A DNA stretch of 64,000 nt from Clostridia bacterium. GTDB taxonomy: Bacteria > Bacillota > Clostridia > RUG12999. The stretch spans positions 211-64,210 of the forward strand of contig JAAWTG010000007.1 of the NCBI GenBank assembly GCA_022801925.1, written 5' to 3'. Of this stretch, positions 1 through 64,000 are shown piece after piece; within the stretch, counting starts at the first letter, position 1, and each line of letters begins with the position of its first letter. The position numbers were made by a program, and so were the translations under genes. Under the pieces are notes generated by a model, which saw nothing but the letters and a program-made list of their open reading frames with translations, did no database searches and was not told where the DNA came from.

Positions 1-1574
1 CGCAGTTTTTTCACATCCACTTCCGCACGCGTGAAGCTGTCTACAATCGGCTGCCCACCGCCTGTGACGCAGCCGCCGGGACATGCCATGATTTCAATAA
101 AATGATAATCTGCTTTGCCTTCCTTGATATCGTTCAGCAGTTTTCTGGCATTGCCGAGACCATGCGCAACAGCAACATTGACCGCTGTTCCGCCAATGTC
201 TACGGAAGCGGTTTTAATGCCGTCGGTTCCGCGGACTGCTTCAAATTCCACTTTATCCAAATCTTTGTGTTCTACCAATTCTTTCACGGTGCGCAGAGCC
301 GCTTCCATTACGCCGCCTGTTGCGCCGAAGATAACGCCGGCGCCGCTGCCGATACCAAACGGTACGTCAAATTCGCCGTCTTCCAACCTGGTGAACTGAA
401 TACCGGCTTGTTTAATCATCTTCGCCAGTTCGCGGGTGGTGATAACGCTGTCAACGTCCTCTAGACCGTTCACTGCCATTTCCTCCCGTTTGGATTCAAA
501 TTTCTTACTGCTGCAAGGCATGACAGAAACCACATAAATATCTTTGGGGTCAATACCCATCTGCTCCGCATAGTAGGATTTCAGCACTGCACCGAACATT
601 TGGTGCGGTGATTTACAACTGGACAGATTCGGAATAAATTCAGGGAAGAAATGTTCGCAGAACTTAATCCAGCCGGGGGAACAAGACGTAATCATGGGCA
701 ACTTTCCGCCGTTTTGAATGCGATGTAGCAATTCTGTGCCTTCTTCCATGATGGTGAGGTCTGCCGCAAAGTCGGTGTCGAACACTTTGTCAAACCCGAG
801 TTTGCGCAGAGCGCTGACCATTTTACCTGTCACCGGCGTACCCATTTCCAGACCGAATTCTTCGCCCAGTCCAGCGCGGACGGCGGGAGCAGTCTGCACA
901 ACAACGTGTTTGGTTTCGTCTGCCAATGCTTTCCAAACGTCGTCAATTTCATTTTTCTCATATAATGCGCCGACAGGACAAGCAGAAATACATTGTCCGC
1001 AGTTCACGCAGGGGACGTCTGCTAAACTCATATCGAATGCGGAACCAATGCGGGTGTTGATGCCGCGGTAAGCCGAATCAATAACGGATACCGTCTGCAC
1101 ATTTTTACAGACACTCACGCAGCGGCGGCACAAAATACATTTATTATTGTCTCTCACGATAGAAGGGGAGAGGTCGTCAATTTCATGATGTGTGTTTTCG
1201 CCGTCAAAACGGATATCGTCAATGCCCAGTTCCTCTGCTAATGTCTGGAGTTCGCAGTTGCGGTTGCGCGGACAGGTCAGACATTTGCGTTCGTGGCTGG
1301 ACAGAATCAGTTCCACAGTTGCGCGGCGTGCTTCGCGTACCTTGGGAGAATTGGTATAGACCACCAATCCTTCGGTAGCGGGATAAACACAGGAAGCCTG
1401 CAAGGCGCGGGCGCCTTGGATTTCCACAATACACACGCGGCATGCACCGATTTCATTGATATCTTTCAAATAACACAGCGTGGGGATTTTAATGCCCGCC
1501 TGTTTGGCAGCTTCCAGAACGGTCGTGCCTTCCGGCACGCTAACCGGAATATCGTCAATCGTTAAATTTATCAT
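1..1574 (-). CDS. hydA: [FeFe]-hydrogenase catalytic subunit (HydA/HndD type). The C-terminal end runs off the window start.
   Basis: Absent from the ORF track because it is open at the window edge. My translation from ATG 1574 gives MINLTIDDIPVSVPEGTTVLEAAKQAGIKIPTLCYLKDINEIGACRVC (2Fe-2S N-domain). The first ~100 nt read EIMACPGGCVTGGGQP (H-cluster L3 motif). AGGAGG lies 10 nt upstream of the ATG. Confidence 0.9.
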   Translation of the reverse strand, partial: MINLTIDDIPVSVPEGTTVLEAAKQAGIKIPTLCYLKDINEIGACRVCIVEIQGARALQASCVYPATEGLVVYTNSPKVREARRATVELILSSHERKCLTCPRNRNCELQTLAEELGIDDIRFDGENTHHEIDDLSPSIVRDNNKCILCRRCVSVCKNVQTVSVIDSAYRGINTRIGSAFDMSLADVPCVNCGQCISACPVGALYEKNEIDDVWKALADETKHVVVQTAPAVRAGLGEEFGLEMGTPVTGKMVSALRKLGFDKVFDTDFAADLTIMEEGTELLHRIQNGGKLPMITSCSPGWIKFCEHFFPEFIPNLSSCKSPHQMFGAVLKSYYAEQMGIDPKDIYVVSVMPCSSKKFESKREEMAVNGLEDVDSVITTRELAKMIKQAGIQFTRLEDGEFDVPFGIGSGAGVIFGATGGVMEAALRTVKELVEHKDLDKVEFEAVRGTDGIKTASVDIGGTAVNVAVAHGLGNARKLLNDIKEGKADYHFIEIMACPGGCVTGGGQPIVDSFTRAEVDVKKL

Positions 1575-1592
1575 TCTTCATCATCCTCCTAA

Positions 1593-3392
1593 TTAAACGG
1601 TCGTGATTGCGCCGAACTTACAGCTATCCATACAAGCGCCGCATTTGATACATTTGTTTTTGTCAATCACAAACGGCTTGCCGCGTTCGCCGTCAATGGC
1701 ATGAACCGGACATTTTCTTGAGCACAGGCTACAGCCTTTACATTTAGACGGCACGATTTCATAGGACAACAGCGCCTTACAAACGCCGGCAGGACATTTT
1801 TTATCCTGAACGTGCGCAATATATTCATCTTTAAAATAGCGCAGCGTACTTAAAATGGGGTTGGGCGCCGTCTGTCCCAAACCACATAGTGCGGAGGATT
1901 TCACGGTATAGCACAGCGCTTCTAAGTTGTCCAAATCCTCCATGGTTCCTTTGCCTTTGGTGATTTTATCTAAGATTTCATACATGCGTTTTGTTCCGAT
2001 ACGGCAGGGCGCACATTTACCGCAGGATTCGTCTACGGTGAATTCTAAGAAGAATTTCGCAATGTCCACCATACAGCTATCCTCGTCCATGACAATCAAT
2101 CCGCCGGAACCCATCATGGAACCGATGCTGATGAGAGAATCGTAGTCCATAGGGGTGTCAATCAAAGAAGCCGGAATACAGCCGCCGGAAGGTCCGCCGG
2201 TCTGCGCTGCTTTGAATTTTTTGCCATTCGGTACGCCACCGCCGATTTCTTCCACGACTTCACGCAGCGTTGTACCCATGGGGATTTCCACCAGGCCGGT
2301 GTTTTTAATTTTTCCGCCCAATGCAAATACTTTGGTACCTTTGCTCTTTTCCGTACCAATAGAGGAGAACCAGTCCGCGCCTTTTAAGACAATTTGCGGC
2401 ACATTGGCATAGGTTTCCACGTTGTTGAGAATGGTCGGGCTTTCAAACAACCCTTTCACTGCGGGGAACGGCGGACGGGGACGCGGTTCCCCGCGGTGTC
2501 CTTCGATGGAGTTCATCAATGCCGTTTCCTCACCGCAGACAAATGCGCCTGCCCCCAAACGGATTTCCAAGTCAAAGCTGAAATCTGTATCAAAAATGTG
2601 GTCGCCCAGCAGTCCATATTCTTTTGCCTGCCCGATAGCGATGGACAAACGGTGTACGGCAATGGGATATTCCGCACGGATATAGACAAATCCTTTGTTT
2701 GCTCCAATCGCATAAGCAGCGATTGCCATGGCTTCAATAACGGCGTGCGGGTCGCCCTCCAGAATAGAACGGTCCATAAATGCGCCCGGGTCACCTTCGT
2801 CCGCATTACAAGCAACATATTTTTGTCCTTCCGGCTGGTCGGCGGCAAACTGCCATTTTAAACCGGTGGGGAATCCGCCGCCGCCGCGTCCGCGCAGTCC
2901 GCTGGCTTTGATGATATCAATGACGTCCTGCGGTTTGCATTCTGTCAAAACTTTACCCAGCGCCTGATAACCGTCAACACCGATATATTCTTCAATATTT
3001 TCAGGATTAATCACACCACAGTTGCGCAGTGCAACGCGCATTTGCTTTTTATAGAAATTCACCTCATTCAAGGACTTGATGTCGTCCTCTTCCTCATGAA
3101 TGGTTTCTTCATATAATAACCGCTGCACAATACGTCCTTTGAGCAGATGCTCTTCCACGATTTCAGCAACATCTTCCGGTTTTACCATGCTGTAGAATGC
3201 GCCTTCGGGGTAAACAATGACAATCGGTCCCAGTGCGCAAAGCCCGAAACAACCGGTCTGAACGACTTTCACTTCTTTTTCTAGTTGTTTTTCCGCCAGC
3301 TGTTTTTCAAATTCTTTCAAGATTTTCTCGGAGCCGGAAGATGTACAGCCGGTTCCGCCGCATACCAATACGTGTGCCCTGTATAAATTCAT
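1593..3392 (-). CDS. hydB: NAD(H)/FMN-binding subunit of a bifurcating [FeFe]-hydrogenase (NuoF/HydB/HndC-like)
   Basis: ORF 1593..3401. Motifs: GLRGRGGGGFPTGLKW, an N-terminal thioredoxin-like 2Fe-2S (VCGGTGC, CFGLC) and C-terminal 2x[4Fe-4S] (CKGCSLCSRKCP, CIKCGACMDSC). I moved the start to ATG 3392 because GAGGAG abuts ATG 3401 but lies 9 nt before 3392. Confidence 0.93.
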   Translation of the reverse strand: MNLYRAHVLVCGGTGCTSSGSEKILKEFEKQLAEKQLEKEVKVVQTGCFGLCALGPIVIVYPEGAFYSMVKPEDVAEIVEEHLLKGRIVQRLLYEETIHEEEDDIKSLNEVNFYKKQMRVALRNCGVINPENIEEYIGVDGYQALGKVLTECKPQDVIDIIKASGLRGRGGGGFPTGLKWQFAADQPEGQKYVACNADEGDPGAFMDRSILEGDPHAVIEAMAIAAYAIGANKGFVYIRAEYPIAVHRLSIAIGQAKEYGLLGDHIFDTDFSFDLEIRLGAGAFVCGEETALMNSIEGHRGEPRPRPPFPAVKGLFESPTILNNVETYANVPQIVLKGADWFSSIGTEKSKGTKVFALGGKIKNTGLVEIPMGTTLREVVEEIGGGVPNGKKFKAAQTGGPSGGCIPASLIDTPMDYDSLISIGSMMGSGGLIVMDEDSCMVDIAKFFLEFTVDESCGKCAPCRIGTKRMYEILDKITKGKGTMEDLDNLEALCYTVKSSALCGLGQTAPNPILSTLRYFKDEYIAHVQDKKCPAGVCKALLSYEIVPSKCKGCSLCSRKCPVHAIDGERGKPFVIDKNKCIKCGACMDSCKFGAITTV

Positions 3393-3407
3393 TGTACTCA
3401 TCTCCTC

Positions 3408-3779
3408 TTATTCGTTTGCCGCGCCAATGGTGAATTCCGCAACGGGGCGTTTGTTGATAATATGTTCCGCTACAATGCGGGACACTTTTTCAGGATTCAT
3501 GTGAATATAGGTCACTTTTTCTTCGCCCGGCATAAACACTTCCACAATGGGCTCCAAACGGCACATGCCGATACAGCCGGTCTGTGTTACAGTGACGTCA
3601 GCCAGTCCGCGTTTTGCGATTTCGTCCATAAATGCGCTCATCACAGGACGCGCGCCTGCTGCAATGCCACAAGTTGCCATACCGACGACCACGCGGATGC
3701 CATCCTCGCGGTCTTGACGCAGGCTTACTTGCTGCGATACTCTGTCTTTGATTGCCTGTAATTCAGCTAAACTTTTCAT
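3408..3779 (-). CDS. Thioredoxin-like [2Fe-2S] ferredoxin subunit (HndB/HydD-like)
   Basis: ORF 3408..3809. MKSLAELQAIKDRV...VVVGMATCGIAAGA...TGCIGMCRLEPIVEV matches the small 2Fe-2S protein found between hydC and hydB in hyd/hnd operons. ATG 3779 is preferred over TTG 3809, which has no SD. Confidence 0.78.
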   Translation of the reverse strand: MKSLAELQAIKDRVSQQVSLRQDREDGIRVVVGMATCGIAAGARPVMSAFMDEIAKRGLADVTVTQTGCIGMCRLEPIVEVFMPGEEKVTYIHMNPEKVSRIVAEHIINKRPVAEFTIGAANE

Positions 3780-3949
3780 ACTAATTACCCATAGCCTTTC
3801 TGCCCACAAAATAATAATAAAAAATTTTTAAGCGCCTTATCGTGGGCAGATAAGACGTAAAACGGATTTCCGTAAAGGCGAAAACGCCGTGTGGGAATCC
3901 AATCTATTAACGTGATAGTTCACGCTAGTTTCTTTGAAACAATAGCGGG

Positions 3950-4495
3950 TTAGGTTGTTTGAAGTGAATCCAATCCTTCCTGCACATAGGCTTGTATCCA
4001 GTTTGCGACTTCCGGCGTATCCAGCGGTATGCCCTCTAATATGGTGCGTATTTCGCGGGTGTCAAAGGTAAAAGACATGTCGTCCACTGTGTGCGTGTAA
4101 ACAAAATCAATCTGCGGACTGCCGGATACCAGAACACTCATGGTGCCGGGCATGTCGCCGACCGGCGCACGGTCAATGTGCGAAAGTCCAAACACAGCGC
4201 ACAGCGTTGTACCAACGCCGACTTGAGACTGGATATCCAAACTGCCGTCGCAGCCGACCGCCGCCATTTCCATAAGCGGAATGCCCATGCCGACCTTGCG
4301 CGTTGTGCGCGTGGTCGTGAAAGGATCGCGTACCCGCTGCAACAATTCTTTGTCCATGCCGCAGCCATTGTCTGCTACGGTAATGCGCAGAGTATCTGCC
4401 GCGGTATCTTCTTCAATGCTGATTTGAATGAGAGAAGCGTTCGCTTTCACAGAATTTTGCGCGATGTCTAATATATGCAAGGATAATTCTTTCAT
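3950..4495 (-). CDS. GHKL (histidine-kinase-like) ATPase domain protein with no DHp/His box
   Basis: MKELSLHILDIAQNS...ITVADNGCGMD...GMGIPL...VGVGT are N, G1 and G2-like ATP-lid motifs. AAGGAGAG lies 7 nt upstream of ATG 4495. Confidence 0.75.
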   Translation of the reverse strand: MKELSLHILDIAQNSVKANASLIQISIEEDTAADTLRITVADNGCGMDKELLQRVRDPFTTTRTTRKVGMGIPLMEMAAVGCDGSLDIQSQVGVGTTLCAVFGLSHIDRAPVGDMPGTMSVLVSGSPQIDFVYTHTVDDMSFTFDTREIRTILEGIPLDTPEVANWIQAYVQEGLDSLQTT

Positions 4496-4507
4496 CGGAA
4501 TCTCTCC

Positions 4508-5200
4508 TTAACGCCGAAATAATGTTTCAAGACCGCTTTCCAATTCGCCGCCGTCCTGTGCAATATCCTCCAGATAGTGTGCATCGGAATTTTGCAAAAT
4601 ACTGTAGTGCGCCAAGTCGGGACGGCTGTCCAAATAGGCAGATATATCTGTCACGCGCCGCGACACTTCAATCCAGCGGATGTCTAAATCATCGGGGATG
4701 AACCCCAGATTGGTCAGCACGCTATAGGAATGACGGTCTACATGCGCCGGAATAAATACGCCGCCCGCTTCCGTTACCAAACGGAACAGTTCCTCCAGGG
4801 AAAGCCGGCACGCATTGATTAACAATTTTTCTTCACAGCCTACCACTTCGTCTTGGGCATTCATCAGTGCCTGCTGTCCGAAAATTTCCGGCTGGTTGGG
4901 AATGTCAGGGAGCGCTTCATAGACGCGTTTCGCGACAAATTCCGCCGCGTCCAAAGTGGGGTAGAGGGTCAAAATATGAACTTCCTCCGCTGTCGCCACT
5001 TCCATGGCAGGTATCACTTTCACGCCGACGCTGCGCCCAACCTCCATGGCAGCCGCAACATTGCCGATTGCATTGTGGTCGGAAAGTGCAATAGCGTCCA
5101 GTCCGTTCAGCATTGCCATATTGACAATGTTGTTGGGCGTCATATCCATATCGCCGCAAGGGGAAAGGGCGGAATGCAGATGAAAATCATAGCGCATCAT
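4508..5200 (-). CDS. PHP-domain metal-dependent phosphoesterase
   Basis: N-terminal YDFHLHSALSPCG...ALSDHN is a PHP His/Asp motif pattern. The start overlaps the upstream stop as ATGA (5197-5200). Confidence 0.8.
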   Translation of the reverse strand: MMRYDFHLHSALSPCGDMDMTPNNIVNMAMLNGLDAIALSDHNAIGNVAAAMEVGRSVGVKVIPAMEVATAEEVHILTLYPTLDAAEFVAKRVYEALPDIPNQPEIFGQQALMNAQDEVVGCEEKLLINACRLSLEELFRLVTEAGGVFIPAHVDRHSYSVLTNLGFIPDDLDIRWIEVSRRVTDISAYLDSRPDLAHYSILQNSDAHYLEDIAQDGGELESGLETLFRR

Positions 5201-5532
5201 ATGCCCGTCGCCTCGTGTACCCGAAGCCCAAGTTCATAGCTGGGAAGGGGAGAGCGAAATATCACAACGTCCTGCATGTTTGCTTTTTGCAGGACAGCGT
5301 CCTCTATCGGAACATCTTCTGAGACCACAACACATGCCGCATCCGCCAGAGAAGCCACTGCGACAATATTGACATTGCTCATCACTGTAATCCAAACGTC
5401 CTGCGGTTTGGCACGTCCCATGACCCAACTCAGCAAATCGCCGATATAGCAACCGGTGATTTCACGGTCGTCATAATCCGGTTCTGTCAACAATTCCAAT
5501 TGCAGCGTTTCGGCAAGTTCGGAGATTTTCAT
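5197..5532 (-). CDS. DRTGG-domain protein
   Basis: 111 aa. Size, the ITGCYIGDLLSWVM...VWITVMSNVNIVAVA pattern and the neighbourhood fit DRTGG-family proteins of hyd loci. ATGA overlap with the upstream gene (5529-5532). Confidence 0.6.
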   Translation of the reverse strand: MKISELAETLQLELLTEPDYDDREITGCYIGDLLSWVMGRAKPQDVWITVMSNVNIVAVASLADAACVVVSEDVPIEDAVLQKANMQDVVIFRSPLPSYELGLRVHEATGI

Positions 5533-6839
5533 AAGTCCTCGTCCTCCTTTTGGTTGTTCAACCCATAAGGGCGCGCTTCCAAATCAAAGAGTTCTTTGGC
5601 AAGTTCCCGCACCCGTTCGCGCATTTTGAAAATGCAGTCATTTTCGTTGCCGAATCCGCGGACAATATCTTCTGCAAGCGCTTTGCAGGAGGGCGCGCCG
5701 CAGGAACCGCAGTCCAGTTTCGGCATACTTTCATAGAGCGCGTCCATCTGTTCCATTTTTTGCATTGCCACCGCAAAATCTTCATCTAGTTTCATCACAG
5801 GTTCGTGTTCAATCGGTGTGCGGAACAGTGCGTCCTCCAGCGCGACAGAACAGCTTTCCTGCCGTTTGGGCAGTTCGCTTGTGATATGCTTCAGCCGCGT
5901 TGTCGTCACAAAAGAATTTGTGATGTTGAGTACGCCGCCCACGCAGCCGCCAAGACAGGCGGACAGTTCTACGAAGTCCACATCGTCCAGTTTTTCGTCC
6001 TCAATTTGTTCCAAAATGTTCATCACATTGTCAATGCCGTCCACTGCGATATACTGCATGGTGTCCGTGCCTTCGCATTCTCCGCCGCTACGCGCCCAGG
6101 ACACGCCTTCCATGCCCGCAACAGACAGGGGCTTGGGCTGCGTGATGTTTTTTAAAACAGGCAGCAATTTGGCGCAGATTTCGTTAGCGGAAATCGCACC
6201 GCTGACATTAGATTGTTCCAAAGCGAGCGGCGCTTTAATGCTCGTTACTTTGGCAGGACAAGGCGTGATGAAAAACACGCCGATTTTTTCGTTCGGCAAT
6301 CCTGTTTTCTCTGTTGCTTCCCGCCGCGCCATCATGGCGGCAACCTCCATTGGAGACAGTAGGTTCAAAATATTGCCAATCAGATTTGGAAAGCGGACTT
6401 TAATCAGCCGTACTACCGCAGGGCAAGCGGAACTAATGACAGGACTTTGTAGCGCCCCCTCCTGCAGCAACCGGCGGGTAATCGCGCTTACTGCTTCCGC
6501 GCCGCGCGCCACTTCAAAAACGCTGTCAAAACCGATTTCCTCTAAACCTGTTAAAATCACGTTGGCGCCTTCTGTGTTTTTAAACTGTCCGTAAAGGGAG
6601 GGAGCGGGCAGTGCAATATTGTATTCATAATCGCTTAGCATAGCAAAGCTATCTGTTACAGCAAGCTTTGCGTGATAGGGACAAACGCGGATACATTCGC
6701 CGCAGTCAATGCACCGCTCCTTGATAATTTTTGCTTTTCCGCCGCGCACACGGATTGCCTCCGTTGGGCAGCGTTTGATGCAGTTGGTGCAGCCTTGGCA
6801 TTTATCCGTGTCCAGTGTTACAGAATGAAAATAGCTCAT
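5529..6839 (-). CDS. [FeFe]-hydrogenase-like Fe-S protein, a putative sensory (group C-like) hydrogenase lacking PAS
   Basis: N-terminal 2x CxxCxxCxxxCP (CQGCTNCIKRCP, CIDCGECIRVCP). Cysteines are present at the H-cluster motif positions (SSACPAV, ITPCPAKV, ELSACLGGCVGG). There is a C-terminal CGSCGAPSC Fe-S motif. Confidence 0.8.
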   Translation of the reverse strand: MSYFHSVTLDTDKCQGCTNCIKRCPTEAIRVRGGKAKIIKERCIDCGECIRVCPYHAKLAVTDSFAMLSDYEYNIALPAPSLYGQFKNTEGANVILTGLEEIGFDSVFEVARGAEAVSAITRRLLQEGALQSPVISSACPAVVRLIKVRFPNLIGNILNLLSPMEVAAMMARREATEKTGLPNEKIGVFFITPCPAKVTSIKAPLALEQSNVSGAISANEICAKLLPVLKNITQPKPLSVAGMEGVSWARSGGECEGTDTMQYIAVDGIDNVMNILEQIEDEKLDDVDFVELSACLGGCVGGVLNITNSFVTTTRLKHITSELPKRQESCSVALEDALFRTPIEHEPVMKLDEDFAVAMQKMEQMDALYESMPKLDCGSCGAPSCKALAEDIVRGFGNENDCIFKMRERVRELAKELFDLEARPYGLNNQKEDEDL

Positions 6840-6848
6840 GGTCTCACC

Positions 6849-7259
6849 TCATAGATTGATCGAAAGCACAACGGTTGTGCCTTTGCCGACCTCCGTTTCA
6901 ATAGACATATCATCTGCATATTTTTGAATGTTCGGCAGTCCCATGCCTGCCCCAAAGCCCAGTTCGCGGATTTTGTCGTTTGCCGTGGAATACCCCTCCT
7001 GCATGGCAAGAGAGATGTCTGCAATACCGGGACCTTGGTCGCGAAAAGTAATGACAATTTTGTCTTTTTCAATTGCCGCATCGCATTCGCCGCCGCCGCC
7101 GTGAATGACCGTGTTAATTTCCGCTTCGTACATGGCAATGGCGACCTTGCGAACAATTTCCGCAGGCGTCCCCAGCTTTTTTAAAACGGTTTTAAAATCG
7201 CTGGACGCTTCGCCGGCAATGGAAAAATCTTTGCCGTCAATTTTATAATATTTGTGCAT
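6849..7259 (-). CDS. SpoIIAB/RsbW-like GHKL ATPase (anti-sigma-type Ser kinase fold)
   Basis: 136 aa. AIAMYEAEINTVIHGGGG...DQGPGI...GFGAGMGLPN...GKGTTV are N-box and G-box motifs of HATPase_c_2-type proteins. Confidence 0.7.
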   Translation of the reverse strand: MHKYYKIDGKDFSIAGEASSDFKTVLKKLGTPAEIVRKVAIAMYEAEINTVIHGGGGECDAAIEKDKIVITFRDQGPGIADISLAMQEGYSTANDKIRELGFGAGMGLPNIQKYADDMSIETEVGKGTTVVLSINL

Positions 7260-7611
7260 GGCTCCGCCCCCTTAACCCTTTCTGATAAAGCCTGCCGCAG
7301 GCAGGATACATGGGAAGGTCCGTTGCCAGAATAATGACACCCTTTTGTTTTGCCAGAGAAATCACGTCCTCTGCCGGCGATTTGCCGCGTACAAAACAAA
7401 TGGCGATAATATCCATCATTTCCGCCGTGCGGATAACTTGGGAGTTGATAAGTCCGGTCAAAAGCAGCGACTGGTCTTTGACATAGGCGAGGACATCACT
7501 CATCAAATCGCTTCCGCAAGCGGTGTTGATTTCAATATTTTCCAGTGCGTTGTCATCTTCGCCGGTCAATACCTGTGCGCTTAAAATGGTTTTGATTTCA
7601 GACAGCAGCAT
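7243..7611 (-). CDS. DRTGG-domain protein
   Basis: ORF 7243..7620 (GTG). ATG 7611 is preferred because AAAGGAGTGG lies 8 nt upstream. SDVLAYVKDQSLLLTGL...IAICFVRGK resembles the DRTGG fold. The 3' end overlaps the next gene by 17 nt. Confidence 0.6.
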   Translation of the reverse strand: MLLSEIKTILSAQVLTGEDDNALENIEINTACGSDLMSDVLAYVKDQSLLLTGLINSQVIRTAEMMDIIAICFVRGKSPAEDVISLAKQKGVIILATDLPMYPACGRLYQKGLRGRSHAQIL

Positions 7612-7635
7612 GTGCACCACTCCTTTTACTTTATA

Positions 7636-8130
7636 TCAGGCGGTATATTTGCTTAAAATAGAATCAATTTCATCTACCGTCAATTTTCCATAAACATCAT
7701 CGTTGATGGTCATGACAGGCGCCAATCCACATGCACCGATACAACGGGTGGCGTCCAGAGAAAATCTGCCGTCGCTCGTGCATTCACCGACTTCAATGTT
7801 CAGACGCTGCTTGATTTTATCAATGATGTCGCCAGAGCCTTTGACATAGCAGGCGGTACCGAGGCAGACGCCGATTTTGTATTCTCCCTTGGGTTTGAGA
7901 GAAAACTGGGCGTAGAACGTGACAACGCCGTAAACCTCTGTTAAAGACAGACCGAGCCCATCGGCAATGCGTTTTTGTACTTCAATTGGCAAATAGCCAT
8001 AGACCTCCTGCGCTTCATGCAAAATGGGAATCAATGCACCGCGCGTTTCTTTATGCGTGGCAATGATATCCTGTAGTTTTGCCGCTTGTTCTTCCGTTTC
8101 GTGAAATGGAATCGTTGTTTTTGGTTCCAT
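7636..8130 (-). CDS. hydC: NuoE-like [2Fe-2S] subunit of the bifurcating hydrogenase
   Basis: ORF 7636..8208. ...ALIPILHEAQEVYGYLP...GVCLGTACYVKG...CIGACGLAPV is the NuoE/HndA signature. ATG 8130 is preceded by AAGGGAGA. Confidence 0.9.
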   Translation of the reverse strand: MEPKTTIPFHETEEQAAKLQDIIATHKETRGALIPILHEAQEVYGYLPIEVQKRIADGLGLSLTEVYGVVTFYAQFSLKPKGEYKIGVCLGTACYVKGSGDIIDKIKQRLNIEVGECTSDGRFSLDATRCIGACGLAPVMTINDDVYGKLTVDEIDSILSKYTA

Positions 8131-8284
8131 GTGGAATTCTCCCTTCTCGTTGCAATTATGTACCTGCAACAAACTATTGCCCGCCTTGGCGGATAACGTC
8201 TCTTGCATTGGTGTTTTCTGCCATTCGGGCAGGGGTGGCGAAAGTTTCAGACTTTATCTTTTTTTTCACAAACCCATCTCATTC

Positions 8285-8293
8285 ATTATAACA
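8285..8293 (-). promoter_or_regulatory. Extended -10 (TGTTATAAT) candidate promoter for the hyd operon
   Basis: The reverse complement of 8285-8293 reads TGTTATAAT, about 155 nt upstream of the hydC ATG. No good -35 is present. Confidence 0.4.
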
Positions 8294-8594
8294 GTAAACC
8301 AAAAAAAAAGCTAGAGAAATTTCAGAAAAACAATCATCACAGTGTAGAAAAAACGACAAAAAAATTAGGAGAAATGCACAAAGAGAAAGAAGTCTCCTTT
8401 TGATTTCTGGACAGAAGCGTTTATGCAGGGAGAATCAGGGATTTATAGTAAAATGAAGTGTGGCGTCAGATACTATTTTATGGGGAAGGCGTTGCCGGAA
8501 AATTTTGAAGGAAGCGGAAACGAGGGCGAAAAAATGGAATAGAATGGTATGCAGCTGGAAATACTAAGAAAAATATTTTGTGGAGGCGGCATAT

Positions 8595-10043
8595 ATGTTG
8601 TTTGATACCATTCGGGATGGCATGGATTATAAAAGACTGGCGGGCGGAAAGTGGCTGAACGGTAAAGAATATTTGGAAATTGTTTCACCGGTAGACGGCA
8701 GTTTATGCGGTAGGGTGCCTATGATGGAGGATGCGGACATTCATGCAGCGGTAGAGTCCTGCGCCGCTGCGCAAAAACAGTGGCAGAAAGTGCCGCTGGC
8801 GCAGCGCGGTGACATTTTATTGCGCTGCGCAGACTTGTTGGAGGAACATCAGGAGGAACTGGCAGATATGCTGGTACGCGAAATCGCAAAAGATATTTCC
8901 AGCAGCCGCGCGGAGGTGCAACGGACGGCGGAACTGATACGTGCGACCGTACAGTTTGCAAAAACCATGACGGGAGAAACGCTGCAAGGCGGTGCTATGG
9001 GACGTGAATCAACGGCAAAAACAGCGATTGTATCGAGGGTACCGTTGGGCGTTATTCTGGCGGTGTCACCCTTTAATTATCCGATTAATTTGGCGATGAG
9101 CAAAATTGTACCAGCGCTTGTAATGGGAAATGCCGTAGTGTTTAAACCGCCATCGCAAGGAGCTGTTGTTTCCCTTTGCATGGTGCAGTGTTTACAGGCA
9201 GCCGGATTGCCGGACGGACTGCTGGGCACCATCACAGGCGCAGGCAAAAGAGTGGGGCAACAACTGCTGCGGGAGCCTTCCATTCATATGATTAATTTCA
9301 CCGGCAGCACACAGGTGGGACAAATCATTGCGAAAGGCGCAGGAATGATTCCGCTTGTCATGGAATTAGGCGGCAAGGATGCGGCGGTAGTTTTGGCAGA
9401 TGCAGATTTAGACCACGCAGTCAGTCAAATTATCAGCGGCGCATTTGGCTATTCGGGACAGCGCTGTACGGCAATCAAACGGGTGTTGGTGCTGGAACAA
9501 GTGGCAGATGAATTTGTCTCTAAATTGAAAGAAAAAATGAAAGAAATCACGGTTGGAAATCCCTATGATGGATGCATGGTAACGCCGCTGATTCATGAAG
9601 CAGCAGCAGATTTTGTGATGGAACTGGTAGAGGACGCCCAAAGTCGCGGCGCGGATATTTTTACAACAGGACAGCGCAGGGGAAATTTACTCTATCCCAT
9701 TTGTGCCGACCATGTGACGGAGGAGATGCGTTTGGCATGGGAGGAACCGTTCGGTCCTATACTACCTGTACTGCGCGTAAAATCGGCAGAGGAAGCGGTA
9801 CGCATTGCCAACAAAAGCGAATATGGATTGCAAGCGTCTGTGTTCGGCAATAACATCAGAGAAGTGTTTGATGTTGTGGAACAAGTGGAAGCAGGGACGG
9901 TCAACATCAATGGAAAAAGCGAACGATCTCCCGACCATTTCCCCTTTTTGGGAATCAAACAGTCGGGTATTGGCGTACAGGGAATCCGTTATGCGCTAGA
10001 GGCCAGTTCGACGGTTAAATCAGTGGTACTGAACAAGATATAA
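8595..10043 (+). CDS. gapN: Non-phosphorylating NADP-dependent glyceraldehyde-3-phosphate dehydrogenase (ALDH family)
   Basis: Blocks SPFNYPINLA, GAFGYSGQRCTAIKRVLV, MRLAWEEPFGPILPVLRV and NKSEYGLQASVF closely match my memory of characterised streptococcal GapN. GGAGG lies 8 nt before ATG 8595 (the ORF track starts at GTG 8580). Confidence 0.88.
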   Translation: MLFDTIRDGMDYKRLAGGKWLNGKEYLEIVSPVDGSLCGRVPMMEDADIHAAVESCAAAQKQWQKVPLAQRGDILLRCADLLEEHQEELADMLVREIAKDISSSRAEVQRTAELIRATVQFAKTMTGETLQGGAMGRESTAKTAIVSRVPLGVILAVSPFNYPINLAMSKIVPALVMGNAVVFKPPSQGAVVSLCMVQCLQAAGLPDGLLGTITGAGKRVGQQLLREPSIHMINFTGSTQVGQIIAKGAGMIPLVMELGGKDAAVVLADADLDHAVSQIISGAFGYSGQRCTAIKRVLVLEQVADEFVSKLKEKMKEITVGNPYDGCMVTPLIHEAAADFVMELVEDAQSRGADIFTTGQRRGNLLYPICADHVTEEMRLAWEEPFGPILPVLRVKSAEEAVRIANKSEYGLQASVFGNNIREVFDVVEQVEAGTVNINGKSERSPDHFPFLGIKQSGIGVQGIRYALEASSTVKSVVLNKI

Positions 10044-10176
10044 ACCGTAGAGAAAAATGGGGGGATACTTTTTTTAAAAAAGTGGAACAAATGAAATGGT
10101 TCCGCCGTCTAAAGAAATGTAATCCCCTCATTTGACCGGCTGTGAGACGCCGGTATACCTCATTATTTTTACATAG

Positions 10177-10219
10177 AAGCTGCTTCTAACATGTGGATAG
10201 TTAGAAGCAGCTTTTTTTA
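10177..10219 (+). terminator. Intrinsic terminator after gapN
   Basis: 13-bp stem aagctgcttctaa / ttagaagcagctt with an 11-nt loop, followed by a T7 run. Confidence 0.8.
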
Positions 10220-10289
10220 TATCCACAGAAATAGTGAAAAACGTATAAATCAGGTCGGAATTTCCTGTCGATTTTTTGTTGATTGAATC

Positions 10290-10318
10290 TTGCAATTCCT
10301 ATACGGATATGGTATAAT
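10290..10318 (+). promoter_or_regulatory. Sigma-A-type promoter of uvrBA
   Basis: TTGCAA (10290-10295), a 17-nt spacer, then TATAAT (10313-10318). Confidence 0.55.
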
Positions 10319-10386
10319 ATGAAACGCATACAAATGTTTGGGTTTTAAAATTTGAACTTTTATGGGACTAGAAACGGAGGTGCGGT

Positions 10387-12342
10387 ATGGATCAATTTGA
10401 ATTGGTGTCAGACTATCGTCCAACAGGCGACCAGCCGCAGGCAATTAAAGCATTAGCGGACGGGATTTTGAACCATGCCAAGGCGGAGGTGCTGCTGGGT
10501 GTGACAGGCTCAGGAAAAACGTTTACGGTTGCCAATGTCATTGAAAAAGTGAACAAACCGACGCTGGTGCTGGCGCATAATAAAACGTTGGCAGCGCAGT
10601 TATATGGCGAATTTAAAGAATTTTTCCCCAACAATGCGGTGGAATATTTTGTCTCCTACTATGATTATTACCAGCCGGAAGCCTACATTGCAAATACGGA
10701 TACTTATATCGAAAAAGACGCATCCATCAATGATGAGATAGATAAGCTGCGCCACTCTGCGACAGCGGCGTTGTTTGAACGAAAAGATGTGATTATCGTT
10801 TCCTCCGTCAGTTGTATCTATAGCTTAGGAGACCCGATTGACTATAAAAACATGGTGATTTCCCTGCGTCCCGGCATGGAAAAATCGCGGGAGGAACTGC
10901 TGCGGCAGCTTGTGGACATTCAATATGACCGCGGGGACGTGGATTTTGTCCGCGGACGGTTTCGCGTGCGCGGAGATACGGTGGAAATTTTTCCGGCAGG
11001 CAATAGTGAAAAAGCGATTCGTGTGGAATTTTTTGGTGATGAAATCGACAGGATTTCAGAAGTGGATTTTGTGACGGGCAACGTCATTGGTAAACGGAAT
11101 CATGTGGCGATTTTTCCCGCGTCACACTATGTGACAACGAAGGATAAGCTGGAAACGGCTATCCATGGGATCGAAAAAGAATTGGAAGAACGCTGCGCAG
11201 AGTTTGAGGAGCAGGGGAAACTGGTGGAAAAGCAACGTCTGTTACAGCGGACGCGTTATGATATTGAAATGCTGCGCGAGGTGGGATTCTGTTCCGGCAT
11301 TGAGAATTATTCCCGCCATATTAGTGGGCGTCCGGCGGGCAGCACGCCGCATACATTGATGGACTATTTTCCTAAAGATTTTCTGTTGGTAGTAGATGAG
11401 TCACATGTGACCATTCCACAGGTGCGCGCGATGTTCAACGGCGACCATGCGCGCAAAGAATCCCTGATTGAATATGGATTCCGATTGCCGTCGGCGTTTG
11501 ATAACCGCCCCATGAATTTCTCGGAATTTGAAGGAAAAGTGCATCAGGCGATTTTTGTTTCCGCAACGCCGGCGGACTATGAAAAAGAGAAAGCGGACGT
11601 CTTTGCCCAGCAGGTGATTCGACCGACCGGACTTTTAGACCCGGAAATTGACGTGCGTCCGGTAACGGGACAAATCGATGATTTGCTGTCGGAAATCCGT
11701 ATTCGCACAGAAAAGAACCAGCGTGTTTTGGTGACAACGCTGACCAAGAAAATGGCGGAAGCACTGACAGATTACCTGACGGAATGCGATGTGCAGGTAA
11801 AATATATGCATTCAGATGTGCAAACGCTGGAACGGATTGAAATTGTACGCGATTTCCGGCTAGGAAAATTTGACGTCTTGGTGGGTATCAATTTGCTCCG
11901 TGAAGGATTGGATATTCCAGAGGTATCGCTGGTTGCGATATTGGATGCGGACAAAGAAGGGTTCCTGCGCAGTGAAACGTCGCTGGTGCAGACCATTGGG
12001 CGTGCCGCGCGTAACAGCGAAGGAAAAGTCATTATGTATGCGGATAAAATCACGGAAGCAATGCGCCGGGCGATAGAGGAGACCAACCGCCGACGGTCGA
12101 TTCAAATGCAATATAATGAGGAAAACCACATCACGCCCAAAACCATTGTGAAAGATGTACGTGAAAAAATTGAAGCAACGGTTATGGAACCGGAAAAAGC
12201 AGCAAATGTATCAAGTGAAAATGTGGAGGAAAAAATTCGCGTGCTGACAAGCGAAATGCAAACTGCGGCGGAACTGCTGGAATTTGAACTTGCCGCCAAA
12301 CTGCGTGATGAAATCAAAGAACTACAAAAGAAATTGGGGTGA
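10387..12342 (+). CDS. uvrB: Excinuclease ABC subunit B
   Basis: [25 protein letters not shown], helicase motifs, and a C-terminal UVR domain ([16 protein letters not shown]). Confidence 0.97.
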
Positions 12343-12348
12343 TATACG

Positions 12349-15171
12349 ATGTCTTTTGACAAAATTACGATTCAGGGTGCGAGGGAGCACAATTTAAAAA
12401 ACATAGATATTGAAGTGCCGCGGGAAAAATTGGTGGTGTTCACCGGACTTTCCGGTTCGGGAAAGTCGTCTCTGGCATTTGATACGATATATGCGGAAGG
12501 ACAACGGCGGTATGTGGAATCGCTGTCCGCTTATGCGCGGCAGTTTTTGGGACAGATGGAAAAACCAGATGTGGACTACATTGAAGGGCTTTCACCCGCC
12601 ATTTCCATTGACCAGAAAACCACCAGCAAAAATCCGCGTTCCACTGTGGGAACCGTGACGGAAATATATGACTATATGCGTTTGATGTACGCGCGTATCG
12701 GTGTGCCGCACTGTCCCAAATGCGGTGTTGAAATTCAGCAGCAGACCATTGACCAGATTTGCGACCAAGTGCTTGCGTTTGAGGAAGGAACGCGGATGCT
12801 GATTTTGGCGCCTGTGATTCGCGCCAAAAAAGGGCAGCATCAAAAAGTGCTGGAAACGGCAAAGAAAAACGGATATGTCCGCGTGCGTGTGGATGGGGAA
12901 ATGCGGGAACTGGAGGAAGAAATCAACTTAGAAAAAACGAAAAAGCACGATATTGATATTGTGGTAGATCGCCTGATTATTCGCCCGGGCGTGGAAACGC
13001 GTTTGACGGATTCTTTGGAAACAGCGTTGGGGCTGGCAGGCGGATTGGCATATGTCAGCATTGTGGACGGCGAGGAAATTTTGTTTAGTCAAAACTATGC
13101 GTGCAGCATTTGCGGCATGAGCATTGAAGAACTGTCGCCGCGTATGTTCTCGTTTAACAGCCCCTATGGCGCGTGTCCGACCTGTGCAGGGCTGGGTATG
13201 ATGATGAAAATAGACCCGGAACTGGTTTTGGATAAGAAAAAATCAATCCGTCAGGGCGGCATTTTAGCAAGCGGCTGGGGCAATGTGGGGGACGAAAATT
13301 CCCTTGCGGCAATGTATTTCGGCGCATTGGCAAAAGAATATGATTTCAGCCTTGACACGCCGATTGCACAGCTGCCGCAAAATGTCATGGATGTTATTTT
13401 ATACGGCAGCAAGGGTAAAAAAATGCAGTTTGAGTATAAGCGTTCCTTTGGCAGCACTTCCTATATGGGGACGTTTGAAGGCATTGTGAACAATCTGGAG
13501 CGCCGCTATACGGAAACACAATCCGATTATGCCAAAGCGGAAATTGAAAACTATATGAGCAATATTCACTGCCCAGACTGTCACGGAAAGCGACTGAAAC
13601 CGGAAGTGTTAGCGGTGACGGTCGGCGGCAAAAATATTGAAGAACTGACCTCTTTGTCCATTGTGAAAATCATGGAGTTTTTGGAACAGTTGGAATTAAC
13701 ACCCAAACAAGAACAAATTGCGTACCAGATTTTGAAAGAAATCAAAGCGCGGCTGGGATTTTTAGTGAATGTCGGACTGGATTACCTGACGTTGTCGCGC
13801 AGCGCCGGAACACTGTCCGGCGGGGAAGCGCAGCGGATTCGTTTGGCAACACAGATTGGCTCCGGTTTGATGGGCGTATTATATATTTTGGACGAACCCA
13901 GCATTGGGCTGCATCAGCGGGACAATGACCGTCTGCTGGAGGCGCTGAAACATTTGCGTGATTTGGGAAACACGCTGATTGTGGTGGAACATGATGAAGA
14001 TACCATGTATGCCGCCGATTGGATTGTGGATATTGGTCCGGGCGCGGGCATTCACGGCGGCGAAGTCGTGGCACAGGGAACGGTGGAAGACATCAAAGCG
14101 TGCGGGAACTCCATTACCGGTCAATATTTAAGCGGAACAAAGAAAATTGAAGTGCCGGCGCAGCGGCGTGGCGGGAACGGAAATGTGCTGACGGTGCGCG
14201 GAGCGGCGGAAAACAATTTGAAAAAAATTGATGTGGATTTTCCGCTGGGGACATTCATTGCAGTGACGGGCGTTTCAGGAAGCGGAAAAAGTTCGCTGAT
14301 TAACGAGATTTTGTATAAAATTTTGGCAACGGAACTCAATGGCGCGCGCAAACGCCCAGGCGCATATGATGAAATTGTCGGGCTGGAATATACCGACAAA
14401 GTGATTAACATTGACCAATCTCCCATCGGACGCACACCGCGTTCCAATCCGGCGACCTATACCGGCGTATTTTCCGATATCCGTGATTTGTTCGCAAGCA
14501 CCACAGACGCAAAAGCGCGCGGATATAAATCGGGACGTTTTAGCTTTAACATCAAGGGCGGACGCTGTGAGGCGTGCAGCGGAGACGGGATCAATAAAAT
14601 TGAAATGCATTTTCTGCCGGATATTTATGTTCCTTGCGAAGTTTGTAAAGGACAGCGGTATAACCGTGAAACGCTGGAAGTGCGTTATAAGGGCAAAAAT
14701 ATCAGTGAAGTGCTGAATATGACGGTAGATGAAGCGGTGGAATTCTTTGAAAATATCCCTAAAATCCACCGTAAAATTCAAACACTTTCCGAAGTGGGAC
14801 TGGGTTATATTAAACTGGGGCAAAGTTCCACTACGTTGTCTGGCGGGGAAGCGCAGCGTGTGAAACTGGCAACGGAACTGTCCAAACGTCCTACCGGAAA
14901 AACCGTCTATATTTTGGACGAGCCGACAACAGGGCTGCATACGGCGGACGTCCACAAACTGATTACGGTTTTGCAAAAATTTGTGGACAGCGGCAATACG
15001 GTCATTGTGATTGAACATAATCTGGACGTCATTAAAACCGCGGATTGGCTTATTGACCTCGGACCGGAGGGCGGCGACCGCGGTGGAAAAATTGTGGCAG
15101 CAGGGACGCCGGAAACCGTTGCAAAAGCAAAGGGCTCGTATACAGGAAAATATTTGAAAAAATACTTGTAA
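12349..15171 (+). CDS. uvrA: Excinuclease ABC subunit A
   Basis: [14 protein letters not shown], two ABC modules ([18 protein letters not shown], 2x LSGGEAQR) and Zn-finger Cys pairs. Confidence 0.97.
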
Positions 15172-15209
15172 TTTTCCGCGCCTTACGGTACAATAAGAAT
15201 AGGAAGTTT

Positions 15210-15249
15210 GATACGTATGAAAAGGGTACTCTTTTCATACGTATCTTTT
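15210..15249 (+). terminator. Intrinsic terminator after uvrA
   Basis: Perfect 15-bp stem gatacgtatgaaaag / cttttcatacgtatc with a 6-nt loop, then TTTT. Confidence 0.85.
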
Positions 15250-15349
15250 CATAAGCATAAAGAATGTGCGCCGCAAGCGGCTGTCTCATAGATGACAGTG
15301 TGGGCAGGTCTTTTTATGCTCAATTTATGAAATATAGGAGCGGAATAAC

Positions 15350-16342
15350 ATGAAACAAATTGCAGTAATTGGTTCCGGAAGCTGGGGCTGCGCGTTGGCA
15401 GTGCTGCTTGCCGAAAAAGGATATGAAGTTCGTCTGTGGTCATTTTTTGAAGAAGAAAGTGCGGCGCTGGAGCGGGACAGGGAAAACAAAGCCTGCCTGC
15501 CGGGCGTGAAATTTCCGAATAATATTGTGTGCAGTCCGGATTTGGAATATTGCATCAAAGGAAGTGAGGCTGTTATCAGCAGTGTACCGTCCAAAGGTGT
15601 GCGCAGTACAGCGCAAAAAATGAAAGCATATTTAGACGTGGAAAAACAAATTGTTGTCAGCGTATCCAAGGGGTTGGAAGCGGATTCCTTCATGCGCTTG
15701 AGTGAGGTGCTGAAGGCGGAAATTCCGGGACTGCGGATTGCGGCATTGTCAGGACCGTCTCATGCGGAGGAAGTGGCGAAAAATATGCCGACCACCATTG
15801 TTGCGGCAGCGGAGGATATTTCAGTTGCGGAATATGTACAGGATTTGTTTATGACGGATTCTTTTCGCGTATATAAAAACACGGATATTGCGGGCGTGGA
15901 ATATGGCGGAGCGCTGAAAAACATCATTGCGCTATGCGCCGGTATTTCCGATGGCGCAGGGTTCGGCGACAACGCTAAAGCGGCACTGATGACGCGCGGT
16001 ATCGCGGAAATTTCGAGATTGGGCGTGGCACTGGGCGCAAAAGCAGAAACGTTTTCAGGACTCAGCGGAATCGGCGATTTGATTGTGACCTGTACTAGTA
16101 TGCATTCCCGCAACCGGCGGGCAGGTATTTTGATTGGACAGGGCATAAAGGTGGAGGACGCGCTGGCAGAGGTGAAAATGGTGGTGGAAGGCGTTCCGGC
16201 AACGCTTGCCGCCTATCATTTAGCGCGGCAGCAGGAAATTGAAATGCCAATTGTGGAACAGGCATACCGTGTATTGTTTGAAGGAGAAAGTCCTGTAAAA
16301 GCAGTCAGCGGACTGATGCTGCGGGACAGAAAACACGAATAA
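15350..16342 (+). CDS. gpsA: NAD(P)H-dependent glycerol-3-phosphate dehydrogenase
   Basis: IAVIGSGSWGCALA Rossmann motif, GALKNIIA, and family-typical length. Confidence 0.93.
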   Translation: MKQIAVIGSGSWGCALAVLLAEKGYEVRLWSFFEEESAALERDRENKACLPGVKFPNNIVCSPDLEYCIKGSEAVISSVPSKGVRSTAQKMKAYLDVEKQIVVSVSKGLEADSFMRLSEVLKAEIPGLRIAALSGPSHAEEVAKNMPTTIVAAAEDISVAEYVQDLFMTDSFRVYKNTDIAGVEYGGALKNIIALCAGISDGAGFGDNAKAALMTRGIAEISRLGVALGAKAETFSGLSGIGDLIVTCTSMHSRNRRAGILIGQGIKVEDALAEVKMVVEGVPATLAAYHLARQQEIEMPIVEQAYRVLFEGESPVKAVSGLMLRDRKHE

Positions 16343-16355
16343 GAGAAAAAGATAG

Positions 16356-18386
16356 GTGGAGAAGAACAGAAAAATGTGGGGGAATAGTTTATTGAAAAAA
16401 ATGCTGTGTCAAAACGGCATAAAATTTGTTTTAAGCAGTTGCATCAGCATGTCTGTAATGATAACATTAACTGTCTATGCTGATGTAACACTGGCACCGA
16501 TACATACCGATGCGCCCCAAACGTTAGAGGAACTGCGCCTGTCAGACTCGTCAGAGGTTGCTAAACTGCCGCGTTTTGACAGTCGCGATTATCAGATTAT
16601 CACACCCGTGAAAGATCAAGGCAGTTCAGATTTATGCTGGGCATATGCTTCTGTCAGTTGTTCAGAAGCTTCTATTTTGCGCAAGGGGATTGACCATGGG
16701 GCTACAAACAATACATTGTCGCTTTCTGCTGAAAATCTTGGGTATGCCAGACATAACAGAGGGTCAGACCCTTTGGGAAACACAAAAGGGGAAATAACAG
16801 GAGCGAATTGGTATAATACCAGCGGAGAACCTGGATATGGAGCAACAGTTTGGTCGCAGTGGTGTGGACCTGTCAAAACCGGCGTTACCGTTGATTTAAA
16901 AACGATATATAATAACACAGATTACCGATTGGAAAACGCGATTTGTATTGAAAATGAAAAAGACCGTGACGCGATTAAACGTGCGATTGTGCAATATGGA
17001 GCGGTCACATTTTCCTACAACAATAAATCGGAACGCGACTACCACAATGCCAAAAATGAAACAGGAAGTAGCGCATATCCGCATGCCTGCACGATTATTG
17101 GCTGGGACGATTCTATTCCGGCAGAGAAATTTCAGCCGGGCGGCGCTACGCAGGATGGCGGTTGGATTATCAAAAACAGTTACCATTCTCTTCCATATTT
17201 TTATTTGTCTTATGACTGTGGTAGTTCAACAATTATCGCGTTTGATTATGCAACGCGGGAAGAATATGAGTATAACTATTTTTATGACAGCCAAGTACAG
17301 GATTTTGGATTGACACTTTCTCTAAAATGTAACAATGCTGCTAACGTATTTGAAGCGAAAAAGGGTACGGACAGTATGTCTGAATATATTAAGGCAGTGA
17401 ATGTGGGAATCATTGGAAAGAATGTAACTTGCAAAGCGGAGATTTATACGGATTTGCAAAAGGAACAGGATATTAGCAATATTTCTAATATAACGCCTAC
17501 GAAGGGGACGCTTGTGGCACAGAAAACGGCGACATTTGAGCATTCCGGATATTATACCATCGTGTTGGATAAACCTATCAAAATTGAGAAGGGAAGTTAT
17601 TTCAGCGTGGTGGTAAAAGTGTCCAATGGCGCCGGTAATGCGGTTGTCAGGCTTACGCAGGAGAGTAATTTGACCTATCAGAATAAAGATTATTGGTATA
17701 AAAGCAAGTATGCCGCTCGTATCAAAGCATTCACGGTTTGCGAGGAAAACGGCGGTGTATGCGAACCGGAAGAACATATATGGGACAGCGGCGTTGTGAC
17801 GGAACCGGCAGGGTGTGAATCAATGGGAAACATGTTATATACCTGCACCATATGCGGACAGACGAAAAATGAAGCAATTGCGGCAGCGGGTCATCAATGG
17901 GATAAGTGGGAGATTACTGTAAATCCCACGCAGACTAAAACCGGAGCAGCGGTGCGAGGTTGTCTAAACGATACTACGCATAAGGAAAACCATACATTGC
18001 CGGTTCTGTCTGATACAACGGTGTGGGCAGCGGGCGACTTTGGTGCGCCGACAGAAAATCGAGACGGCTGGCAGGAATATACATCTGAATATGGGACGGT
18101 AACGGTAGTTTTGCCATGCCTGCCGCCGACAGTGTTCAGCGCACGTTATACCGATGATGGAAAGGTGATGGTAACGGCGCCAAGACCTGGTACTTATTAC
18201 ATGCTGTTTGCGGCATACAAAAACGGCAGAACTTGTAATGTTACTACGGTTCATGTTACGTTTCAGGAAGCGGGCAAACAGATTATCGTTCCACCTGCCG
18301 GCTTTGGTAATGACACGATAGGGGCGGTGCGCATATTTTTTTGGAATGTGTTTTCGGATATGTTGCCGCTATGCCCAGCCATTTAG
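16356..18386 (+). CDS. Secreted papain-like (C1 family) cysteine peptidase with Cys/His-rich C-terminal modules
   Basis: Signal-peptide-like N-terminus, the QGSSDLCWAYAS catalytic Cys motif, and HACTIIGWDD...WIIKNSY (His/Asn region). The start is uncertain (GTG 16356 or ATG 16374). Confidence 0.8.
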   Translation: MEKNRKMWGNSLLKKMLCQNGIKFVLSSCISMSVMITLTVYADVTLAPIHTDAPQTLEELRLSDSSEVAKLPRFDSRDYQIITPVKDQGSSDLCWAYASVSCSEASILRKGIDHGATNNTLSLSAENLGYARHNRGSDPLGNTKGEITGANWYNTSGEPGYGATVWSQWCGPVKTGVTVDLKTIYNNTDYRLENAICIENEKDRDAIKRAIVQYGAVTFSYNNKSERDYHNAKNETGSSAYPHACTIIGWDDSIPAEKFQPGGATQDGGWIIKNSYHSLPYFYLSYDCGSSTIIAFDYATREEYEYNYFYDSQVQDFGLTLSLKCNNAANVFEAKKGTDSMSEYIKAVNVGIIGKNVTCKAEIYTDLQKEQDISNISNITPTKGTLVAQKTATFEHSGYYTIVLDKPIKIEKGSYFSVVVKVSNGAGNAVVRLTQESNLTYQNKDYWYKSKYAARIKAFTVCEENGGVCEPEEHIWDSGVVTEPAGCESMGNMLYTCTICGQTKNEAIAAAGHQWDKWEITVNPTQTKTGAAVRGCLNDTTHKENHTLPVLSDTTVWAAGDFGAPTENRDGWQEYTSEYGTVTVVLPCLPPTVFSARYTDDGKVMVTAPRPGTYYMLFAAYKNGRTCNVTTVHVTFQEAGKQIIVPPAGFGNDTIGAVRIFFWNVFSDMLPLCPAI

Positions 18387-18412
18387 TCCATAAAATATGA
18401 TTACCGCTATGT

Positions 18413-18448
18413 AAAAAAGGATACCTTCATTAGAAGGTATCCTTTTTT
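18413..18448. terminator. Bidirectional intrinsic terminator between the peptidase and SASP genes
   Basis: aaaaaaggatacctt / aaggtatcctttttt: a 15-bp arm including A and T runs, with a 6-nt loop. Confidence 0.85.
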
Positions 18449-18462
18449 ATCATAAACGGTTG

Positions 18463-18669
18463 TTATTTGATGGAATTTTCGTAGGATTCGATCATTTTCT
18501 TAACCATCTGTCCACCTACGGAACCTGCTTCTCTACTTGTCAGGTCTCCGTTGTAACCCTGTTTCAGGTTAACGCCTACTTCGTTAGCAGCTTCCATTTT
18601 GAATTTGTCCATAGCAGCTGCAGCTTCCGGTACTACCAATTTGTTACTAGAGTTGTTGTTACTAGCCAT
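18463..18669 (-). CDS. Small acid-soluble spore protein, alpha/beta type
   Basis: 68 aa. KLVVPEAAAAMDKFKMEAANEVGV...GDLTSREAGSVGGQMVKKMIE is the canonical alpha/beta SASP signature. Confidence 0.93.
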   Translation of the reverse strand: MASNNNSSNKLVVPEAAAAMDKFKMEAANEVGVNLKQGYNGDLTSREAGSVGGQMVKKMIESYENSIK

Positions 18670-18858
18670 TGTTCATTCACTCCTGTGTCAAAATTTTGTT
18701 TAAAATAGTTTTGTTCGCACCTTAGTGCAATACTATTGTGTGTGAAATCTTTTTTTTCATGTAAGGAAATATTTTCTTATAAATCTGTGAAAAAAGAGAT
18801 TGCTTTTTTATGGGAAGTGTAATATAATGAACAAATGAATTTAGGGAGGCAAATAAGT

Positions 18859-20061
18859 ATGATAGAATATATAATATTAGGCGCATTGGCGCTGAATTTG
18901 ATATTGCTTTGTATTTTCATTTTCAAAAAAAATAAAAATCAGACCGGAAATGTGGAAGAGGTGGTCGAAAAAGCGGTTCGGACAGGAGAAGCACAATTAC
19001 GCCAAGAGATTTCTGCACGAATGGAAGCTTTTGAAACAAGTACTTTGCAAAAACTGACGCAAATGTCGGGTCTACAAATGAATCAAATCAGCGAAACGAC
19101 CAAAATGAGTCAGCAAATGCTGCAATATCTGTCTGAAACAGTGAATCGTAATTTAAAAGAGATTCGGGAAAACAACAATTTGCAAATGAACGATATGCGC
19201 AAAACGGTGGACGAGCAATTGAATCAAACGCTGGAAGCGCGGCTGACAAAATCGTTTCAAACGGTTTCCACGCAGTTAGAGCAGGTACATAGCGGTCTTG
19301 GGGAAATGAAGCATTTGGCGCAGGATGTCGGCGATTTGAAAAAAGTGTTGTCCAATGTAAAAACGCGCGGCATTTTGGGAGAATTGCAGCTCCAAAATAT
19401 TTTGGAAGAAGTGATGGCGCCGGGGCAGTATGAGGAAAATGTAGAAACGGTACGCGGCAGCAATAAACGGGTAGAATTTGCCATTCGGCTACCCGGAAAA
19501 GAAGACGGCGCAGTATATCTGCCCATAGATTCCAAATTTCCGCTGAATTATTATGAAACTTATTTGAATGCCGCGCAGACAGGGGACGCGCAGGAAGCGG
19601 CAGAATGCGGGAAACTGCTGGAAAGCGCTATCCGGCAATATGCAAAAGATATCTCTTTGAAATATATCAGCCCGCCGGAAACGACGGATTTTGGCGTAAT
19701 GTTTTTGCCAACGGAGGGGTTGTATGCGGAAATCGCGCGGCGCAGTGATTTGCTGGCGCAAATGCAGCATCGATATAAAGTGGTCATTACAGGTCCGTCC
19801 ACATTGTGCGCGCTGCTGAGCAGTCTGCAAATGGGATTTCGCACCCTCGCGCTGGAAAAACGGACAAGCGAGGTGTGGGATACGCTTTCCAGTGTGAAGA
19901 AAGAATTTGAAAAATTCGATATGGTGCTTCAGGAAGCGCAGACGAACCTGAATAAAGTGGGCAGCAGCATTGACAAATTGGTTGGTGTTCGGACAAGAAA
20001 AATATTATTAAGGCTGCGGGAGGTGCAGCAGCCGGAACAGGAGGAACAGCAGGATGTATGA
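18859..20061 (+). CDS. rmuC: DNA recombination protein RmuC
   Basis: N-terminal TM helix, a long coiled coil, and a C-terminal RmuC block (RGILGELQLQNILE...VEFAIRLPG...LPIDSKFP...FLPTEGLY). GGAGG lies 9 nt before ATG 18859. Confidence 0.88.
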   Translation: MIEYIILGALALNLILLCIFIFKKNKNQTGNVEEVVEKAVRTGEAQLRQEISARMEAFETSTLQKLTQMSGLQMNQISETTKMSQQMLQYLSETVNRNLKEIRENNNLQMNDMRKTVDEQLNQTLEARLTKSFQTVSTQLEQVHSGLGEMKHLAQDVGDLKKVLSNVKTRGILGELQLQNILEEVMAPGQYEENVETVRGSNKRVEFAIRLPGKEDGAVYLPIDSKFPLNYYETYLNAAQTGDAQEAAECGKLLESAIRQYAKDISLKYISPPETTDFGVMFLPTEGLYAEIARRSDLLAQMQHRYKVVITGPSTLCALLSSLQMGFRTLALEKRTSEVWDTLSSVKKEFEKFDMVLQEAQTNLNKVGSSIDKLVGVRTRKILLRLREVQQPEQEEQQDV

Positions 20062-21904
20062 AATTAGAAAAATGTTTCAAAATGCGTGGGTAAGGGAAAA
20101 CATGATTCCAGCGAAAGAATATCATCCTTATCCCAAACCGGAGGAGAGAGAATTTTGGGAGAGCCTTGCGCCGGAACTAAAGAAGCATTTGCTGGAAAAA
20201 GGGCAGGAATATTTGGCGTTTGAATGGAAAGGGATTCCTGCAACCTATTTTCTGGAATTCTATCGCAGCGGCAACCGCGCCTGTTATGAGGACTTGTCCT
20301 ATCAAAAACGTATGGCGCTGGGCGCGCTTGTCATGGCGGAATGCGTGGAAAATGAAAATCGGTTTCTGGACGATATTGTCAATGGAATTTGGTCTATCTG
20401 TGAGGAATCAACATGGGCAATCAGCGCGCATTTGGGCAATTGCAGCAGCGGGTCGGCTGACGTTCTGCCGGATAGTTTAAATGACGCCGTGCTGGATTTG
20501 TTTTCGCTGGAGACGGCGCAGCTCGTTGCATTTGTCTACTATTTGCTAAAAGATAAATTGGATACCATATCGCCGCAAGTTGCAAAACGGATACAAGGAG
20601 AACTGAAACGGCGCGTGTTCGACCCCTATTTAACAGGCACAGAATTTTGGTGGATGGGATTCATGGGCGGTCAGGTGAATAACTGGGCGCCGTGGTGTAC
20701 AAGCAATATTTTATGGACGTTTACTTTAGCATGTGAGAACGATGCCTACCGCGCGGCGGCAGTGAACAAAGCGATTGAAACTTTGGATATTTTTGTGAAT
20801 TCCTATGGAGAAGACGGCGCATGTGTAGAAGGACCGGGATATTGGTTCAATGCCGCAGGATCGCTAATGGATGCGCTGGAAGTGATTTCAGACGCAACAG
20901 GAAATCAAATACCGCTGCAAAGCGAAAAAATCAAACAAATGGGGCGGTTTATTTGCAATGCAAGGATTCATGAAAAATATTATATGAACTTTGCTGATTC
21001 GCCGCTGAAAATCGTGCCGAATGCAGCACGAATTTTCCGTTATGGGAAAACGATGCAGGATTCTGTGATGATGGCGGAGGGCGCAGCGCTCAAACGGCTG
21101 TGGGGCGAATCTGTTCGCTATGCAAGCTGGTATTGTATGGGACGTGTCTTTTCGGAAATTTTGTGTTATGACGAAATGAAACAATATGCAGGGGTGCCGC
21201 TGTGCCAGCAAAATGTTTGGTGGGCAGATGCACAAATTATGATAGCGCGGGAAACGGCGGAAAGTGATAAAGGGTATACGCTGATTGCCAAAGGCGGACA
21301 CAATGGGGAAAGCCACAACCATAATGATATCGGCAGTTTTATGCTGTATGATGACGGACAGCCGGTTATCATTGACATTGGGGTGGAACGATATACCAAA
21401 AAAACGTTTTCGCCGCAGCGGTATGAGATTTGGACAATGCGCAGCGGGTATCATAATGTGCCGCAGATTGGTGGCGCAGAACAATTGCCCGGTGAAGAAT
21501 ATGGAGCGCAGCAAGTTGACTATAGGGTGGAGCAGGGTACTAGCAGTCTGACCATGGAATTGCGTGATACCTATGGTGCAGAAGCGGGCATTCATTCATG
21601 GAACAGGACGCTTTGTTTAGACCGCGGTGCGGCATGTGTGCAGATTTGCGACCGGTATGATTTAGTGCAGGAACAGGAAATAGCCTTCCGTTTTATGACT
21701 TTGCAAAAACCGGAAATCAGCGGTGCAGAAGTGAAAATAGGAACATCTACACTGCGAATTGGCGGCGCACAGGCTGTTGTTTCAGCGGAAAAAATTGATG
21801 TGACAGACAATCATTTGCAAAAAAGCTGGGGCGATACGTTGTATCGTGTTACCGTCATAACAAAAGGTCAAAAAGGGGAAGTTTGTTTTGAAATCAAACG
21901 ATGA
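20054..21904 (+). CDS. Heparinase II/III-like family protein
   Basis: 616 aa. An alpha/alpha-toroid-like N-half and GGHNGESHNHNDIGSF in the C-half are typical of this family. GGAGGAA SD. The start overlaps the rmuC stop by 8 nt. Confidence 0.65.
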   Translation: MYEIRKMFQNAWVRENMIPAKEYHPYPKPEEREFWESLAPELKKHLLEKGQEYLAFEWKGIPATYFLEFYRSGNRACYEDLSYQKRMALGALVMAECVENENRFLDDIVNGIWSICEESTWAISAHLGNCSSGSADVLPDSLNDAVLDLFSLETAQLVAFVYYLLKDKLDTISPQVAKRIQGELKRRVFDPYLTGTEFWWMGFMGGQVNNWAPWCTSNILWTFTLACENDAYRAAAVNKAIETLDIFVNSYGEDGACVEGPGYWFNAAGSLMDALEVISDATGNQIPLQSEKIKQMGRFICNARIHEKYYMNFADSPLKIVPNAARIFRYGKTMQDSVMMAEGAALKRLWGESVRYASWYCMGRVFSEILCYDEMKQYAGVPLCQQNVWWADAQIMIARETAESDKGYTLIAKGGHNGESHNHNDIGSFMLYDDGQPVIIDIGVERYTKKTFSPQRYEIWTMRSGYHNVPQIGGAEQLPGEEYGAQQVDYRVEQGTSSLTMELRDTYGAEAGIHSWNRTLCLDRGAACVQICDRYDLVQEQEIAFRFMTLQKPEISGAEVKIGTSTLRIGGAQAVVSAEKIDVTDNHLQKSWGDTLYRVTVITKGQKGEVCFEIKR

Positions 21905-22154
21905 ATGCCATTATGTCTACATACTCCGTTGTGCTGACGGCACCTTATATACCGGCTGGACAACAGATTTAGAAAAACGTGTGGCGGTGCACAATGCAGG
22001 AAAAGGCGCAAAATATACCAAAAACCGGCGTCCGGTGGAATTGGTTTATTACGAATGTTTAGACAGCAAACCTTTGGCGCTGCGCAGGGAATGCGCGATT
22101 AAAGCTCTGAGCCGACAGGAAAAATTGTCATTGATTCGTAGGCATGAGAGGTAG
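21888..22154 (+). CDS. GIY-YIG nuclease family protein (UPF0213/YhbQ-like)
   Basis: YVYILRCADGTLYTGWTTDLEKRVAVHNAGKGAKYT is the GIY-YIG motif pattern. TTG start overlaps the upstream stop. Confidence 0.8.
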   Translation: MKSNDECHYVYILRCADGTLYTGWTTDLEKRVAVHNAGKGAKYTKNRRPVELVYYECLDSKPLALRRECAIKALSRQEKLSLIRRHER

Positions 22155-22168
22155 AAAATAATAGATAC

Positions 22169-22208
22169 AAAATGCCCGATATGTAGATTTTTACATATCG
22201 GGCATTTT
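22169..22208. terminator. Bidirectional intrinsic terminator between convergent genes
   Basis: aaaatgcccgatatgta / tacatatcgggcatttt: a 17-bp stem flanked by A and T runs. Confidence 0.85.
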
Positions 22209-22223
22209 ATCATAAAAAATGAT

Positions 22224-24152
22224 TTATTCTTCCTGTGATTCCATTTCTTGCAGTTCCGTTTCGCTTTTTTCCAAAAGTTCATATTGCGAAAACAGTTCTT
22301 CTTCCAGCGTTTCAATCGTGTGATTCAGTTCCATCAGCTTGGTATAATCCGCCGCCATCTCAGGCAGCAAAGTTTGTTGCTTGGCTTCATCTACCGCCGC
22401 TTCCAACCGTTCAATTTCAGACTTTGCTTTTACGGCGGAGCTGGAGAGTTTCCGCTTGCGTGCATTCCATTCTTTTTGCTCCAGATAGGAACGTTTTGCC
22501 GCACTGACCGGTTTGGCAGCCTGTTGATTGGTGGAAAGCGTCTGCACACTATGTGCCAAATAATCGTCGTAATTCCCAATGTGGGAGGTCACGCCGCCAC
22601 GCTCCATCACGAGAACGCGGGAGGAAAGTTTGTTGATAAAGTATCGGTCATGGGAGATAATAAACAATGTGCCGTCATAGTCTTGCAGCGCCTGTTCCAA
22701 CGCTTCCATGGAATCAATATCCAGATGGTTGGTCGGTTCGTCCAAAATTAAAAAGTTAACACCTTGCAACATCAATTTCAGCAGAGCAACCTTTGCTTTT
22801 TCGCCGCCGCTGAGCAAGTTGATTTCTTTAAACACATCTTCGCCGCGAAATAAAAAAGCAGCGCAGGCATTGCGTATTTCCGTGGCGGTCATTTTGGGAT
22901 AGGTATTCCAAATCTCTTCAATCACGGAATTTTCAGGTGTAAGCGATTCCATGTTTTGGTCATAGTAGCCGACCGTGATGTTGGAACCAAACGCGAAATG
23001 ACCCGTATCTGCCGGCAATTGGTTTAACAAAATTTTGAACAGGGTCGTTTTGCCGCAGCCGTTGGGGCCCAGCAGAAAAACACATTCGCCGCGGCGGATA
23101 TGTAAGTTTACATGGGAAAACAACCGTTTGCCGTCAAATTCTTTGGATAAATCTTCGGCAGTTAAAACATCGTTTCCGCCTGTCTGTTTTACAGAAAAAC
23201 GGAGGTGCATACTGTCGGGAGAAGACTCCGGTTTTTCTAAATCTTTCATCAGCCGTTCCAGCATTTTTTCCTTGCTTTCCGCCATTTTGATGTTGCGTTC
23301 GCGGTTCCAGCGACGCTGTTGTTCAATGATTCCTTGAATTCGTTTGATTTCGTTTTGTTGGGATTCATAGTGTTTCCAGGCAACTTCCAAGTTTTTTTCT
23401 TTTTGCTGCATAGCGCGGGTATAGTTGCCGGAATAGAGTGTCAGCCGGTTGTGTTCCAGTTCAAAGGTGCGGTTTGTTACCTTGTCGAGAAAATAACGGT
23501 CATGGGAAATGACAATCACCGCGCCATCATAGGACTGCAAAAAATCTTCCAGCCAACGCACAGAATCCAAATCCAAATGGTTGGTCGGCTCGTCCAAAAG
23601 CAAAAGGGGATATCCACCGAGCAGCAGTTTGGCAAGCATAATACGCGTTTTTTGTCCACCGCTTAAAATGGACAGCGGCGCGCGCAGGTCGTCTTCCGAA
23701 AATCCCAGACCCAGCAATACGGATCGCGCACGGCTTTTGTAGGTATAACCGCCGCCATCGTCATAGGCGGTCGTTACCTGATGCTGCCGCTCTACAAGGG
23801 CTTGCATATCACCGTTTGCGATTTCAATATCAATATTAATGCTTTCCAGTTCCTCTTCCAAGGCAATCAGGTCGGCAAAAACTTTCATGATTTCGTCCCA
23901 AACAGTGCAGTCACTGTTTAACGTTACTTGCTGCTGCATATACCCAATCTGTAAATTTTTTGATTTAAAAATGTCGCCTGATTCATAGTATTCCTGCTCC
24001 AGCAAAATTTTAAACAAGGTTGTTTTTCCAGAGCCGTTGATACCAATGAGTCCGATTTTGTCGTGGTCAGCAACTTCAAAAGATATATCTTCAAATAATA
24101 GTTCGCTGCCAAAATATTTTGTAAGATGATTTGCATTCAATACCATGGTCAT
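22224..24152 (-). CDS. ABC-F family ATPase (Uup/YdiF-like) with a C-terminal coiled coil
   Basis: Two ABC cassettes (GINGSGKTT, GPNGCGKTT, 2x LSGG) with no TM domain. The start is set at ATG 24152 (MTMVLNANHL, AAGGATGG SD) rather than ORF-track 24290. Confidence 0.9.
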   Translation of the reverse strand: MTMVLNANHLTKYFGSELLFEDISFEVADHDKIGLIGINGSGKTTLFKILLEQEYYESGDIFKSKNLQIGYMQQQVTLNSDCTVWDEIMKVFADLIALEEELESINIDIEIANGDMQALVERQHQVTTAYDDGGGYTYKSRARSVLLGLGFSEDDLRAPLSILSGGQKTRIMLAKLLLGGYPLLLLDEPTNHLDLDSVRWLEDFLQSYDGAVIVISHDRYFLDKVTNRTFELEHNRLTLYSGNYTRAMQQKEKNLEVAWKHYESQQNEIKRIQGIIEQQRRWNRERNIKMAESKEKMLERLMKDLEKPESSPDSMHLRFSVKQTGGNDVLTAEDLSKEFDGKRLFSHVNLHIRRGECVFLLGPNGCGKTTLFKILLNQLPADTGHFAFGSNITVGYYDQNMESLTPENSVIEEIWNTYPKMTATEIRNACAAFLFRGEDVFKEINLLSGGEKAKVALLKLMLQGVNFLILDEPTNHLDIDSMEALEQALQDYDGTLFIISHDRYFINKLSSRVLVMERGGVTSHIGNYDDYLAHSVQTLSTNQQAAKPVSAAKRSYLEQKEWNARKRKLSSSAVKAKSEIERLEAAVDEAKQQTLLPEMAADYTKLMELNHTIETLEEELFSQYELLEKSETELQEMESQEE

Positions 24153-24323
24153 GTTCCATCCTTTTCGTTTCAATCCTTTCTTATTATAATCAACACTGGT
24201 AAAAATGTCAATTTTAAAAATATGAAATCGACCCAAATTTTTAAAAGGATATTTTTTATCAAAATACTGAAAATATTGAATGTCAACCATAACAAAATTT
24301 GAAATGCATAAGGGGGCATCATC

Positions 24324-25703
24324 ATGAGACGAAAAGGCTGGGCTGTCTTGCTTACTGTGAGTATCGTCATGACAGCGGCTATGCCGGTATTTGCAATTGG
24401 AACTTCAGCGGTTTCTATTGAGAAACGGGCTGTAAAAAATGAGATTGTGACATTTACCGAAGAAGAATTTGCAGAACATTATATAGGAACAGATTTGAAA
24501 CTGAAAAAAATCCAAATTTCTGGGTTACCCAATCCTGCGGTTGGCGAGTTGAAATTGCGCAATAAATTGGTTGCGGAATTTCAGGAAATAAAAGTGTCGG
24601 ATATTAAACGGCTGAACTTCACACCGGCACGAGATTACGTTGGTTATGTAGAATTTATTTGGAACGGGGCAACAAGTAACGGTTATGCACGCTACGGCGC
24701 GTCTGTGCGAATTGTATATACCGATACTTCCACATTGTCGCGTTATCCATCTGACGAAAACCCGCCGCTTACGGCAACGCCAAATGCAATAACAGTGACG
24801 CCGGCGGCAGAAAAAACACCGCAGCCGGGCAGTGAAAAAGAAGGCGGCTGGATTGGTAAACTGTTTGGCGCAGGACAGACAAGAGAAGGTGAAGAAACAC
24901 CAGCGCCGGACGGTGAAACAACACCCGATACAGAAGTGACACCAGGGACGGAAGCGACACCGGATGGGGAAGCAACACCCACGCCAGATACGGAAGCAAC
25001 ACCCGGAGAAGAAGCAACACCGACTCCGGATACAGAAGGGACGCCGGAGGGAGAAGCAACGCCTACACCGGATAGTGAGGCAACACCAACGCCGGAAACA
25101 CCATCTGAACCGCCGCTCTATGCGGATTTAAACCGCCATTTTGCGGAATATTCAGCAGGGAAATTATATAGTGAAAACATTTGGGTTGGAGAGCGTATCG
25201 GAGAAAAACGGTTTATGCATCCGCAGCAGCAGGTGAATCGTATTGAGTTTGTCATGCTGATTCTCTCTGCGCTTGGAGAAACCTATCCGGATGGGAATAC
25301 AGACCCTGTATTTGCAGATGAAGCAGAATATCAGCAATGGGTGCTGGACGCAGGAAAATACGCTTACAAAAAAGGAATCATCAAGGGCAGTCTGGAAGGG
25401 GATAAACTGTATTTGCACGCATTTGATATTATCACACGTGCGGAAGCGGCACAAATTGTGATGAATACATTGTCCATTGAAGTGCCGGAATACCGCGTAG
25501 ACCTTGAATTTGCGGACCAGAGCGAAATTCCGCTTTGGGCGGCGGACGCAATCCGTAATCTGAGAGGTTATGGTATTATTAACGGTTATGAAGACAATAC
25601 CTTCCGTCCGATGAAACAAATTCCTCGTGCGGATACCATTGAAATCATTTGGCAGTTTAGAAAATTTATCACAGCAGAAGGCAATGGGCGGTATATCGCC
25701 TAA
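24324..25703 (+). CDS. Cell-wall-associated protein with a signal peptide, an acidic Pro/Thr-rich linker and C-terminal SLH-like repeats
   Basis: The signal-like segment LLTVSIVMTAAMPVFA, the (E/D)xTP repeat linker, and C-terminal FADxxxxxxWAxxAI...GIINGY...FRP motifs typical of SLH domains. Confidence 0.72.
   Translation: MRRKGWAVLLTVSIVMTAAMPVFAIGTSAVSIEKRAVKNEIVTFTEEEFAEHYIGTDLKLKKIQISGLPNPAVGELKLRNKLVAEFQEIKVSDIKRLNFTPARDYVGYVEFIWNGATSNGYARYGASVRIVYTDTSTLSRYPSDENPPLTATPNAITVTPAAEKTPQPGSEKEGGWIGKLFGAGQTREGEETPAPDGETTPDTEVTPGTEATPDGEATPTPDTEATPGEEATPTPDTEGTPEGEATPTPDSEATPTPETPSEPPLYADLNRHFAEYSAGKLYSENIWVGERIGEKRFMHPQQQVNRIEFVMLILSALGETYPDGNTDPVFADEAEYQQWVLDAGKYAYKKGIIKGSLEGDKLYLHAFDIITRAEAAQIVMNTLSIEVPEYRVDLEFADQSEIPLWAADAIRNLRGYGIINGYEDNTFRPMKQIPRADTIEIIWQFRKFITAEGNGRYIA
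24888..25115 (+). repeat. In-frame imperfect tandem repeats encoding an (E/D)-x-T-P linker
   Basis: Reiterated gaa/gat-nnn-aca/acg-cc units give GEETPAPDGETTPDTEVTPGTEATPDGEATPTPDTEATPGEEATPTPDTEGTPEGEATPTPDSEATPTPETP. Confidence 0.85.
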
Positions 25704-25706
25704 AAT

Positions 25707-25752
25707 AAAAAAGACGGCGTTGCAGCCAAAAGCGGCAGCGCCGTCTTTTTTT
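25707..25752. terminator. Bidirectional intrinsic terminator
   Basis: aaaaaagacggcg ... cgccgtctttttt: a GC-rich stem flanked by A6 and T8 runs, lying between convergent genes. Confidence 0.85.
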
Positions 25753-25759
25753 CTAAAAG

Positions 25760-26884
25760 TTAATGTGAAACGATATGTTCTACAGCGTTTAAAAACGTAT
25801 CAATTTCCCGCGTGGTTGTAAAATAGCCAGGGCTGACGCGTACCGTGCCGGTTTCCAGCGTATGATAGGACCGGTGGGCAAGCGGGGCGCAGTGCAGACC
25901 GGCGCGGCAGGCAATATCATATTCTTCGTCCAGCCGTTCGCAGATTTCCGAAGTGTCGCGCTGCCATACGGTGAAACTAACGGTCGCTACACGCTGCGGC
26001 GCGTCGGGACAAAGAACAGAAACTTGTGGAATACGTTTTAAACCATCTATGATTTGTCCTGCCAAAGCTGCTTCGTGAGCGTAGATGAGGTCGCGTCCTT
26101 TGCGGCGGATATAGCGGATACCCTCCAGCAGTCCGGCGATTGCCGGAACATTTTGCGTGCCGCTCTCATAATAGTCCGGTAGGATTTGAGGCTGCTCCAG
26201 CGATTCGGAATTGCTGCCGGTTCCGCCGCACATAAGAGGAGCAGGGGAGTAGATGGGGGGAATGTAAAGTCCGCCGGTTCCTTGTGGGCCCAGCAAGCTT
26301 TTGTGACCTGGAAACGCAACAAATGCGCCTAATGTATCGAAAGAAAGCGGTAATATGCCCGCTGTTTGGGCGGCGTCTATCAATAGTGGGATTCGATAGG
26401 ATTTACATAGAGAAGCGGCGAGAGAAATATCATTTACAACACCGCTGACATTAGAAGCATGGTTGATAATGACCAATTTGGTGTCGGGACGGATATGTTC
26501 CGGCAAGGCGGCAATGTTGCAGCTTCCATCTTCTGAAAGCGGCAAAACAGATACTTCTGCATGGATTTTATAGAGCGGACGCACCGAGGAATTATGTTCC
26601 AGACAGGAAACAATAACATGTCCGCCGGGCGGCACCATGCCTAAAACAGCGGTGTTCAAAGCGTGGGTGGTATTGGTTACAAAAACGATATTTTGCGGAT
26701 TTTGAACACCGAAAAATTGTGCCAGTTCGTCACGGCAGTCCCAAACGACTTCCATAGCACGGCGCGCCATTTTATGGCTGCTGCGTCCTGCATTTGCACC
26801 GCAAGAGGTCATGTATTTATATACAGCGGAACAGACATTGGAGGGCTTGGGAAATGATGTTGCAGCATTATCGAGGTAAATCAT
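25760..26884 (-). CDS. Class-V aminotransferase / cysteine desulfurase family protein
   Basis: MIYLDNAATSFPKP N-terminus and FPGHKSLLGPQG (PLP Lys). AAAGGAGTG lies 7 nt before ATG 26884. Confidence 0.85.
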   Translation of the reverse strand: MIYLDNAATSFPKPSNVCSAVYKYMTSCGANAGRSSHKMARRAMEVVWDCRDELAQFFGVQNPQNIVFVTNTTHALNTAVLGMVPPGGHVIVSCLEHNSSVRPLYKIHAEVSVLPLSEDGSCNIAALPEHIRPDTKLVIINHASNVSGVVNDISLAASLCKSYRIPLLIDAAQTAGILPLSFDTLGAFVAFPGHKSLLGPQGTGGLYIPPIYSPAPLMCGGTGSNSESLEQPQILPDYYESGTQNVPAIAGLLEGIRYIRRKGRDLIYAHEAALAGQIIDGLKRIPQVSVLCPDAPQRVATVSFTVWQRDTSEICERLDEEYDIACRAGLHCAPLAHRSYHTLETGTVRVSPGYFTTTREIDTFLNAVEHIVSH

Positions 26885-26900
26885 AGAATTCACTCCTTTC

Positions 26901-26934
26901 AAAAAATTGCGGAGAGTCCCGTGGGAGACTCTCC
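26901..26934 (-). terminator. Hairpin plus T6 between the DUF3343 gene and the desulfurase gene (partial terminator or attenuator)
   Basis: The minus strand reads ggagagtc-tcccacgg-gactctcc-gcaa-tttttt. Confidence 0.55.
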
Positions 26935-26939
26935 TTTGT

Positions 26940-27200
26940 TTAACTCAATCTGGTATATTCATAACCTTTTTCCGTTTCTGTTTCTTGATAAACGCCTTTG
27001 ATGCGGACGTCCATACGCCGTGCCTCTTGATATAAGAAATTTAAGCAGTTATAAGAAGTCCGCAGACTGTAGCCGCAGCCGCCGATAGCAAGGTGCTTGG
27101 GCGTTTGTATCACATAGGAAGAAAAGCCTTTGTCTGCCAGAGATTTTTTTAGCCGCAGAGCGGTTGTTGCTGATGAAAGTAAAACAATAACTTGGAACAT
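26940..27200 (-). CDS. DUF3343-like small protein (putative Se/S carrier family)
   Basis: 86 aa. ...ALRLKKSLADKGFSSYVIQTPKHLAIGGCGYSL pattern, and genomic pairing with a cysteine-desulfurase-like gene. Confidence 0.65.
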   Translation of the reverse strand: MFQVIVLLSSATTALRLKKSLADKGFSSYVIQTPKHLAIGGCGYSLRTSYNCLNFLYQEARRMDVRIKGVYQETETEKGYEYTRLS

Positions 27201-27548
27201 CTTTCAAAACCTCTCTTGTTTTCAGGATTCATAGTTGTTAGATCCCCTGTTATTATGATATGTGCTATAGTCGTTTTCGTGTGTATATTTTCTGGTTAGG
27301 CAAATAAAAATAAAAAATGGTGCGATTGCACAGGAAAAAAATGAAATTGTATACAAAAAATATAGAAAAGTAACAAAGTGTAAACAAAATAGAAAAGAAA
27401 ATAGCACTAAAAAGTAACGTTTAATAGATGATAAAATTATGAAAAATGAATAAGTTAGAAAAAGGGAGATTTATTGAGAATGAGTGAATTTGATGGGTTT
27501 AGATTAAAAAAAGAAACTAAATTGGTTGAAAATGAACAATAATCAGTG

Positions 27549-27577
27549 TTGAAAAAAGAAAATATCTCGTGTATAAT
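27549..27577 (+). promoter_or_regulatory. Sigma-A-like promoter candidate inside the block
   Basis: TTGAAA (27549-27554), a 17-nt spacer, then TATAAT (27572-27577). Confidence 0.35.
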
Positions 27578-27949
27578 AAAACCATAAGATACAGAGAAAC
27601 AAAATCTGAATCTTAAATTGTAAAAAGGAGGTGTCTCCGTTGGCATAAGATAAACGGGTCGTTTCAAAAATTGAAAAATAGAATTACTGCAAATCTTTCC
27701 TATATGGAAAGGTAAAAATGAAATTCATTCCTGAATGAAATAGAAACACAAAGGGGATGGCAGTTATGAAAATAGGCTGCGAACTTTTTCGTCAGAAAAA
27801 ATAGAAGAAAGAGGAGAGTCCCATGTACAATGTAAGATAAAACATTATTTCAAAGTTGAATGAAGAAAGAGTTTGTTGTAAGAATGAACTGGCAGAAAGG
27901 TGATTCCGTTGGGATAGCGTAGTAAAAAATATAACAAATGAAAATACGG

Positions 27950-27978
27950 TTGCATGACTCATTTATATATATTATAAA
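27950..27978 (+). promoter_or_regulatory. Second sigma-A-like promoter candidate inside the block
   Basis: TTGCAT (27950-27955), a 17-nt spacer, then TATAAA (27973-27978). It lies about 25 nt upstream of AGGAGG plus ATG 28003. Confidence 0.35.
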
Positions 27979-28591
27979 AAAGGGTATCAGGAGGCGGCAG
28001 AGATGATTGAACCAATCAGGCAGGCCGTTGCAAATACCAAAATAAATTTTTGATGAAAATAATAGTATGAATGAAGAAAAGCAGGGAAGCATTGGTCTTT
28101 CCATTGTATTCAAATTGTCCCTTGGAAAATAAAATAATAATTAAAATTTATTGTGGCTATTTGTGATGGCAAACAATGAATATTTGCAGTGAAACTCTAT
28201 TCAAAAAAATTCAGAGAAACTGCTTTGGCAGTTAGACTGAATGATCCTTCCAAAGTGAAACGATATCGTGGATCATCAGAGTGATATCATGGATGCTAAG
28301 TCAATAAAGACCACAGCGGAGTGATAGGAACGGAAGATGAAAAGAACAAGTTGAAAAACGGAAAAACATCACAAAGACAGAGCGATTGAAAAAAAGCGGA
28401 ATATATGCAGAATAAAAGCGCTGGCATATATTTTGCGAATAGAAGCTAAATTTGATGATGAAGAGAAAAGTTTAAACAAACAACAAGGTTCGGGAAAAGA
28501 AAGCCTGCAAGAGGGAATTTGGAAAATAGAATTGCAGGACTTAAGGAGGATTTTTAGACGTTGAATGAACTAAACAACGAGGAAAGTATAT

Positions 28592-28638
28592 AAACCGCAC
28601 TTACTTTTGGAAACAAAGTAAGTGCGGTTTATTTTTTT
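28592..28638 (+). terminator. Strong plus-strand intrinsic terminator closing the block
   Basis: 16-bp stem aaaccgcacttacttt / aaagtaagtgcggttt with a 7-nt loop, followed by aTTTTTTT. Confidence 0.9.
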
Positions 28639-28739
28639 ATAAATGCAGTCCTTTTCTCCGCCAAACCGTCATAAAACAGGAGTTGTCCTAATATAATGTG
28701 ATACAGAGAAAATTTAGGACAAGGAGGACAAATGACAAC

Positions 28740-31298
28740 ATGGATAAATTACAAATGCCAAATCGTCAGGGACTTACTGGGGAGCAGGCAAGACAAGCTT
28801 TGCAAAAATATGGCCCGAACCGACTGCAGGAGGGGAAAAAAACATCACTGCCGGGGCTGTTTTTGTCACAGTTCAGCGATGTTATCACAATGGTGTTGAT
28901 TGTGGCAACCGTTGTTTCCTATTGTCTCGGAGAAATAGAAGATTCTGTCACGATTTTATTGATTTTGCTGCTCAATGGTATCTTGGGATTTGTGCAGGAA
29001 TTCAGAACAGAAAAATCCATGCAGGCGCTGAAAAAAATGGCGGCGCCTACTGCAAACGTTGTGCGCGGCGGTGAAGTGGCGCAGATTCCGGCGGAAGAAA
29101 TCGTACCGGGTGATTTGGTGATGTTGGAAACAGGTGACAGGGTGCCGGCCGACGCAGTGATTTTGGAGGAAAAAAATCTGCAGCTCAATGAATCCATATT
29201 AACAGGGGAATCCTATCCTGTGCAAAAATCAAAGGGAAGCGCGGAGGATATCGGAGCGGAACACATGGTATATATGGGCACTACGGTTACCAGCGGGCGT
29301 GGGAAAGTATGGGTGACAGGGACAGGAATGCGGACACAAATGGGGGAAGTCGCTTTCATGATGCAGGGAGCGGGAGACAGCGAAACGCCGCTGAAGAAGA
29401 AATTAAACCGTATCGGAAAAGATTTGGTTATCATTTGTCTGTTTGTTTGCATTTTGATTATTATTGCCGGTATGTGGCATGGGGAAACACTCTATAACAT
29501 GTTTTTGTCCGGCGTCAGTTTGGCGGTTGCAGCGATTCCGGAAGGACTTCCCGCCATTGTTACCGTAGCGCTTGCCATTGGCGTGCAGCGTATGCTCAAG
29601 CAAAAAGCGCTGGTGCGCAAACTGCCGGCTGTTGAAACATTGGGAAGCACAACGGTTATTTGTTCCGATAAAACAGGCACATTAACAGAAAATAAGATGA
29701 CAGTGAAAAAAGTGTTTGCTGATTTTAAATTATCGGATATTGGAGCAGTGACGGGCGCGGGCAAAACACAAAGTTTTTTGTTTGACATTGGATTGTTGTG
29801 TAACAATGCGCAGGAAGCCAAAGGGGAACTGCTGGGCGACCCGACAGAAACGGCAATTTTAGCTGCCAGCAGACTGAAAGGACATAAAATATCCGATAAA
29901 TCCAGACTGGATGAATTACCGTTTGATTCCGACCGAAAATGTATGAGCATTGTGTGTCAAGGAAACGATGGAACCAGCTATTTATATACCAAAGGCGCGC
30001 CTGACCGCGTACTACATAATTGTTCACGCGTGCAAACAGAGGAGGGCGTTAAGACGTTGACGTCTGCACAGCGGGAGGAAATCCAGCGCGCGAATGAGTC
30101 TATGGCGTCTGATGCCTACCGCGTTTTGGCATTTGCCTATAAAAAATTATCTGGTGCGCCGGCAAAGATGGAAGATTCGCTGGAAACGGATTTGATTTTC
30201 GTGGGACTGGAGGGCATGATTGACCCACCGCGACAGGAGGCAGCAGCAGCGATTGCAAGCTGCTATAAGGCGGGAATCCGACCGGTTATGATAACAGGCG
30301 ACCATAAAATCACAGCGACTGCCGTTGCAAAAGAATTGGGAATGCATGTGCCAGCGGGAAGCGTGATGGTGGGGGAAGAATTAGATGCGCTCAGCGATAT
30401 GGAATTGGAACGCAAGGTGGGCAGTATCACTGTTTTTGCGCGTGTCAGTCCAAAACATAAATTGCGTATTGTCCAGGCATATAAGCGGCAAAACCAAGTA
30501 GTCGCCATGACGGGAGACGGCGTGAATGATGCGCCGGCGCTGACAGCCGCGGATATCGGCGTAGCAATGGGACAAAGCGGGACGGATGTGGCAAAGGAAG
30601 CGGCGGATATGATTTTGACGGACGACAACTTTGCGACCATTGTTTCAGCTGTCAAGGAAGGACGGATGATTTTCGACAATATTCGCAAATTTATTAAATA
30701 TTTGTTGGCATGTAATTTGGGAGAAATACTCATCATGGGTGCGGCGGCATTTGTCGGAATGCCATTGCCGCTGATTCCAGTTCAAATTTTGTGGGTGAAT
30801 TTGGTGACAGACGGGCTTCCGGCGCTGGCGTTGGGCGTAGACCCTCCTGCGGAGGGAATCATGGAACGCAAACCGCGGCGTGCAGATGCAGGTGTGTTCT
30901 CAGGCGGGCTGGGCAGTAATATTGTGTTTTCGGGTCTGTTGATTGGCGCAGCGGCGCTGCTTTCTTTTGGGATTGCCATTTATTTTACGCATGGCAATCT
31001 GATGGCTGCACGGACAGTATGCTTTGTCACCATGATTATAACGGAACTGTTTTATGCATTTGAATGTCAGAGTGAATATCAAACAGTATTTGAAGTTGGT
31101 ATTTTTAGAAACATCTTTTTGCTGTTGGCAGTGACGGCGTCTTTGTTACTGACGATAGCAGTTCTATACGTGCCGTTTTTGTCCGGTGTGTTTAAAACCG
31201 CAGCACTAGGGATGAATGAATGGCTGATTGTTTTGCTTTGCAGCGGCATTGAAATACTTGTCAGCAGCGTTTTTGCCGCAACAAGCAAAAAGAAATAG
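28740..31298 (+). CDS. Cation-translocating P-type ATPase (Ca2+-type, YloB/SERCA-like)
   Basis: GLTGEQARQALQKYGPN, TGES, CSDKTGTLT, TGDGVNDAPAL, and about 10 TM segments. The in-frame ATG 28740 is preferred over GTG 28698 (AAGGAGG at 28721-28727). Confidence 0.9.
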   Translation: MDKLQMPNRQGLTGEQARQALQKYGPNRLQEGKKTSLPGLFLSQFSDVITMVLIVATVVSYCLGEIEDSVTILLILLLNGILGFVQEFRTEKSMQALKKMAAPTANVVRGGEVAQIPAEEIVPGDLVMLETGDRVPADAVILEEKNLQLNESILTGESYPVQKSKGSAEDIGAEHMVYMGTTVTSGRGKVWVTGTGMRTQMGEVAFMMQGAGDSETPLKKKLNRIGKDLVIICLFVCILIIIAGMWHGETLYNMFLSGVSLAVAAIPEGLPAIVTVALAIGVQRMLKQKALVRKLPAVETLGSTTVICSDKTGTLTENKMTVKKVFADFKLSDIGAVTGAGKTQSFLFDIGLLCNNAQEAKGELLGDPTETAILAASRLKGHKISDKSRLDELPFDSDRKCMSIVCQGNDGTSYLYTKGAPDRVLHNCSRVQTEEGVKTLTSAQREEIQRANESMASDAYRVLAFAYKKLSGAPAKMEDSLETDLIFVGLEGMIDPPRQEAAAAIASCYKAGIRPVMITGDHKITATAVAKELGMHVPAGSVMVGEELDALSDMELERKVGSITVFARVSPKHKLRIVQAYKRQNQVVAMTGDGVNDAPALTAADIGVAMGQSGTDVAKEAADMILTDDNFATIVSAVKEGRMIFDNIRKFIKYLLACNLGEILIMGAAAFVGMPLPLIPVQILWVNLVTDGLPALALGVDPPAEGIMERKPRRADAGVFSGGLGSNIVFSGLLIGAAALLSFGIAIYFTHGNLMAARTVCFVTMIITELFYAFECQSEYQTVFEVGIFRNIFLLLAVTASLLLTIAVLYVPFLSGVFKTAALGMNEWLIVLLCSGIEILVSSVFAATSKKK

Positions 31299-31370
31299 AA
31301 CAAATCCGCATTTCACCATATCAAGTTGGCACTCATATACTATAGGAGAACCTGATATGAGTGAAAGCGG

Positions 31371-32015
31371 GTGGTAAACTTGTTTTTGGTTTGTATTTTG
31401 TCCATTGCCGTGAGTCTGGACGCATTGGGCGTTGGGCTTGCCTATGGGATAAAAAAAATCAAAATCCCGATGAAATATAAATGGGTGATGGCAGCATTTT
31501 CTTGTTTGTATACCGGTATTGCCGTGTCAATCGGCAATGTAATAGTGAAATTTTTACCGCCGGTAATTACCAATATGATTGGCAGTCTCATTTTGGTAGG
31601 CATGGGCGTCTGGTTGTTGCTGCAAGGGATTTTGAAAAAGACGGAAGATGAAGCAGAACGGGTGCCAGAGTGCAAAACGGTGTTTGAATGGATGATTCGC
31701 TCGCTCGGTATCACCATTCAAATTACGAGAAATCCGGTGTCTGGTGACGTTGACCGTTCCGGCTGCATTGATTTGAAAGAATCATTGCTCATTGGTGCGG
31801 CGTTGTCGCTGGATATCCTCGGTGTAGGGCTGGGGTGCGCCATGATTGGTCTGAATATTTGGTTGATACCTTTCACGGTGGCGGCGGCGCAGCTTTTGTT
31901 TTTGAGCGGTGGATTGTATTTGGGAAAGGTGTTGGCAAAACGGCGAATGCGTTGGCTGGATTTTGTGCCGGGCGTCATTTTGATTGCTATTGCCATTCTG
32001 CGTCTGTTTGGATAA
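31371..32015 (+). CDS. ytaF: Sporulation membrane protein YtaF (MntP-like family)
   Basis: SIAVSLDALGVGLAYG in the N-terminal half and AALSLDILGVGLG in the C-terminal half, a duplicated motif. 214 aa, polytopic. Confidence 0.78.
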   Translation: MVNLFLVCILSIAVSLDALGVGLAYGIKKIKIPMKYKWVMAAFSCLYTGIAVSIGNVIVKFLPPVITNMIGSLILVGMGVWLLLQGILKKTEDEAERVPECKTVFEWMIRSLGITIQITRNPVSGDVDRSGCIDLKESLLIGAALSLDILGVGLGCAMIGLNIWLIPFTVAAAQLLFLSGGLYLGKVLAKRRMRWLDFVPGVILIAIAILRLFG

Positions 32016-32056
32016 AAACAGCAGAAAATGTGTCTGAAAGTTATTGATTGAAAAAA

Positions 32057-32097
32057 GAAAACAGGTCTGATGTTTTCGGAACATCAGACCTGTTTTC
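32057..32097. terminator. Bidirectional intrinsic terminator between ytaF and trpA
   Basis: 18-bp stem gaaaacaggtctgatgtt / aacatcagacctgttttc with a 5-nt loop. Confidence 0.8.
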
Positions 32098-32127
32098 ATT
32101 GTTGCGATTTTGAACACAAGGATTAGC

Positions 32128-32904
32128 TTATACCTTACATACGGCATCTTTCATGGATTTGACATATGCGGCGACCGGCTGCTGGCTGTCTTTTCCGTGC
32201 TGCTCCACAAGTTTCACAATCGCGCTGCCCACAATTGTGCCGTCCGCTTTTTGTGCCATTTCCTGCGCCTGCTGCGGTGTGGAAATGCCGAATCCAACGG
32301 CGCAGGGAACCTGAGACACTTCTTTTGCCGCGGCAACCATGGAAGCGATATCAGACTTGATTTCGCTGCGCACGCCCGTCACCCCCATGGAGGAGACAAT
32401 ATATAAAAAGCCTTCTGCCTCTTTAGCAATCATGCGAATCCGCTCATGGGAAGTGGGCGCGATAAGGGAAATCAAAGATATGCCATAGGTGTGACAAACG
32501 CCTGATATTTCGCCTTTTTCTTCATAAGGCAGGTCGGGAATGATAACGCCCGAAATACCCGTTTCCTGACACTGCCGCATGAATTTTTCCGCGCCGTATA
32601 CCACAATGGGATTGATGTAGGTCAAAAAGACCAGCGGCACATGGACGTCGCCGTTTAAGCTGCGCAGCATATCGAATATGCGGTCAATGGTGCAGCCTGC
32701 TGCCAGTGCGCGTTCATTAGCGCGCTGAATCACCACGCCTTCCGCGACAGGGTCGGAGAAGGGGACGCCCAGTTCAATCAAATCTGCGCCCGCTTCCTGC
32801 ATGGCTAAAATGAGTTCGCGCGTGGTATCTAAATCAGGGTCGCCCGCTGTGACAAAGGGAATAAATGCTTTGCCGTTTTCAAATGCTTTTTTGATATCAG
32901 TCAT
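32128..32904 (-). CDS. trpA: Tryptophan synthase alpha chain
   Basis: [24 protein letters not shown], and last position in the trp operon. Confidence 0.95.
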
Positions 32905-34081
32905 AGAGATTCACCCCCCTGTATCTTGCGATGGCGGCAACATCTTTGTCGCCGCGGCCGGATATGTTAATCACGATAATTTCGTCCTGTTTCATGGTAG
33001 GTGCGAGTTTCCTTGCATAAGCGACTGCGTGTGCGCTTTCTATTGCCGGAATGATACCCTCCGTGCGCGAGAGATATTCAAACGCGGAAACCGCTTCTTC
33101 GTCCGTAATGGGAACATAATTGGCGCGCCCCGATTCAAACAGCATGGCGTGTTCCGGCCCAATGCCCGGATAGTCTAAACCGGCGGAAATGGAATAGACC
33201 GGCGCGATTTGCCCGTCGCTGTCCTGACAGAAATAGGATTTCATGCCGTGGAAAATCCCAACGCTGCCATTTGCGATTGTGGCGGCATTTTCAGGTGTGT
33301 CAACGCCTCGTCCCGCTGCTTCGCAGCCAATGAGTTGCACCTCTTTGTCGCCGATAAATTCATAGAATGCCCCCATGGCATTGCTACCACCGCCAACGCA
33401 GGCAATCACTGCACTGGGCAGCCGTCCTTCTACGGCATAGAGCTGTTCTTTGATTTCCTTACCAATCACTTTTTGAAAATCGCGGACAATGGTCGGGAAC
33501 GGATGCGGCCCCATCACAGACCCCAAAACATAGTGTGTGTCTGAAATGCGCGCCGTCCATTCGCGCAGCGTCTCATTGACCGCATCTTTCAAGGTTTGGG
33601 TGCCGCTGGTGACGGCGTGTACCTTCGCACCCAGCAATTCCATGCGAAAGACGTTGAGCGCCTGACGGTCTGTGTCCTCTTTGCCCATGAAAATTTCGCA
33701 TTCCATGCCCATCAGGGCCGCTGCTGTTGCCGTTGCTACGCCGTGCTGTCCTGCGCCTGTTTCCGCAATCACGCGGGTTTTCCCCATCTTTTTTGCCAAA
33801 AGTACCTGTCCCAGTACGTTGTTGATTTTATGGGAGCCGGTATGGTTTAAATCCTCGCGTTTCAAATATATTTTTGCGCCGCCGAGGTCTTGCGTCATTT
33901 TCTCTGCATAGTAGAGCAGAGAGGGGCGACCTGCATAATTTCGGAGCAAGTCGTCCAATTCTGCACAAAATGCAGCATCGTTTTTATAGTGGTTATAAGC
34001 TTCTTCCAGTTCAATGACGGCATTCATCAATGTTTCAGGGATATACTGCCCGCCATAAGTACCAAATCTACCGTTGTTCAT
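32897..34081 (-). CDS. trpB: Tryptophan synthase beta chain
   Basis: [24 protein letters not shown] (PLP Lys), GGGSNAMG. Confidence 0.97.
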
Positions 34082-34697
34082 GGGAATCTCCTTCCTTTAC
34101 TTTTTCTATAAAGTTTTTGATTTTTTCATAATCTTTTACGCCACCTGTCTCCACGCCGCTGGACACATCTACGGCATAGGGACGACAAAAACGGAAAACG
34201 TCTCCGGCATTGTCGGGTGATAAACCGCCTGCTAAAAAATAGGGCTTGGAAATGGCGGGAATCATAGACCAATCAAATGCGGTTCCACTGCCGCCCATTT
34301 GCCCTTGTGTGAATGTGTCCAGCAGCAGATAGTCGCAGGGAAGCCGGTCGCACTGCAAAATTTGTGCGGCGGACTGCACGCGCACTGCCTTGATGACAGG
34401 AAGCGTACAGTGTGCTTTGATTGCCAGAATATCCGCTTCCGTTTCGTGACCGTGAAGCTGTATGACGTCAATCGCGCCGCTTTGTGCAATGTTTAGCAGT
34501 TCCTGTATTGGCATATCGACAAATACGCCGACAGATTGTATCGCAGGGTGCAAACCGTGTCTCAGGGTGATTGCCTGTGCGGGCGTGATTTGCCGGCGGC
34601 TGGGCGCGAACACAAATCCAATATAATCAGGACGGAGTTGATTGACTATATCAATATCCTCCTGCCGCCGCAGTCCGCAGATTTTAATTTTGGTCAT
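34068..34697 (-). CDS. trpF: Phosphoribosylanthranilate isomerase
   Basis: [25 protein letters not shown], and operon position. Confidence 0.92.
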
Positions 34698-35481
34698 GCG
34701 CTTCTCCTCCCAGCAGCATTTTTAGCATTGCGCCTTTATCTGCCGCGCGCATGAGGGTTTCGCCAATCAACGCCGCGCCGATATCTGCTTTGCGCAGCGC
34801 GGCAACATCGGAGGCTGTCTGAATGCCGCTTTCGGCAATGAGCAGTAGTTCCGGCGGAACCATGCGGCGCAGGGTTGCAGTGGTGTTGATATCCACATGA
34901 AAGGTTTTTAGATTGCGGTTGTTAATGCCGATAAAACGCGCACCCGCCGCCAAAGCAGATTCAATTTCTGCTTCGTTATGGGTTTCCACCAAGGCGGAAA
35001 GCCCCAAACTGTGCGCAATCTCAAGATATTCTTTCAATGTTTCGGTGTCCAGCAGGGCGCAGATAAGCAACACACAATCGGCGCCGAGCACTTTTGCTTC
35101 GTATATTTGATAGGGGTCAACCGTAAAATCTTTGCGCAGCAAGGGGAGAGAGACGGCGGCACGGATTTCTGTTAAATAGTTGTCACTGCCCAAAAAGAAT
35201 TCCGGTTCCGTTAAAACGGAAATTGCAGCCGCACCGGCGTTCTCATATTCCTTTGCGATATCGACATAGGGAAAATGTTCCGCAATCACACCTTTGGACG
35301 GCGACGCTTTTTTTACCTCGCAGACAAAGGAAAAATCGTCACTTTGCAGCGCGCGCTCAAAACGAAAGGGGGCGGCAGTGGAAATGGATTCTGCCTGCGC
35401 ACGGATTTCGGAAAATGGAATGTTTGCTTTGGCAGTTTCCACACGCCTGCGTGTGGAAACTGCAATGGTATCCAGAATCAT
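34684..35481 (-). CDS. trpC: Indole-3-glycerol phosphate synthase
   Basis: FVCEVKKASPSKG, LRKDF, INNRNL. Confidence 0.94.
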   Translation of the reverse strand: MILDTIAVSTRRRVETAKANIPFSEIRAQAESISTAAPFRFERALQSDDFSFVCEVKKASPSKGVIAEHFPYVDIAKEYENAGAAAISVLTEPEFFLGSDNYLTEIRAAVSLPLLRKDFTVDPYQIYEAKVLGADCVLLICALLDTETLKEYLEIAHSLGLSALVETHNEAEIESALAAGARFIGINNRNLKTFHVDINTTATLRRMVPPELLLIAESGIQTASDVAALRKADIGAALIGETLMRAADKGAMLKMLLGGEAHDQN

Positions 35482-36491
35482 GCGACCACCTCATTTGTCA
35501 TTGTCACAAAATCGTTTAACTTTTGTTTTGCTTTGCCGCTGTCAATCAGTTCGGCGGCATATTGTACACATTCTTGCAGCGTCAGGCTTGACGCCATGGA
35601 TAGGCAAGCCGCCGCATTGAGTAGCACAACATTGCGTTTAAATCCTTTTTTACCGTCTAAGATTTCCAGGGCAATTTGTGCATTTTCAGCAGGATTACCG
35701 CCAACTAAGTCGGCGGGTGTGCAAAGTTCAAAACCGAATTGCTGTGGGTCAAACGTAAACGTGTTGCAGCGTCCGTTTTTCACTTCGCAAACGGTGGAGG
35801 GAACGCAGAGAGAAATCTCATCAAGACCGTCTCGGCCGTGTACTGCCATAGCGCGTTTGACGCCGAGGTTCGCCAGTACCTTTGCCAGCGGTTCGACCAG
35901 ATTTTCATCATAAACGCCGAGCAATTGCAGATTTGCACCGGCGGGATTAGCGAGAGGACCCAGAATGTTAAAAATCGTCCGTGCTTTGATTTCTTTTCGC
36001 ACCGGAGCCGCATATTTCATGGAAGCGTGATAGGTAGGTGCAAACATGAAACAAATATTCAGTGTGTCCAGCACCTTTTTATTTTGTGCGGCGTCTAAGT
36101 CGATTTTCACACCCAGCGCTTCCAATAAGTCGGCGCTTCCGCATTTGCTTGATACACTGCGGTTGCCGTGCTTGGCAACTGGAATGCCTGCCGCTGCCAC
36201 AACGAAGGAAGCAACCGTGGAGATGTTGAACGTATTTGCCTCATCGCCACCGGTGCCTACAATATCCATCACATCGCGGTTTGGCGTTAATTTCGTGCAG
36301 TGCTTACGCATCACTTTGGCACAGGCGGTGATTTCCTGTGTGGTTTCACCTTTTATCCGCAGCGCTGTGAGATAGGAACCCATCTGTGCATTGGTGGCTT
36401 CGCCGCTCATGATTTCGTCCATAACGGTTTCCGCCATCTCAAAAGATAAATTATTTCCGTTCATTAATTCGTGGATTGCTTCTACAATCAT
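35478..36491 (-). CDS. trpD: Anthranilate phosphoribosyltransferase
   Basis: DIVGTGGDEANTFNIST, KHGNRSVSSKCGSAD. Confidence 0.95.
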   Translation of the reverse strand: MIVEAIHELMNGNNLSFEMAETVMDEIMSGEATNAQMGSYLTALRIKGETTQEITACAKVMRKHCTKLTPNRDVMDIVGTGGDEANTFNISTVASFVVAAAGIPVAKHGNRSVSSKCGSADLLEALGVKIDLDAAQNKKVLDTLNICFMFAPTYHASMKYAAPVRKEIKARTIFNILGPLANPAGANLQLLGVYDENLVEPLAKVLANLGVKRAMAVHGRDGLDEISLCVPSTVCEVKNGRCNTFTFDPQQFGFELCTPADLVGGNPAENAQIALEILDGKKGFKRNVVLLNAAACLSMASSLTLQECVQYAAELIDSGKAKQKLNDFVTMTNEVVA

Positions 36492-37069
36492 TTTATTTTA
36501 CCTCCAATACGCAAAAAGTTTTTTAAAATCGCAGTGCCGTTGCTGGTTAAAATAGACTCCGGGTGAAATTGCAGGCCATACATGTCGCAGTCCTTGTGTT
36601 TCACTGCCATCACTTCGCCGGAATCATCTTGTGCAATAATTTGCAGCTGCGGCGGTATTGTTTCGCGCAGCGCAACAAGAGAATGGTATCGTGCGCCGCG
36701 TATCACAGGGGGAAGCCCCTCAAACAGTTCGCAGTCGTGCGTGATATGGATATCGCTGGATTTTCCGTGAATCAATTGTTTTGCCAGCGATACCGTCGCG
36801 CCGCATACTTCACAAATTGCTTGATGACCTAAGCAAATTCCTAAAATAGGAAGTTTTCCCTGATACATTCGTATCACATCTTCGCAGATACCGGCGTCTG
36901 CCGGTTTGCCCGGCCCAGGAGAAAGAATCAGATGGGAAACGTCCATGGAAGCGATATCCGCGGCGGTAATCGCATCGTTGCGCACCACCTGAATATCAGG
37001 ATAAAGCGCACCGACCATTTGCACCAAATTATAGGAAAAACTGTCGTAGTTATCAATCAATAAAATCAT
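36488..37069 (-). CDS. trpG: Anthranilate synthase component II (glutamine amidotransferase)
   Basis: ILLIDNYDSFSYNL, GICLGHQ, FHPES. The start is set at ATG 37069, forming an ATGA overlap with the trpE stop. Confidence 0.93.
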   Translation of the reverse strand: MILLIDNYDSFSYNLVQMVGALYPDIQVVRNDAITAADIASMDVSHLILSPGPGKPADAGICEDVIRMYQGKLPILGICLGHQAICEVCGATVSLAKQLIHGKSSDIHITHDCELFEGLPPVIRGARYHSLVALRETIPPQLQIIAQDDSGEVMAVKHKDCDMYGLQFHPESILTSNGTAILKNFLRIGGKIK

Positions 37070-38529
37070 TTTTTCGTCACCTCGCTTGCACATTGGATTG
37101 CCAATTTTGCGGCAAGAGATTTGTTTTCGCTTTCGATATATTCTGTTTCCGGTACGCTGTCCGCCACAATACCGCCGCCCGCCTGCACGGTGACGGTGCC
37201 GCCGCGTTTGACCGCAGTACGAATGGTGATACAGGTGTCCAGATTGCCTGAAAAGTCAATATATCCGATTGCGCCGCCATAGATACCGCGTGCATCCGGC
37301 TCCAGTTCATCAATGATTTCGCAGGCGCGGATTTTGGGAGCGCCGGAAAGCGTACCTGCCGGCAGCAGCGCCGCAATGGTGTCACATGCATCATAGGGAG
37401 CGCGGATTTTACTTTCTACAGTGGAGGTGATGTGCATAATGCGTGAAAAACGGTTGATTTTCATATATTCCTTCACACCAACTGACCCGAATTCAGAAAT
37501 TTTCCCGAGGTCATTGCGCGCCAAGTCTACCAGCATGTTGTGTTCCGCAAGTTCTTTTTCGTCTTGCAAAAGTTCTTCCTCCAAACGGCGGTCTTCCTCT
37601 TCTGTTGCGCCGCGCGGACGGGAACCGGCGATAGGGTAGGTATAGAGTATTCCGTCCGTTAATTTTACCAATGTTTCCGGCGAGGTGCCGGTGATTTCAA
37701 TGTTGTTGCTGTGCAGGAAATACATGTAGGGCGAAGGATTGGTGGTGCGCAGCACACGATAGGCGCTCAGCAGACTGGCGTCATAGGGCGCTTCAAATTT
37801 ACGCGAAATCACCGCCTGAAAAATATCGCCCTGCCGGATATATTCCTTCGTTTTTTCCACCATAGCGCAATATTGTTCTTTGGAAACATTGCAGGTGAAC
37901 GACACGTTTTCCGGAACTTGTTCCTCCGGTAGCGGCGCGGTATCCAGAATCAGCATTTCTATTTCGTCCAAGGCGCGATAGGCGTCTTGCAGTCCGGATT
38001 CGCCTTTTGCAGTCTCCATATTGGCAATAAGATAAATCTTTTGTTTCAGATGGTCATAGGCAATGATTTTGTCAAACAACATCAGTTCCATGTCGTAAAC
38101 ATCGCTTTTTTGAAGCTTCAGTTTTGGTTCCGCATATTGAATAGATTCATAGGAAAAATAACCGACGAATCCGCCCGTGAACGGCGGTAAATCCTCAAAA
38201 CGCGGACTGGTGTAGTCTTTTAGGATAGTGCGGAGAATCTCATAAGGATTACCCTGAAAAGATTGTTTTGCCGCGCCTTCGCGCTGAAGCGTGATGTGAT
38301 TGCCTTTGCTGGTGAAGCGAACGGTGGGGTCATAGCCGAGAAAGGAGTAGCGCCCCCACTTTTCACCGCCTTCGACACTTTCCAGTAAATAATAGCAATG
38401 GCTGTGCAATGCAAGTTTGCGCAGCAAGTTGATGGGGGTGATAACATCGGCATAGATGGTGTGGCAGACCGGAATCACCTTGTAGTTCTCCAGAAAGGGG
38501 GAGAGCTGTTCATAAGTTGGGTTTAACAT
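37066..38529 (-). CDS. trpE: Anthranilate synthase component I
   Basis: Chorismate-binding family C-terminal motifs (GTLSGAPKIRA, RGIYGGAIGY). AAAGGAGTG SD. Confidence 0.95.
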   Translation of the reverse strand: MLNPTYEQLSPFLENYKVIPVCHTIYADVITPINLLRKLALHSHCYYLLESVEGGEKWGRYSFLGYDPTVRFTSKGNHITLQREGAAKQSFQGNPYEILRTILKDYTSPRFEDLPPFTGGFVGYFSYESIQYAEPKLKLQKSDVYDMELMLFDKIIAYDHLKQKIYLIANMETAKGESGLQDAYRALDEIEMLILDTAPLPEEQVPENVSFTCNVSKEQYCAMVEKTKEYIRQGDIFQAVISRKFEAPYDASLLSAYRVLRTTNPSPYMYFLHSNNIEITGTSPETLVKLTDGILYTYPIAGSRPRGATEEEDRRLEEELLQDEKELAEHNMLVDLARNDLGKISEFGSVGVKEYMKINRFSRIMHITSTVESKIRAPYDACDTIAALLPAGTLSGAPKIRACEIIDELEPDARGIYGGAIGYIDFSGNLDTCITIRTAVKRGGTVTVQAGGGIVADSVPETEYIESENKSLAAKLAIQCASEVTKK

Positions 38530-38582
38530 GCTTTTTCACTCCTTTAGACATATTCGACTTTTGTTTGCCTAACATTTTAAAA

Positions 38583-38885
38583 TACAATAAAAAAAGCTTT
38601 TGTCCTAACAATAGGACAAAAGCTACATTGCTTCTGCGGTACCACCTAAATTGACGTTCTCTTTTGGCAAGAACGCCCACTCACATTACATACTATCATA
38701 TGCATCCCGGTGGTAACGGCTGGGAACCCCGTCAGCGCCTACTTGCTTTCAAAAACGTTCGGGCTGCCCTCACGAGTCCATTCGGCAAATTTCCGTTCCG
38801 CTGCTTTTCACCTGCCGCAGCTCTCTGCTGAAACTTCCCTTTGCTTACTTCTCTCGTTCAACGGTTTTTATTGTATTTTATTGTT
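38583..38885 (-). promoter_or_regulatory. T-box riboswitch leader with a Trp (UGG) specifier, controlling trpEGDCFBA
   Basis: The minus strand shows stem I GAGAGAAGUA...AGAGAG...GGUGAAA and the specifier loop GAAUGGA (UGG = 38780..38778). It also shows the T-box sequence AAUUUAGGUGGUACCGCAG (complement of ~38634-38652) and a terminator agcttttgtcct/aggacaaaagct followed by a run of 8 T. Confidence 0.9.
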
Positions 38886-38890
38886 AATTC

Positions 38891-38919
38891 ATTGTACTAC
38901 CATGACGCGGATTTGTCAA
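38891..38919 (-). promoter_or_regulatory. Sigma-A promoter of the trp operon
   Basis: Minus strand: TTGACA (38919..38914), a 17-nt spacer, then TACAAT (38896..38891). Confidence 0.7.
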
Positions 38920-39074
38920 CCCACTTTTTTCAGCTGAACTAAAAACATGAAAAAAAATACACGGATTTTGTAAAATGTTACAACCAAATGACATGGACAG
39001 ATAAGAAAGTGCGATATGTTGATTTTGGATTGGCGTTGTGATATACTCAGGTATGAAGCAAAGGAGGGCGTGTT

Positions 39075-39968
39075 ATGGAATTTCGTGTGATGAAATATTT
39101 TTTAACTGTGGCAAGAGAAGAAAATATTACGCGTGCCGCACAGTATTTGCATATTACCCAGCCGACATTATCCCGCCAATTGATGCAGCTTGAGGAAGAA
39201 TTGGGGGTCAAATTGTTTATCAGAAGCAATCATAGTATCACACTGACAAACGAGGGAATGCTTTTAAAACGCAGAGCGGAGGAAATGCTGGAGTTATATG
39301 GTAAAACAAAAGAGGAACTGTCCGGCAGCCGACAAAATTTGTCCGGCGAAATTGCTATCGGTTTTGGTGAGACACAAAATATCATTGAACTTTCCAAAAT
39401 CATGGTTGCTTTTCGTGAGAAATATCCCGATGTTACCTTTGATTTTCACACAGGGATTGCAAGTGACATCAAGGAACGCATAGAAAATGGATTGATTGAT
39501 ATTGGGTTGTTGATAGAACCGGTGGACATCAGCAAATATCATTTTATAAAAATGCCACGCAGGGAAAAATGGTGCGTACTCCTTAGAAAAGATTCGCCTT
39601 TGGCGCGAAAAGACCGTATCGCTGCCAAAGATTTGGTCGGGATTCCGCTGATTACGGCAAAACGCAAGTCGGTGCAAAATGAACTGGAAAATTGGTTTGG
39701 CGAATACTATAAAAAACTTACCATCATTGCGACAAACAATGTTTCCTACAGTAACCGTTCTATTATGGTTGCAAACCATATGGGGGCGGCGTTGGTGCTT
39801 GAATTTGACTGCACGAATGATGATGTGTGTTTAAGACCGCTGTATCCTGAAATTTTGAACGGCAGTTTTTTGGTATGGAAGAAAAATCAGCCCAATTCGG
39901 TATTGATTGGTACCTTTATTGATTTTACAAAGAAATGCGTTGCGGGCATGGTAAACGATTCAATATAA
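39075..39968 (+). CDS. LysR-family transcriptional regulator
   Basis: MEFRVMKYFLTVAREENITRAAQYLHITQPTLSRQLMQLEEELGVKLF is a LysR HTH, followed by a substrate-binding domain of the right length. Confidence 0.88.
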   Translation: MEFRVMKYFLTVAREENITRAAQYLHITQPTLSRQLMQLEEELGVKLFIRSNHSITLTNEGMLLKRRAEEMLELYGKTKEELSGSRQNLSGEIAIGFGETQNIIELSKIMVAFREKYPDVTFDFHTGIASDIKERIENGLIDIGLLIEPVDISKYHFIKMPRREKWCVLLRKDSPLARKDRIAAKDLVGIPLITAKRKSVQNELENWFGEYYKKLTIIATNNVSYSNRSIMVANHMGAALVLEFDCTNDDVCLRPLYPEILNGSFLVWKKNQPNSVLIGTFIDFTKKCVAGMVNDSI

Positions 39969-40059
39969 GTATTTTACATTTCTAAGTAGCGATGTTAAAA
40001 TATAGGCGTCAGGAAGAGACAGGCGCCTATATTTTTTTATGTTCGGAAAGGAGGAAGCC

Positions 40060-40422
40060 ATGACAATTGAGGAGGCAAGCGAAACATATTGTATTCCGAT
40101 AAAAATTTTAAAGGAATATGAACAAATGAATTTGTGCGGCGCAGTGAAAAAGGTGATGGGAAAATGGCAGTATGACGAGCAGGATTTAGAGCGTCTGAGC
40201 ATGATTATGACGCTGCACGATATCGGGTTTTCCGCGAAAGATATAGACGCGTATATGCAGCTTTTGCTCTCGGGAGAGAATGAAGCTATCTGCATAGAAA
40301 TGCTGAACCGAAAAAGGAAAAATACACTTGATAAAATTCATTTTCATGAAAAGCAATTGACCGCTTTGGACTATTTGCGGCATGAAATAAGACAAGAGAG
40401 GAAAGGGGAACCTATAAAATGA
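40060..40422 (+). CDS. MerR-family transcriptional regulator
   Basis: MTIEEASETYCIPIKILKEYEQ...LERLSMIMTLHDIGFSAKDI is the MerR HTH and coiled-coil pattern. GGAGGAAGCC precedes ATG 40060. Confidence 0.78.
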   Translation: MTIEEASETYCIPIKILKEYEQMNLCGAVKKVMGKWQYDEQDLERLSMIMTLHDIGFSAKDIDAYMQLLLSGENEAICIEMLNRKRKNTLDKIHFHEKQLTALDYLRHEIRQERKGEPIK

Positions 40423-41435
40423 TGAAAAAGACAATATCTATTTTATTATCGCTATTGATGTTATTCAGCCTTATGCTGACAGGCTGTGCAGCAGATGATT
40501 CGATGGAAACACAGGCGAATGACACGATGGAAATTTTATTGCAGATTGGCAATCCGAACATGATGGTAAACGGCGCAGTAAAACCGATTGACGCAGAAAG
40601 TACGGTACCGATTGTGGTAAATGGTAGAACGCTGCTTCCAATTCGTGCCGTGGTGGAGGAACTGGGCGGTACGGTGGCATGGGACGGCGATACGCAGACC
40701 GTGACGCTTCAATATGGCGAAGATGGAATAAAACTTGTGATTGACAGCCAGAGTGCATATGTCAACGGTTCGCCACAAACACTTGACGTTGCGCCGACCG
40801 TTATTCACGACCGCACCATGCTGCCTATCCGTTTTGTTGCGGAGCATTTTCACTTTGATGTTACATGGAATGAGGTGGAACAAATGGTAACAATTACGAA
40901 AACCGGTCAGACGCCGGAGCAACTGTCTCCACCGGACGCAGCGCCGGCAGAACAGCCGGAAACAAACGAATCAAAGAGTTTAGTGGTCTATTTTTCGGCG
41001 ACGGGAACAACCAAAGTACTTGCTGAAAAAATTGCGGGAGCAGCGGGCGCAGCCATCTATGAAATCGTTCCGAAAATACCATATACCAGTGAAGATTTGA
41101 ACTATAACAGCGATTGCCGTGCAAACCGCGAACAGCAGGACGATATGGCAAGACCGGAATTTGAACCGATTGCGGTAAACATGGAAGACTATGATACGAT
41201 ATATCTCGGTTATCCCATTTGGTGGGGTACCATGCCGAAAATTATAAACACATTTTTGGAAACCTACGATTTGTCCGGCAAAACAATCATGCCCTTCTGC
41301 ACCAGCGGCGGCAGCGGTATCAGCAGTTCAGTTGCTGCTATCGGAAGTATTTGTCCGAACGCGGAAGTGAAAGATGGAATGAGAGGGACGGCGTCAACGA
41401 CAAGCGCACAAATTGAGGAATGGATTGCAAAATAA
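40419..41435 (+). CDS. Lipoprotein with two copper-amine-oxidase-N-like (stalk) repeats fused to a Flavodoxin_4-type domain
   Basis: Lipobox LMLTGCA. 2x VNG...(T)(L/M)LPIR(A/F)V.E..G..V.W. The C-terminal LVVYFSATGTTKVLAEKIA...LGYPIWWGTMP...PFCTSGGSG is the flavodoxin-like signature. Confidence 0.72.
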   Translation: MMKKTISILLSLLMLFSLMLTGCAADDSMETQANDTMEILLQIGNPNMMVNGAVKPIDAESTVPIVVNGRTLLPIRAVVEELGGTVAWDGDTQTVTLQYGEDGIKLVIDSQSAYVNGSPQTLDVAPTVIHDRTMLPIRFVAEHFHFDVTWNEVEQMVTITKTGQTPEQLSPPDAAPAEQPETNESKSLVVYFSATGTTKVLAEKIAGAAGAAIYEIVPKIPYTSEDLNYNSDCRANREQQDDMARPEFEPIAVNMEDYDTIYLGYPIWWGTMPKIINTFLETYDLSGKTIMPFCTSGGSGISSSVAAIGSICPNAEVKDGMRGTASTTSAQIEEWIAK

Positions 41436-41457
41436 TCGGAGGGAGCGAAGGGGAAGA

Positions 41458-41781
41458 ATGGAAACAATAAAAGTAACGGCGGGACGCGATGCGCTTGGAA
41501 CATTTGCGCCGAAATTTGCGCAGTTGAATGATGATGTGCTGTTTGGCGAGGTGTGGTCAAGAACGGATAAACTGCCGCTGAAAATACGCAGCATTGTCAC
41601 AGTAACCGCGCTTATGTCAAGCGGCATTCTAGACAGTTCTTTGAAGTTTCATCTTGCGGAGGCGAAGAAAAACGGTGTTTCAAAAGAAGAAATTGCGGAA
41701 ATCGTTACCCATGCCGCATTCTATGCCGGCTGGCCCAAAGCATGGGCGGCGTTCAATATGGCAAAAGAAATTTGGGATTGA
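41458..41781 (+). CDS. Carboxymuconolactone decarboxylase (CMD/AhpD-like) family protein
   Basis: FAQLNDDVLFGEVWSRTDKLPLKIRSIVTVTALM...EIVTHAAFYAGWP is the CMD family pattern. ATG 41458 follows GGAGGGAGCGAAGGGGAAGA. Confidence 0.8.
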   Translation: METIKVTAGRDALGTFAPKFAQLNDDVLFGEVWSRTDKLPLKIRSIVTVTALMSSGILDSSLKFHLAEAKKNGVSKEEIAEIVTHAAFYAGWPKAWAAFNMAKEIWD

Positions 41782-41908
41782 TTGACCTATGAAAATAGGC
41801 AGATGGAAGCGGAGACAGAGCAGCAATAATACGAATGCTGCCGGAATGAAAATAAGTGTTCCGGTCACTTTGAAAACGATGAAATGTGGGTTCTGTCGTT
41901 ACAAACAC

Positions 41909-41944
41909 AAAGAGCGTATCGTTAGGGAAAACGATACGCTCTTT
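41909..41944. terminator. Hairpin terminator shared by the convergent CMD and rpmB genes
   Basis: 15-bp stem aaagagcgtatcgtt / aacgatacgctcttt with a 6-nt loop. The U-tract is modest on both strands. Confidence 0.65.
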
Positions 41945-41985
41945 AGCATGTCATGTGATAGCCATTTAGAATAGCTTGTCTCATT

Positions 41986-42174
41986 TTATACAGCACGCTG
42001 TACTTTACCGGAACGCAGGCAACGGGTGCAAACCTTCACGCGTTTGGGCGTTCCGTTCACAATTGCGCGTACGCTTCTAATGTTCGGTTTCCAAGTCCGA
42101 TTGGAACGTCTGTGCGAGTGGCTGACTTTAATACCAAAGGACACGCCTTTTCCACAAATTTCACATTTTGCCAT
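41986..42174 (-). CDS. rpmB: 50S ribosomal protein L28
   Basis: MAKCEICGKGVSFGIKVSHSHRRSNRTWKPNIRSVRAIVNGTPKRVKVCTRCLRSGKV. The start is at ATG 42174 with a TAGGAGGTG SD. Confidence 0.95.
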   Translation of the reverse strand: MAKCEICGKGVSFGIKVSHSHRRSNRTWKPNIRSVRAIVNGTPKRVKVCTRCLRSGKVQRAV

Positions 42175-42263
42175 TCCTAAAACACCTCCTATAATGAAAC
42201 AGTCCTGTAAATCTTCCTCAATTTTCTGTTCAACTTTTGTGCCGATTGGCACACACTATTTAT

Positions 42264-42292
42264 ATCTTAACAGAAATAGAGCAAAATTGCAA
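42264..42292 (-). promoter_or_regulatory. Sigma-A promoter candidate for rpmB
   Basis: Minus strand: TTGCAA (42292..42287), a 17-nt spacer, then TAAGAT (42269..42264). Confidence 0.55.
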
Positions 42293-42346
42293 GTCTTTTT
42301 TTCAAATTTATTCAAATTTCCCAGCAATCGGATAAGAATTTTGCCG

Positions 42347-43792
42347 TTATATAGAATGTTTGGATAATAATTCCTGTTTCATATTCCAAAGCGGACGGGA
42401 CAAATCCACATAATACCGGTGCGGATTTTCCAACCGCGTCACTTCATCCCAGAGTGTATCCACCTGCGCCGCACAATAAGACTGTACCTCCTGAATGGAG
42501 GGCGGCGTATAGACCGGATGGCCGTTTTCAAACAATTTTGTCAGCAAGGGTCGGGCGGTGAAATCCGTTATGGTTTTGCGTTTCCAGGTATGTTCCGGGT
42601 CAAAAATTTCATATGGTTTACCAGAGTCAATCACTTCATCATGTAGCGTGATAACGTCTGCAATGGCTTTGCCGCTTTCTTTCTCATAGAGGCGGTAGAG
42701 TTGTTTGAAGCCGGGATTGGTAATTTTCGCAACATTTTCGCTGAGTTTGATTTTCGGTGTGATGGTGCCGTCCGGTTCTTCTGTTGCGGTGAGTTTGTAA
42801 ACGCCGCCGAGCACCGGTTCGCTTTTGGAGGTAATCAGCCGTTCGCCCACGCCGAAAGAGTCCAGTTTCGCACCTTGTGTCAGCATGTCGCGAATAATAT
42901 ATTCATCAAGGGAATTGGAAGCAACAATCTTACAATCGGGATAACCGGCTTCGTCTAGCATTTTCCGGCATTTGCGGGAGAGATAGGTCAAATCGCCGCT
43001 GTCAATACGCACGCCCAGCGGACGGATACCAATGGGTTTTAAAATTTCATCAAAAGTGCGGATGGCATTGGGTATACCGCTTTTGAGCACATTGTAGGTA
43101 TCCACCAGCAACACGCAATTGGTGGGATATTTTTGTGCGTAAGCGCGGAACGCTTCGAGTTCGCTGGGGAACATCTGCACCCAACTATGCGCCATGGTAC
43201 CTGCTGCCGGAATGCCGCAGTCCTTGTCGGTAATCGTGCAGGAGGTGGAAGTACAACCTGCAATATAGGCGGCGCGGGAACCATACATTGCCGCACTGTA
43301 GCCCTGTGCCCGCCGTGCGCCAAATTCCATGACGGGACGCCCATCCGCTGCGCGGACAATGCGGTTTGCTTTGGTTGCGATAAGGCTTTGATGATTCACT
43401 GTGAGCAGAATCATGGTCTCCAAAAGCTGCGCCTGTACAATGGGACCGCGCACAATGACGAGCGGCTCGCCCGGAAATACCGGCGTACCCTCCGGTACAG
43501 CCCAGACGTCGCAAGTGAATTTAAAATTTTTCAGATAGTCCAAAAATAATTCGCTGAACATCTGTTTGCTACGGAAATAAGCAATGTCATCTTCCGAAAA
43601 AGAGAAATTGTTTAAATATTCCATGAGCGGTTCCGTACCTGCCATAATTGCATATCCGCCATTATCGGGAATCGCGCGGAAATAGGTGTCGAAATAGGCA
43701 ATGCGGTCCTCCAGCCCGCTGGAGAAAAAGCCGTCCGCCATGGTGAATTCATAAAAATCTGCCAGCATGGACAAGTCAACGTGTTCAAACAT
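42347..43792 (-). CDS. pncB: Nicotinate phosphoribosyltransferase
   Basis: LSMLADFYEFTMA..., GTMAHSWVQ, and the RIDSGD region. The start is set at ATG 43792 (AAAGGAGG SD), not ORF-track 43912. Confidence 0.9.
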   Translation of the reverse strand: MFEHVDLSMLADFYEFTMADGFFSSGLEDRIAYFDTYFRAIPDNGGYAIMAGTEPLMEYLNNFSFSEDDIAYFRSKQMFSELFLDYLKNFKFTCDVWAVPEGTPVFPGEPLVIVRGPIVQAQLLETMILLTVNHQSLIATKANRIVRAADGRPVMEFGARRAQGYSAAMYGSRAAYIAGCTSTSCTITDKDCGIPAAGTMAHSWVQMFPSELEAFRAYAQKYPTNCVLLVDTYNVLKSGIPNAIRTFDEILKPIGIRPLGVRIDSGDLTYLSRKCRKMLDEAGYPDCKIVASNSLDEYIIRDMLTQGAKLDSFGVGERLITSKSEPVLGGVYKLTATEEPDGTITPKIKLSENVAKITNPGFKQLYRLYEKESGKAIADVITLHDEVIDSGKPYEIFDPEHTWKRKTITDFTARPLLTKLFENGHPVYTPPSIQEVQSYCAAQVDTLWDEVTRLENPHRYYVDLSRPLWNMKQELLSKHSI

Positions 43793-43850
43793 ATGGTGTG
43801 CCTCCTTTTGTGTAAACGAAACCCCCAGAACGACTCCGGGGGGCGGAATG

Positions 43851-44141
43851 TTAATCGGCAATTTCACCCAGCGCATCCAGCAGCCAGAATTCAGCAATAT
43901 CCATTGCTGCAAAAAGTCCTTCGCGTTGCGCCGTTTTCACCACATGATCCTTGCCGGAACGGTTGTTGTTAATGAGTTGAATCATAATATTTCCGGAAAT
44001 TTCAATGCCGTTTCCGGGCGTGGTGTCCTGAATCAAAAGTTCAATCATAAAATCGTCTGTAGGGTCACCGTAAAAAATATTGTTGCCGCGACGAATAAAT
44101 GGTTTGCCTTTATATTCTAAATATTTCTTTTTCTCTGCCAT
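43851..44141 (-). CDS. Hypothetical small protein, co-directional with and upstream of pncB
   Basis: 96-aa ORF with AAAGGAGGCAGGAAA before ATG 44141. I recognise no family. Confidence 0.5.
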   Translation of the reverse strand: MAEKKKYLEYKGKPFIRRGNNIFYGDPTDDFMIELLIQDTTPGNGIEISGNIMIQLINNNRSGKDHVVKTAQREGLFAAMDIAEFWLLDALGEIAD

Positions 44142-44387
44142 TTTCCTGCCTCCTTTAAAACATCATACTATTAAAAGTATACCACATTTAGCAAATTTAG
44201 TAAAGCATTTTCGGGAAAAAAATGTGACGGCAGAAAAAAGTTGAAGAAAATTTGAGAAAAAAGTAAAAAAAATCTTGCAAAATGTGTGAAAAAAGTTTAT
44301 TATATATAATAGATGAATATTAGGTATTTGTAAATTCAGGAGATGAGCCCTTTTGATATTTGCAAACAAATGAGGAGGCGGTCTATT

Positions 44388-45473
44388 TTGAGCAGCAGAA
44401 TGTTTCAGAATGTGATCAATCAGATTAAGGAACTTTATGGCAGAAAATTAGGCGTTATCGACAGCGCCGGATCTGTGACGGCATGTACGCCGGGCATACT
44501 GGATCCTGCCACGGTAGAAACGATTTTGAAAAAATATGCGGATCCGGCGGCGTTGTATTCTTACAACGGATTTACCTATAAGCCGATAGGTACCCGCAAT
44601 AAAATTGACTTCATCACATTTTGTGAAGGCGGCGATGAAACGGCAAGAATGTGCTGCAGTGTTTTGTCCATCACGCTGTCCAACATCAAAGTGTTCCACG
44701 ATGAAAAATATGACAAAACAAATCTGGTGAAAAATATCCTGATGGATAATATTCTGCCGGGCGATATTTTGATTAAAGCAAAAGAACTTGCCCTGCCGAT
44801 TGATATTCACCGTGTTGTCTTTTTGATTCAAAATCCCAGCGGAACGAATTTTTCTATCTATGACATTATGCAAAATCTGTTCCCTGAAAAAGGCAGAAAC
44901 TTTATTATCAATATTGATGAACGCTACATTGCGCTGGTAAAAGAAGTGCCGGAAAATGTAGATATTCAGGAACTGGAAAAGACAGCGCAGGCGATTGTGG
45001 ATACCATTTGTGCAGAGACTGTTATCAGGGTCTATATTGGTATCAGCTCTGTCTGCACCAATATTCGCGAATTGGCAAAAGCCTATAAAGAATCGCAGAT
45101 TGCATTGGATGTCGGAAAAGTTTTTGATATGGAAAAACAAATCATGAACTATGAAAGCCTCGGTATCGGACGGTTGATTTATCAACTTCCGACCACCCTT
45201 TGCGAACTGTTTTTGTCAGAAGTATTTAAAAAAGAATCCATTGATGCTTTGGATTCCGAAACGGTTTTGACAATTCAGAAGTTTTTCAAACACAATCTGA
45301 ACGTGTCGGAAACGGCGCGAGAGCTGTTTGTGCATAGAAATACATTGGTTTACCGTCTGGATAAAATCGAAAAAATCACTGGGCTTGACCTGCGTCAGTT
45401 TGACCAGGCAGTGACATTTAAGGTTGCGATGATGGTAAACAAATATTTGTCTTCCGGTGCAGTGAAGTTTTAA
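44388..45473 (+). CDS. PucR/CdaR-like transcriptional regulator
   Basis: The C-terminal ETARELFVHRNTLVYRLDKIEKITGLDL is a PucR-type HTH. TTG 44388 lies 9 nt after GAGGAGG. ATG 44343 or 44400 are alternative starts. Confidence 0.72.
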   Translation: MSSRMFQNVINQIKELYGRKLGVIDSAGSVTACTPGILDPATVETILKKYADPAALYSYNGFTYKPIGTRNKIDFITFCEGGDETARMCCSVLSITLSNIKVFHDEKYDKTNLVKNILMDNILPGDILIKAKELALPIDIHRVVFLIQNPSGTNFSIYDIMQNLFPEKGRNFIINIDERYIALVKEVPENVDIQELEKTAQAIVDTICAETVIRVYIGISSVCTNIRELAKAYKESQIALDVGKVFDMEKQIMNYESLGIGRLIYQLPTTLCELFLSEVFKKESIDALDSETVLTIQKFFKHNLNVSETARELFVHRNTLVYRLDKIEKITGLDLRQFDQAVTFKVAMMVNKYLSSGAVKF

Positions 45474-45581
45474 GCAAAGAAGCGCCGAACCCCATGTGCT
45501 GTGCGCGGTTCGACTTTCTTATGCCTAACCTAAAATACGGCTGGAGTGTGAATAGAGACAAGCTGTACAGGAGGAGAGCCA

Positions 45582-46379
45582 ATGATATTGTTTGAACACG
45601 TGACGAAGACCTATAATAATAACGTGAAAGCGCTTGATGATGTGAGTTTTCATATTCGCAAAGGCGATTTTGTGTTTGTTGTAGGTCATAGCGGCGCGGG
45701 GAAATCTACGCTGACCAAGCTGATTTTGCATGAGGAACAGCCCGATACGGGTTACATACGTGTAGGCGATTTTGATGTGACAAAACTCAGCAGGAAAATG
45801 GTGCCATATCTCCGGCGCAGTATTGGTATGGTGTTTCAGGATTTCCGTCTGCTGCCGAACAAGACGGTTTATGAAAATATTGCATTCGCTATGGAGGTTA
45901 TCGGTGCAACGCAGCGGCAGATTCGCCGGCGGATTCCCGATGTGCTAAGTATGGTGGGATTGACCATGAAAGCAAAATGCTATCCCAACGAACTTTCCGG
46001 CGGGGAACAACAGCGGGTGGGAATTGCGCGTGCACTGGCAAACAATCCGCAATTGATTGTGGCGGACGAGCCGACAGGAAATCTGGATGATGAAACTGCA
46101 TGGGAAATTATGGCAATTCTCGACCGCATTAATAAATATGGAACGACGATTATCATGGTAACACATTCTCAAAAAATTGTGGATGAAATGCAAAAGCGTG
46201 TGATCGCGATTGACCGCGGAAAAATTGTGAAAGATGAACAGGGCGGTTATACATATGAAAACCAAGTATCGGAGGATACGGTTTTTGATTTTACCTATAC
46301 CAGCCAAAAACAGGGATATGGGGATATTTTGAAGGAATTGGAAGCACTCAATATCAATATTCACCATAGTGATGAATAG
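45582..46379 (+). CDS. ftsE: Cell-division ABC transporter ATP-binding protein FtsE, with a ~40-aa C-terminal tail
   Basis: [33 protein letters not shown], followed directly by ftsX. Confidence 0.9.
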
Positions 46380-46394
46380 GACAAGGAGGAGCAC

Positions 46395-47285
46395 ATGCCA
46401 CTGAGAAATATGAAATATTATGCAGGGCAATCTCTGTATAGTGTTTGGCGAAATAAACTGATGAGCCTGATTTCCATGTCTACGGTTTGTTTTTGTTTGA
46501 TTCTGCTCGGCGTGGCGATATTGATTGGAGATAATTTGCAGTATATATCGCAACAATTACAGGCGCAGTTTGAAATTCAGGCGTTTATGGACAGCGGCGC
46601 ATCGCAGGCGCAAGTGAGTGAAATGGAAAAACAAATCAAGGCGCTTACCGGTGTTGCGGACGTTGTGGTCGAGACGCCGGAAGAGGGCATTGAATGGTTT
46701 AAACAGGAAGTGGAGAACGGCGCAGAAGCATTTGAAGGATTGGAGGGCGAGAACAATCCGCTGCCATATTGCTTTAAAGTGACGCTTTCCGATGCAACTC
46801 AGGCGGAAAATATTGAGAAAGCCATTCAATCTATGAATCAAATCCTACAGGTAAACAACCGGCGGGATGTTCTAAATTCTATTGTACATTTCACAAAAGG
46901 AATCCGTTGGGTTAGCTTGGCAGGAATGCTGATTTTTGCGCTCATTGCAGTGTTTATTATCTCGAATACCATTAAATTGGCAGTGATGGCGCGCAGTCGG
47001 GAAATCAGTATTATGAAATCAGTTGGGGCGACCGATTGGTTTATCCGCTGGCCCTTTATTATTGAAGGTGCAATTGTGGGTTTGATTGGCGCTGTGATTG
47101 CATTTTTTCCGGTGTTTTTCGGATATCGGGGCATTGCACACTGGTGGAGCGGATTGCTGGATATTGTGAAACTGGTAGATGCGAACGCGATATTAGCTTA
47201 TTTGATTTTGGCATTCTGTCTGATTGGAATTGGAATTGGTTCCATTGGCAGTATTATGGCGGTGCGAAAACATTTAAGGGTGTAA
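46395..47285 (+). CDS. ftsX: Cell-division permease-like protein FtsX
   Basis: TM1, a large extracellular loop, three C-terminal TMs, and the conserved EISIMKSVGAT motif. Confidence 0.9.
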   Translation: MPLRNMKYYAGQSLYSVWRNKLMSLISMSTVCFCLILLGVAILIGDNLQYISQQLQAQFEIQAFMDSGASQAQVSEMEKQIKALTGVADVVVETPEEGIEWFKQEVENGAEAFEGLEGENNPLPYCFKVTLSDATQAENIEKAIQSMNQILQVNNRRDVLNSIVHFTKGIRWVSLAGMLIFALIAVFIISNTIKLAVMARSREISIMKSVGATDWFIRWPFIIEGAIVGLIGAVIAFFPVFFGYRGIAHWWSGLLDIVKLVDANAILAYLILAFCLIGIGIGSIGSIMAVRKHLRV

Positions 47286-47297
47286 GAGGTGAAAAAG

Positions 47298-48479
47298 ATG
47301 GCGAAAACATGGAAGCGTTTGTTAGCAGTGATATTAGCAGGGGCTTTTTTGGTCTCCCTGCCGGTATATGCTGCAAAGACAGATGAAATCAAAAATAAAA
47401 TCGAGCAGAGCAAAAAACAGCAGAGTCAGAAAGAAAAAGAAATTAAAAATATTGAAAGCCAGCAGCAAGATGTGATGGAAGAAAAGCAAGCGCTGGATAA
47501 TCAGATTAACGAGATTCAAAAGACGATTGATGAAATTGAAAGTGTAATTGATGAAAGCGACCAACAGATTGCAGCTAAAAATGAAGAATTGGAGGCGGCG
47601 GAAGAACGTTTGGCAGCAGTGGACGACCAACTGAAACAGCGAGTCAAATCCATGTATATGAATGGCAACACCTCCTATTTAGAAATTTTGTTTGGCGCGG
47701 AAAGTTTTTCCGATTTGCTGACGCGTGTGAATATGTTGAAATATATTGTGGATAATGATAATAAGATTATTGCCGAAGTGGTAGCGGATAAAAACACCAT
47801 TGAACAGGCAAAACTGGTGATTGAAGAACAGAAAAATGAACAGGAAGCAGCAAAAGGGCTGCAAGTCAGTGAAAAGCAGCGAATGGAAGCAAGCGTTGCG
47901 CGTCAGCAGGAAATTATGCGGTCGCTTGAAAACGACAAAGACAAACTGCGGGCGGAGCAAGAAAACTTAAAAGCTTCGGAAGATGAATTGATGCGGGAAA
48001 TGGCTCGTATTGAAGCGGAAGAACGGGAGCGGGAACGTCAGGCGGCACAGAGCGGTGGTAGTGTGACGGTCACACGAGGTTCCGGCGTGATGGGCTGGCC
48101 GCTTGCAGTAAGCGGCAGAATTACTTCGCGTTTTGGATATCGAAGTGAAACAGCAATTAATAATCATACCGGTGTGGATATTGCGGCGTCGACAGGAACA
48201 GCGATTTTAGCGGCAGACAGCGGTACGGTATCGTTAGTAAAATATGATGCAAGGGGCTATGGAAATTATGTGCTGATTAGCCATGGAGGCGGATTGTTTA
48301 CACTCTATGGACATTGCAGTGCAACTTATGTCTCGCCGGGACAAAGTGTTTCCAAAGGACAGAAAATTGCCGCAGTGGGCAGTACCGGATATTCAACCGG
48401 ACCGCATTTGCATTTTGAAGTGCGTGTCGGCGGAGGCATTAACGGAAAACGTGTTGACCCGCTGCCATATATCAGCTAA
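47298..48479 (+). CDS. Coiled-coil M23 peptidase (EnvC/PcsB-like FtsEX partner)
   Basis: Signal peptide, a ~230-aa coiled coil, and a C-terminal M23 domain (HTGVDIAA...GNYVLISHGGGLFTLYGH...GPHLHFEV). AAGAGGTG precedes ATG 47298. Confidence 0.85.
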   Translation: MAKTWKRLLAVILAGAFLVSLPVYAAKTDEIKNKIEQSKKQQSQKEKEIKNIESQQQDVMEEKQALDNQINEIQKTIDEIESVIDESDQQIAAKNEELEAAEERLAAVDDQLKQRVKSMYMNGNTSYLEILFGAESFSDLLTRVNMLKYIVDNDNKIIAEVVADKNTIEQAKLVIEEQKNEQEAAKGLQVSEKQRMEASVARQQEIMRSLENDKDKLRAEQENLKASEDELMREMARIEAEERERERQAAQSGGSVTVTRGSGVMGWPLAVSGRITSRFGYRSETAINNHTGVDIAASTGTAILAADSGTVSLVKYDARGYGNYVLISHGGGLFTLYGHCSATYVSPGQSVSKGQKIAAVGSTGYSTGPHLHFEVRVGGGINGKRVDPLPYIS

Positions 48480-48670
48480 AGTTTGCACAGTAGTATAGGC
48501 TGCTACTTGTAGGAAAGTTTTCATATATAGATTTATGAGAACAAGCAGGAGCCTTTTTCATTGGTGAAGTTGTTGAGGCGTTACTATTCTCCTGTTTGCT
48601 GTGGTGTTGGTTTAGGCATAGAAGGGGAGAACACTTTTGCGCCATGCGGGAGAGAAAGGAAAGGTACTAA

Positions 48671-49183
48671 ATGGGAAATTTGACCATGTATAAGGAACTT
48701 TGGACATTTTTGATTTCCATGCTGCCAATTGTAGAGTTGCGTGGCGCGATTCCGGTAGGTTTGGCAAGCGGTATCAATCCTGTTTTGAATTACCTCTTAT
48801 GTGTGATAGGAAACATGTTGCCAATACCGTTTATTTTATTGTTTATCCGTCCGGTATTTCAGCGGTTGAAACAAATTCCACGTGTGCGTGGGACAATCAA
48901 TAAATTGGAAAACAAGGCGCATATGAAATCGGATACGATTAAAAAATACAGTTTTTGGGGATTGGTGGTTTTTGTAGGTATTCCGCTGCCGGGAACCGGC
49001 GGGTGGACGGGTGCACTGATCGCGGCGCTTTTGGGACTGCGGCTGAAACGCTCTCTTCCGGCGATTTTTATTGGCGTTTTACTTGCCGGCGTGATTATGA
49101 CCGCATTGACAATGGTGGTTATGGCGGGGCTGACAGAAGGCATGGGTTTTTTGGACAGCGCACTAAGATGGCTGGTAAAATAA
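48671..49183 (+). CDS. Small membrane protein of the COG2426 'small multidrug export' family
   Basis: LPIVELRGAIPVG, GIPLPGTGGWTGAL, and four predicted TM segments. Confidence 0.68.
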   Translation: MGNLTMYKELWTFLISMLPIVELRGAIPVGLASGINPVLNYLLCVIGNMLPIPFILLFIRPVFQRLKQIPRVRGTINKLENKAHMKSDTIKKYSFWGLVVFVGIPLPGTGGWTGALIAALLGLRLKRSLPAIFIGVLLAGVIMTALTMVVMAGLTEGMGFLDSALRWLVK

Positions 49184-49220
49184 TGACGGTTTTGGTGAGA
49201 ATATAGGAATGAAAGAAACG

Positions 49221-49253
49221 GAACAGTATCATTTTGCGTGGTACTGTTCTTTT
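49221..49253 (+). terminator. Candidate intrinsic terminator
   Basis: 8-bp stem gaacagta / tactgttc with a 13-nt loop, followed by TTTT. Confidence 0.5.
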
Positions 49254-49294
49254 GATTACAGAAGAAATACGGCGGGTAGGGTTTATCCTCCGGC

Positions 49295-50527
49295 ATGACA
49301 GACGCACAATTCAGCAAGCTGGAACGCATGTTTGAAAAGGCATTGGGCAATGAAATAGATAGCGGGGCAGATGGGAAATCTTCTATCATAAAGAGGAATG
49401 GGGAATATATTGTCAATGTAGACAGAGATATTTTCCATGGTGCTCCCAAGAAGGATTATCCCAAGATTTTAAAACAGTGGTTAGATGAAAATTTTGACGG
49501 TGTGGAAATTGCTTCTTTGGTTGACGACGATATATTGACGTTAAGCAAACGAGGCAATAAAGAGTTAGCATATGGAAAAAATACCCAAATACTACCTAGG
49601 GAAAAGAAAATTGTAAAAAATCAACTGTCAGCGCATATTGATGAAGTGGCAAGAGTAGCACAAACACATCATCTTGCACCGGATAAACAGCTTGAATCTG
49701 GAAAATTAAAACATGGAACATTTGCGGAAGATGGGTGGAAGTATAAGGATTTTCTATTCCAAATTAAAGACAACGTGTATGTTGGAAGTTTGAATGTTGC
49801 ACTAAACAAGAATGGTAAATATACTTATGACATCACAAATATTGATGAAGTCACAAATAAAAAAGAGGTACCTACAAGCGAGATTTCCGGTTCAAACGGA
49901 ACTCGCATCGTCATAGGTACCTCTGATACAAATACTATATCACAGAATCAAGATTCTGTCAATAGTAGTATATCAGATTCTGCGCAAAATGATACAGAAA
50001 AACCATCTATGAAAACGTCAAAATTCTATGACAGCACCCAAAATACGGATAATCTGACGCAGGAAACGAAAGACGCGATTGCAGAGCAGGCGGAAGCATT
50101 TGAATATGAAGGAATCAACAATAAAGAAACGATTCAAAAAGCATTGAAGGAATTCCAAAATAATCCGCTGAAAACTGCGTCGCAGTTCCTGTCAACATCT
50201 CCAAAACAGGCAAGAACGGTTGACATAGCGAAAGGATTCGTCTTGCTGCAAAAATATCAGGAAATGGGCGAATACAGTTCTGCGGTAGAGGTCGCAAAGA
50301 AACTGCGCGAGATTGGGACGCAAAAAGGGCAGGAGGTACAGGCGTTTTCTATTCTGAACCGCTTAACACCGGAGGGAATGCTATATTATGCACAGGGCGA
50401 ACTGGACAGCGCGTTGGAAATTATCGGCGAAAAGAAAGGGAAGGAATGGCTGGACAAAAACAGGGATAAATTCAAATTGACAGATGATGAAGCATATATT
50501 GATATAATCCTAGGCGTACGCATATAA
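49295..50527 (+). CDS. Hypothetical protein, possibly the 5' fragment of a larger mobile-element protein
   Basis: 410-aa ORF with no canonical SD within 12 nt of the ATG. It has a Ser/Thr/Asn/Gln-rich central linker and ends abruptly (…AYIDIILGVRI*) about 90 nt before the next gene. No family recognised. Confidence 0.4.
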   Translation: MTDAQFSKLERMFEKALGNEIDSGADGKSSIIKRNGEYIVNVDRDIFHGAPKKDYPKILKQWLDENFDGVEIASLVDDDILTLSKRGNKELAYGKNTQILPREKKIVKNQLSAHIDEVARVAQTHHLAPDKQLESGKLKHGTFAEDGWKYKDFLFQIKDNVYVGSLNVALNKNGKYTYDITNIDEVTNKKEVPTSEISGSNGTRIVIGTSDTNTISQNQDSVNSSISDSAQNDTEKPSMKTSKFYDSTQNTDNLTQETKDAIAEQAEAFEYEGINNKETIQKALKEFQNNPLKTASQFLSTSPKQARTVDIAKGFVLLQKYQEMGEYSSAVEVAKKLREIGTQKGQEVQAFSILNRLTPEGMLYYAQGELDSALEIIGEKKGKEWLDKNRDKFKLTDDEAYIDIILGVRI

Positions 50528-50620
50528 CAGGAATTGCTGCGCTTTCAGATAAAAGATACATGGACAAAAATTTGTTTTACGCAAAGTTTTAAACGCATTG
50601 TCTATGAAAGGAGAAGCGGA

Positions 50621-51505
50621 ATGTCGCAACGCAAATTTATTTCAAAAGAATTCATTAACAGAGGGTGGTCGTGTGATGAAAAATATTGTGTAACCGCTGC
50701 CGACGGAACAAAATATCTTTTGCGGATAACACCTTTTCGTAAGAGTGCAAACCGCGCGGAAATGTTTCGTATGCAGCAGCAAGTTGCAGCTTTGGGGATA
50801 CCAATGTGCAAACCTGTTGAGATTGGCGCGTGTGACGAAGGCATATATGTGCTTCAGTCTTGGATTGAAGGCGAGGATGCGGAAGATGTTTTACCGCATC
50901 TTGTGAACGCAGAGCAGTATGCACTTGGGATAGATGCCGGTAAAATTTTAAAGAAAATTCATACGATTCCTGCACCGGCTCATCAGCCCGATTGGGAAAC
51001 GCGATTTAATGCAAAAATAGATAGGAAAATCAAACTGTATAACGATTGTCCGGTTCAATATGAAGGCGGAGAAGCATTTATAAATTACATAAACAGTAAC
51101 CGTCATTTGCTTCAAAACAGACCTCAGTGTTATCAACACGGAGATTATCATACCGGTAATATGATGATTGAAAACGGTAAGCTTGTTATCATAGATTTTG
51201 ACCGCTATGATTTTGGCGACCCATGGGAAGAATTTAATCGTATTGTGTGGGCGGCGCAGAAATCACCATTATTTGCTTCAGGTATGGTAAATGGATATTT
51301 TGACAATGATGTGCCAATGGAATTTTGGAATCTTCTTGCACTTTATATTTCGAGTAACACACTTTCTTCTCTTCCATGGGCAATCCCTTTTGGGGAAGAA
51401 CAGGTAAGACTATTTCTTGCACAAGGAAAAGAGATACTATCTTGGTATGATGGTATGCAAAATTCCATTCCCAATTGGTATTGTGAAAGCTATGAAAAAA
51501 TTTGA
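50621..51505 (+). CDS. APH/choline-kinase-family phosphotransferase
   Basis: Brenner motif CYQHGDYHTGNMMI and IIDFDRYDFGDPWEEF. AAAGGAGAAG precedes ATG 50621. Confidence 0.8.
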   Translation: MSQRKFISKEFINRGWSCDEKYCVTAADGTKYLLRITPFRKSANRAEMFRMQQQVAALGIPMCKPVEIGACDEGIYVLQSWIEGEDAEDVLPHLVNAEQYALGIDAGKILKKIHTIPAPAHQPDWETRFNAKIDRKIKLYNDCPVQYEGGEAFINYINSNRHLLQNRPQCYQHGDYHTGNMMIENGKLVIIDFDRYDFGDPWEEFNRIVWAAQKSPLFASGMVNGYFDNDVPMEFWNLLALYISSNTLSSLPWAIPFGEEQVRLFLAQGKEILSWYDGMQNSIPNWYCESYEKI

Positions 51506-51696
51506 CTTTGGTTTTAGGCGTCAATACAGGAATCTGGATGTAGACAATATAGCTGGAATGCCGGAACATAGGAGAGTTCGTGAGATTGGAGCGCTTAGGT
51601 TTTAAAATAGGCGCGCCATATTATTATCGAATCGTTTGAAAGGCAATGATATCATGCAAAACAAGTGCGAATGCAGTCCTATTGATACATAAAAAG

Positions 51697-51739
51697 ATAA
51701 CAAAGCTGTCTCTTTTATCAGAAGAGACAGCTTTGTTAT
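51697..51739 (-). terminator. Intrinsic terminator, with its U-tract on the minus strand, downstream of the LysM gene
   Basis: 17-bp perfect stem ataacaaagctgtctct / agagacagctttgttat. The minus strand continues CTTTTTATG. Confidence 0.8.
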
Positions 51740-51902
51740 GATATAGAGATAAGTGGAGCGCAAAATAAAAGATACAATATGATAATTTCTTTTTCCATAG
51801 GAAACATGTTTGATGTGTTTAGGCATGAAAAGCGGTTCGCAGGTAAAGAATTTGCGAAACATTCTTTGTACTTGGTGCAAATATATTCGGGTGCCCTTAT
51901 GC

Positions 51903-52289
51903 CTACCGCATTTGTTTTGCACTGCATTGCTGCACTGCATAAATTGGCACGGAAAGTTTTTCGCCTGCCACGATTTTAGTATCATCCAAATTGTTGTGCT
52001 GCATGATTTCCCACATGAATCCGCGAACATTTTCATCAGGACTATATTGTTCGGCAATACCCAACAATGTATCGCCATAACGAACCGTAATGGTTTCGTA
52101 GTGGGTCAAGGTTTTGAGTTGAACCGGTGCGTCCGCTTGTGCGTGAAAGGCAAGGGTTCCAATTAAAATGCAAAGCAAAACAACGCCAAGAATAAAACAG
52201 ATGAAACGGGGATAACAAATCGTAATACGTTTTCTGCGTCTGGGTTTTTGCACCGCAACCAATTTTAAATTTGCTTGATAGTCTTTCAT
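51903..52289 (-). CDS. Small TM plus LysM protein, YneA-like SOS cell-division inhibitor candidate
   Basis: Basic N-terminus, one TM (ICFILGVVLLCILIGTLAF), and a LysM domain (ITVRYGDTLLGIAEQY...KIVAGEKLSVP). Three LexA boxes lie in its promoter. The start is ATG 52289 or GTG 52301. Confidence 0.7.
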   Translation of the reverse strand: MKDYQANLKLVAVQKPRRRKRITICYPRFICFILGVVLLCILIGTLAFHAQADAPVQLKTLTHYETITVRYGDTLLGIAEQYSPDENVRGFMWEIMQHNNLDDTKIVAGEKLSVPIYAVQQCSAKQMR

Positions 52290-52319
52290 AAGCCATTTCA
52301 CACCATTCTATAAGAAATT

Positions 52320-52372
52320 GAACAAACGTTCCAGAACCTCTGTTCGCATATATTATATCAGAACAAATGTTT
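52320..52372. promoter_or_regulatory. Three LexA (Cheo/SOS) boxes
   Basis: GAACAAACGTTC (52320-52331), GAACCTCTGTTC (52334-52345) and GAACAAATGTTT (52361-52372). All fit GAAC-N4-GTT(C/T). Confidence 0.78.
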
Positions 52373-52380
52373 GTTGTCAA
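52352..52380 (-). promoter_or_regulatory. Consensus sigma-A promoter of the yneA-like gene
   Basis: Minus strand: TTGACA (52380..52375), a 17-nt spacer, then TATAAT (52357..52352). LexA box 3 fills the spacer and boxes 1 and 2 lie just downstream. Confidence 0.75.
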
Positions 52381-52496
52381 GCATTTTTTTTGATATAATT
52401 TTTATTTTTTTGCATGAAATTCCAAAAGCAGAAAAAACTAAGCTTATCTACACAATCCAGTGGCAAGATGAAAGCAAAAACGGCAGGAGGAACAGC

Positions 52497-53468
52497 ATGA
52501 GAACAATTCGGACAGACTTAGCGATTGAAGCACATGAATATTATACGGAAGGCGGAAAAAACGTTCCGGAGGGCGTGGAGTTGCAAGAGACTGAAATAGA
52601 AGGCTGCAACATTACGCAGGTGCGCATTTTATCAGAGCAGGGAGAACAGGCGTTGCATAAACCGCAGGGAGAGTATATTACTGTGGAAATCCGCGATATT
52701 ATGCGTTTGAGTGCGCAGGGGCAGGAGGCGGTTGCCGGCGTATTAGGCAGACAAGTCAAACAATTATTAGAAGGACGAGGGATTCGTGAGGAAGATGAAA
52801 TATTAGTAATTGGTCTGGGAAACTGGGATATTACGCCGGATGCGCTGGGTCCTAAAACCATTTCTAAATTGTTTGTCACGCGGCATTTAGTGGAATATAT
52901 GCCGGAGGTCGTGGAGCAGGGGACACGGTCTGTTTGTGCCATGTCGCCAGGCGTGCTTGGTATTACCGGAATTGAGACAGGTGAAATCGTAAAAGGGTTA
53001 GTGGAACGGGTCAAGCCGAAGGCGGTAATTGCGATTGACGCGTTGGCATCGCGCAGCACAGAGAGGGTAGGCGTTACGGTGCAGCTGTCCGATACCGGAA
53101 TTTCGCCCGGTTCGGGAATCGGGAACCGGCGGAAAGAACTATCGCAGCGGACGCTGGGCGTGCCTGTGATTGCAATTGGCGTTCCTATGGTGGTGGATGC
53201 GGCAACGATTGCTGATGACGCGCTGGATGCAGTGATTGGGAAATTGGGCGAATCCGCGGACAAACAGTCGCCTTTTTATGAAATGTTGAAACGTTTGGAG
53301 GAAGAAGAACGCTATGACCTGATTCGGCAGTCGCTGGGAAGCGGACTGGCGGATATGATTGTGACGCCGAAAGAAATAGACGCTATGATTGAAGAAATTT
53401 CCGATGTTTTGTCAGACGGAATCAACAAAGGAATCTATTCACCGGAATTTTTGCAGCAAGTTTCCTAG
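52497..53468 (+). CDS. gpr: Spore germination protease GPR
   Basis: MRTIRTDLAIEAHE N-terminus, GLGNWDITPDALGP, and the AIDALA block. AGGAGG precedes ATG 52497. Confidence 0.92.
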   Translation: MRTIRTDLAIEAHEYYTEGGKNVPEGVELQETEIEGCNITQVRILSEQGEQALHKPQGEYITVEIRDIMRLSAQGQEAVAGVLGRQVKQLLEGRGIREEDEILVIGLGNWDITPDALGPKTISKLFVTRHLVEYMPEVVEQGTRSVCAMSPGVLGITGIETGEIVKGLVERVKPKAVIAIDALASRSTERVGVTVQLSDTGISPGSGIGNRRKELSQRTLGVPVIAIGVPMVVDAATIADDALDAVIGKLGESADKQSPFYEMLKRLEEEERYDLIRQSLGSGLADMIVTPKEIDAMIEEISDVLSDGINKGIYSPEFLQQVS

Positions 53469-53683
53469 AAACGGTGAAGTACCCGTAGGCAAATGCGGTT
53501 CTATATCAGATTGGATATAGAGCCGCATTTGTTATATGGAAATGTTTGAAAGAAGCGTGGAGGAGAGACAAGCAATGTTTTTTTCTAAAAAGCAATACTA
53601 AAAACAAGCCCTCCCACATATACATATTGATATAGATGAAAATATACGGGACAGGTTGGCTGAAGTATAGACGGAGGGTTACT

Positions 53684-54853
53684 ATGCGAAGGTACAAAGG
53701 AATGACGCGGGCGCGTTTGTGGATGGCAGTTATCATTTGCAGCATGTTTTTAGCAGGTGGTATTTGTGGAACAAAATTGGTGTCCGCGCTAAAGTTGAAA
53801 CTACATCCATACTATGTCGTTTCTGCTGTCACAGACCAAACAGGGCTATATGCACCGTCTGTGAAACAGCAGCCTGGCGTAGGGGAACGGGTGGCGAATA
53901 TTTGTGATGTTCTTTTTGGCGGAAATTTCTATCGTCCGGCAATGGCAATGGCAAGCGCCAGCGGCGTCTATAAAACGGTGATGACGCGAGAGGTGGTTAT
54001 GGCGGCAGAAAAAAGCTATCGAAGCGGGGAAACATTGGTGGAGCAACCATCACAAGAACTGCCGCCTATCAATACCAATCCGCTGGAAAAAACCATCAGC
54101 GCCAGCGGTGGAAATATTAAAGTTTCGGATAAAGTGACAATTAATAATGAAACAACCTATCCGGTAGACGCTGCTGCGATGCTTTCCTCTGAAAAACCGT
54201 TTGCCTTAGCGGAAAAACCGGAGGTGTTGATTGTACATACTCATGCCACGGAGTCCTATGCCCAGTCTGAGCAATATCGGTTTCCCTATACTTCAACAGA
54301 CAGGACGACAGACACAGGATATAATGTCGTACGCATTGGGGAAGAGATTGCAGGAAGTCTGGAGGCGGCAGGAATTGGCGTTGTGCATGACAAATCTTTG
54401 CACGACTATCCTGAATATAACGATTCTTATGCGCGTGCGTACCAGACGATTGCAGCACGTATGAAAGAGAATCCGTCTATTCGTATTGTATTGGATATTC
54501 ACCGCGACGCCATTATTAACAATCAAGGAGAACGGACAAAATTAGTCACAGAAATTGATGGGCGAAAAGTGGCGCAGGTGATGTTGGTTGTGGGCACAGA
54601 CCAGTTGGGGCTCAAACATGACCATTGGCAAACAAACCTAAAATTTGCCTCCATGCTGCAGCAACAATTTCTTGCAATCAGTCCAACATTTGCCCGCCCC
54701 ATTAATTTGCGTACATCGCGGTTTAATGGACATGCTGCCCCGGGGGCGGTTATTATTGAGGTGGGAAGCAGCGGTAATACTTTGGACGAAACATTGGGGT
54801 CAGCTCAATATATTGCAAAGGCGGTTGCAGCAACAATAGAAATGTTACGGTAG
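53684..54853 (+). CDS. spoIIP: Stage II sporulation protein P
   Basis: N-terminal TM, VLIVHTHATESY, VLDIHRDA, and the conserved position after gpr. GGAGGG lies 7 nt before ATG 53684. Confidence 0.88.
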   Translation: MRRYKGMTRARLWMAVIICSMFLAGGICGTKLVSALKLKLHPYYVVSAVTDQTGLYAPSVKQQPGVGERVANICDVLFGGNFYRPAMAMASASGVYKTVMTREVVMAAEKSYRSGETLVEQPSQELPPINTNPLEKTISASGGNIKVSDKVTINNETTYPVDAAAMLSSEKPFALAEKPEVLIVHTHATESYAQSEQYRFPYTSTDRTTDTGYNVVRIGEEIAGSLEAAGIGVVHDKSLHDYPEYNDSYARAYQTIAARMKENPSIRIVLDIHRDAIINNQGERTKLVTEIDGRKVAQVMLVVGTDQLGLKHDHWQTNLKFASMLQQQFLAISPTFARPINLRTSRFNGHAAPGAVIIEVGSSGNTLDETLGSAQYIAKAVAATIEMLR

Positions 54854-54898
54854 GAGGATTTTACCATGGCGAAGTCCGTCATTTTTTACATAAAAAGA

Positions 54899-54927
54899 TT
54901 GACATATCTCAAAAAATGTGTTACATT
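54899..54927 (+). promoter_or_regulatory. Sigma-A promoter with an extended -10, upstream of the 821-aa gene
   Basis: TTGACA (54899-54904), a 17-nt spacer ending TGt, then TACATT (54922-54927). Confidence 0.55.
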
Positions 54928-55012
54928 ATTACCATAGGAGAAGCAGAATTCTTCTCAAAAACAGAAGAAAAGGAGTCATAATAGATATTAGGCAAAGTGT
55001 GGTGAGGGTTAG

Positions 55013-57478
55013 GTGCGTACGATACAAGAAGTTTTCCATGAAAATATTTTTGGGTTGTTTGTCGAATTTTGTCATCGGGAAGGATATGTCTATTTGCAGG
55101 ATTTGAATTCGCTTGATTTCCGCAGACTAAACCATGTGAAGGGAATTGGTAAAGCCAAACGGGAAAAAATTTTGTACCGTTGGAATCTGGAAAAACAAGC
55201 GTCAAAGTCAGGCGGAACAGCGGGTGCTTCCGAAGTGTTTGATGAAATTCATCCGTCGAATGATAAGGTGCCGCTATTGTGCATGAATGATATGGGAAGG
55301 TTTAAAAAGACTGTGGCCGCGCTCCGGCAGCATGGCATCAATACAGCTGGAGAACTTGCGCGGTACCGGCGGGAAGAAATTTACACAAATGAGCCGTCTA
55401 TTTATGAATCTGTGCTGGAGTTGCAATCGCTCCTTTCTCTGCCGGGTGAACAATTGGTGCAGCGTATGCTGGACTATATCAAAGAAAATTATCATTATTC
55501 TATTTTGGTGCAGCGGGCGGCGGGCGTTACCTTGCAGCAGCTCGGAAATCAAATGGACATTACGCGGGAGCGTGTCAGACAGATTGAACAGCGTCTCATT
55601 GAATATGTGAACAATGTCATTGAAGTGGTTTGCCATATTTATCAGGCGAAATACCGTTTTACGGACTATATTTCATTTCGTTCGTTTCGGATTTATTTTC
55701 ATGCGAAAGAGGATTTGGAGGTTGTGAAATATGTGGTTTCCGTGGCGCGCAGAGAGGAATGTTTGAATTTTGCGGATAAGCTGCTGGTGAATGGTATGAA
55801 GGCGGAAGAGGTACTCAGAAAGCTGGAAAAGATTACGGCGAAGCATATCGGTGAAGTGCAGAATTTTTATGAAAAAGTCATGGACATTGACGAAGCGTTG
55901 ACAGCGCGCGGTATCAGCTTTGTGGATTTGGAGGACTATCTGAACTATCTGCTCATGAATGGTTATAAAAAGAGCGGAGACTATGTGTATCGCGGCATTT
56001 CTTCCTATGGAAAATTGTGCGCCGTGGCGGTGAAAAAATATTTTAAAAATGGTATCCGGATTTATGATGATGAACAAATAGAGCGGCTTCGGGAATTGGT
56101 TCATTTGGAATTTGAAGGACTGGAATTGGCGGGCAATAACCGTTCTGTGATGGCGCGGGTCTCCAATTATTTGGTGCTGTGCGACCGCGGAACCTATATT
56201 TCAAAAGACCGCATTAAAATCAATCCGGCGCTGCTGGAAGAAATTTATCAATATATTTTATCCTTGCCGTCATCTACCGTGTTATTTAGTGAGTTATATT
56301 TAAAATTTCAGGAAAAATTGGACGCGCAAAGCAACGTGCATAATAAATATTTTCTGCAAGGCGTCTTGAAATATTATTTTCAAAAGGAATTTAAGTTTGA
56401 ACGGGATTTGATTATCAAAAAAGGCATGGAAAAACAGGAAATCCGTACGCAAATTGCGGCATATATCAAATCGTGCGGACGGCCTGTGCATAAGAATGAA
56501 ATTAAAGAAAAATTCATGGGAACATCGGAGATGGTGATTTTAAACACCAGCTACCGCAACAGCGAAATTTTGCATTGGCAATATAATTATTTTATCCATG
56601 CCGACTTTTTAAAAGTGACGGAAGAGGATCGTGCCATGCTGCATGATGCACTGCAACAACTGTTCGACAAGTTTTCGGGTTATGCAAATGAATATTTGTT
56701 ATATGACTGCGTGAAACAGCAGACAGCGTTTTTGGAGAAAAACAGTATTCAAAATTCAACAAACCTGTTTTATGTTGCGGATTATTTGTTTGCCGGAGAA
56801 TTTCAGTTTAAACGTCCGCATATTGTCCGCAACCGCGAGAAATTTCCGAATTTGAATACGGACGATATTATCCGTGCATTTTTCTTTGATAAAAGTGTTA
56901 TCAGCTATAGCGACTATCTGGAATTTATCAAGGAAGTGCAGCTATCCATGGGTACAAGTTATGCGGTTTTCAAGCATATTGAACAGGACTTGGTGCGGAT
57001 TTCTGAAGATGCGTATATCAAGAAGGAACAATTTCATTTGTGTTCCGAAGCGGTGGAACAAATTTATCAGGTGATTCGCCGGCATATCGGAAAAGACAGA
57101 TATTTACCGATTATTAAAATTGATTTTTATGAAGAATTGCCGGAGATTGGGCTTGCGTGGAATGCTTATTTGATGGAGACGGTATTATATACCTATCCGG
57201 GTGAGGAGTATGTGCTGGTGGCGCCCCATGTGGAAGACCGTCGGTATATTAAAACAATTATAGTACCCAAAGAGAGAAATGTGCGGCGGTTTGACGAGCT
57301 GGTTGCCGCTATTTTACAGGAATTGGGCAGCGGCGGTATCACCCTTTATCAATTTGAAAATTTGTTGATTACAAAGGGAATCATTGGGAAATATTTTCCC
57401 AAAGAATTATATCAATCCAAACTGTTTTATCAGGAGGACGGCAAATTCTATCCTGCCGAAGTGGAGCAGAGTAAATAA
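55013..57478 (+). CDS. Large uncharacterised protein with N-terminal HhH-like motifs, a sigma-70 region-4-like HTH and repeated C-terminal modules
   Basis: LNHVKGIGKAKREKIL and LRQHGINTAGELARY (HhH / alpha-CTD-like). VTLQQLGNQMDITRERVRQIEQRLIEY (sigma r4 HTH). Internal repeats are described in findings. GTG start. Confidence 0.6.
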   Translation: MRTIQEVFHENIFGLFVEFCHREGYVYLQDLNSLDFRRLNHVKGIGKAKREKILYRWNLEKQASKSGGTAGASEVFDEIHPSNDKVPLLCMNDMGRFKKTVAALRQHGINTAGELARYRREEIYTNEPSIYESVLELQSLLSLPGEQLVQRMLDYIKENYHYSILVQRAAGVTLQQLGNQMDITRERVRQIEQRLIEYVNNVIEVVCHIYQAKYRFTDYISFRSFRIYFHAKEDLEVVKYVVSVARREECLNFADKLLVNGMKAEEVLRKLEKITAKHIGEVQNFYEKVMDIDEALTARGISFVDLEDYLNYLLMNGYKKSGDYVYRGISSYGKLCAVAVKKYFKNGIRIYDDEQIERLRELVHLEFEGLELAGNNRSVMARVSNYLVLCDRGTYISKDRIKINPALLEEIYQYILSLPSSTVLFSELYLKFQEKLDAQSNVHNKYFLQGVLKYYFQKEFKFERDLIIKKGMEKQEIRTQIAAYIKSCGRPVHKNEIKEKFMGTSEMVILNTSYRNSEILHWQYNYFIHADFLKVTEEDRAMLHDALQQLFDKFSGYANEYLLYDCVKQQTAFLEKNSIQNSTNLFYVADYLFAGEFQFKRPHIVRNREKFPNLNTDDIIRAFFFDKSVISYSDYLEFIKEVQLSMGTSYAVFKHIEQDLVRISEDAYIKKEQFHLCSEAVEQIYQVIRRHIGKDRYLPIIKIDFYEELPEIGLAWNAYLMETVLYTYPGEEYVLVAPHVEDRRYIKTIIVPKERNVRRFDELVAAILQELGSGGITLYQFENLLITKGIIGKYFPKELYQSKLFYQEDGKFYPAEVEQSK

Positions 57479-57488
57479 AAGACAATGA

Positions 57489-57528
57489 AAAATGGAACAA
57501 GCCGGCAAAAGCCGGCTTGTTCCATTTT
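57489..57528. terminator. Bidirectional intrinsic terminator
   Basis: aaaatggaacaagccggc / gccggcttgttccatttt: an 18-bp stem with a 4-nt loop. Confidence 0.9.
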
Positions 57529-57565
57529 GTATCTCCGGATGGTTAGATAAAAAACATCAATATGT

Positions 57566-58402
57566 TTATTGAACTAGTGGCTGGCAGACGGAACAAAAAT
57601 AAACAGTTCCGCCAAGGTATGTCTGACGCACCACGGTGCCGCCGCAGCGCGGGCAGGGAAGATGCCAAGTGTTTTTGGACAGTCTACACGGATAGCTGCC
57701 GGACTGACCAAATAAATCTTTTTCAGTATTGCGACCGCCGTCATTTGCCATCGTGCTCAGTACACCAGTTACACTTTGATATAGGTCGTCAAGCTGTCCG
57801 CTGCGCAGCGAAGCGAGTTTTGTTTTAGGATGAATACCTGCTTCAAAGAGAATATCTTGCAACACACCGTTTCCCAGTCCCGGAATGCGTTGCTGTGTTG
57901 CCAAAAACGCTTTTGCACTAAGGCTTTGTTTTGATGTTTCAGAGAGCAGGTGTTCAAAATAGGCAGGCGTGAATTCCGGCGATAACGGTGAAGGTTTTTC
58001 TTTGGCAATAAGATAATAAAAGTTATCATTTTCACCTGCATGGAATGCCCAAAGACCGCCATACATTTGGACGGTACAAGTCAATGTACTGCCATCGTCC
58101 AATTGCAGAAGCAGCTGATGTTTAGCAGGTATTTTTGTACCGGATGGCAAATAGCGAATACTCACGCCATCGCCCAACACCAGACGCATATTGTCTGATA
58201 ATTCCAGTTCCACTAAGCCGCCGTATGCAGCGGCTTTTTTTATTGTTAATCCTGTCAAAAGAAGTGGGTATGATGCAGGGTCGCCAAAGAAAAACGCAAA
58301 ACGGTGCGGCGAATGAGCGGCAATTACTCGAATCATTTTTTTTCCGCAAACTGTTTCGGTTAATTGTTTGGCAATGGTAGTGCTTTCAGGTAATTCCAGC
58401 AT
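57566..58402 (-). CDS. Fpg/Nei-family DNA glycosylase-like protein with Leu in place of the catalytic Pro2
   Basis: N-terminal MLELPES (the canonical form is MPELPEV), an H2TH region (RIPGLGNGVLQDILFEAGIHP), and a C-terminal zinc finger CPRCGG-x16-CSVCQ. Confidence 0.8.
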   Translation of the reverse strand: MLELPESTTIAKQLTETVCGKKMIRVIAAHSPHRFAFFFGDPASYPLLLTGLTIKKAAAYGGLVELELSDNMRLVLGDGVSIRYLPSGTKIPAKHQLLLQLDDGSTLTCTVQMYGGLWAFHAGENDNFYYLIAKEKPSPLSPEFTPAYFEHLLSETSKQSLSAKAFLATQQRIPGLGNGVLQDILFEAGIHPKTKLASLRSGQLDDLYQSVTGVLSTMANDGGRNTEKDLFGQSGSYPCRLSKNTWHLPCPRCGGTVVRQTYLGGTVYFCSVCQPLVQ

Positions 58403-58405
58403 AGA

Positions 58406-59062
58406 CTATTCCCCCAATCGTTTCACAGGAATCCGCAGCACGGTTTTGCAGCGTTCCGGTTTGGTGCGGCGCGGGTCAGACAGATAAATTTCATGGTGCC
58501 GCCGCGTTTCGATAATATCATGCAGCAGCCCTTGCCGCTGCATGAAATCATGCATAATGGCTAATGTTTCCGGTTCAGAATCATAGGGACCGATATGCAT
58601 CATTTGGACGCACAGCCCTTCTGTAAATGAGGTTCGCGTTGCCGCCGAAACATCTAAATCCGGTTTCTTTTGTTTCACCTGTGCACATGCCCAGTCAAAT
58701 ACCTGTTTCGTCACAAAATCCGGCTGGCGAATCATGGAAATGAAATGAAAATCCTGCTTGCGGGAGAAGTCGATATTACCGCCTTCTTGCCACCAAAGAC
58801 CCTCCAGCGGCGGGACTTTATAGGCAAAATAGCCATCGATATCTACGCCCGCTTTAGGACTCATTTTAATGGTGAACGACAAACTGTAGAGCAGTGCAAG
58901 CGCCTTGCTGTAGCAGCCGTCCGGTTCGTTCGGGTCGCCGCTGCCTGCCACACAGATGAATGGCATTTCCGGTACGCTTATGAGCATGGGTTTTGCTTTT
59001 GGTAAATATAAATCTGCATACGCTTTTTTATAATCCATAGGTTCCATAGAAGACGACCTCAT
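58406..59062 (-). CDS. GyrI-like (SbmC/AraC-effector-binding fold) domain protein
   Basis: …MHIGPYDSEPETL…HHEIYLSDPRRTKPERCKTVLRIPV is a typical GyrI-like C-terminal signature. ATGA overlap with the upstream gene. Confidence 0.65.
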   Translation of the reverse strand: MRSSSMEPMDYKKAYADLYLPKAKPMLISVPEMPFICVAGSGDPNEPDGCYSKALALLYSLSFTIKMSPKAGVDIDGYFAYKVPPLEGLWWQEGGNIDFSRKQDFHFISMIRQPDFVTKQVFDWACAQVKQKKPDLDVSAATRTSFTEGLCVQMMHIGPYDSEPETLAIMHDFMQRQGLLHDIIETRRHHEIYLSDPRRTKPERCKTVLRIPVKRLGE

Positions 59063-59520
59063 TTCAATGAAATATAGATATGGATTTCGCAGGTACCATC
59101 ATCTTTGTCATTTGGTAAATATTCTTCAAAATCAGCGGTAAAAGCGCGGTCTAACGGTAATTCCCACAGTTTCATCCAAAATTGCATCACAGCGTTTACA
59201 GGGTCACCGTGAATGATGAATTTTGCATAGTTTCCGGCAGGAATCGTTTTGCATATCGCGCCCTGCGGCAACTGTTCGGCAAGAGAGACCTCGCAGCCTA
59301 CGGTAACATCATAGGCATCTTTTTCATCACCTGCATAATCTGAATAGAGTCCCAGTGTTGTTTGAGTGGATTTGTTTGGGATAGCGGTATAAACGCCCTC
59401 CTCAAACAAAGAACGCCATAGTCCGCCGATTTTGTCAGACATATCCGGCGCCTGATTGGACGTGCGGGTGCCGAGACCCACAACTGTTTTTTCCGGTAAA
59501 GTTACAATTTCATACTGCAT
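59059..59520 (-). CDS. GyrI-like / AraC-type effector-binding domain protein
   Basis: MQYEIVTLPEKTVVGLGTRTSN…IGGLWRSLFEEG…IPAGNYAKFIIHG…FEEY pattern. TAGGAGGT SD before ATG 59520. Confidence 0.7.
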   Translation of the reverse strand: MQYEIVTLPEKTVVGLGTRTSNQAPDMSDKIGGLWRSLFEEGVYTAIPNKSTQTTLGLYSDYAGDEKDAYDVTVGCEVSLAEQLPQGAICKTIPAGNYAKFIIHGDPVNAVMQFWMKLWELPLDRAFTADFEEYLPNDKDDGTCEIHIYISLK

Positions 59521-59595
59521 AAAAAAACGACCTCCTAAAAATATGATGTTATTCAGGAAGCAGTTTATCATACATAATATGACACCGGAGGGGAA

Positions 59596-60498
59596 TTAAC
59601 TATTTTTTTCTGCTGCCGCATGGTGTTTTTGCCGCAGCGTTTCGCGGACAGATAGGGGGTGCAAAACTTCCACATGTTCACCAAACGTCATGAGATACGC
59701 ATAGAGCCAGTCCTGCGGCAGAGATAGATGCGCAATGATACTGCCGTCCGGCTGAAAAACCAAATCATTGCGGGAAAATTCATCGCAAACACGGAATGCG
59801 GCGGCGCCCTCAAATTGTAGTGTCACTTCCACAGGGACAGGGTGGTATTCTGCGCGGGAAAAGGACGGCACAGAAGCGGCGGGAGGACGCTCAAAAACGG
59901 CGCCGGTCAGTGACAAATTGTGTATGCGGCTCAGTTTAAAAAAACGGGTATCCTGTTTGTCCAAACAAAAGCCAAACAAATACCACGCCTGTCCTTTAAA
60001 GATGATTTTCAGCGGTTCCACTTGTCGGCGGGTCGTTTCGCCCTTGCCGCTGAAATAGTCAAAACAAACGGTTTGCCGGTTTAAAATGGCATGTTTTAAT
60101 TGCAGGAACCGTTCCTGATCTTCTGTGCGGTCGCTCCAGTTGGTGAAATCAACTTCAATCCAGTCGGCGTTTGCTTTGTGGAACAGCGCGCTCAACTTAT
60201 CCAAAAGCGGCTGTGCCGCGCCATAGGGAACGTTTTGCAGTCCCTGAAGGGCAGACAGAATTTCCGCCTGTTCCGCTTCCGAAAGAACCGATTTATTTAG
60301 CACAAACCCTTCCGACAGCCGAATGCCGCCGCCTTTGCCTTTGGTTGTATAAATCGGAATGCCCGCCTGACACAACGCTTCAATGTCGCGGTAAACCGTC
60401 CGCTGGGAAATTTCAAACCGTACGGCAAGTTCTTTTGCCGTTAGTTGTTCGCGGTGCATTAGTAAATAAACAATTTCAAAAAGTCTGCTAATCTGCAT
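59596..60498 (-). CDS. HTH-WYL domain transcriptional regulator (YafY family)
   Basis: MQISRLFEIVYLLMHREQLTAKELAVRFEISQRTVYRDIEALCQAGIPI is the HTH_11-type N-terminus. The WYL-like centre reads PLKIIFKGQAWYLFGFC. The start is set at ATG 60498. Confidence 0.85.
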   Translation of the reverse strand: MQISRLFEIVYLLMHREQLTAKELAVRFEISQRTVYRDIEALCQAGIPIYTTKGKGGGIRLSEGFVLNKSVLSEAEQAEILSALQGLQNVPYGAAQPLLDKLSALFHKANADWIEVDFTNWSDRTEDQERFLQLKHAILNRQTVCFDYFSGKGETTRRQVEPLKIIFKGQAWYLFGFCLDKQDTRFFKLSRIHNLSLTGAVFERPPAASVPSFSRAEYHPVPVEVTLQFEGAAAFRVCDEFSRNDLVFQPDGSIIAHLSLPQDWLYAYLMTFGEHVEVLHPLSVRETLRQKHHAAAEKNS

Positions 60499-61177
60499 GG
60501 GGATTCTCCTTGTTTTGCGGCGTGAAAAGGGAAGTGAGGAGTGCGGTAAGCTGGGCGGGCGTATCGACAACATCGTCTGCGCCGCTCTGCTCCAGTTCCG
60601 CGCGTCCGCGAAATCCCCAAGACACGCCAATGCTACGGATACCCGCGTTTTGGGCGGTTTGTATATCCACGTTGGAATCGCCGACATAACAGGTGTCAGT
60701 GGCAGAGCAGCCCAGTTGCGTCATCATTTGCAATGCCGCGGTGGGGTCAGGTTTGCGCGCGATACCGTCCCGCTGTCCCGCATAGGCGTCCAGATAAGGC
60801 GATAGGGATAACGCTTCCACAATGAGTGCAACAAATGCGTCCGGCTTGTTGGAAAGCAGACCCATTTGATAGCCGGTGCGGCGCAGCGTTTCAAGCATGG
60901 CAGGAATGCCCAGATAGAGACGCGTGGAATCCAGAAAATGCCGGTGGTAATATTGCCGAAACGATTGCTTTAACGCTGCCTGCTGCTGTGCGCCATGCGC
61001 ATGTTTCGGCGAGGCGTCCAGCAGCAGTCTGTCCACACCTTGTCCCACCAGATAGCGGTAGTCCTCCACGGGATGCGTGGGAAATCCGTTCTGCTGCAAT
61101 GCGTAGTTGCAGCTGTCCGCCAAATCTTGCAGGGAGTTTGCAAGTGTACCATCTAAATCAAACAGAATTAATTTCAT
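60488..61177 (-). CDS. HAD-superfamily hydrolase (phosphoglycolate-phosphatase-like)
   Basis: MKLILFDLDGTLANS (DxDGT motif I), LLSNK (motif II), YVGDSNVDIQ (motif IV). AAAGGAGG SD before ATG 61177. Confidence 0.85.
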   Translation of the reverse strand: MKLILFDLDGTLANSLQDLADSCNYALQQNGFPTHPVEDYRYLVGQGVDRLLLDASPKHAHGAQQQAALKQSFRQYYHRHFLDSTRLYLGIPAMLETLRRTGYQMGLLSNKPDAFVALIVEALSLSPYLDAYAGQRDGIARKPDPTAALQMMTQLGCSATDTCYVGDSNVDIQTAQNAGIRSIGVSWGFRGRAELEQSGADDVVDTPAQLTALLTSLFTPQNKENPHAD

Positions 61178-61205
61178 GGGGGAAGTCCTCCTTTGTATGC
61201 TTTCC

Positions 61206-61234
61206 ATTATACGCAAAAGTATGAGAAAAGTCAA
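61206..61234 (-). promoter_or_regulatory. Sigma-A promoter of the HAD-WYL-GyrI-GyrI-Fpg-like operon
   Basis: Minus strand: TTGACT (61234..61229), a 17-nt spacer, then TATAAT (61211..61206). Confidence 0.7.
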
Positions 61235-61242
61235 ATAGGGGC

Positions 61243-61271
61243 TTGCATGGGAACGAATCATGCAGTATAAT
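61243..61271 (+). promoter_or_regulatory. Divergent sigma-A promoter of the DUF2264-like gene
   Basis: TTGCAT (61243-61248), a 17-nt spacer, then TATAAT (61266-61271). Confidence 0.7.
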
Positions 61272-61318
61272 AATTACCAGAAGCAGACTACCGGAAACGG
61301 AGAAAAGGGGAACGGGAC

Positions 61319-62479
61319 ATGCAGGAGACAAGAAGCTATTGGGTAGACATCATGCTGCGTGTGGCAGCGCCTGTTTTGGAGCATTTGGCAGAGGATACCT
61401 TAAAGCAGAATATGCCGGTTGAAACATTGGAAGGAATGCGGGAGCAGCGGGAACCGTTTGCACATTTGGAAGCGTTCGGACGGACGATATGCGGTATTGC
61501 GCCGTGGCTGGAGACGCCGTGTGAGGAGGAAGCGGAGGAAAAACTGCGCCGGAAATATGCGGCATTGGCGCGTCAGGCAATCCATCATGCGACTTGTCCT
61601 ATCAGTCAGGATAACATGAATTTTGGCGCGGAATATGGCTCCCAACCGTTGGTAGACGGCGCATTTTTAGCGCAGGGGATTTTACGCGCACCGACGGAAC
61701 TTTATGAAAAACTGGATAACATCACCAAAAAGAATTTGGCAAACTGCCTCAAGCAATTGCGGCGTTGCACGGCACATTTCTGTAATTGGCTGTTGTTTGC
61801 GGCAATGGTGGAAACGGCGTTATGTTATATGGGGGAAGAATGCGATTTCATGCGCATTGACTATGCGCTGCGCCAGCATGAACAATGGTATCAGGGAGAC
61901 GGACTGTATGGAGACGGACCGCAGTTTCATGCGGACTATTATAACAGTTTTGTGATTCAGCCAATGCTGGTGGACATTATCACCAAAATGAATCCGGCGG
62001 ATGAATCCCACAGATGGGAACCAATGCTGGAGCCTGTTATGAAACGCGCAGCGCGCTATGCAGGGATTCTGGAACGTATGATTTTGCCGGACGGCAGTTT
62101 TCCGGCAGTCGGACGGTCTTTGGCATACCGGACGGGCTGTTTCGGGCACCTGTCTGCCATGAGCTTGCTGGGAAATCTGCCGGAGGACGTGGAACCGGCG
62201 CAGGTGCGCTGTGCGTTGACAGCGGTCATTCACAGAACGCTGGAAGCGCCGGATACCTTCGATAAAAACGGATGGCTGCAAATCGGATTGTGCGGACACC
62301 AACCTTCCATTGCGGAGCCATATATCTGCACGGGTAGTCTGTATCTGTGCAGTACCGTCTTTTTGGCATTGGGACTGCCGGAAAGTCATGCTTTCTGGCG
62401 CGTGCCTGACATGCCGTGGACACAGCAGACAGTGTGGAGCGGCAAAGATATTGCGGCAGACCACGCGATTACGGATTAA
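61319..62479 (+). CDS. DUF2264-like protein (putative glycan-related enzyme of unknown function)
   Basis: 386 aa. The N-terminal YWVDIMLRVAAPVLEHL…HLEAFGRTICGIAPWLE resembles DUF2264 family members. This assignment is from memory only. Confidence 0.55.
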   Translation: MQETRSYWVDIMLRVAAPVLEHLAEDTLKQNMPVETLEGMREQREPFAHLEAFGRTICGIAPWLETPCEEEAEEKLRRKYAALARQAIHHATCPISQDNMNFGAEYGSQPLVDGAFLAQGILRAPTELYEKLDNITKKNLANCLKQLRRCTAHFCNWLLFAAMVETALCYMGEECDFMRIDYALRQHEQWYQGDGLYGDGPQFHADYYNSFVIQPMLVDIITKMNPADESHRWEPMLEPVMKRAARYAGILERMILPDGSFPAVGRSLAYRTGCFGHLSAMSLLGNLPEDVEPAQVRCALTAVIHRTLEAPDTFDKNGWLQIGLCGHQPSIAEPYICTGSLYLCSTVFLALGLPESHAFWRVPDMPWTQQTVWSGKDIAADHAITD

Positions 62480-62497
62480 AAACCGCACAAAAACGAC

Positions 62498-62528
62498 AAA
62501 TTCCTCTGCTGGTGCAGGGGAATTTTTG
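62498..62528 (+). terminator. Intrinsic terminator after the DUF2264-like gene
   Basis: 12-bp stem aaattcctctgc / gcaggggaattt (one G-U pair) with a 4-nt loop, then TTTTGTG. Confidence 0.85.
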
Positions 62529-62542
62529 TGTTACTCTGCGCA

Positions 62543-62571
62543 TTGACTTTATTCCCCAATTATAGTATACT
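62543..62571 (+). promoter_or_regulatory. Sigma-A promoter of the marR-MATE unit
   Basis: TTGACT (62543-62548), a 17-nt spacer, then TATACT (62566-62571). Confidence 0.6.
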
Positions 62572-62573
62572 GA

Positions 62574-62591
62574 TTGTTAGACATCTAACAA
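62574..62591. promoter_or_regulatory. Perfect 8-2-8 palindrome, a candidate MarR operator
   Basis: TTGTTAGA-CA-TCTAACAA lies immediately downstream of the -10 and 16 nt upstream of the marR ATG. Confidence 0.6.
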
Positions 62592-62606
62592 AAATGGGGG
62601 CGCAAC

Positions 62607-63041
62607 ATGAACAATAATGCGATTGGAAAAATGCTGCACCGGGTGGAAAATCAAATCCATAGAAAATTGGACAGCATTGCTGCGGCGCAGGGGATAACAG
62701 TTGTGCAGCATATTATTTTGTCATACCTTTGGGAGCGTGGGAAGCGGCGTGACGTGTTTCAGAAGGAACTTGAGCAGGTATTTGATGTGCGGCGTTCCAG
62801 CGTTTCTAATGTGCTAGGGCTGCTGGAGAAAAAGAACTATATTCAGCGCCAGAGCGTATCGGCGGACGCGCGTCAGAAAAGAATTTGTTTGACGGAAGCG
62901 GGAACAAAGGCATATTTGGCGGTGCGCAAAGAAATGGAAGCTGTTGAGCAGGCGCTGGACGGAGCGTTTGCGGACAAGCAGGAGCGGACGCTGTTTTTGG
63001 ACATGCTTCAGCGTTTGTCGGCGCGCGTTCAGGATATATGA
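62607..63041 (+). CDS. MarR-family transcriptional regulator
   Basis: 144 aa. The winged-helix core reads QKELEQVFDVRRSSVSNVLGLLEKKNYIQRQSVSADARQKRICLTEAG. Confidence 0.88.
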   Translation: MNNNAIGKMLHRVENQIHRKLDSIAAAQGITVVQHIILSYLWERGKRRDVFQKELEQVFDVRRSSVSNVLGLLEKKNYIQRQSVSADARQKRICLTEAGTKAYLAVRKEMEAVEQALDGAFADKQERTLFLDMLQRLSARVQDI

Positions 63042-63184
63042 ATTTGTTAGATAGAAAAGCATAAAGGAGTTGGAAAAGATGAGAGTTGTTTTTTGGACAA
63101 GCATTCATAGTAATAGTATAGCAGTATGTGAAAAGGAAATGAGCCGCCGGTTTACGGCGGGCGATATATGTGGAGGTGACACCG

Positions 63185-64000
63185 ATGGCGAATGAGACAG
63201 CAGTATTAAAAGAAAACAAAATGGGAACCATGCCGGTCGGAAAGCTATTAATTTCCATGGCGCTGCCGATGGTGGTTTCCATGTTGGTGCAGGCATTATA
63301 TAATATTGTGGACAGCATTTTTGTGGCGCAAATCAACGAAAATGCGCTGACAGCAGTATCGCTGGCGTTTCCGGTGCAAAATTTGATGATTGCAGTGGCA
63401 ACAGGGACAGGCGTTGGTATCAATGCTATTTTGTCCAAAAGTCTTGGGGAAAAGAATTTTGAAGTGGCGAATAAAATAGCGAATATAAGCATATTTTTAG
63501 CATTTGCCAGTTTTTTGGCGTTTGCTATTCTCGGAGCCGTAGGTTCCGGCGTATTCTTCCATGTGCAAACGGCAGATGCGGAAATCGTGACCTATGGTAC
63601 GCAATATTTAACCATATGCACAGTGTGTTCGATTGGATTATTCGGGCAAATTATGTTTGAACGTCTGCTGCAATCAACAGGGAAAACCATTTATTCCATG
63701 TTTACACAGGGGACAGGCGCAATCATCAATATCATTTTAGACCCTATTTTGATTTTCGGTTGGTTTGGAATGCCTAAAATGGGGGTGGCAGGCGCAGCGG
63801 CGGCAACGGTGATAGGACAAATTATTGCTATGCTGATTGGATTGCTGTTCAATATAAAAGTCAACCATGAAATCAAGCTGCATATCCGTGAAATGCGTCC
63901 GCAGGCAAACTTGGTGAAACGCATTTATGCCATTGGCGTGCCGTCCATTTTGATGGCGTCGCTGGGGTCGGTGATGACGTTTTCTTTAAATAAAATCCTC
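63185..64000 (+). CDS. MATE-family efflux transporter. The C-terminal part runs off the window end.
   Basis: Open at the window edge, so not in the ORF track. My translation is MANETAVLKENKMGTMPVGKLLISMALPMVVSMLVQALYNIVDSIFVAQINENALTAVSLAFPVQ. GGAGGTG SD. Confidence 0.88.
   Translation, partial: MANETAVLKENKMGTMPVGKLLISMALPMVVSMLVQALYNIVDSIFVAQINENALTAVSLAFPVQNLMIAVATGTGVGINAILSKSLGEKNFEVANKIANISIFLAFASFLAFAILGAVGSGVFFHVQTADAEIVTYGTQYLTICTVCSIGLFGQIMFERLLQSTGKTIYSMFTQGTGAIINIILDPILIFGWFGMPKMGVAGAAAATVIGQIIAMLIGLLFNIKVNHEIKLHIREMRPQANLVKRIYAIGVPSILMASLGSVMTFSLNKIL

Follow-up and report, generated by a model that had tools for sequence, protein, structure and literature searches.

The 64-kb stretch of DNA from an uncultured member of the Clostridia that was analysed here (the window) contains one intergenic block, located between a divergent operon for a Se/S carrier and a cysteine desulfurase and the gene for a Ca-ATPase, whose role is not apparent from its reading frames. 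We therefore asked whether this block encodes a long noncoding RNA, an array of short open reading frames (ORFs), regulatory DNA, or the remains of a decayed gene. The identities of the carrier and the desulfurase were taken from Pfam.

Extent and composition of the block

Positions 27201–28640 comprise 606 A, 378 T, 297 G and 159 C, corresponding to 31.7% G+C and 62.7% purine, whereas the same base count gives 46.0% G+C and 53.4% purine for the whole window. Along the block, a sliding profile keeps G+C between 0.24 and 0.39, with strongly positive GC and AT skews throughout. Among ORFs of at least 90 aa, the gap measures 1795 nt and is by far the widest in the window, the runners-up being 545, 448 and 430 nt. 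The plus strand of the block has no ORF of 60 aa or more, and its longest stop-free run spans 69 codons. The 1.4-kb low-GC, purine-rich block without a long ORF that the original prediction had described is thus real, as composition and gap size agree, and both base counts made by hand, A36 T10 G9 C5 for 27361–27420 and A32 G15 C7 T6 for 28321–28380, are exact. The recurring short words noticed at the same time are all present and exceed the expectation from dinucleotide shuffles, bearing in mind that the words were picked post hoc. For example, GAATGAA has five copies in the block versus 0.75 expected and AAAATAGAA four versus 0.2, while TGAATGAAGAAA occurs twice, as does GATATC[GA]TGGAT, at 28262 and 28283.

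Homologous loci and purifying selection

Five further lineages of uncultured Clostridia have homologous blocks, with identities of 91%, 78%, 68–69% and 68%. Specifically, the block is 90.6% identical to its counterpart in L104, 77.7% in L092, 68.5–68.7% in L097 and L102, and 68.0% in L098 (1,340–1,515 aligned bases for the latter four). At four-fold degenerate sites, the flanking genes are less similar in every case, with identities of 63% for L104, 43–57% for L092, 36–45% for L097/L102 and 29–46% for L098. The block is therefore conserved above the neutral rate, with substitutions accumulating about four times more slowly than at synonymous sites. The multiple alignment holds five full-length lineages and one partial, L097 and L102 being 91% identical to each other. 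Constraint is uneven along the block. The region 28501–28640 has 74% invariant columns, whereas a variable linker at 27831–27895 has 11% invariant columns and a mean pairwise identity of 36%, and serves as an internal neutral control.

The block is single-copy in the window and in every locus examined, and its identities track the phylogeny of the flanking genes, which argues for vertical inheritance. The element is thus single-copy and vertically inherited within one clade of uncultured Clostridia. Two more distant cysteine desulfurase relatives, L103 (56%) and L108 (53%), lack the block; the gap upstream of the Se/S-carrier gene is only 151 and 106 nt there, respectively, and an nhmmer search of L103 likewise did not find it. 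Searching JGI metagenome contigs with the Se/S-carrier protein yielded a single contig, already among the loci compared. Comparison with 80 loci found through the ATPase among GTDB species representatives, by blastn and tblastx, gave only low-complexity noise; these loci are uninformative, since the nearest species representative is 54% identical and too distant.

This conservation is not accompanied by a conserved reading frame. No ORF is common to the lineages, only 2–8 of the 11–27 indels per sequence pair are divisible by three, and TAA, TAG and TGA each occur in all six frames. The 69-codon stretch that had been read as protein-like does exist as an open run, but its frame is not conserved and its indels do not come in threes. 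The longest frames of the block have no Pfam match, and a 185-aa ORF called within the L097 homologue has no homologue but itself among 5.8 billion proteins. Readthrough of UGA as selenocysteine, or of UAG, was considered because of the selenium-related neighbour and rejected, as it opens no long frame. Overall, the alignments show that the block is under strong purifying selection without a conserved reading frame.

Promoter, terminator and flanking control regions

A sigma-A-type promoter, TTGAAA-17-TATAAT, lies on the plus strand at 27549–27577 and matches 11 of 12 consensus positions. In all five full-length lineages the two hexamers are the same and lie 17 nt apart, while the sequence between them differs, in agreement with the promoter originally proposed here. 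By contrast, a second promoter proposed at 27950–27978 has to be given up: it fails a promoter scan, it falls within a predicted helix, and its −35 element is not preserved, reading TTGCAT in the window versus TGGCAC in three other lineages and TGACAT in L102. At the other end, the strong terminator predicted at 28592–28638 was recovered as an intrinsic terminator at 28590–28632, with an 18–19-bp stem followed by a T run, by a scan that finds it on the plus strand only. Every lineage has kept it, and its changes are compatible with G-U pairing. A single further terminator-like site (28084–28102) lies in the block; it is weak, and other lineages have a different, larger hairpin there.

The sequence motifs thus place one conserved promoter and one conserved terminator on the same strand, and together with the constrained sequence between them they support the proposed plus-strand transcription of about 1.06 kb. 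The predicted RNA of about 1,055 nt would span 27584–28640, its 5′ end being placed from the −10 box and its 3′ end from the terminator, both from motifs alone. It combines sequence conservation and a consensus fold with the absence of a conserved ORF and of an Rfam match.

The RNA excludes the left 350 nt (27201–27548), which are a divergent promoter and regulatory spacer. Within it, 27201–27290 (minus strand) belongs to the divergent operon for the Se/S carrier and the cysteine desulfurase, holding its 5′ UTR, its ribosome-binding site and probably its promoter region; CCTCTCT at 27210–27216, the complement of AGAGAGG, lies directly upstream of the ATG at 27200, and 46% of the columns are invariant in five lineages. 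The spacer between the divergent promoters (27291–27548) has a mean pairwise identity of 59% and includes a conserved palindrome TTGTATACAA (27347–27356) and an inverted repeat TTATGAA-AAA-TGAATAA (27437–27453), both of which are candidate operator sites.

On the right side, the Ca-ATPase has its own promoter and 5′ UTR at 28661–28739 on the plus strand, outside the RNA. The ATPase promoter segment (28668–28727) still immediately precedes the ATPase in both L096/L097 (85% identity) and L095 (83%). In L096, L097 and L102, three loci from two lineages, the terminator of the block adjoins a convergent GH2 gene on the opposite strand, and in L096/L097 the block and the ATPase lie about 3.4 kb apart, with the GH2 and AraC genes between them. 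Since the ATPase retains its own promoter after this separation, the block is not its leader, and a cis-acting role as leader or riboswitch for this downstream gene was ruled out. By these comparisons of gene order, the RNA gene is independent of the Ca-ATPase.

Predicted secondary structure

The RNAalifold consensus for the aligned homologues has 207 pairs in 28 helices, and 93.6% of the cells are paired versus 38–46% when the partners are slid. Double-change (compensatory) pairs number 20, versus 10.5±2.0 in shuffles (none of 500 reaches 20) and 3–6 in slid controls, a count that draws on about four independent lineages and on a fold scored against the very alignment that yielded it. With five full-length lineages and one partial, and with L097 and L102 so similar, covariation has little statistical power. 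Many of the best-conserved helices, including most long-range ones, are invariant and hence neutral as to pairing. The consensus energy is −150.9 kcal/mol for the plus strand versus −111.4 kcal/mol for the minus strand, and G-U pairs make up 12% of the paired cells; the strand-specific pairs and the energy difference argue for constraint at the RNA level rather than the DNA level. Fold z-scores for single sequences are −3.5 and −8.6. Within the species, all SNPs fall at unpaired positions, and L104 has substitutions at 13 paired but 54 unpaired positions, about 37% of positions being paired; changes thus tend to spare the pairs.

In the predicted fold, the RNA begins, a few nt from its presumed 5′ end, with a stem-loop (helix 1, 27585–27615) of 11 pairs, two of them compensatory. 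It is followed by a near-invariant island at 27625–27650, AAGGAGGTGTYTCCG-TTG-GCA-TAR, which reads in five lineages as a strong Shine-Dalgarno (SD) sequence, the start codon TTG, a single further codon and a stop, and is a direct repeat of 27898–27916 (D1, 19 nt, 84% identity). A long-range bipartite helix (helix 5, inverted repeat I3) pairs 27675–27697 with 28179–28201, enclosing about 480 nt and spanning the linker. All five lineages can form this duplex, at −10 to −18 kcal/mol, L098 via a different sequence that includes two compensatory pairs. Both local hairpins named in the original prediction are present, and the one at 27696–27711 is preserved among relatives through a compensatory change. 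Helices 7–9 (27754–27822) form a three-way junction in which GGGAU/GUCCC closes two hairpins; they are 95–100% paired and almost invariant, and also hold an apparent 12-codon ORF. Downstream of the linker, a 15-bp helix (helix 13, 28024–28038 with 28156–28170) closes a domain at 28024–28170 that encloses helices 14–17. Helix 13, at 97% pairing, shows five one-sided changes among G-C, G-U and A-U, and its G-U pairs become A-C mismatches if read on the minus strand, while helix 15 has four compensatory pairs. A further hairpin domain (helices 19–22, 28274–28339), which includes the second copy of GATATCATGGAT, contributes six compensatory double-change pairs. Finally, the 3′ conserved region (28504–28578) combines helices 25 and 26 with an AAGGAGG motif and a 10-codon ORF, MNELN(N/I)EESI.

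The homologous intergenic regions can thus be aligned, and the model contains conserved helices, some with compensatory changes. The RNA would be folded into several domains tied by the long-range helix 5 and by the helix at 28024–28038/28156–28170, and stabilised by the 5′-terminal hairpin and the 3′ terminator hairpin. Considering the promoter, terminator, conservation and fold, we regard 27584–28640 on the plus strand as a probable functional noncoding RNA gene.

Shine-Dalgarno-like islands and short reading frames

A purely structural RNA would not be expected to show one feature of the block, a two- to fourfold enrichment of strong SD motifs followed by start codons. GGAGG occurs three times versus 0.9 expected, AGGAG 4–6 times versus 1.6, and SD-plus-start combinations 12–23 times versus about 7±3. 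An SD-like motif, a start and a short ORF coincide at seven aligned positions in at least four lineages, and at six of the seven in all five, with the start codons located within the most conserved islands. The short ORFs include MA followed directly by a stop, the 12-mer, one beginning with MY, MG or ME followed by a stop, two overlapping starts at 27985–28035, and MNELN(N/I)EESI with its stop. The transcript may accordingly be mRNA-like, with initiation at six or seven SD-plus-start sites that yield micropeptides of 2–19 residues or serve to load, stall or sequester ribosomes, structure being secondary. The purine-rich composition resembles that of mRNA, and polycistronic small-peptide operons have a precedent in yrzI of Bacillus subtilis (PMC12067863). 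We nevertheless find this explanation unlikely, because the substitutions do not look like those of coding sequence. Changes in the 12-codon ORF fall at codon positions 1 and 2, with none at third positions or in the Cys, Leu and Phe codons; this is opposite to what coding predicts and suits the hairpin GCAG.../...CUGC. In L097 and L102 the ORF at 27998 is shifted to another frame, yet the GCCGTTGCAAATA nucleotides persist as one strand of the 15-bp helix. Moreover, the SD-to-start spacers and the SD motifs are equally strongly conserved, no functional peptide can come from a two-codon ORF, and about 900 nt outside any short ORF are also conserved. The A-rich composition places a stop about every 11 codons, so that short ORFs are expected after any start. 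In the last ORF, at 28560, three changes appear synonymous (two GAA/GAG, one CTA/TTA), its 10 codons being too few for a verdict on coding; the others, apart from the 12-mer, have 2–7 codons and vary in length. Of the short-ORF array put forward originally, the tiny ORFs of 2–19 codons at conserved positions do stand, but the support for coding function is weak at best.

Under the noncoding reading, the six or seven conserved SD-like islands, each followed by a start codon, would most likely double as G-rich strands of helices. They may also bind the 30S subunit or 16S rRNA, protecting or occupying the RNA as STAB-SD elements do. At the STAB-SD site of cry3A, the 30S subunit is bound and RNase J1 is thereby blocked (PMC4113751; PMC5737220). 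Similar to STAB-SD and ribosome-protected 5′ regions of Firmicute RNAs (cry3A, hbs), the block has strong SD-like sequences, up to AAGGAGGTG, without a real gene behind them, the first of which is about 45 nt from the presumed 5′ end, after the 5′ hairpin. However, STAB-SD occurs once, within the leader of an mRNA that encodes a protein, whereas the block has six or seven sites along a 1-kb RNA without a coding region, and most of these are predicted to be partly base-paired. Several very short ORFs behind SD sequences also recall yrzI/spyTA and the two-codon "minigenes" of phage lambda bar, two units of the block being, like bar, just a start, a codon and a stop. The yrzI peptides, though, have tens of residues and are conserved as proteins, unlike the block ORFs with their variable length and frame and noncoding substitution pattern.

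Regulatory DNA, short RNAs and gene decay

Another possibility is that the block represents conserved regulatory DNA and/or several short RNAs, e.g., one or two small RNAs next to an extended control region for the divergent Se/S-carrier operon. The untranscribed spacer upstream of the promoter, with its palindromes, is 59% conserved, so part of the conservation could indeed reflect regulation at the DNA level. Besides, the nearly unconstrained linker splits the block in two, and the invariance of most long-range helices leaves their pairing unproven. In one contig, L004, the block is broken exactly in the linker, at 27846. The ten other contigs of the species with the L28 gene keep the arrangement of the window and lack this junction, which is thus probably a chimera or a rare inversion; we rejected it as proof that the block is dispensable or modular. 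The single conserved promoter and the single conserved terminator lie at opposite ends of the block, and in the other lineages a larger hairpin takes the place of the weak internal terminator-like site. In addition, helix 5 bridges the linker with compensatory change in L098, and the G-U pairs and energy difference between the strands indicate constraint on RNA. We consider a mosaic of regulatory DNA and short RNAs improbable.

A decayed gene or foreign-insertion remnant, i.e., a functionless pseudogene or dead mobile element, had been raised as a serious alternative because of the protein-like 69-codon frame, and the low G+C relative to the flanks speaks for it, as do the GH2 and AraC genes beyond the terminator, which show that the interval accepts insertions, but it is in effect refuted, since the block is 68–91% identical where four-fold degenerate sites are 29–63% identical, its identities parallel the host phylogeny, the Pfam search, the tblastx comparison with the 80 loci and the comparison of ORFs among lineages revealed neither collinear protein similarity nor a conserved frame, and phage, plasmid and viral collections gave no match.

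Comparison with known RNA families and elements

An Rfam 15 covariance-model scan of the window matched only a T-box at 38609–38870, outside the block, and nothing in the five homologous loci reached a gathering score. Permissive scans (E-values up to 5–10) of the window and these loci returned only generic hairpin models, placed on the terminator. No known RNA class had been recognised in the block by eye, and cmscan likewise assigned it to no family. OLE, GOLLD, ROOL, HEARO, raiA, group I and II introns, riboswitches and T-boxes were accordingly rejected as identities. We also rejected a mobile element, prophage or plasmid remnant: phage and plasmid collections contain no meaningful match to the block, two of its conserved motifs are absent from the viral contigs searched, and the element is single-copy with identities that follow host phylogeny. 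A replication origin was dismissed as well, as 27201–28640 has no DnaA box resembling TTATCCACA with at most one mismatch and the cumulative GC skew rises monotonically.

Like CsrB and RsmZ, the predicted RNA is noncoding with repeated purine-rich, GGA-containing motifs resembling ribosome-binding sites, but these are not repeated hairpin-loop units and the RNA is three to ten times longer. A CsrB-like sponge was discarded as a candidate because GGA occurs at shuffle expectation (22–31 observed versus 20–23 expected); we know of no Csr sponge RNA in Bacillota.

The closest parallels are the large "ornate" bacterial noncoding RNAs OLE, GOLLD and ROOL, of about 600–800 nt (PMC12286853, PMC9723947). 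Similar to these, the block would encode a stand-alone large Bacillota RNA conserved in sequence and predicted secondary structure, with many conserved unpaired stretches and a multi-domain predicted fold closed by long-range helices. It differs from them in several respects. There is no cmscan similarity between them and the block even at E-values up to 10, and at about 1,055 nt the predicted RNA is longer than all three. It is known from just one narrow clade of five or six lineages, whereas they occur in hundreds of species, and it bears strong SD-plus-start sites. GOLLD and ROOL are associated with phages and OLE with oapA-type neighbours, neither of which applies to the block. In composition, 33% G+C and 42% A in a genome of 46% G+C look more like mRNA or intergenic DNA than like an ornate RNA, a counterpoint to the noncoding reading. 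On the best reading, the block is a new, stand-alone, large, structured, lineage-restricted noncoding RNA that matches no Rfam family.

Possible function and significance

We suggest a trans-acting role for the RNA, with proteins or ribosomes using it as a scaffold or ligand, rather than a role as coding sequence or as the leader of a neighbouring gene. This scaffold or ribonucleoprotein mechanism is put forward tentatively, as a possibility short of an even chance. A bolder and quite doubtful extension is that it represents the first of a new class of bacterial noncoding RNAs, more than 1 kb long, that engage the translation machinery. In that case, the six or seven conserved SD-plus-start sites, two of which are the start-codon-stop units, would capture 30S/70S ribosomes or initiator tRNA, so that the RNA would serve as a ribosome sponge or minigene array by which translation capacity or growth state is tuned; its gene is paired divergently with the sulfur/selenium-trafficking operon and may share its regulation.

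The narrow distribution, one clade of uncultured Clostridia, is a weakness that limits both statistical support and experimental access. Because the RNA is A-rich and low in G+C, searches for G+C-rich intergenic regions would miss it. Very few bacterial noncoding RNAs other than rRNA exceed about 500 nt, and OLE, GOLLD and ROOL each proved unusual, as membrane ribonucleoproteins or RNA-only multimers. If its transcription is confirmed, an ORF-free conserved RNA of 1 kb would be among the longest orphan bacterial RNAs, and its combination of conserved helices with strong ribosome-binding-like sites would tie a large RNA to the ribosome in a testable way.

A divergent purine-rich intergenic block

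Sequence comparisons suggest that the gene-free block at positions 27201–28640 of the window quite probably holds a functional noncoding RNA gene on the plus strand. Its description as low in G+C and rich in purines was accurate, and both 60-nt hand counts were exact. The block contains 606 A, 378 T, 297 G and 159 C (31.7% G+C and 62.7% purine vs 46.0% and 53.4% in the whole window), its G+C content ranges from 0.24 to 0.39 in a sliding profile, and the GC and AT skews are strongly positive throughout. No other ORF-free gap in the window comes close to it in size, the next largest being 545, 448 and 430 nt. The repeated words reported for it (GAATGAA five times, AAAATAGAA four times, TGAATGAAGAAA and GATATC(G/A)TGGAT twice each) all exceed their dinucleotide-shuffle counts.

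The genes to the left, encoding an 86-aa Se/S-carrier-like protein (PF11823) and a class-V aminotransferase or cysteine desulfurase, lie on the minus strand, while those to the right, encoding a P-type Ca-ATPase and MntP, lie on the plus strand; the block thus lies between divergently oriented genes. The predicted RNA gene is located inside the originally proposed interval, the left 350 nt of which represent the promoter and a regulatory spacer rather than RNA. The spacer between the divergent promoters contains a conserved perfect palindrome, TTGTATACAA (27347–27356), and an inverted repeat, TTATGAA-AAA-TGAATAA (27437–27453), which reads TTATGCAAT(A/G)TGAATAA in relatives. These sites are candidate operators common to the RNA gene and the Se/S-carrier/cysteine desulfurase operon.

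An identical 86-aa Se/S-carrier-like protein is encoded in ten contigs from other samples, seven of which cover the whole interval at 98.9–100% identity and thus represent strains of one species. In a JGI contig of the same species (L004, 2560–2570; also numbered L091), window position 27846 is joined to the reverse complement of position 42361 at a 7-nt microhomology (aaacatt), which would amount to a 14.5-kb inversion with one breakpoint in the RNA's variable linker. The junction probably reflects a chimeric assembly or a rare variant, since ten other contigs with the L28 gene keep the NAPRTase-L28 arrangement of the window. Elsewhere in the window, an ordinary known element, a T-box leader (38609–38870, minus strand; 112 bits, over the gathering score), precedes the trp operon (~32128–38529, minus strand).

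Distribution and selective constraint

The GTDB species representatives are too distant to be informative (best ATPase match, 54% identity). Protein searches of metagenome assemblies with the ATPase and desulfurase as queries yielded closer relatives. Block homologues were found in five further lineages, represented by contigs L104 (ATPase 95% identical; block 90.6% identical to the window over the 3' 830 nt only), L092/L094 (ATPase 90%; block 77.7%), L098/L099 (desulfurase 83%; block 68.0%), L096/L097 (ATPase 74%; block 68.5%) and L102 (desulfurase 76%; block 68.7%, and 91% to L097). These identities track the host phylogeny, indicating vertical inheritance. Two more distant contigs, L103 and L108 (desulfurases 56% and 53% identical), have only 151- and 106-nt gaps upstream of the Se/S-carrier gene, and an nhmmer profile of the block detected no further copies, either in the window or in the other loci searched, L103 included. 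Together, these observations indicate a single-copy element confined to one clade.

Four-fold degenerate sites of four flanking genes are near saturation, being 43–57% identical to L092, 29–46% to L098, 36–45% to L097/L102 and 63% to L104. The block is overall as conserved as the flanking protein-coding genes (65–81% nucleotide identity), and in the closest comparison its divergence is about four times below that of synonymous sites. A 65-nt linker within it (27831–27895), used as an internal neutral control, is only 36% identical. By these comparisons, the block outside the linker is under purifying selection.

Predicted transcription unit and RNA structure

The originally predicted promoter at 27549–27577 was recovered by a consensus scan with 11 of 12 positions matching, and its −35 (TTGAAA) and −10 (TATAAT) elements and 17-nt spacing are identical in all five full-length lineages, with a variable spacer sequence. 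A scan also recovered the proposed intrinsic terminator on the plus strand only (28590–28632; 18-bp stem and T run); the hairpin and T tail are likewise kept in these five lineages, with only G-U-compatible changes. The RNA would thus span approximately 27584–28640 (~1,055 nt). The single element to fail was a second promoter proposed at 27950–27978, which the scan did not recover and which has a −35 that varies among relatives.

A consensus fold obtained with RNAalifold from five full-length sequences (about four independent lineages) comprises 207 pairs in 28 helices, many of them invariant. Scored on the alignment from which it came, the predicted structure has 93.6% of cells paired, vs 38–46% when the 3' partners are slid and 91.6% in shuffles, and 20 pairs changed on both sides, vs 3–6 and 10.5±2.0, respectively (none of 500 shuffles reached 20). 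The best-supported of the predicted elements are a 15-bp helix (28024–28038 with 28156–28170), whose G-U pairs and one-sided changes fit the plus strand only, a plus-strand hairpin domain with six compensatory pairs (28274–28339), helix 15 with four compensatory pairs, and a bipartite long-range helix (27675–27697 with 28179–28201) kept in L098 by a different sequence. The predicted place of the motif GCCGTTGCAAATA on one strand of the 15-bp helix accounts for its conservation whatever the reading frame. The folding energy is −150.9 kcal/mol for the plus strand vs −111.4 kcal/mol for the minus strand, and single-sequence folds have z-scores of −3.5 and −8.6. All within-species SNPs fall at unpaired positions, as do most L104 substitutions: only 13 of 67 are at paired positions, though ~37% of positions are paired.

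A 19-nt direct repeat (27629–27647, AGGTGTCTCCGTTGGCATA; 27898–27916, AGGTGATTCCGTTGGGATA) is kept in both copies in all lineages, each copy carrying a Shine-Dalgarno (SD)-like motif, TTG, one codon and a stop in nearly every lineage (four codons in the second copy of L098). Together with other internal repeats, e.g., GAAAATAGAATT at 27674 and 28522, it suggests that the RNA grew by internal duplication.

Conserved SD-plus-start sites

Each of the most conserved islands contains an SD-like motif and, 4–11 nt beyond it, a conserved start codon that opens a very short ORF. The starts are located at ~27641 (ORF MA), ~27768 (12 codons), ~27823 (beginning MY), ~27909 (MG or ME), 28003 and 28007 (two overlapping starts; 5–20 codons) and ~28560 (MNELN(N/I)EESI). 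Strong SD motifs are enriched 2–4 times and SD-plus-start combinations two- to three-fold over shuffles, with no such enrichment of GGA. The proposed array of short ORFs is a weak reading: such ORFs do occur at conserved sites, but their substitution pattern and frame shifts speak against coding. In the 12-codon ORF, which coincides with a hairpin, the first and second codon positions vary and the third does not, the ORF at 28003 is frame-shifted in two lineages, and the SD-to-start spacers are as strongly conserved as the SD motifs. These features point to sites that are mainly G-rich helix strands of an A-rich RNA. They may in addition bind the 30S subunit in the manner of STAB-SD elements, whose SD has no role in starting translation but attaches to 16S rRNA and so blocks RNase J1 (PMC4113751). 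An RNA whose function centres on ribosome engagement or micropeptides appears quite improbable.

Alternative readings of the block

A leader of the ATPase gene was considered and rejected. In L096 (3374–7789) and L097 (2156–6571), the element stops at its terminator, adjoining a convergent GH2 glycoside hydrolase gene, and the ATPase lies ~3.4 kb beyond the terminator, behind an AraC gene, retaining its own conserved promoter and 5' UTR segment, which is equivalent to window 28668–28727. GH2 likewise adjoins the block in L102 (718–3108); these are the 74–76% relatives. The divergent Se/S-carrier and desulfurase operon is the one neighbour that stays the same throughout.

The region separating the RNA terminator from the ATPase promoter carries a 397-nt insert (46% G+C) in L092 (7526–7922; same in L094, 476–876). 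This insert includes a TTGCAA-17-TATAAT of its own along with a GC-rich segment that looks structured, and it could be a further small RNA or an ATPase leader resembling a riboswitch. A different AT-rich insert of ~175 nt occupies the same spot in L104 (826–1001); neither insert matches Rfam. The last ~24 kb of the 1.3-Mb ENA contig_8597 (L092/L093) form a large terminal inverted duplication (ATPase-MntP-trpA ... trpA-MntP-ATPase) with a sub-threshold MIR841 match at its centre (13614–13817), which looks like a fold-back assembly artefact rather than biology.

The decayed-gene alternative is refuted by purifying selection, which is incompatible with junk DNA or a pseudogene in decay, and by the lack of any ORF common to the lineages. 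As originally stated, the plus strand of the block has no ORF of at least 60 aa. Its longest stop-free run is the 69-codon stretch noted at the outset; that protein-like frame is disrupted in relatives by frameshifting indels and a >20-nt deletion. The homologous block of L092 has no ORF >61 aa. A 185-aa minus-strand ORF called within the RNA homologue of L096/L097, in the L097 block, is missing from other lineages; a search of 5.8 billion proteins gave no homologue, so it is judged spurious. Of the 11–27 indels in each pairwise comparison, only 2–8 have lengths divisible by three, all three stops are present in all six frames, UGA or UAG readthrough opens no long frame, and the longest frames have no Pfam match. 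Among the three alternatives initially offered, the long noncoding RNA was the right one.

Relation to known large RNAs

Neither the block nor any homologous locus matches Rfam 15, searches of phage, plasmid and viral-contig sequences revealed nothing similar, and the block has no DnaA boxes. Among known RNAs, the element comes closest to the large 'ornate' orphan RNAs described from Bacillota, namely OLE, GOLLD and ROOL (PMC12286853, PMC9723947), but it is a member of none of these families. Like them, it is a long, conserved, multi-domain, stand-alone RNA, as predicted from sequence; it differs in its greater length, A-rich composition, narrow distribution and many ribosome-binding-like sites. 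The RNA may act as a scaffold or ribonucleoprotein, a role favoured over base-pairing regulation because it is long and multi-domain, with many conserved single-stranded stretches. Resting on few sequences from uncultured organisms, the element would represent a genuinely new large-RNA candidate.
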